Positions 1 through 32,000 of a stretch of 32,000 nt of DNA are shown here, piece after piece. The stretch is from Mycolicibacterium smegmatis. GTDB lineage: Bacteria; Actinomycetota; Actinomycetes; Mycobacteriales; Mycobacteriaceae. Every line of letters starts with the position of its first letter. Within the stretch, counting starts at the first letter, position 1. The stretch spans positions 2,010,001 through 2,042,000 of the forward strand of contig NZ_LN831039.1 in NCBI RefSeq assembly GCF_001457595.1. The letters run 5' to 3'. Under the pieces are notes generated by a model. The model was not told where the DNA came from. It was given only the letters and a program-made list of their open reading frames with translations, and searched no databases. The translations under genes were made by a program, and so were the position numbers.

Positions 1-629
1 GAGATACCGGGGCGGTTTCGCGTCGTGTAGGTCAGCACCCATCCGGCCCGTCCGGCTGCCGACGAAGTCACAATGTCCGGCTGTCCCGCGTTGGCACCGT
101 CCTTCAGGTGGAGGTACAGCTCTCGTCCACGAAGGTGAGTTATTGCTGATCCGTACCAACCGTCTGATGTCATTTCTGCAGCATCCGAGATCACTCTCTC
201 GAGGTCGTCGGCTACCACCAGTGGATTGGGGGTTCGGTCTGCCTCGGGTGTGGAAAGGTCGGCCAGGATGACAGGGAATTGGACGCGCGGGATCGCAACA
301 GTTTCGTTTCTCATGTTCGCGACGACGAGCCAGTCTGGGCGTACGGTTTCGTAGGCCGCCTTCAGGATGTTCGACCATTGCGAGGCGACGAAACGATCGG
401 GAAGATCGGGATGGCGTCTCGATGTGTAAACGACCATCGCCGAACTGTCATCGTCCAGTTTGCGCAACCGCGTGGACAGGACACGGTTGCCGTCGATCTC
501 CCGCTCGGTGGCGACGTAGTACAGCGTCACACCATCGAGTGCTCGAAACAACTCCAATCGAGCACGACCGTCGCCGGTGTCCTGGGCGGCCGAGGAGAAT
601 ATTCGCGCGCGCTGGTCTTTATCGATCAC
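1..629 (-). CDS. Partial CDS (at least 209 aa, runs off window start); putative cognate immunity protein with possible SseB-like two-repeat architecture
   Basis: Hand translation of the minus strand from GTG 629..627 is open to position 1: VIDKDQRARIFSSAAQDTGDGRARLELFRALDGVTLYYVATEREIDGNRVLSTRLRKLDDDSSAMVVYTSRRHPDLPDRF...GRELYLHLKDGANAGQPDIVTSSAAGRAGWVLTYTTRNRPGI. A GAGGA lies about 8 nt upstream. It is missing from the ORF track because no stop falls inside the window. It lies 75 nt downstream of the toxin stop on the same strand. The SseB-like call is pattern recollection only. Confidence 0.6.
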   Translation of the reverse strand, partial: MIDKDQRARIFSSAAQDTGDGRARLELFRALDGVTLYYVATEREIDGNRVLSTRLRKLDDDSSAMVVYTSRRHPDLPDRFVASQWSNILKAAYETVRPDWLVVANMRNETVAIPRVQFPVILADLSTPEADRTPNPLVVADDLERVISDAAEMTSDGWYGSAITHLRGRELYLHLKDGANAGQPDIVTSSAAGRAGWVLTYTTRNRPGI

Positions 630-703
630 TGTGAGGTCCTCGGAGTCGGTTGTCGATCGGTAGTCCGGAGAACAAAGGCGACAGGTAGGTGTTCGGGCAT
701 GGC

Positions 704-3700
704 TTACCAGTCATCATCGCCGAGGTTTTCAGGTTCAGGCCAGGGATACTTCTCAATGAAATCGTAGGTGTCCTGGTGGTAGATCCCGTGGACGTCGAAA
801 ACTCTGTGGTTCCAGGAACCGAGGCACGCCACGAAGTCAACCGCTCCCATGTTCGGCTGTAGAAGGTCACTGAGTGTTGTCGCTCGATCAACCGTGTGCG
901 GAGTACCTACAATGTTCATGTCGTCGGGCGGCAAAAGTGTGTAGTTGGGCATCGTTTCGCCTGGGTAGTACGTCTTCTTGAAGACGCGGGAGGTGTCCCC
1001 ACCCGACTCGATGAGATTCCCCAGCGACTGCGTGATCGGAGAACCATGTTCGCCGTACACCGTCACGGATGTGTCTGCGGGGACGGTGAACGTTCCATCG
1101 CCGCTGTGGTAATCACCATGCCCGCTTATCTTGTAGCGGCCGTCTGGCCCGACGGCGTTCTCGCGCGGACCGTCGTCGTCGCTGTAGCCACGATCATCGC
1201 CCCGCTGTTGATCGGTGTCGTCCCGCCAGCTATGGCTTGGCTCTGCGCGCACATCCGCGTCAGGCTTGTTCGATGCTCGATCGATTGAATCCTGATCTGT
1301 ATCCCGAAGAGTACGACTATCTGTCTCCGAAGTGAGTCCGTCGTGTCTTGCGGTTGGTTCCATCTGGCCATTCGGCGCAGGACCATCGGCAGATGTCGTT
1401 CTGTGGAACAACTCGGTTGCCCTGCCCGTGTCCGGGTCGATCTGGACAATTCGAGTGACATTCGGGTTATCCATCAGACGTGGAATCTCGACCGTCTGCC
1501 AGATGTTGCCTGGCCGAAGGTCGCTGCCCACGATCGCCGTAACGTCGCCGCGAGCATTCTCAGCATATGCCGCCGAAGCGTCTTCCCAGAACCTGACTGA
1601 TTCGGGATCGTGACGGTTCCATGCGGGCAACGGATGCACGCCGTTGCGCTCAAGCGTCATCTCGAGCGTTGTCCCGTTCGAGCCCTCCGCAATTCGCTCG
1701 GCAATTCCAGAGCCGTCCGGTCCTACGCCGACCCCGTTCGCGTCGCGTCCTGACCAATAGTGAGCCGAATCAGGTTCTGTTCTTGTCAGACGAAGGAGTT
1801 CGTCATAAGACGGCAGGCTGCCCGGAACGTAGTGGCCATTCTCATCGAGCATCGGGTTGTAGTCGAGATCTGACTTTGCAGGATCCGTGAATGCGTCGCC
1901 GTCGTGCACAGGCGGCTCCAGCCCACTGGAGTCGTGCGGTGGTTCGGGTTTCGGGGGTGGGGAGTTGTGGTGAGAATCGGACGGCGGCACAGACGAACCC
2001 GGCGCAGTGCCATGTTCCTTCGGTGCCGTTTGTTCAGACGTGCTCGAGGCTGGGCTGGTAGACGCCGATTGTCTCGATTGGTCCGCAGATGAATGGACCG
2101 GCGCCGACGGCGTGCTCCCTGGTGTCGGTCCGACCGCGCTGGGTTGTTGTGCCCTGGGAGTTTCCGGCGATCCCGTGTGCGAAGGTCGTGTCTCTGGACC
2201 GCGCGTGGACGTGTCGGGCGTCGGTAATTTGGCAGCGGGGGAAGGGCTTTCGCCGCCACCGTGCACCGGTCCCGGAGCGTGGGGCGTCATGGGCGAACCC
2301 GGTCCGCTCCCCACGCCAGGCGACATCATGGGCCCCATCGCGGGTTGTGGGCCGTTGACGGCCGAAGAATAAGCCGGCTCCCGAGATTCGTTGGTTTCTG
2401 CCGAGTTTCGGTCGTGGGTGACCGGTTGTTCGGCGGCAGCATTATGAGCGGGTTGCTGTTCAGCAGGCCGATGTGCTTGCTCGTCCGCCCAGTTGCGCGA
2501 CTCGTCGGTTACCGGTCGGTGGTGCTCGGCCGAGCCGATGTTGCTGTCCGACGAGATCGCGGAGTGCTCACCACCCACTGACCCGCCAATGTGTTGCGTC
2601 GGTGAGTGTGTGGATGCAGGCGCATCCGATGTCGAGGGTTGGTGAGTCGGTGTCGAGTTGGACTCTGCCGACGTATGGGGAGCGTCGTTTTGTGCTGCGG
2701 GCGTGGCGGGTTCGGGCGCATGCTGCGGCGTGTGATCGACGCTGGGCGGCGTGTGGCTGGGCTCTGGGTTGCCGCGAATCCCGGGCTCGCCGACCGAAGA
2801 GGACCCCGGATGGCTCGGCTCGGGCGTGCTCGGCGTATGCGGTGGCGGGGCGTCGCCGCGTGTCGGACCTGGATCGGCCGGGCCGACCGGGCGGTGTGGA
2901 GATTCAGGTGGGGGACCGTCGCCGCCACCGGGCGGGCGGGTGCCACCGGGATTGTGTGTCGTCGGCCCGGGCGGCTCGGGAGGCCGTACCGGGGCTTCGG
3001 GACCGCCCGGATTGGACGGGGCATCAAGACGATTGGAGGGCGCCGGGTTGATGACGGAGTCCGGGATGCCGTCCTGCCGGATCTCCGGTACTTCGGGGAC
3101 GCGGGACCCCGTGACCGACAGGTCGTTCCCGTCCAAGCCGTGACGCCCTGGGAGATCGAGGGGCGGAGAGTCCGCGTGGTCGAACGCCCTGCGGACTTTG
3201 TTGACACCCTTTGCCACGGTGCCACCCTTGGACAACGGCCCGCCTACGAACAGGCCGGCGATGTTGAAGCCCGCTTCGCCGATGCCGCGTCCCGGATTCT
3301 CCCCGGTCAACTGGTCCCAGGCGAAGAACTCTTTGCCGGCTGCGATGCCGATGTCGTCGATCAACGACGGATCCTTGATGACGGCCAGGGCCGTCTCGCC
3401 CAGGCCCTTCCAGGTGTCGAAGTCGGCGAAAGCCACTGTCCCGGCCACCGTGTTGATCACGCCGTTGAGTACGCCGGTCGACAGATCGGTCTGGAATTTG
3501 ATGATGTCCGAGATCGCGCCCCCGACTTGATCGCCGAGGATTTCCCGCAGGTTCTTGTCAGCCCATTTCTGGAACTTGGTGACGGTGTCGTTGAGCGCGT
3601 TCTTGAGCTCTTCCAGCAATGCGCCGACGGCTTTCACCTGACGCTGAAAGTTCCCCAGAAGGGTTCGAATGTCCTCGACGACCTCTTTGATGATGTCGAG

Positions 3701-4501
3701 CGCGTCCCCGGTGAATATGCCTTTGACCGTGTCGATGATCCCGTCGATGGACGCTACGCGGTCAAGTAACCGCCGTATCGCGTCCTGCGTTTCCTGCACG
3801 TTGTCGGCGAACGTATTCAGTGTCTCGGCGAGGTTCGTGGCCTGGTTGGCCAGGTCCGCAACGCCGTCGGCCAGATCGGCGTGTGCCTGGGCGATCTGCG
3901 AAGCTTCGGGGATCTTCTGCGTCGATACGGCTGTGCTGGACCCGCTGACCTGGTTCGAGACGGCCGAGAACCCGGTCGCCAAGTTCTCCCACTGCGCCGC
4001 GGTCAGACGCAACATCGCAGGATTGCCCGACGGCCAGGCGGTAGGTCCGAGAAAGCTCCCCACGAGGTACCACGCCGGCGGCGGCGGAACGACGCTGAGG
4101 CTCGGGCTGTCCCTCGCGTCAACGGGTTTGGTTTCGTCGAACTTGCCCTTCACGCCTCCTGTCGGGGCGCCGCCGCCTATGGTCGAAACGGCGTCGGCAT
4201 TGGCGTAGTTGTGCCCACTCGCCTGGAGTCTGAGGCCGACGGTTTTGAAAGTGTTTGCGCCGTTGGCCAAAGTGTTGGAGAACTTCTGCGTGAGATCTCC
4301 GTAGTCCAGTGCCATCGCGAGGCCGGCAAGGTCGATGCCCGAGGCGATACCGCTCGACAACATGGGGCCGAGCGCTCCCATGAGCATGTCCAACTGATTG
4401 CCCAGCGAGAGCATGCTCTCCCCGGCGCGGATCAGTACCTGGGGGTCGACTTCAATGCGTATTCCGCTGACGCCACCGCCGCCACCGCTGTTGGATGGCA
4501 C
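704..4501 (-). CDS. 1265-aa ESX/type VII secreted polymorphic toxin, CpnT-like N-terminal domain, Pro-rich linker, ADP-ribosyl cyclase-like domain plus extra C-terminal domain
   Basis: Single long ORF with a GTG start at 4501 that overlaps the upstream stop (TAGTG). N-terminal helical region carries HNYANAD (YxxxD, residues 99-103), [17 protein letters not shown] and GGPLSKGG. These resemble my recollection of the CpnT N-terminal domain (SAHNYSLAEA, WPNGDSTKLRAAA, GGPLSK). See domain features below. Confidence 0.85.
   Translation of the reverse strand: [1265 protein letters not shown]
707..1150 (-). other. Extra C-terminal domain (residues 1118-1265) of unknown function with a His...Cys pair
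   Basis: [10 protein letters not shown] (His codon 1118..1120) and [10 protein letters not shown] (Cys codon 824..826). This is the only Cys in the 1265-aa protein. The beta-strand-like context resembles clan CD (caspase/C80 CPD) GHG and xAC motifs. Weak call. Confidence 0.3.
1400..1885 (-). other. ADP-ribosyl cyclase / CD38-like (Tox-ARC type) domain, residues about 873-1034
   Basis: Ordered motifs [36 protein letters not shown] and WQTVEIPRL...NVTRIV. They match recalled Aplysia cyclase motifs MFWSG, ITLEDTL, SFWGMASSSYAHSAEGEVTYMVDGS and FGKYELPNL...KVTRV. The putative catalytic Glu codon is at 1487..1489. Confidence 0.65.
1886..3169 (-). other. Low-complexity Pro/Ser/Thr/His/Gly-rich linker (about residues 445-872)
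   Basis: Translation shows about 430 aa without hydrophobic core segments, for example [34 protein letters not shown] and the recurring PEPSH. Confidence 0.7.
3182..4501 (-). other. Toxin N-terminal helical secretion/translocation domain (residues 1 to about 440)
   Basis: Ala/Leu/Gly-rich helical sequence. YxxxD motif at nt 4193..4207 and W-P-S-G at residues 156-159. Long predicted helices follow ([24 protein letters not shown]..., [19 protein letters not shown]). Confidence 0.6.
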
Positions 4502-4809
4502 TAGTCATCCCACATCTCGGAGTTTTTGGTAACGGCGTCACTGTAATTCGAGCGTGCAGTCTGGGCGATCTTCTGCAATTGAGACAACGCTTCACGCATC
4601 TGCTCAGCGCCTTCTCGCCACAGTGCCTGCGCCTGCGCTTGTGCGTCGGAGGCCTCGCCATGCCACGACTGCCGCAACGAGGCCATGGTCCGGTCGATGT
4701 CCTCCAGACAACTGGTGACCTCGCGTTCGTAACTTGCCATGTGCGCGATGGCATCTTGCATCTGGCCGAAATCGACCACCAGAGGGGCCCCGCCACCGCT
4801 ACTGGGCAT
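4501..4809 (-). CDS. WXG100 family (ESAT-6-like) protein, 102 aa
   Basis: About 100 aa, helical, with a central W-H-G (SWHGEAS, nt 4657..4665). GGAAGG lies upstream of ATG 4809. The start overlaps the upstream gene by 11 nt and the stop overlaps the toxin start. Confidence 0.85.
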   Translation of the reverse strand: MPSSGGGAPLVVDFGQMQDAIAHMASYEREVTSCLEDIDRTMASLRQSWHGEASDAQAQAQALWREGAEQMREALSQLQKIAQTARSNYSDAVTKNSEMWDD

Positions 4810-5668
4810 CGTTCAACCTTCCGAAGCGCATCGAATTACCCGTCGTCGGTGGTGACGGTGACGGAGGCGCCATCTCCCCAGGAGCCGACACGCTCGACGA
4901 GTCGGTGCCGGCGCCTCCGCCTGCACCGTTGGCCTCCAGCGTCTCAGCTTCCTGCTCGTCGCTCTGCCTCTCGGTTTCGTCGCGTTCGTCGGTGTGTTCG
5001 TCCTCGGTATCCGGTGTTGCCTCGTCGACAGGAACGAGAGGGTCAGCAGCGGTCGTCGAGCCCGTCTCGACCGGTGTGGCGCCTGCACCCGACTCTGATT
5101 GCGCGGCCTGCACAATCCCGGTCACGCCCTGTGTGATCGCGGTTGCGGCCTGGGTGAGGCCACCCGTCAGCTGCCCTGCCGCCTGAGCAGCGCCCTCGGC
5201 AAGCTGGCCGCCGAGCTGAGCTGCGGGCTCGCCGAGGCCCATCATCGCCGCGAGATCCTCGGTGCCGCCGTCCATCTGGGCCGACGAGGCCTGTTGAGCA
5301 GACGTAGCAGCGGCAGGGGATGCCGATGACGCCCCGGCTGATCCCGCAGGGGACCCGCCGCCGGGCTGAAACGAGGAGCCCACTGCACCGGCCGCCTGCT
5401 GATCGGTTGCGCTGTAGCTGTCGGCCGAGGCTTTCAGTGACTCCGACATCGCCTGCAGACCCCGGATGACCTGTCCGGCGCCGTTGTGCCACTTGTCCCA
5501 CTGTTCCGAGTACGCGGACGCGGCGCCGCCCTTCCAGCCCGACCCGAGCAGCTGATCCACCGAGAGATCGACGGCAGACAATCCGTCCTGCAGGCGTTGT
5601 CCGGCGTCAGCGAGCGCGGCCGAGGCCGACCGAAGTTCGGACGTGACCACTTCCAGCGACTGCCCCAC
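4799..5668 (-). CDS. WXG100-domain protein with long low-complexity and acidic C-terminal extension, 289 aa
   Basis: N-terminal 95 aa carry W-K-G (GSGWKGGAASAY, nt 5528..5536) and YSATD (YxxxD, nt 5402..5416). GTG start follows GAGGGGGG. The rest is Ala/Gly/Gln/Ser-rich, then acidic (DEATPDTEDEHTDERDETERQSDEQEAE). Confidence 0.8.
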   Translation of the reverse strand: MGQSLEVVTSELRSASAALADAGQRLQDGLSAVDLSVDQLLGSGWKGGAASAYSEQWDKWHNGAGQVIRGLQAMSESLKASADSYSATDQQAAGAVGSSFQPGGGSPAGSAGASSASPAAATSAQQASSAQMDGGTEDLAAMMGLGEPAAQLGGQLAEGAAQAAGQLTGGLTQAATAITQGVTGIVQAAQSESGAGATPVETGSTTAADPLVPVDEATPDTEDEHTDERDETERQSDEQEAETLEANGAGGGAGTDSSSVSAPGEMAPPSPSPPTTGNSMRFGRLNDAQ

Positions 5669-5757
5669 AGTGTTACCCCCCTCGACCGGCAGCCGACAAT
5701 CGGACCTGAGTTTATCGGCGCTCGCTGGGCCGCGATCGCACCAATTACGCTGCCCGT

Positions 5758-6390
5758 GTGCTCATCGCGATAGAGGGCGTCGACGGCGCCGGCAAACGCA
5801 CGTTGACCAACGGCCTGCGGGCGGCGTTCGAGACCAACCACAAGTCGGTGGCCAGCCTCGCGTTCCCGCGGTACCACCAGTCGGTGCCCGCGGACCTCGC
5901 GGCCGAGGCGCTACGGGGCAGCCACGGCGACCTCGCCGAGTCCGTGTACGCGATGGCGACGCTGTTCGCGTTGGACCGGGCCGGCGCGCGGGAGCAGATC
6001 GAGCACCTGCAGGCCGCCTACGACGTCGTCATCCTCGACCGGTACGTGGCGTCGAACGCGGCCTACAGCGCGGCGCGTCTGCACCAGGGCGTCGACGGCG
6101 AGGTGGTGACGTGGGTGCACGAGCTAGAGTTCGGGCGCCTGCACCTGCCCGTGCCGGACTGGCAGGTGTTGCTGAACGTGCCGACCGAACTGGCCGCGCA
6201 GCGCGCCGAGCACCGCGCCAACACCGAGGCCGACCGCGCCAAGGACGCCTACGAGCGCGACGACGGTCTGCAGCGGCGCACGGGTGAGGTGTACGCGGCA
6301 CTGGCGGCCGCCGACTGGGGCGGCCGATGGGCGATCGCCGGGCCCGACGTGGACGCGACGGCCCTGGCCGACCGGTTAAGCAGCGGTTAA
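5758..6390 (+). CDS. tmk: dTMP (thymidylate) kinase
   Basis: MLIAIEGVDGAGKRT P-loop, mycobacterial Tmk length (210 aa), position immediately upstream of mtrA as in M. tuberculosis. Confidence 0.93.
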   Translation: MLIAIEGVDGAGKRTLTNGLRAAFETNHKSVASLAFPRYHQSVPADLAAEALRGSHGDLAESVYAMATLFALDRAGAREQIEHLQAAYDVVILDRYVASNAAYSAARLHQGVDGEVVTWVHELEFGRLHLPVPDWQVLLNVPTELAAQRAEHRANTEADRAKDAYERDDGLQRRTGEVYAALAAADWGGRWAIAGPDVDATALADRLSSG

Positions 6391-6441
6391 AGCGAAACGC
6401 CCGCGTGTGGTAGCCGAGTTTTGTGGCGATCTGGTGACACC

Positions 6442-7128
6442 ATGGACACCATGAGGCAAAGGATCCTTGTCGTCGATGACGACCCGTCACTGGCCGAGAT
6501 GCTCACCATCGTTCTGCGTGGTGAGGGTTTCGACACCGCGGTCATCGGCGACGGCAGCCAGGCACTCACCGCTGTCCGGGAGCTCAGGCCGGACCTGGTC
6601 CTGCTCGATTTGATGCTGCCTGGGATGAACGGCATCGACGTGTGCCGTGTGCTGCGCGCCGACTCCGGCGTGCCGATCGTCATGCTGACCGCCAAGACCG
6701 ACACCGTCGACGTGGTGCTGGGCCTGGAATCCGGAGCCGACGACTATGTGATGAAGCCGTTCAAGCCGAAGGAGCTCGTCGCGCGCGTGCGGGCCCGGCT
6801 GCGGCGCAACGAGGACGAGCCCGCCGAGATGCTGTCGATCGGTGACGTCGAGATCGACGTGCCCGCGCACAAGGTGACCCGGCAAGGCGAGCAGATTTCG
6901 CTGACACCGCTGGAGTTCGACCTGCTGGTGGCCCTGGCACGCAAACCACGGCAGGTGTTTACTCGGGATGTGCTGCTCGAACAGGTGTGGGGATACCGTC
7001 ACCCCGCTGACACCCGTTTGGTGAACGTGCATGTCCAGCGGTTGCGGGCAAAGGTGGAGAAAGACCCGGAGAACCCGCAGGTGGTCCTGACCGTTCGAGG
7101 AGTGGGATACAAGGCCGGACCCCCGTGA
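6442..7128 (+). CDS. mtrA: Response regulator MtrA (OmpR family)
   Basis: MDTMRQRILVVDDDPSLAEML... is near-identical to recalled M. tuberculosis MtrA. The ORF-track start at 6421 is a likely 5' over-extension. Confidence 0.96.
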   Translation: MDTMRQRILVVDDDPSLAEMLTIVLRGEGFDTAVIGDGSQALTAVRELRPDLVLLDLMLPGMNGIDVCRVLRADSGVPIVMLTAKTDTVDVVLGLESGADDYVMKPFKPKELVARVRARLRRNEDEPAEMLSIGDVEIDVPAHKVTRQGEQISLTPLEFDLLVALARKPRQVFTRDVLLEQVWGYRHPADTRLVNVHVQRLRAKVEKDPENPQVVLTVRGVGYKAGPP

Positions 7129-7195
7129 TCGACGCCGGCGAGCATGCGCGGCGCCGTGACGAGTCGAAGGCTTCTTTGCACGAGGAGCGGTGCCG

Positions 7196-8857
7196 ATGAT
7201 CTTCGGCTCCAGGCGGCGCATACGTGGGCGTTGGGGAGGTTCCGGCCCACTCGTGCGTGGATTGGGGACGTTGGGCAGAGCGCTCAGCCTGGTGTGGCGT
7301 CGCTCCCTGCAACTGCGGGTCGTCACGCTCACGCTCGGGCTGTCACTGGCCGTCATATTGGTACTCGGCTTCGTGCTGACCAGTCAGATCACCGACCGGA
7401 TCCTCGAAGTCAAGGTCAAGGCTGCCACCGAAGAGGTGGAGCGGGCCCGCAACACCGTCAGCGGCATCGTCGGCGGTGAGGAGTCCCGCTCGCTCGAGAG
7501 CAGCCTGCAGTTGGCGCGCAACACGCTCGTCGACCGCAAGGCCGACGTGCGTGCGGACATGGCCGGCGCCTTTGACGCGGTCCTCGTCGTACCCGGCGAC
7601 GGCCCCCGCGCGGCCGCTGCGGCCGGGCCGGTGGCGCAGATCCCCGAGGCGCTGCGTGACTTCGTCAAGGCCGGTCAAGTCAGCTACCAGTACGCGACCG
7701 TGCAGACCGAAGGGTTCTCCGGACCCGCGCTGATCGTGGGCAGCCCGACGACGTCGTCGGTGCCGAATCTTGAGCTGTACCTGATCTTCCCGTTGAACAA
7801 CGAGGAGAGCACCATCGCGCTGGTGCGCGGCACCATGGCGACCGGCGGTGTGGTGCTGCTCGGTCTGCTCGCGGCCATCGCGTTGGTGGTGGCGCGTCAG
7901 ATCGTGCAGCCGGTGCGGTCGGCCTCGCGCATCGCCGAACGGTTCGCCGAGGGGCACCTGACCGAACGCATGCCGGTGCGCGGCGAGGACGACATGGCGC
8001 GCCTGGCGGTGTCGTTCAACGACATGGCCGAAAGCCTGTCACGTCAGATCCAGCAGCTCGAAGAGTTCGGTAACCTGCAGCGCCGCTTCACCTCTGACGT
8101 GAGCCACGAGCTGCGCACGCCGCTGACCACGGTGCGCATGGCCGCCGATCTGATCTACGACCACAGCGAGGATCTGGACCCTGCGCTGCGCCGGTCGACC
8201 GAGCTCATGGTCAACGAACTCGACCGGTTCGAGACACTGCTGGCCGATCTGCTGGAGATCTCACGCCACGACGCGGGCGTGGCCGAATTGTCGGTCGAGT
8301 CGCTGGATCTGCGGTCGACGGTGCGCAGCGCACTGGACAACGTGGGACATCTCGCGGCCGACGCGGGTGTCGAGCTCACTCTCGACATGCCCGAGGAAGA
8401 CGTCATCGCCGAGGTGGATCCCCGCCGCGTGGAACGCATCCTGCGCAACCTCATCGCCAACGCCATCGATCACGCCGAGAGCAAGCCCGTGCAGATCCGC
8501 ATGGCCGCCGACGAGGACACCGTCGCGGTCACGGTGCGCGACTTCGGCGTCGGGCTGCGTCCTGGTGAGGAGAAGCTGGTGTTCAGCCGCTTCTGGCGGT
8601 CCGATCCGTCGCGCGTGCGGCGCTCCGGCGGCACGGGGCTGGGCCTGGCGATCAGCATCGAGGATGCCCGCCTGCACCAGGGACGGTTGGAGGCCTGGGG
8701 CGAGCCCGGCAAGGGTGCGTGCTTCCGGCTCACGTTGCCGCTGGTGCGTGGCCACAAGGTGACGACGAGCCCGTTGCCGCTCAAGCCTGCCTCGGAGCAG
8801 CGGCCGGCGCGCCGCCGTTCCAACAAGGATCGGGAAGCAGCGGAGGAGAGCGTGTGA
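7196..8857 (+). CDS. mtrB: Sensor histidine kinase MtrB
   Basis: [12 protein letters not shown]..., HAMP, H-box SHELRTPL, and N/G boxes. Start ATG 7196 matches the Mtb MtrB N-terminus; GTG 7190 is the alternative. Confidence 0.95.
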
Positions 8858-10611
8858 AGCGCCTGCTGACGGTGTTGGTCGTCGGTCTGGTGGCCCTGGT
8901 GTCCGGTTGCGCGGGAATTCCCAGCTCGTCTTCTCCGCAGGCGATCGGCACGGTCGAACGACCGGCCCCGCCGAGCCTGCCGAAACCGACACCGGACATG
9001 GACCCGGACGTGCTGCTGCGGGAATTCCTCAAGGCCACAGCCGATCCCGCCAACCGGCATCTGGCGGCGCGGCAGTTCCTCACCGAGTCCGCGTCGAGCG
9101 CATGGGACGACGCGGGCAGCGCCCTGCTGATCGACCGCGTGGTGTTCGTCGAAACCCGCAGCACCGACCGGGTTTCGGTGAGCATGCGCGCCGACATCCT
9201 CGGATCGCTGTCGGATCTGGGTGTGTTCGAGACGGGGGAGGGGGCGCTACCCGATCCGGGGCCCATCGAACTGGTCAAGACCTCGGGTGGCTGGCGGATC
9301 GACCGGTTGCCCAACGGCGTGTTCCTGGACTGGCAGCAGTTCCAGGCCACCTACAAGCGCTACACCCTCTACTTCGTCGACCCCACCGGGACCACCGTGG
9401 TGCCCGATCCGCGCTACGTGGCGGTGTCGGATCCGGATCAGCTTGCCACCGAACTCGTCTCGAAGCTCATCGCCGGACCGCGCCCGGAGATGGAGCGCTC
9501 GGTGCGCAACCTGCTCGACCCGCCGCTGAAACTGCGCGGTCCGGTCACCCGCGCCGACGGTGGCAAGACCGGCGTCGGCCGCGGCTACGGCGGTGCGCGC
9601 ATCGACCTGGAGAACCTGTCGGCCTCCGACCCGCACAGCCGCCAACTGCTTGCCGCCCAACTCATCTGGACGCTGTCGCGCGCGGGTGTGGCAGGCCCGT
9701 ACGTGATCAACGTCGACGGCGCGCCGCTGGACGACCGGTTCGCCGACGGCTGGGAGACCTCCGACGTCGCCGCCACCGATCCGGGTGCGGCGCCGGGCGC
9801 GGCGGCGGGCCTGCACGCGCTCGTGAACGGATCGCTGGTGTCGCTCGACGGTCAGCGCGCCCCGCGCGTGCCCGGCGCCTTCGGGCAGGCGCCGCACCAG
9901 GTTTCGGCATCGGTGTCGCGCAACGGTCAGGACGCCGCGTCCGTGGTGGCGCCGCCGGGAGCCCCCGATCCGGCAGCGACGCTGTGGATCGGCCCGCTGG
10001 GCGGCAGCACCGTGCAGGCCATGGAGGGCCGCACCCTGTCGCGGCCGAGTTGGTCGCTGGACCAGGCGGTGTGGGTGGTCGCCGACGGCATCAACGTGGT
10101 GCGTGCCATCCGCGACGCGTCGGGAACCCCGGCGCGGATCCCGGTGGATTCCAGTGCGGTGAGCAGCCGCTACCCGGGACCGATCAGCGACCTGCAGCTG
10201 TCGCGTGACGGCACCCGCGCCGCGATGGTCATCGAGGGCCAGGTGATCCTCGCGGGTATCGAACAGACGCAGGACGGACGGTTCCTGCTGACCTACCCGC
10301 GCCGGTTGGGTTTCGGGCTCGGCAACTCCGCGGTGTCGCTGTCGTGGCGTACCGGTGACGACATCGTGGTGAGCCGCACCGATCCGGAGCACCCCGTGTC
10401 GTATGTGAACCTCGACGGCGTGAATTCCGACGCGCCGAGCCGCAATCTGGTGATGCCGGTGTCGGTCGTGGCGGCCAACCCGTCCACGGTGTATGTCGCC
10501 GATCAGCGTGGCGTGAAGCAACTTTCGGCCTCGGCCGACGAGGAGAACTCGGGTTGGGTCGAGGTCAGTCCGCTGATGGTGCCCGGCTCGCTTCCCGTAC
10601 TGCCCGGCTGA
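8854..10611 (+). CDS. lpqB: Lipoprotein LpqB (MtrAB accessory)
   Basis: GTG 8854 overlaps the mtrB stop (GTGA). Signal peptide plus lipobox LVSGC. Conserved position after mtrB. The ORF-track start at 8719 is an over-extension. Confidence 0.93.
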
Positions 10612-10650
10612 GACGACCCGGATGTCGGTGGCCCGGGGAACACTGCGGGC

Positions 10651-11304
10651 ATGCTCGATCTGGTCCTGCCCCTCGCGTGCGGCGGTTGTGGTGCTGCGTC
10701 GACCGGGTGGTGTCCGCGCTGCGCGGCGGAGTTGACGGTCCGCGACGACGAGCCACACCTGGTCACCCCGCGCACCGATCCGGGTGTCCCGGTGTTCGCT
10801 CTTGGCCGCTACGCTGGCGCCCGCAGACGCGCCATCGTGGCGGCCAAGGAGCACGGCCGCGCCGATCTGCTGCCGCCGCTGGCAAACGCGCTGCGCAGCG
10901 GTCTGGAGCGGCTGCTGACATGGGGCGTCGTCGTTGCTCCGGTGATCGTCGTGCCGGCTCCCACACGGCGCAGTGCGGCCCGCAGACGCGGCGGTGACCC
11001 GGTCACCCGGGTCGCGGTGGCCGCGACCGCCGCACTGCCCGGCGTCACCACGGTCCCGGCCCTGCGGACGCGCGCGTGGGTGCGGGATTCGGTGGGGCTC
11101 TCGGGTGGTGACCGCCAGCGCAACCTCGCCGGACGGATCCGCCTCACACGGGCGGGACGGCGGGCCCTCAGCGACGGCGCGGAGGGTGACCTTGTGCTGG
11201 TCGACGACGTCGTCACGACCGGGGCGACCGCGACCGAATCGGTGCGCACCCTGGCGAGATCCGGTGCCGAGGTGGCCGTGATGCTGGCCATCTCGCACGC
11301 TTGA
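10651..11304 (+). CDS. ComF-family phosphoribosyltransferase-domain protein (Rv3242c-like)
   Basis: N-terminal CGGC...CPRC zinc-finger-like motif and C-terminal PRTase motif VLVDDVVTTGAT. Confidence 0.85.
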   Translation: MLDLVLPLACGGCGAASTGWCPRCAAELTVRDDEPHLVTPRTDPGVPVFALGRYAGARRRAIVAAKEHGRADLLPPLANALRSGLERLLTWGVVVAPVIVVPAPTRRSAARRRGGDPVTRVAVAATAALPGVTTVPALRTRAWVRDSVGLSGGDRQRNLAGRIRLTRAGRRALSDGAEGDLVLVDDVVTTGATATESVRTLARSGAEVAVMLAISHA

Positions 11305-11600
11305 CGGGGGTGCTGATTGTCGGGGCGTCACACGATCATGAAGAACACGAAACCCGTAGGCGGAATCACTGGCACTAACGGGTGAACACGGCTACCGTCG
11401 GCAGCAACACCCCGTGAAGCCTCACGGCAGAGCGCCCCTACCTCGCTCCTTCGCCGTACACGGCCCGTCACATGGCAGGAGGTGAGTCACTCGACCCCTT
11501 GCGCCGGTGGGCGGAGCAAAAATTTTTGGCCCTTCGGCGCGTTTCATCGAGAGCCCGGCACGCGATGCGTGCGACGTGTGAGAGAAACGAGTTGCCAAGT

Positions 11601-12293
11601 ATGTCAAGCCATTCGATGGATTCAACCCGCACCATGGTCGTCGAAGACGACCGCGAGAGCACTGCTGGCACCACCCCGGAACGGCCCCATGCCGAGGTCG
11701 TCGTCAAGGGTCGCAACGTCGAGGTCCCCGACCATTTCCGCACCTACGTCTCAGAGAAGCTGTCGCGCCTTGAGCGATTCGACAAGACCATCTACCTCTT
11801 CGACGTCGAACTTGACCACGAACGCAACCGCCGCCAACGCAAGAACTGTCAACACGTCGAGATCACCGCGCGCGGGCGCGGCCCTGTCGTCCGGGGCGAG
11901 GCCTGCGCCGACAGCTTCTACGCCGCTTTCGAGTCGGCGGTCCAAAAGCTCGAGGGCAGACTGCGACGCGCCAAGGACCGGCGCAAGATCCACTACGGCG
12001 ACAAGACCCCCGTGTCGCTGGCCGAGGCCACCGCGAAAGACCCGCTGGCGGGCCTCGACGTGTCCAGGGAGGACGGTGAGGCGCGCTACAACGACGGCGT
12101 CGCCGAGCACGAACCCGGCCGGATCGTCCGCATCAAGGACCACCCCGCGACGCCCATGACGGTCGACGACGCGCTCTACGAGATGGAACTGGTCGGTCAC
12201 GACTTCTTCCTGTTCCACGACAAGGAGACGGACAGACCCTCGGTGGTGTACCGCCGCCACGCGTTCGACTACGGGCTGATCCGCCTGGCCTGA
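11601..12293 (+). CDS. hpf: Long-form ribosome hibernation promoting factor (Rv3241c-like)
   Basis: VVVKGRNVEVPDHFRTYVSEKLSRLERF (sigma-54 modulation/RaiA fold) and the C-terminal dimerisation domain IVRIKDHPATPMTVDDALYEMELVGHDFFLF. ATG 11601 is chosen as start (230 aa) but is uncertain; 11616 is the alternative. Confidence 0.88.
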   Translation: MSSHSMDSTRTMVVEDDRESTAGTTPERPHAEVVVKGRNVEVPDHFRTYVSEKLSRLERFDKTIYLFDVELDHERNRRQRKNCQHVEITARGRGPVVRGEACADSFYAAFESAVQKLEGRLRRAKDRRKIHYGDKTPVSLAEATAKDPLAGLDVSREDGEARYNDGVAEHEPGRIVRIKDHPATPMTVDDALYEMELVGHDFFLFHDKETDRPSVVYRRHAFDYGLIRLA

Positions 12294-12336
12294 CCGGCCG
12301 ACCAGCACAAACAGCCGACAACCCACAGTCGGCGGG

Positions 12337-12369
12337 ATCGCACTCCGGAGGTTTCCGGAGTGCGATTTC
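12337..12369 (+). terminator. Hairpin terminator downstream of hpf
   Basis: Perfect 13-bp stem ATCGCACTCCGGA / TCCGGAGTGCGAT with GGTT loop, followed by TTTC. Located 44 nt after the hpf stop. Confidence 0.7.
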
Positions 12370-12529
12370 ACGTGTGGGCCGGTTCACGCGGGCAAGCGGA
12401 GCAGGTCGGTGGCCGGTCTTTGACGGCTGACAGAGCCGGAGTGTTCCACCTGTCACCTACGATGGACTCGACTAATAGCCCGTGAGATCCCACCCACGGG
12501 GATCCATCGAAACCCACAGGGGAAATAGC

Positions 12530-15387
<2,858 letters not shown>

Positions 15388-15391
<4 letters not shown>

Positions 15392-15966
15392 CCGATCTGC
15401 AGGGCGGTGAGTTGCCAACGGCCGCTCTGCAATTCGGCGCGTGCCGCGATGGCGCGGACCCGCTGACCGCGGGTGTAAGTGGCGAATATTTCCGCGGCGG
15501 TGCCGTAGCCGGCGTCGGTGCCGCGCGTGGGCCCGGCAGCCGCGCGTAACCGCACGCGGCGCAGGTTCGCGGGGGCGCCGTGGCGCGTCTGAGACAGCGC
15601 CACCACGGAGTCGATCAACAGCGGGTTGAGCACCGCGCGCAACTGCGCCGGGGATCTGCGCCGGTCGATGACCTCCAGCACGCGGCGCAGGGCCATCGCG
15701 GCGAACTGGCCGGCACCGTCGTGCACTTGCTGCTCGACCGGTGGTGGCACCAGACGCAACGTGCGTGGCGTATGCCGGTGCAGCGCGGTGGGTGCCGGGC
15801 ACGGTGGCACCGAGGTGATGGGTTGCACCGGCGGTTCGTAGTCGATCACCGGCTCCACGACCGGTCTCGGCGCGGGGCCTGCGACCGGCAGATCGGTTGC
15901 GGGCGATGGCGCGGCTTCTGATGGGTGCACGAGAGAACTCCAGCGGTCGGCAGGACAGGACGACAT
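15388..15966 (-). CDS. Rv3235-family Ala/Arg/Pro-rich conserved actinobacterial protein
   Basis: Orientation and position (convergent with secA, divergent from the WS/DGAT) match Rv3235. Conserved core [17 protein letters not shown]...VRAIAARAE. Confidence 0.7.
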
Positions 15967-16099
15967 CTGCTGGAGAGGTGCAGATGAATCAATGATCCCA
16001 CGACGTGACGGCCTCGGAACGCACCCGTGATGCGCGCACGCAGAATCCCCGGTTACCGTGACGGGGTTCCACGCGATCCACAGGGGAGGTTGGCGCCGA

Positions 16100-17509
16100 A
16101 TGGTGACCAGGCTGTCGGCGTCCGACGCAGCGTTCTACCGCCTCGAGAACACCTCGACACCGATGTACGTCGGGTCCCTGTCCATCCTGCGCAAACCACG
16201 CGCCGGACTGAGCTACGAGACCCTGCTGGAGACCGTCGAGAAGCGCCTGCCGCAGATCCCTCGGTACCGGCAGAAGGTGCGCGAGGTGACGCTGGGGCTG
16301 GCGCGCCCGGTGTGGATCGACGACCGTGAATTCGACATCACTTATCACATCCGGCGTTCGGCTCTGCCGTCTCCGGGCAGCGACGCCCAATTGCACGACC
16401 TGGTGGCCCGGCTCGGGTCACGGCCGCTGGACAAGACACGGCCGCTGTGGGAGATGTACCTCGTCGAGGGGCTGGCCGGGAACCGCATCGCGATCTACAC
16501 CAAGTCACATCAGGCGCTGGTGAACGGCATGTCCGCGCTCGAGGTGGGCCACGTGATCGCCGACCGGACCCAGAAACCGCCCGAGTTCGGTGAGGACATC
16601 TGGATCCCGTCGCGTGAGCCGACCGACCGCCAACTGGTGCTCGGCGCGATCGGGGAGTGGATCGCACGTCCCACCAGTCAGGTCGCGGCGCTGCGCGACA
16701 CCGTCACCGAGGTGGCCACCAACGCAGGCGAACTCGCCGCGGTGGGGCGCCGGATCGCCGACACGGTTCGCACGGTGGCGCGCGGCACGGCCCCGAGCAG
16801 TCCGCTCAACACCACGGTGTCGCGCAACCGCAGGTTCACGGTGGCCGACCACAAGCTCGACGATTACCGGCAGGTGCGGGTGCGCTACGACTGCGACATC
16901 AACGACGTGGTGCTGGCGGTGATCTCCGGGGCGCTGCGCAACTGGCTGCTCTCACGTGGCGAGCCGGTGACGCCGAGCACCACCGTGCGGGCCATGGCGC
17001 CGCTGTCGGTCTACCCCGACGAGGAACTCGATTCGCCCGGCCCTGGTCAGGCGATCAGCGAGGTCTCGCCGTTCCTCGTCGACCTGCCGGTCGGGGAGGG
17101 CAACGCCGTCGTGCGCCTGTCGCACATCACCCACGCCACCGAGTCGAACTCGTGGGCGGTCAGCCTGGTCGACGCGCGCACCATCGTGACGCTCTCGGGA
17201 TTCGCACCGCCGACATTGCACGCGATGGGAATTCGTGTGGCGACGGGGTTTTCGGCGCGCTTGTTCAATCTGTTGATCACGAATGTGCCGGGACCGCAGA
17301 AGCAGATGTACGTTGCGGGCACGAAGCTGCTGGAGACGTACGCAGTGCCGCCGCTGTTGCACAACCAGGTGCTGGCGATCGGCGTGACCTCGTACAACGG
17401 CAGGCTGTACTTCGGGATCAACGCCGATCGTGACGCCATGAGCGACGTCGACGTGTTCCGCAGCCTGCTCGACGAATCCCTGGAGGAATTGATAGACGCG
17501 GCTAAGTAA
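16100..17509 (+). CDS. Wax ester synthase / diacylglycerol acyltransferase (WS/DGAT, Tgs family) with atypical active-site motif
   Basis: N-terminal LSASDAAFYRLE, C-terminal ITNVPGPQ motif, family-typical length. GGGGAGG lies 9 nt before ATG 16100. The HHxxxDG position reads HQALVNG (16508..16528). Confidence 0.88.
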   Translation: MVTRLSASDAAFYRLENTSTPMYVGSLSILRKPRAGLSYETLLETVEKRLPQIPRYRQKVREVTLGLARPVWIDDREFDITYHIRRSALPSPGSDAQLHDLVARLGSRPLDKTRPLWEMYLVEGLAGNRIAIYTKSHQALVNGMSALEVGHVIADRTQKPPEFGEDIWIPSREPTDRQLVLGAIGEWIARPTSQVAALRDTVTEVATNAGELAAVGRRIADTVRTVARGTAPSSPLNTTVSRNRRFTVADHKLDDYRQVRVRYDCDINDVVLAVISGALRNWLLSRGEPVTPSTTVRAMAPLSVYPDEELDSPGPGQAISEVSPFLVDLPVGEGNAVVRLSHITHATESNSWAVSLVDARTIVTLSGFAPPTLHAMGIRVATGFSARLFNLLITNVPGPQKQMYVAGTKLLETYAVPPLLHNQVLAIGVTSYNGRLYFGINADRDAMSDVDVFRSLLDESLEELIDAAK

Positions 17510-17571
17510 TTTCTGGCAAACCGGCCCGGAAATTTGATTTCGTTTGCCATCCGCGCTGTGATGAATTGACC

Positions 17572-19428
17572 ATGACTGACGAGATACGAAAAGCTAAATT
17601 TGACGCGGACGAAAAAGCGGTAACGAAAACCGAAAAAGTTCTCAAATCACCCGTCGGTAGCGACGTCGTCGTCCCGCAACACCCCGTGCTCGACGTACCG
17701 GTCGAGCAGAAGGCCTACACGCGCCGCGAGGGTCTGGACCGCGTGGTGTTCGGCGTCACGGCCCTCATCGCGATCGGCTTCCTGGTCTGGGGCTTCCTCA
17801 GCACCGACTCGCTTGCCTCGGCCTCGGCCGACGCCCTGGCCTGGGTGATGAACAGCACCGGATGGCTGTTCGTGCTCACCGCGTCCGGGTTCGTGGTGTT
17901 CGTGGTGTGGCTGGCGGTCAGCCGCTACGGCAACATCCCGCTGGGCCGCGACGACGAAGAACCAGAGTTCCGCACGGTGTCGTGGGTGGCCATGATGTTC
18001 AGCGCGGGCATGGGCATCGGCCTGATGTTCTTCGGGGTGTCAGAACCGTTGTCACACTTCGTCACTCCACCGCCGGGCACCGGCGACCCGGGAGACCCGG
18101 CCGCCGCGCAGACCGCGATGGCGACCACGCTGTTCCACTGGACGCTGCACCCGTGGGCCATCTACGCGGTCGTGGGCCTGGCGATCGCCTACGGCGTGTA
18201 CCGCAAGGGCCGGCTGCAACTGGTCAGCGCCGCCTTCGAGCCGCTGCTGGGTGAGCGCGCCAACGGTCCGGCGGGCAAGGTCATCGACATGTTGGCGATC
18301 TTCGCCACACTGTTCGGGTCGGCGGCCTCGCTGGGCCTGGGCGCCCTGCAGATCCGCAGCGGCCTGCAGATCGTGTCGGGCATCGGGCAGGTCGGCAACA
18401 CCATCCTGGTGGTGATCATCACGGTGCTCACCGTCGCCTTCGTGCTGTCGGCCGTCTCGGGTGTGGCCCGCGGGATCCAGTGGTTGTCGAACATCAACAT
18501 GGTGCTCGCCTTCGTGCTGGCGTTGTTCATCTTCCTGGTGGGCCCGACGGTGTTCATGCTCAACATGATCCCCACGTCCATCGGTAGTTACGTGGAGCAG
18601 TTGGCGATGATGTCGGCCCGCACCGGGGCCGAGGGCGCCGACGTCAACGAGTGGCTGCAGTCGTGGACGATCTTCTACTGGGCCTGGTGGATCTCCTGGA
18701 CTCCCTTCGTGGGCATGTTCATCGCGCGTATCTCGCGTGGACGCACCATCCGCCAGTTCATCGCGGGCGTGCTGTTCGTGCCGAGCGTGGTGTCGCTGGT
18801 GTGGTTCTGCGTGTTCGGCGGCGCGGCCATCCACGAACAGCAGAACGGGGTCGATCTCGCGGGTGAGGGCAGCGTCGAGCAGCAGTTGTTCGGGCTGCTC
18901 GACCAGTACCCGATCGCGACGATCGCCAGCGTCGTGGTGATGCTGCTGGTGGCGATCTTCTTCGTCTCCGGCGCCGACGCCGCGTCGATCGTGATGGGCT
19001 CGCTGTCCGAACGCGGCACGATCAAACCGACGCGCCCGACGGTGATCTTTTGGGGCGTCGCCACCGGCGCGGTGGCCGCCGTGATGCTGCTGGTGGGCGG
19101 TGAGGACGCGCTCAACGGCCTGCAGACGATCACGATCATCGCGGCGCTGCCGTTCGTGGTGGTGATGGTGGGCCTGACGGTGTCGCTCATGCGGGATCTG
19201 CGTCGCGACCCGATGATCGTGCGTCGCGAGTACGCGGTCGAGGCCGTCAACTCGGCGGTGGTCCAGGGTGTCACACAGCACGGCGACGACTTCGTGATCG
19301 CCGTCGAGAAGGACCCGAACGCCGACGACGGGCATGACGACCGGGCCGACGCCGATTCCGCCGAGGTCGCCGACGAGCCCGGCGCCGAGACCAGCGACAA
19401 AACCAAAGACGTGCCCGCGGGCGGCTAA
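17572..19428 (+). CDS. BCCT-family betaine/choline/carnitine transporter
   Basis: Twelve-TM-like hydrophobic profile. BCCT signature region WTIFYWAWWISWTPFVGMFIARISRGRTIRQF. Start at ATG 17572 or TTG 17566. Confidence 0.9.
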   Translation: MTDEIRKAKFDADEKAVTKTEKVLKSPVGSDVVVPQHPVLDVPVEQKAYTRREGLDRVVFGVTALIAIGFLVWGFLSTDSLASASADALAWVMNSTGWLFVLTASGFVVFVVWLAVSRYGNIPLGRDDEEPEFRTVSWVAMMFSAGMGIGLMFFGVSEPLSHFVTPPPGTGDPGDPAAAQTAMATTLFHWTLHPWAIYAVVGLAIAYGVYRKGRLQLVSAAFEPLLGERANGPAGKVIDMLAIFATLFGSAASLGLGALQIRSGLQIVSGIGQVGNTILVVIITVLTVAFVLSAVSGVARGIQWLSNINMVLAFVLALFIFLVGPTVFMLNMIPTSIGSYVEQLAMMSARTGAEGADVNEWLQSWTIFYWAWWISWTPFVGMFIARISRGRTIRQFIAGVLFVPSVVSLVWFCVFGGAAIHEQQNGVDLAGEGSVEQQLFGLLDQYPIATIASVVVMLLVAIFFVSGADAASIVMGSLSERGTIKPTRPTVIFWGVATGAVAAVMLLVGGEDALNGLQTITIIAALPFVVVMVGLTVSLMRDLRRDPMIVRREYAVEAVNSAVVQGVTQHGDDFVIAVEKDPNADDGHDDRADADSAEVADEPGAETSDKTKDVPAGG

Positions 19429-19437
19429 TCTCGCGGG

Positions 19438-19935
19438 GTGCGCGTATACATCCCGACGACGCTGGCCGCACTGCAGCGCCTCGTCACTGACCGGTCGCTC
19501 CTCGTCACCAACGGCACGGCGTTCGCCGTCACGCCGACCCTTCGCGAGGCGTATGCCGAGGGCGATGACGACGAACTCGCCGAGGTCGCGTTGCGCGACG
19601 CGGCCCTGGCGTCAATGCGGTTGCTGGCCACCGGCGGCGAGTCGGATCTCCCGCCTCGCCGCGCGGTGGTCGTGGCCGATGTGCCCGGCGCGCAACCGCG
19701 CCCGGATCTCGACGACGCCGTGGTTCGGTTGCCCGGGCCGGTGCCGATCGACTCGGTGATCGCGGTCTACGTGGACAACGCCGACGCCGAACCGGCCGTG
19801 CGGGCTGCCGTGGACGTCATCGACGAGGCGGATCTGGGGGACGAGGATGCTGAACTGACGGTCGGCGACGCACAGGACCACGACCTCGCGTGGTACGCGT
19901 CGCAGGAGCTCCCGTTCCTTCTTGAACTGCTCTGA
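19438..19935 (+). CDS. Conserved hypothetical acidic protein (position equivalent to Rv3231c)
   Basis: Coding-like composition, GTG start. Sits immediately upstream of the reductase/desaturase pair as Rv3231c does in M. tuberculosis. No motif recognised. Confidence 0.6.
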   Translation: MRVYIPTTLAALQRLVTDRSLLVTNGTAFAVTPTLREAYAEGDDDELAEVALRDAALASMRLLATGGESDLPPRRAVVVADVPGAQPRPDLDDAVVRLPGPVPIDSVIAVYVDNADAEPAVRAAVDVIDEADLGDEDAELTVGDAQDHDLAWYASQELPFLLELL

Positions 19936-19959
19936 TATCGCGCCAGGGCTGGCTACGAC

Positions 19960-19989
19960 ACCGTAAGTTACGGTACCGTAGGTTGCGTG
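19960..19989. promoter_or_regulatory. Two abutting 15-bp operator-like sites upstream of and overlapping the reductase start
   Basis: ACCGTAAGTTACGGT (perfect 7-bp arms, 19960..19974) is followed directly by ACCGTAGGTTGCGTG (19975..19989, overlapping GTG 19987). Confidence 0.5.

Positions 19990-32000: not shown

Follow-up and report, generated by a model that had tools for sequence, protein, structure and literature searches.

Toxin cassettes comparable to the one considered here have been described in several systems. In CpnT of Mycobacterium tuberculosis, a motif of the YxxxD/E kind, Y88xxxE, is required for secretion (PMC8092274), and the MAB_3112/MAB_3113 gene pair forms the head of a CpnT-homologue operon in M. 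abscessus (PMC13491425). Tac1 was found by experiment to be a toxic NAD(P)+ hydrolase; that study covers LXG, T6SS and CdiA contexts and leaves mycobacteria unmentioned (Colautti et al., 2025, PMC12356396). The Esx-associated toxin loci of Mycobacteriales were surveyed by Benedict et al. (2026), in work that includes EatA-EatI with TapA1/TapA2 and demonstrated ESX-4-dependent inter-mycobacterial competition (PMC13444075). Stv (PF21527) was reported as a protein of Shigella small plasmids in a preprint, in the accessible text of which a search did not find the word "immunity" (bioRxiv 10.1101/2022.08.23.504947).

The window, the whole stretch of 32,000 nucleotides of Mycolicibacterium smegmatis DNA that was analyzed, carries a cassette that is a MSMEG_1868-1872-type operon, and its 1265-aa toxin is the MSMEG_1870 orthologue. 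We consider it probable that the cassette belongs to the polymorphic type VII toxin systems of the CpnT kind and carries two independent toxic payloads. An earlier sequence-only reading did not recognize the combination as a characterized system, which was an overstatement, because a Tac1 homologue has been characterized (PMC12356396), Stv is a named domain and the layout was surveyed in 2026 (PMC13444075). The kind of locus is thus already known; both putative antidote families and the combination of ARC with Stv are undescribed.

Gene layout, WXG100 pair and carrier domain

Five open reading frames, two of them partly or wholly beyond the window, make up the gene set on the source contig of M. 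smegmatis:

4799-5668, minus strand: first WXG100 gene, EsxF-like, 289 aa
4501-4809, minus strand: second WXG100 gene, EsxE-like, 102 aa
704-4501, minus strand: toxin gene, 1265 aa
1-629, minus strand: first ~209 codons of the i249 gene (249 aa at full length), whose open frame runs past the left window edge; full gene at L001:13873-14622 on the source contig
outside the window, 36 nt beyond i249, minus strand: i97 gene, co-oriented fifth gene, 97 aa

The four co-oriented genes with overlapping or near-abutting boundaries noticed by the sequence-only reading are present: the WXG100 genes overlap by 11 nt, the stop of the second has 1 nt in common with the toxin start, and 74 nt separate the toxin gene from i249. 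The "small downstream gene" of that reading, however, encodes 249 aa and is only partly contained in the window. The cassette adjoins tmk at the tmk-mtrAB site. The GC content is 0.57-0.61 in the 3' toxin modules versus mostly 0.65-0.75 in the flanking housekeeping genes, and is up at 0.66-0.71 in the Pro-rich linker region. IS elements lie directly downstream of the cassette.

No recognizable promoter was found, and the 89 bp preceding the operon lack the SigM -35 motif (GGAACCG), so that membership in the ESX-4/SigM regulon has no support. In one M. smegmatis lineage the toxin ORF is broken into pieces of 245 aa and 401 aa, and the split gene in some strains indicates that the system is dispensable. 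The split ORF, the neighboring IS elements and the result of the promoter search would fit a decaying or silent relic without current function. We regard such a relic as very improbable, since the five ORFs are intact and >99.8% identical in many M. smegmatis assemblies (mc2 155 among them), the genes adjoin as tightly as in an operon, and both toxin modules keep their catalytic residues.

The two leading genes encode WXG100-type proteins, as had been proposed: the domain occupies residues 5-93 of the first product (PF06013, E 2e-20; TIGR03930, E 6e-19) and was also found in the second (PF06013, E 1e-16). The top PDB matches are MAB_3112 in 4i0x_A (E 8.6e-7) and MAB_3113 in 4i0x_B (E 1.2e-6), respectively, and the two proteins match this solved pair (PDB 4i0x) in the same gene order. 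Behind its WXG100 domain, the first protein continues into a ~190-aa low-complexity tail rich in Ala, Gly, Ser and Thr with an acidic stretch. The unusual size that had been ascribed to the first gene is real, but it is no peculiarity, because long versions are the family norm (median 226 aa; >110 aa in 52 of 58). The N-terminal 100 aa of the first product are kept in 58 of the 60 related loci and the second gene in 59, and the pair may serve as targeting or accessory partners of the helical N-terminal domain (NTD) of the toxin, which is organized as follows:

3182-4501, minus strand: residues 1-440, NTD, helical export domain, PE-like plus WXG100_2/PPE-like, CpnT-type carrier
4193-4207, minus strand: Y99-x-x-x-D103 type VII export motif, within HNYANAD (97-103), closing the first helical hairpin
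1862-3181, minus strand: residues 441-880, low-complexity Pro/Ser/Gly-rich linker (21% Pro, 14% Ser, 10% Gly)
1400-1828, minus strand: residues 892-1034, module 1, Tox-ARC, Tac1-family ADP-ribosyl cyclase/NAD(P)+ glycohydrolase domain
1157-1399, minus strand: residues 1035-1115, acidic inter-module linker (21% Asp, 11% Arg)
707-1156, minus strand: residues 1116-1265, module 2, Stv domain (PF21527)

The NTD matches PF25547 at residues 142-244 (E 5e-8) and, weakly, PE at 17-105. The AF2 model is all-helical with low confidence (pLDDT 58), and its top fold matches, EspB PE-PPE, are non-significant. Besides HNYANAD, the other landmarks named in the sequence-only reading were located, namely AWPSGNPAMLRLTAAQW, which contains WPSG at residues 156-159, and GGPLSKGG at 420-427. 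Residues N98, Y99, N101, A102, D103 and W156-G159 are invariant in 18 carrier-family members, and the Y99xxxD103 region aligns with HNYSLAE of a M. kansasii toxin whose site was judged syntenic with cpnT. The identity between the NTD and this toxin is 27% (E 2e-17), and the alignment keeps the two landmark motifs in register. TNT domains occur on NTD relatives at 47-48% identity, and the one that was tested (P0013) matches M. tuberculosis TNT (4QLP, E 2.7e-12). The proposed likeness to esxF-esxE-cpnT-ift and to CpnT-type T7SS substrates is borne out by these matches and by the MAB_3112/MAB_3113-like pair. An ESX system, by analogy most likely ESX-4, would recognize the NTD by its YxxxD export signal, and the long Pro-rich linker, which shares only low-complexity similarity with the linkers of other loci, would join the carrier to the payloads.

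Mapping of related loci revealed that the NTD family is a polymorphic-toxin family, with 60 loci in fast-growing mycobacteria at 43-63% identity. The WXG100 pair precedes the NTD in 58-59 of these, and 20 are adjacent to tmk like the M. smegmatis cassette. Their C-termini vary, including TNT-like domains, a probable ADP-ribosyltransferase class assigned by eye from its C-terminal motif, and several unknown types. The comparison indicated that toxin-immunity modules are swapped at a fixed chromosomal site.

The C-terminal modules

The two C-terminal modules behind a Pro-rich linker had been correctly recognized, as had the fact that the effector end is not TNT. Module 1 matches Tac1 (PDB 9ouf_A, E 1.1e-32) and an "ADP-ribosylcyclase toxin" (9ro8_A, E 8.7e-32). 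In the alignment, W916, E947, W972 and E1005 fall on the active-site cleft of Tac1 (E947 = E516, W972 = W540, E1005 = E573), and all catalytic residues are retained. Judged from its sequence, module 1 is clearly homologous to the Tac1 NADase toxin, and it is predicted to perform TNT chemistry on another fold. It would hydrolyze NAD+ and NADP+ to ADP-ribose via a cyclic intermediate, and thereby starve the target cell of redox cofactors. Its identity to the C-terminal domains of toxins with ARC as the only module is 70-80%. These ARC-only toxins terminate at the residue equivalent to R1034, and the acidic linker, which is probably disordered, has no counterpart in them, as their ORFs stop earlier.

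Module 2 matches PF21527 with 74.8 bits (E 1.3e-20; cut-off 24.2), a named Pfam domain that is, to our knowledge, uncharacterized. Its signature consists of G1127-H1128-G1129 and A1225-C1226, and a DDDW tail stands at the end. In a family sample of 486 representatives, the His (139/142), the Cys (149/150) and E1165 (142/151) are conserved, and the domain is at the extreme C-terminus in 144 of 150. Four toxins carry Stv as the only module on the carrier (P0146, P0148, P0149 and P0157), and 13 of the 35 long Stv proteins are of the Rhs type, which shows that Stv can be a payload by itself. Elsewhere it stands behind Gln_amidase (locus L067) or behind TNT and Ntox28 (other representatives). Based on this comparative architecture, a second toxin is the probable role of module 2; the guess that it is a clan-CD-like cysteine protease comes from the His-Gly...Ala-Cys signature.

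The cysteine protease domains of MARTX and large clostridial toxins belong to peptidase family C80 of clan CD. A corresponding function has to be weighed for Stv, namely that of a CPD-like autoprocessing protease, which is not a toxin itself and cuts the acidic linker after delivery to free the ARC NADase; i249 would then be a chaperone or inhibitor blocking early cleavage in the producer. The conserved His-Gly...Ala-Cys dyad is similar to the dyad of clan-CD/CPD proteases (bioRxiv 10.1101/2022.08.23.504947), Stv is repeatedly found behind bona fide toxin domains (ARC, Gln_amidase, TNT, Ntox28), and the release of CpnT-type toxins from the carrier is an open question (PMC13444075; PMC8092274). 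Nevertheless, autoprocessing appears decidedly unlikely, since at least four representatives and 19 metagenomic loci have Stv as the sole payload on the same carrier, and in Rhs proteins it fills the cargo position with nothing else to free. Moreover, an intact orphan i249 without a Stv toxin in M. wolinskyi follows the pattern of an immunity gene, and the pairing of Stv with a C80 peptidase, reported in the part of the preprint available, would make a processing Stv redundant.

Candidate immunity genes and their toxin partners

With Stv taken as a probable second toxin, the comparative loci resolve two putative toxin-immunity pairs, ARC-i97 and Stv-i249. In the ARC-only loci of M. frederiksbergense (L071/L072), M. 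kansasii (L073/L074) and Mycolicibacterium sp. Dal123E01 (L075), a homologue of i97 begins within ~25 nt of the toxin, and Stv and i249 are absent; the ARC-i97 pairing is based on adjacency in these three independent lineages. Stv is directly upstream of i249 homologues in 22/22 informative metagenomic loci, i.e., those with enough upstream sequence, and also in L067, where the payload is Gln_amidase plus Stv, and L076, where no Pfam domain was found between carrier and Stv. In 19 of the 22, the toxin has Stv only, on the same carrier and without i97. The gene directly downstream, taken for the immunity gene by the sequence-only reading, is hence a candidate for Stv and not for the NADase, whose partner i97 lies outside the window. 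The nested order ARC-Stv-i249-i97 in M. smegmatis suggests that a "Stv + i249" unit was inserted where the ORF of an ARC toxin ends, ahead of its i97 gene.

Both proteins lack a signal peptide, and the producer may be shielded by them in the cytoplasm, by the 249-aa protein against Stv and by the 97-aa protein against ARC. They are fused into a single protein in M. goodii and others, and a further orphan i249 is present in M. farcinogenes. Weak SseB matches were obtained for 5 of 20 i249 members, and the AF2 model of i249 (pLDDT 83) has no significant fold match in the PDB. No relation of i97 to Imm74/Tci1, the known ARC immunity family, was detectable.

NAD+ depletion is just as lethal for eukaryotic cells, and the cassette could be directed at eukaryotes, be they predators or host cells (amoebae or macrophages, for example), instead of rival bacteria, with the downstream proteins giving only self-protection before export. 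According to the parts of the sources available, CpnT/TNT kills macrophages and IFT is purely self-protective (PMC8593097; PMC8092274), and the pathogen M. kansasii has the ARC-i97 pair at the site judged to be the cpnT locus. We rate an exclusively eukaryotic target as rather unlikely, because orphan immunity genes, immunity-gene fusions and module swapping at a fixed site are hallmarks of interbacterial polymorphic toxins, and Tac1-family ARC toxins and mycobacterial EatA are antibacterial (PMC12356396; PMC13444075). Bacterial and eukaryotic targets are not mutually exclusive.

Comparison with known systems

Like esxF-esxE-cpnT-ift of M. tuberculosis (Rv3905c-Rv3902c), the M. smegmatis cassette has two WXG100 genes, then a toxin gene, then a gene for a (here putative) cytoplasmic immunity protein. 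The toxin shares with CpnT the ~440-aa helical NTD with YxxxD/E and a linker rich in Ala and Pro, and its C-terminal part is likewise predicted to destroy NAD+; TNT-bearing members occur in the NTD family, and NAD(P)+ hydrolysis is the expected biochemical outcome in both cases. In contrast to CpnT, the NADase has an ADP-ribosyl cyclase fold, a second payload follows, the two candidate immunity genes are unrelated to IFT, the first WXG100 protein has its long tail, and the site is tmk-mtrAB, not beside ESX-2. The NTD identity is also low: a review gives 24.5% between MSMEG_1870 and Rv3903c, and the M. kansasii toxin, which lies at what appears to be the cpnT locus, reaches 27%.

Tac1-Tci1 from the Streptococcus parasanguinis LXG toxin (PDB 9OUF; PMC12356396) has the homologous toxin domain (E 1e-32), and its essential Glu (E573), hydrolysis-promoting Glu (E516) and active-site Trp residues are retained in M. 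smegmatis. It is likewise associated with type VII secretion, and its gene is preceded by two genes for small helical accessory proteins and followed by one for immunity, but Tac1 is carried by a T7SSb LXG domain instead of a T7SSa CpnT-type carrier, and Tci1 is not detectably related to the 97-aa family of the putative immunity protein. EatA-type loci have the same arrangement, in which one or two small genes of the Tap/WXG-like kind accompany a toxin whose N-terminal carrier is helical and whose C-terminal part varies, and immunity is encoded downstream; EatA, however, is an arabinanase that acts in the periplasm and is inhibited by a lipoprotein (PMC13444075), whereas a cytoplasmic site of action is predicted for both M. 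smegmatis payloads.

The Shigella Stv is the same domain, C-terminal and with His and Cys kept, while in M. smegmatis a different toxin domain precedes it on the type VII carrier, and it has a conserved neighbor, i249, as partner. With the C80 domains, Stv has in common a His...Cys dyad after hydrophobic strands and a position C-terminal to effectors; the available preprint text gives no detectable sequence similarity and no significant structural similarity between them (bioRxiv 10.1101/2022.08.23.504947). The occurrence of Stv as sole payload argues for cargo rather than a C80-like processing device.

Organization of the cassette and its neighbourhood

The sequence-only reading had described a tightly coupled cassette of four co-oriented minus-strand genes, and this arrangement was seen again by ORF listing and translation. 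The features, including two candidate immunity genes at and beyond the left edge of the window, are as follows.

Genes of the cassette and its continuation on the source contig (L001)
4799-5668, minus strand: WXG100 gene 1, 289 aa (ORF listing and translation)
4501-4809, minus strand: WXG100 gene 2, 102 aa (ORF listing and translation)
704-4501, minus strand: toxin gene, 1265 aa, with the ARC module at residues 892-1034 and the Stv module at residues 1116-1265 (ORF listing and translation)
from about 629 and past the left window edge (L001:13873-14622), minus strand: i249, candidate Stv immunity gene, 249 aa (source contig)
L001:14659-14952, outside the window, co-oriented with the cassette: i97, candidate ARC immunity gene, 97 aa, 36 nt after i249

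The two WXG100 genes overlap by 11 nt, the second shares one base with the toxin gene, and a gap of 74 nt separates the toxin gene from i249. The plus-strand genes tmk, mtrA, mtrB and lpqB, divergent from the cassette, start at 5758. The mc2 155 orthologue of the toxin is A0QTJ8, and MSMEG_1870 was named in a review as the M. smegmatis counterpart of Rv3903c (the M. tuberculosis toxin CpnT). Where ARC, Stv and i249 are encoded (window 1-2000), GC is 0.57-0.61, compared with values of mostly 0.65-0.75 in the tmk-mtrAB-lpqB flank (5500-12000); the low GC of the 3' part of the cassette is consistent with recent horizontal exchange of modules.

Outside the window, at L001:15085-18045, two IS-type transposase gene sets, one read as an IS3-like orfA/orfB and the other with rve and HTH_Tnp_1 domains, are located between i97 and a TPR/AAA gene pair. 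At the related locus L070, the TPR/AAA pair is followed by one further gene and then by sahH. In M. tuberculosis, sahH adjoins tmk directly, and compared with that order the cassette together with the TPR/AAA genes resembles an insertion.

A generic scan for sigma-70 promoters and terminators was uninformative, and an Rfam search of the window found no RNA. The only PADLOC match, ZorA on the helical N-terminal domain of the toxin, was rejected as coiled-coil noise, and long plus-strand ORFs over the toxin gene, e.g., 2606-3769, were read as high-GC antisense artefacts. The annotation of one M. smegmatis lineage splits the toxin gene into N- and C-terminal fragments (P0036, 245 aa, and P0034, 401 aa), the latter being present on 99 contigs; the split toxin suggests strain-level disruption with persistence of the immunity genes.

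The carrier domain and the WXG100 pair

The N-terminal domain of the toxin (NTD, residues 1-440) gave a weak PE-like match and a PF25547 (WXG100_2) match at 142-244. The motifs that the sequence-only reading had quoted for this domain are located within the first 440 residues, and both Y99xxxD103 and W156-P-S-G159 showed no variation in an 18-member family alignment. The AF2 model of the NTD, of low confidence (pLDDT 58), is all-helical, with helices 20-49 and 58-106 preceding Y99xxxD103. Its best PDB matches by Foldseek were to EspB PE-PPE, with probabilities of 0.7-0.8; they count as weak support only because their E-values were non-significant, and they agree with the published modelling of CpnT on EspB (PMC8092274).

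Related loci, which the sequence-only reading had proposed to map, were sought by protein search and genome scan, which yielded 30 proteins and 60 loci with this NTD at 43-63% identity. The named bearers are all fast-growing mycobacteria; the genome scan, based on two strict peptide patterns, returned only fast-growers and missed both M. tuberculosis and M. smegmatis itself. A third of the loci (20/60) adjoin tmk, as this cassette does. Their C-termini vary widely, including TNT-like, probable ADP-ribosyltransferase (C-terminal motif judged by eye) and several unknown types. NTD relatives at 47-48% identity bear TNT, the NADase domain of CpnT, and P0013, the one tested, matches M. tuberculosis TNT in PDB 4QLP. 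The further links of the NTD to CpnT itself are indirect: it shares 27% identity with the M. kansasii toxin (E 2e-17), the two landmark motifs lining up, and a review gives 24.5% as the identity between MSMEG_1870 and Rv3903c.

The two small proteins both exceed the curated cut-offs of PF06013 and TIGR03930. Their closest PDB relatives, in gene order, are MAB_3112 and MAB_3113 (PDB 4i0x), which head a SigM-induced M. abscessus operon annotated as an esxF-esxE-CpnT homologue (PMC13491425). The same WXG100 pair lies upstream in 58-59 of the 60 NTD loci, in which a long gene 1 is typical (median 226 aa). From the shared NTD, the WXG100 pair, the varied C-termini and the TNT-bearing members, these loci are regarded as a family of polymorphic toxins that share a CpnT-type carrier. 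The tail of the 289-aa WXG100 protein (about 190 aa, window 4799-5368) consists of a Gly/Ala/Gln-rich stretch (…AAQLGGQLAEGAAQAAGQLTGGLTQAATAITQGVTGIVQAAQ…), a strongly acidic block and a Pro/Ser end; most related loci have gene 1 tails of similar length, but their sequences are poorly conserved.

The payload modules and their candidate partners

The sequence-only reading held that the effector end is not TNT, which was upheld: no TNT match was obtained in the Pfam search, and residues 892-1034 match ADP-ribosyl cyclase toxins. The best support came from the PDB, with 9ouf_A (E 1.1e-32, residues 901-1034) and 9ro8_A, an 'ADP-ribosylcyclase toxin' (E 8.7e-32); the PF02267 match to ARC was weak. 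The structure 9OUF is that of Tac1, a type VIIb LXG toxin of Streptococcus parasanguinis, which kills by hydrolysis of NAD+/NADP+ via a cyclic ADP-ribose intermediate (PMC12356396). In the alignment with 9OUF, E1005 corresponds to E573, which is essential in Tac1, E947 to E516, which promotes hydrolysis at the expense of cyclic product release, and W972 to W540. W916 is also aligned, and the intervals of 57 and 24 residues in this alignment fit the numbering of that study (PMC12356396).

Residues 1116-1265 match PF21527 (Stv) at 74.8 bits, with a cut-off of 24.2. This domain has been described solely in a preprint, where Stv is considered a probable toxin located C-terminally, its His/Cys pair is likened to those of caspases and MARTX CPDs, and no structural homologue was convincing (bioRxiv 10.1101/2022.08.23.504947). 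An exhaustive search gave 486 cluster representatives. Among the best 150 of these, Stv is at the extreme C-terminus in 144/150, and G-H-G (H1128) is kept in 139/142, E1165 in 142/151 and A-C (C1226) in 149/150. The 35 long members include 13 Rhs proteins, 6 with a WXG100_2 carrier and single examples with TNT or Ntox28 alongside, and four representatives are composed of carrier and Stv with nothing else. In a second reading, the main rival, Stv would be a CPD-like autoprocessing domain and not a toxin; this reading is ranked lower, being weakened by Stv-only toxins on the same carrier and by the Rhs-Stv architectures, and Stv is treated below as a putative toxin. The mycobacterial Stv toxins (the one here, whose C-terminus is at window 707-721, and those of loci L067 and L076) have an extension of about 38 residues after the conserved Cys, ending in an acidic D-D-D-W tail (GDDDW, DDDDW, EDDDW), and most family members stop 2-5 residues past this Cys.

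Searches of Pfam and the PDB gave no significant relative for i249 or i97, for i97 even with a 38-sequence profile, and no internal similarity between the two was found. The one lead for i249 is SseB, matched weakly by 5/20 members, and the AF2 model of i249 (pLDDT 83, two alpha/beta domains) gave no significant PDB fold match by Foldseek. The assignment of each gene to a payload is based on its distribution. Toxins of 803-856 aa from M. frederiksbergense, M. kansasii and Mycolicibacterium sp. Dal123E01 have ARC as their last domain (70-80% identity) and end exactly at the residue equivalent to R1034. An i97 homologue (50-69% identity) starts no more than about 25 nt from their stop codon, and both Stv and i249 are absent. 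Homologues of i249 follow Stv in Mycolicibacterium sp. HK-90 (Gln_amidase and Stv), Mycobacterium sp. LTG2003 and M. farcinogenes (a remnant). When metagenomes were scanned with the i249 alignment as seed, 24 loci were recovered, 22 of which have at least 500 bp of upstream sequence; Stv ends just before i249 in all 22, and 19 of them encode a Stv-only toxin on the same carrier without i97. ARC and i97 were found among the metagenomic i249 loci only in three M. smegmatis-like ones.

Taken together, ARC is the only payload that i97 accompanies (in three ARC-only lineages and the M. smegmatis-like loci) and Stv the only one that i249 accompanies (22/22 metagenomic loci, L067 and L076); it is the toxin domain, not the carrier, with which the candidate immunity genes co-vary. 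Most simply, M. smegmatis would thus have joined two toxin-immunity modules that are independent of each other, (ARC, i97) and (Stv, i249), as judged from sequence comparison. The nested order ARC-Stv-i249-i97 looks as if a Stv-i249 unit had been inserted between ARC and i97.

Other arrangements of these genes were also observed. M. wolinskyi has an intact orphan i249. In several relatives, i249 and i97 are fused as one protein of 344-359 aa (P0080, P0082 of M. goodii, P0083 and P0086). P0097/P0098 and L070:8001-9088 belong with these, and at L070 the i249 N-terminal half runs straight into i97, with the C-terminal half as a separate gene. At L070, which is tmk-adjacent and syntenic, the toxin is without ARC and Stv and the gene-caller placed minus-strand genes across its N-terminal region; this toxin may be disrupted. 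In Mycolicibacterium sp. Dal123E01 (L075, 4706-9691), a second ARC-i97 cassette type is found on the far side of mtrAB-lpqB and is followed by a 448-aa SseB-family protein; such toxin loci seem to have settled repeatedly near mtrAB.

In M. kansasii CP019883.1 (L073/L074), the toxin is encoded at L073:5570-7981 and a 98-aa i97 homologue at 8001-8297. The toxin ends in an ARC module 72% identical to that of M. smegmatis, with the i97 homologue next to it. It is flanked on one side by genes with the domains of pcnA and mutT4 and on the other by an EccB gene. The neighbouring products include a PolyA_pol protein (480 aa), a NUDIX protein, the product of a 169-aa ORF, WXG100 proteins of 103 and 96 aa, DUF5631/5632 and, downstream of the toxin, an EccB of 495 aa. 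Judged by the H37Rv gene order, these domains and lengths would be those of the M. tuberculosis cpnT neighbourhood next to ESX-2. The CpnT locus carries TNT and its immunity protein IFT, whereas this apparent cpnT site carries ARC and the i97 homologue instead, which suggests that M. kansasii has a non-TNT NADase at this position.

Proposed action and relation to known systems

By analogy with CpnT (PMC8092274) and with EatA (PMC13444075), the toxin would be exported by an ESX system, guided by the WXG100 pair and the YxxxD motif. The ARC payload would then deplete the NAD(P)+ of the target, the Stv payload would be toxic as well, and i97 and i249 would each neutralise their own payload, ARC and Stv, respectively. 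ESX-4 offers a precedent for the system that may be used; the operon has no upstream SigM -35 motif, GGAACCG being absent from the 89-bp region 5' of it and matching elsewhere at background level. The orphan and fused immunity genes, together with the exchange of modules at one fixed site, speak for competition between bacteria rather than for a eukaryotic target.

A broader proposal is put forward tentatively, as possible but somewhat less than probable: Stv and i249 would form a self-contained and hitherto unrecognised toxin-immunity module, a clan-CD-like protease toxin and a tandem SseB-like neutraliser, which could be added to existing type VII toxins at the 3' end to give two-warhead effectors, and TNT would have been swapped repeatedly for an ADP-ribosyl cyclase on the mycobacterial CpnT carrier, including at the apparent M. 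kansasii cpnT locus with its new 97-aa immunity family. If true, MSMEG_1868-1872 would be a ready model for ESX-mediated toxin delivery and release. For a long time, CpnT/TNT was regarded as the only secreted toxin of mycobacteria. ESX-4-dependent competition between mycobacteria was first shown in 2026 (PMC13444075). The cassette puts a member of this toxin class into M. smegmatis, the standard genetic model, where its modular logic can be tested with two predictions: that ARC is a NADase neutralised by the 97-aa protein of a new family, and that Stv, whose family includes Rhs toxins and a Shigella plasmid protein, is a toxin with a dedicated partner. The M. kansasii ARC at the apparent cpnT locus bears on the evolution of NAD+-depleting virulence in the M. 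tuberculosis lineage. Should both predictions prove wrong, the cassette would be just one more uncharacterised polymorphic toxin.

The locus type is already known from CpnT and from the 2026 survey of Esx-associated toxins (PMC13444075), and the ARC toxin family is already characterised. Tox-ARC on WXG-type T7SS carriers was noted computationally in 2012 (PMC3482391), and the Tac1 paper makes no mention of mycobacteria (PMC12356396). In the literature searched, there was no description of ARC on a mycobacterial CpnT-type carrier, including the apparent M. kansasii cpnT locus, of the i97 family as an ARC partner or of the Stv-i249 pairing, and no account of the two-payload nested-immunity arrangement in M. 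smegmatis/M. goodii, a locus that the supplementary list of the 2026 survey may include. In the Tac1-Tci1 pair, the adjacent immunity protein belongs to the Imm74 family, whereas neither i97 nor i249 matches Imm74; the immunity proteins of T6SS-linked ARC toxins are likewise non-Imm74 (PMC12356396). The CpnT operon of M. tuberculosis carries TNT (PF14021) and IFT, whereas the M. smegmatis toxin has no TNT match and ends in ARC and Stv, and its ARC module is predicted to reach the same outcome as TNT, NAD(P)+ depletion, from an unrelated fold.

What the first reader, a model, noticed from the sequence alone, without database searches (positions are those of the whole stretch)
1400..1885. Toxin module resembles a cysteine-free ADP-ribosyl cyclase/CD38 fold (NAD-consuming)
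Residues about 873-1034 carry the ordered landmarks of the ADP-ribosyl cyclase family, compared here with sequences I recall for Aplysia cyclase and human CD38. HYWSG matches MFWSG/LLWSR. TTLEMTL matches ITLEDTL/FTLEDTL. RFWEDASAAYAENARGDVTAIVGS matches SFWGMASSSYAHSAEGEVTYMVDGS and [34 protein letters not shown] matches FGKYELPNL/FGSVEVHNL, which holds the catalytic Glu (here the codon at 1487..1489). The eukaryotic enzymes depend on multiple disulfides, whereas this 162-aa segment has no cysteine. That fits an unfolded-export, cytosol-acting bacterial toxin. Functionally it would parallel the NAD glycohydrolase TNT but on an unrelated fold, and it could also make cADPR-type signalling nucleotides.
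Basis: partly seen in the sequence, partly recalled or inferred. Interest (0 to 1): 0.85.

Follow-up and report, generated by a model that had tools for sequence, protein, structure and literature searches.

The report
CD38-fold NAD-degrading secreted bacterial toxin
The segment really is a small, cysteine-free bacterial version of the CD38/ADP-ribosyl cyclase enzyme, carried inside a Mycolicibacterium smegmatis type VII-secreted toxin. That toxin class was predicted in 2012 and proven in 2025, so this is a new member of a known family with an unusual two-warhead layout.

Summary
Confirmed. Residues 878-1037 of a 1265-aa ORF (window 704-4501, minus strand) form an ADP-ribosyl cyclase (ARC) domain. 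It matches two crystallised bacterial ARC toxins, Tac1 (9OUF) and Pantoea ARCtox (9RO8), at E about 1e-33. Its AlphaFold model superposes on them (TM 0.82-0.91) and more weakly on Aplysia cyclase and CD38. The catalytic tetrad W916/E947/W972/E1005 is intact and the segment has no cysteine. The likely activity is NAD(P)+ hydrolysis to linear ADP-ribose, not cADPR release, because the hydrolysis-promoting Glu (E947) is kept.

The class is already known: Tox-ARC (2012) and two JBC papers (2025). The host is Mycolicibacterium smegmatis, and the protein has a WXG100-like ESX targeting domain with two WXG100 partner genes upstream.

What differs here:
- The ARC domain is internal and is followed by a second His/Cys "Stv" domain.
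- The predicted ARC immunity is a 97-aa actinobacterial family unrelated to Imm74.
- The immunity genes are nested: [ARC][Stv] | [Stv-immunity, 249 aa] | [ARC-immunity, 97 aa].
- The two immunity proteins are fused into one 351-aa protein in a relative.

Activity, secretion route and target have not been tested.

The parts
704..4501 (-). Polymorphic toxin ORF, 1265 aa (GTG start; stop at 704-706). An identical protein occurs in Mycolicibacterium smegmatis genomes. The near-identical mc2 155 protein in the same 90% cluster is UniProt A0QTJ8.
3092..4501 (-). N-terminal helical ESX (type VII) targeting region, aa 1-470. It includes the Pfam WXG100_2 match at aa 142-244 (window 3770-4078).
   Evidence: PF25547, 33.5 bits against a cut-off of 27
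4193..4207 (-). YxxxD motif (Y99-A-N-A-D103), the consensus ESX secretion signal.
   Evidence: Read from the sequence; function inferred from general knowledge of ESX substrates.
1871..3091 (-). Pro/Ser/Gly-rich low-complexity spacer, about aa 471-877 (21% Pro).
   Evidence: fastest-evolving part of the protein (dN/dS 0.43)
1391..1870 (-). ADP-ribosyl cyclase (Tox-ARC/Tac1-type) domain, aa 878-1037: the finding.
   Evidence: dN/dS 0.07 against the ortholog in L089
1754..1756 (-). W916 (HYW), equivalent to Pantoea ARCtox W273.
1661..1663 (-). E947 (TLE), equivalent to Tac1 E516, ARCtox E299 and CD38 E146. This Glu drives hydrolysis of the cADPR intermediate.
1586..1588 (-). W972 (RFW), equivalent to Tac1 W540 and ARCtox W323.
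1487..1489 (-). E1005 (TVE), equivalent to Tac1 E573, ARCtox E356 and CD38 E226: the essential catalytic Glu.
1148..1390 (-). Asp/Arg-rich linker between ARC and Stv, aa 1038-1118. The AF2 models have low confidence at both of its ends.
707..1147 (-). C-terminal Stv domain (PF21527), aa 1119-1265, with conserved H1128 (window 1118-1120), E1165 and C1226 (window 824-826). It is a second predicted warhead or a processing enzyme.
   Evidence: dN/dS 0.07
1..629 (-). First 209 codons of a 249-aa gene, cut by the window edge. It is the predicted Stv immunity protein.
   Evidence: homologs at 47-52% identity lie directly after Stv-ending toxins that have no ARC domain, in L087, L088 and L091
4501..4809 (-). 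WXG100 (EsxA/B-like) gene, 102 aa, with a WHG motif. Its stop overlaps the toxin start.
   Evidence: (PF06013, E=1e-16)
4799..5668 (-). WXG100 gene with a long C-terminal extension, 289 aa, carrying WKG and YSATD motifs.
   Evidence: (PF06013, E=2e-20)

Best explanation
Residues about 878-1037 are a Tox-ARC/Tac1-type ADP-ribosyl cyclase domain. It is one warhead of an ESX (type VII)-secreted polymorphic toxin of Mycolicibacterium smegmatis.

**Proposed mechanism.**
- The N-terminal WXG100-like helical domain carries a YxxxD motif. Together with the two WXG100 proteins encoded just upstream, it directs export through an ESX system (inferred).
- A long Pro-rich spacer follows this domain and carries the cargo.
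- In a recipient cytosol the ARC domain binds NAD+/NADP+ in the cleft between its two lobes (W916, W972).
- E1005 cleaves off nicotinamide through a cADPR-type intermediate, and E947 promotes hydrolysis to linear ADP-ribose(-2'-phosphate).
- This depletes NAD(P)+ and stops growth. The chemistry is inferred from Tac1 and Pantoea ARCtox.

**Self-protection.** The producer is protected by a 97-aa protein encoded 157 nt beyond the left edge of the window (L001:14659-14952). It belongs to an actinobacterial family that accompanies ARC toxins and is unrelated to Imm74.

**Second module.** The ARC domain is followed in frame by a second conserved His/Cys (Stv) domain, whose own predicted immunity gene (249 aa) lies between the toxin gene and the ARC immunity gene.
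For: **Shown here**
- Sequence homology to two crystallised, assayed ARC toxins: E=4.9e-34 and 4.1e-33, and 1e-45 with a profile.
- The AF2 model superposes on 9OUF and 9RO8 (TM 0.82-0.91, rmsd 1.5-2.1 A). The next matches are Aplysia cyclase, CD38 and CD157.
- All four mutationally validated active-site residues are conserved. Their spacing matches ARCtox once the 5- and 1-residue insertions before W972 are allowed for, and W972-E1005 is the same 33 residues.
- dN/dS is 0.07 for the ARC domain against a dual-domain ortholog.
- The N-terminus matches WXG100_2 above the Pfam threshold, and two WXG100 genes lie upstream.
- In 37 of 80 species-representative ARC loci, nearly all titled Actinomycetota, BLAST finds a homolog of the 97-aa protein. 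It abuts the ARC stop codon in all but L027, where a profile search finds an adjacent paralog.
- In a related metagenomic contig (L089) the 249-aa and 97-aa proteins are fused into a single 351-aa protein downstream of an ARC+Stv toxin.

**From the literature**
- Tac1 turns over about 12,000 NAD(P)+ per minute, and E573A abolishes both activity and toxicity.
- ARCtox hydrolyses NAD(P)+ without producing cADPR.
- ARC domains fused to EsxA-type T7SS domains have been listed in Gordonia, and Tox-ARC with T7SS (LXG, WXG) in Actinobacteria.
Against: - No enzymatic, toxicity or secretion data exist for this protein, and no paper on it was found.
- The Pfam Rib_hydrolase match is below its cut-off.
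- The domain is not at the C-terminus, unlike 73 of 80 related loci, so its release or activity in the fusion context is unknown.
- No ESX apparatus genes lie in the window, and which ESX system exports the toxin is unknown.
- The immunity role of the 97-aa protein rests on gene neighbourhood only.
- An immunity gene does not settle whether the target is bacterial: M. tuberculosis CpnT also has an immunity factor although it acts on host cells.
Confidence: 0.85

Rival explanations
1. The ARC domain works mainly as a cyclase. It would release cADPR, or a related nucleotide such as NAADP, as a signal or toxic product rather than simply destroying NAD(P)+.
For: The family chemistry passes through a cADPR intermediate. 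A bacterial relative, Nac1, releases cADPR and ADPR in roughly equal amounts. Zhang et al. raised this option in 2012.
Against: Nac1 has Ala at the position of Tac1 E516, and the Tac1 E516A mutant releases cADPR. The window protein keeps Glu there (E947), as do most close relatives. Tac1 and ARCtox release no detectable cADPR.
Confidence: 0.08
2. The ARC module is a displaced, vestigial warhead left behind when a Stv cassette recombined onto the C-terminus. On this view only Stv is functional.
For: Polymorphic toxins evolve by C-terminal cassette replacement. ARC is internal here but terminal in 73 of 80 related loci. DNA similarity to an ARC-only locus stops at the end of ARC.
Against: All catalytic residues and near-invariant positions are intact. 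dN/dS is 0.07 across an ortholog pair whose synonymous sites are saturated. The cognate 97-aa gene is retained, is itself constrained (dN 0.135, dS 1.40), and is fused to the Stv-associated protein in L089.
Confidence: 0.05
3. The C-terminal Stv domain is not a second toxin. It would be an autoprocessing cysteine protease, comparable to the MARTX cysteine protease domain (CPD), that frees the ARC domain after delivery. The 249-aa protein would then restrain premature cleavage.
For: A conserved His/Cys pair is present, and the Stv preprint proposes a CPD-like role. Stv occurs in the same polypeptide as bona fide toxin domains (TNT, Ntox28, Abhydrolase_8, ARC), sometimes upstream of them. Zhang et al. 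describe caspase-like release peptidases in WXG/T7SS toxins.
Against: Stv is the only cargo and sits at the C-terminus in 145 of 151 representative proteins, including Rhs toxins. It has its own co-varying downstream gene in loci that have no ARC domain, which is the signature of a toxin-immunity pair. The high-confidence model has no Foldseek similarity to CPD or caspase structures.
Confidence: 0.25
4. The toxin is aimed at eukaryotic cells such as amoebae or macrophages, as CpnT/TNT is, rather than at competing bacteria.
For: Pantoea ARCtox is toxic in yeast as well as in E. coli. A review lists MSMEG_1870 as the closest, though weak (24.5%), M. smegmatis match to CpnT; that this locus tag is the present gene is only inferred. 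Interbacterial killing by mycobacterial ESX systems is not documented in the papers read here (one search states that the roles are unclear).
Against: Relatives are spread among free-living soil Actinomycetota with tightly linked immunity genes and polyimmunity arrays. Zhang et al. read that pattern as intra-specific conflict. NAD(P)+ is universal, so the enzyme itself does not discriminate between targets.
Confidence: 0.25

Closest known systems
Tac1 (Streptococcus parasanguinis LXG toxin; PDB 9OUF; Colautti, Kim & Whitney, JBC 2025, PMC12356396)
   Same: Same domain family: about 50% identity over about 135 residues, E=4.9e-34, TM 0.82. The W/E/W/E active site and the minimal two-lobe, cysteine-free core are shared. 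Both are carried by type VII-secreted polymorphic toxins. The predicted chemistry is the same: NAD(P)+ to ADPR through a cADPR intermediate.
   Different: Tac1 is delivered by T7SSb through an LXG domain with Lap partners, whereas this toxin has an actinobacterial WXG100_2 domain with two WXG100 partners. Tac1's ARC domain is C-terminal and its immunity protein is Imm74 (Tci1). Here the ARC domain is internal, followed by Stv, and the associated 97-aa protein is unrelated to Imm74 (hhalign probability 0.06%).
Pantoea ananatis PAAR-ARCtox (PDB 9RO8; Martinkus et al., JBC 2025, PMC12605009)
   Same: Same domain family (E=4.1e-33, TM 0.89-0.91). W273/E299/W323/E356 align exactly with W916/E947/W972/E1005. 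That paper already lists ARC domains fused to EsxA-type T7SS modules in Actinomycetota (Gordonia jinhuaensis, which is locus L044 here).
   Different: ARCtox is delivered by the T6SS through a PAAR domain and has a single warhead. The immunity family also differs: non-actinobacterial ARC loci sampled here, including Listeria costaricensis, carry Imm74, and the Pantoea ARCimm is reported to cross-protect with the Listeria monocytogenes immunity protein.
Eukaryotic ADP-ribosyl cyclases (Aplysia cyclase, CD38, CD157; Pfam PF02267)
   Same: Same catalytic core fold and the same four active-site residues (Foldseek E=1e-5 to 1e-3).
   Different: The bacterial domain is about 160 aa against about 250 aa. 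It lacks the extra helices and all disulfides. It scores below the Pfam gathering threshold. Its predicted role is to act as a cytosolic poison rather than a regulated signalling ecto-enzyme.
[quoted passage not shown]
   Same: These are mycobacterial ESX-dependent toxins with a downstream immunity gene. TNT is also an NAD+ glycohydrolase. PEST cassettes share the layout of WXG100 gene, polymorphic toxin and immunity gene.
   Different: The TNT fold is unrelated, and Pfam finds no TNT match here. No mycobacteriophage record carries this ARC or Stv domain. The locus is chromosomal, next to tmk-mtrAB-lpqB.

Membership tests
Bacterial ARC toxins (Tox-ARC / Tac1 / ARCtox) | Significant sequence similarity to characterised members | tested here: met
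   E=4.9e-34 (9OUF) and 4.1e-33 (9RO8); 1e-45 with a profile
Bacterial ARC toxins (Tox-ARC / Tac1 / ARCtox) | Two-lobe CD38-core fold | tested here: met
   AF2 core pLDDT >90; Foldseek TM 0.82-0.91 to 9OUF/9RO8, followed by Aplysia cyclase, CD38 and CD157
Bacterial ARC toxins (Tox-ARC / Tac1 / ARCtox) | Active-site Trp/Glu/Trp/Glu tetrad in register | tested here: met
   W916, E947, W972 and E1005 align with W273/E299/W323/E356 of ARCtox. E947, W972 and E1005 align with E516/W540/E573 of Tac1.
Bacterial ARC toxins (Tox-ARC / Tac1 / ARCtox) | NAD(P)+ glycohydrolase activity and toxicity that depends on the catalytic Glu | not testable with these tools
   Needs enzyme assays and expression tests
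Bacterial ARC toxins (Tox-ARC / Tac1 / ARCtox) | Fusion to a secretion-targeting module | tested here: met
   WXG100_2 above the Pfam threshold, a YxxxD motif and two WXG100 genes upstream
Bacterial ARC toxins (Tox-ARC / Tac1 / ARCtox) | ARC as the C-terminal domain | tested here: not met
   230 residues follow the ARC match, against 0-5 residues in 73 of 80 related loci
Bacterial ARC toxins (Tox-ARC / Tac1 / ARCtox) | Adjacent Imm74 immunity gene | tested here: not met
   Neither downstream protein has a Pfam hit. The 97-aa family compared with Imm74 gives hhalign probability 0.06%. In the control, 9 of 9 non-actinobacterial loci carry Imm74. A different ARC-linked family is present instead.
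Pfam Rib_hydrolase PF02267 (eukaryotic ARC/CD38) | Score above the gathering threshold | tested here: not met
   19.2 bits against a 25-bit cut-off, and only profile positions 130-182 matched
Pfam Rib_hydrolase PF02267 (eukaryotic ARC/CD38) | Conserved disulfide framework | tested here: not met
   No Cys in residues 873-1034
ESX (T7SSa) substrate / polymorphic toxin | WXG100-type helical N-terminus, YxxxD/E signal and co-encoded WXG100 partners | tested here: met
ESX (T7SSa) substrate / polymorphic toxin | ESX-dependent secretion | not testable with these tools
   No ESX core genes in the window; needs secretion assays in esx mutants
Stv domain (PF21527) | Profile match above threshold with conserved His and Cys | tested here: met
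   74.8 bits against a 24.2-bit cut-off; H1128 conserved in 93% and C1226 in 99% of 151 sequences
Clan CD peptidases (caspase / MARTX cysteine protease domain, CPD), considered for the Stv tail | Caspase-like alpha/beta fold | tested here: inconclusive
TNT NADase, and ADP-ribosyltransferases (the UniProt name for A0QTJ8) | Profile match to TNT or ART families | tested here: not met
   No TNT or ART family among the Pfam or NCBIfam hits at E<=1

The most novel reading that the evidence does not exclude
The locus may preserve a general route by which multi-warhead polymorphic toxins are built. A complete 'linker-toxin + immunity' cassette (Stv plus the 249-aa gene) would have been inserted in frame exactly at the junction between an existing toxin domain (ARC) and its immunity gene (97 aa). 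That gives the nested order [ARC][Stv] | [Stv-imm][ARC-imm].

The same nesting is seen independently in two other places:
- a related toxin with a different internal domain (L091);
- a Treponema ARC-AHH nuclease toxin followed by a 202-aa ORF and then Imm74 (L055).

In another related contig the two immunity proteins have fused into one bivalent 351-aa protein (L089).

On this reading, M. smegmatis carries a dual-activity ESX toxin. One activity is an NADase. The other is a Cys/His enzyme with a fold that has no solved relative. The locus would also carry two uncatalogued immunity families, all in a genetically tractable model organism where ESX-mediated interbacterial antagonism could be tested directly.
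Probability: 0.5. Interest if true: 0.55.

Novelty: new member of a known kind. Interest (0 to 1): 0.4.

Why it matters
The ARC fold as a bacterial NAD(P)+-depleting weapon is now established, so the finding adds no new principle. Its value lies in its setting. It places a confidently assignable NADase warhead in Mycolicibacterium smegmatis, the standard mycobacterial model, on an ESX-type carrier. In the papers read here, no role for mycobacterial ESX polymorphic toxins (competition, pathogenicity or phage defence) had direct support. This locus has clear catalytic residues to mutate and two candidate immunity genes, which gives a direct handle on that question.

It also corrects misleading database names: 'putative adhesin', 'ADP-ribosyltransferse', and the 9OUF molecule name 'Ribonuclease'. 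It defines a candidate actinobacterial ARC immunity family distinct from Imm74. Finally, it offers a clean example of nested two-warhead, two-immunity architecture.

Tried and rejected
**Searches that gave little or nothing**
- Pfam Rib_hydrolase alone would have left the call ambiguous, because the match is below threshold. NCBIfam gave nothing for the ARC or Stv segments.
- The N-terminal 470 aa had no informative PDB sequence match.
- The immunity candidates had no hits in Pfam, NCBIfam or PDB sequences.
- tblastn of ARC and Stv against phage genomes gave only three Firmicutes records for ARC and none for Stv. A link to mycobacterial prophage PEST cassettes is therefore not supported.
- Searches for MSMEG locus tags and A0QTJ8 found only a review table entry. 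No functional study was found.

**Interpretations considered and rejected**
- A TNT or ART identity: no profile hits.
- A chance motif resemblance: E about 1e-33.
- A decayed relic domain: dN/dS 0.07 and an intact active site.

**Limits**
- The window's own genome is not among the species representatives scanned. The organism was identified through the exact-sequence cluster look-up instead.
Full report
**Observation**

The finding lies on the minus strand, inside a 1265-aa ORF (window 704-4501). Window 1400-1885 encodes residues 873-1034. The Glu of TVEIP is E1005, encoded at 1487-1489. The 162-aa segment contains no cysteine, and the whole protein has a single Cys, C1226.

**Is it an ADP-ribosyl cyclase domain?**

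- Pfam's eukaryote-centred Rib_hydrolase model matches only weakly: 19.2 bits against a 25-bit cut-off, covering profile positions 130-182.
- A search of all PDB sequences gives two strong matches. One is 9OUF at E=4.9e-34 and the other is 9RO8 ('ADP-ribosylcyclase toxin') at E=4.1e-33. CD38 and Aplysia cyclase score only E=0.5-1.7.
- A profile built from 26 homologs raises the bacterial matches to 1e-45 and Aplysia cyclase to 0.014.
- 9OUF is Tac1, the LXG/T7SSb toxin of Streptococcus parasanguinis; its PDB molecule name 'Ribonuclease' is misleading. 9RO8 is the PAAR/T6SS ARC toxin of Pantoea ananatis.
- An AlphaFold2 model of the segment (mean pLDDT 81.6, core above 90) retrieves 9OUF (E=6e-17, TM 0.82) and 9RO8 (E=2e-16, TM 0.89-0.91). 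Aplysia cyclase (1e-5), CD38 and CD157 come next.

The fold assignment is therefore secure.

**Active site and predicted chemistry**

Both 2025 papers define the active site by mutagenesis. In Tac1, E573 is essential, E516 is needed to hydrolyse the cADPR intermediate, and W540 contributes. These correspond to CD38 E226 and E146. In ARCtox the residues are W273, E299, W323 and E356.

Counting through the HMMER alignments, these map onto W916, E947, W972 and E1005 of the window protein. The spacings agree once small loop insertions are allowed for, and W972-E1005 is exactly the 33 residues between W323 and E356.

Tac1 turns over about 12,000 NAD(P)+ per minute to linear ADP-ribose. It releases detectable cADPR only when E516 is mutated. 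The natural relative Nac1, which has Ala at that position, releases cADPR. The window protein keeps this Glu (E947). The best prediction is therefore an NAD(P)+ glycohydrolase that depletes the cofactor, not a producer of cADPR signals. This step is inferred, not shown.

**Carrier and genomic context**

- Exact-sequence look-up places the protein in Mycolicibacterium smegmatis. The near-identical mc2 155 protein in the same 90% cluster is UniProt A0QTJ8, named 'putative adhesin' or 'ADP-ribosyltransferse' in databases.
- The N-terminus matches Pfam WXG100_2 above threshold and carries a YxxxD motif at residues 99-103.
- Two WXG100 genes lie immediately upstream. The stop of the second overlaps the toxin start.
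- A Pro-rich spacer of about 400 residues separates the targeting region from the cargo.
- The toxin operon and its flank (window 1-5000) have 58-68% G+C, lowest (58-60%) at the ARC/Stv/immunity end, against about 67-72% for most of the rest. The operon abuts tmk-mtrA-mtrB-lpqB. IS3 elements follow it in the genome. This is consistent with horizontal acquisition.
- This is the architecture of actinobacterial ESX polymorphic toxins. Zhang et al. listed Tox-ARC with 'T7SS (LXG, WXG)' in Actinobacteria. Martinkus et al. listed an EsxA-ARC protein in Gordonia.
- No ESX apparatus genes are nearby, so export would occur in trans. The system responsible is unknown.

**What differs from the described ARC toxins**

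*1. The ARC domain is not terminal.* In 80 species-representative loci encoding relatives, the ORF ends 0-5 residues after the ARC match in 73. Here 230 residues follow it. The tail is a Pfam Stv domain (PF21527, 74.8 bits).
- A 2026 preprint proposes Stv as a toxin with a His/Cys pair.
- H1128, E1165 and C1226 are 93-99% conserved across 151 representative proteins, and Stv is C-terminal in 145 of them.
- In other WXG100_2 proteins it also occurs upstream of TNT, Ntox28 and Abhydrolase_8 domains.
- Its AF2 model is confident (pLDDT 91.8) but has no Foldseek neighbour in the PDB.

*2. The immunity genes differ.* Neither downstream protein matches Imm74 or any other Pfam or NCBIfam family.
- BLAST finds homologs of the 97-aa protein (L001:14659-14952, just beyond the window edge) in 37 of the 80 ARC loci. 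These lie typically within -19 to +16 nt of the ARC stop codon, with L027 the exception, where a profile search finds an adjacent paralog. Nearly all of these loci are titled Actinomycetota.
- The non-actinobacterial loci carry Imm74 (9 of 9 tested). The two families are unrelated by profile-profile comparison.
- Homologs of the 249-aa protein (window 1-629, partial) follow Stv-ending toxins that have no ARC domain in three other loci, at 47-52% identity.

The pairing is therefore ARC with the 97-aa protein and Stv with the 249-aa protein, and the gene order is nested: [ARC][Stv] | [249] | [97].

*3. Support from related loci.* In a related metagenomic contig with the same ARC+Stv toxin (84% and 71% identity), the two downstream proteins are fused into one 351-aa protein. 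The same nested order recurs in a toxin with an unidentified internal domain plus Stv (L091). It also recurs in a Treponema ARC-AHH nuclease toxin followed by a 202-aa ORF and then Imm74. DNA similarity to an ARC-only locus ends at the ARC boundary. The simplest account is in-frame insertion of a toxin-immunity cassette at the toxin/immunity junction. This is an inference.

**Is the internal ARC domain still functional?**

Between the M. smegmatis gene and the L089 ortholog, dN/dS is 0.07 for ARC and 0.07 for Stv. It is 0.25 for the targeting domain and 0.43 for the spacer. dS is saturated, so these values are approximate. Both immunity genes are also constrained. Together with the intact active site, this argues against a vestigial domain.

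The central interpretation is supported. The suggestion of cADPR signalling is unlikely because E947 is retained. The 'unfolded export' rationale has no support. The cysteine-free state is shared with Tac1 and ARCtox in the aligned regions and fits a cytosolic enzyme.

The claimed novelty does not hold. The class was predicted in 2012 and characterised twice in 2025. No study of this particular protein was found.

**Verdict**

This is a real feature, correctly read. It is a new member of a known toxin family, with a noteworthy two-warhead, nested-immunity layout and a non-Imm74 candidate immunity family, in a tractable model organism. Enzymatic activity, secretion route, target organism and the role of Stv remain untested.

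Noticed in passing
window 707-1147 (-), aa 1119-1265: A C-terminal Stv domain (PF21527) follows the ARC domain. H1128, E1165 and C1226 are 93-99% conserved in 151 representatives. The confident AF2 model (pLDDT 91.8) has no Foldseek neighbour in the PDB.
   Followed up: yes
window 1-629 (-); full gene at L001:13873-14622: A 249-aa gene is cut by the window edge and has no Pfam, NCBIfam or PDB match. Its homologs sit directly after Stv-ending toxins in L087, L088 and L091, so it is the likely Stv immunity protein.
   Followed up: yes
L001:14659-14952 (157 nt beyond window position 1): A 97-aa protein defines an actinobacterial family found next to the ARC gene in 37 of 80 ARC loci, abutting the ARC stop codon in nearly all. 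It is unrelated to Imm74 and is the candidate ARC immunity protein.
   Followed up: yes
L089:6144-7199 and L090:5163-6218: A single 351-aa protein fuses the 249-aa and 97-aa homologs (74% and 84% identity) downstream of an ARC+Stv ortholog. It would be a bivalent immunity protein.
   Followed up: partly
L055:6028-8175 (Treponema MAG): An ARC domain is followed in frame by an AHH nuclease domain (PF14412). A 202-aa ORF comes next and then Imm74. This is the same nested toxin/immunity order in an unrelated phylum.
   Followed up: partly
P0065, P0068, P0097: Stv occurs internally, upstream of Abhydrolase_8, TNT or Ntox28 domains. This contradicts the preprint's statement that Stv is found only at C-termini.
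   Followed up: partly
L021, L022, L024, L025, L028; P0036, P0043, P0045, P0047 (M. kansasii/gastri group): These ARC homologs have Lys where E947 (the cADPR-hydrolysis Glu) would be. They also have a 28-34 residue tail and no 97-aa or Imm74 gene downstream. They may be cADPR-releasing or non-toxin ARC enzymes, like Nac1.
   Followed up: no
L027 (Microbacterium MAG), 4481-9547: Three to four paralogs of the 97-aa family cluster around one ARC gene, which looks like a polyimmunity array.
   Followed up: no
window 1-5700 compared with 5700-32000; L001:15085-18045: The toxin operon and its flank (window 1-5000) have lower G+C (0.58-0.68, lowest at the ARC/Stv/immunity end) than most of the rest of the window (about 0.67-0.72). 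In the genome they are followed by two IS3-family elements. The operon is inserted beside tmk-mtrA-mtrB-lpqB.
   Followed up: partly
P0060 aa ~880-1050; L091:5845-6108: A related WXG100_2 toxin carries an unidentified domain (no Pfam hit) in place of ARC, ahead of Stv. An unassigned 87-aa gene sits in the outer immunity position.
   Followed up: partly
database records for 9OUF and A0QTJ8/WP entries: The names are misleading. The PDB 9OUF molecule is called 'Ribonuclease'. UniProt calls the mc2 155 protein 'ADP-ribosyltransferse'. RefSeq calls it 'putative adhesin'.
   Followed up: yes
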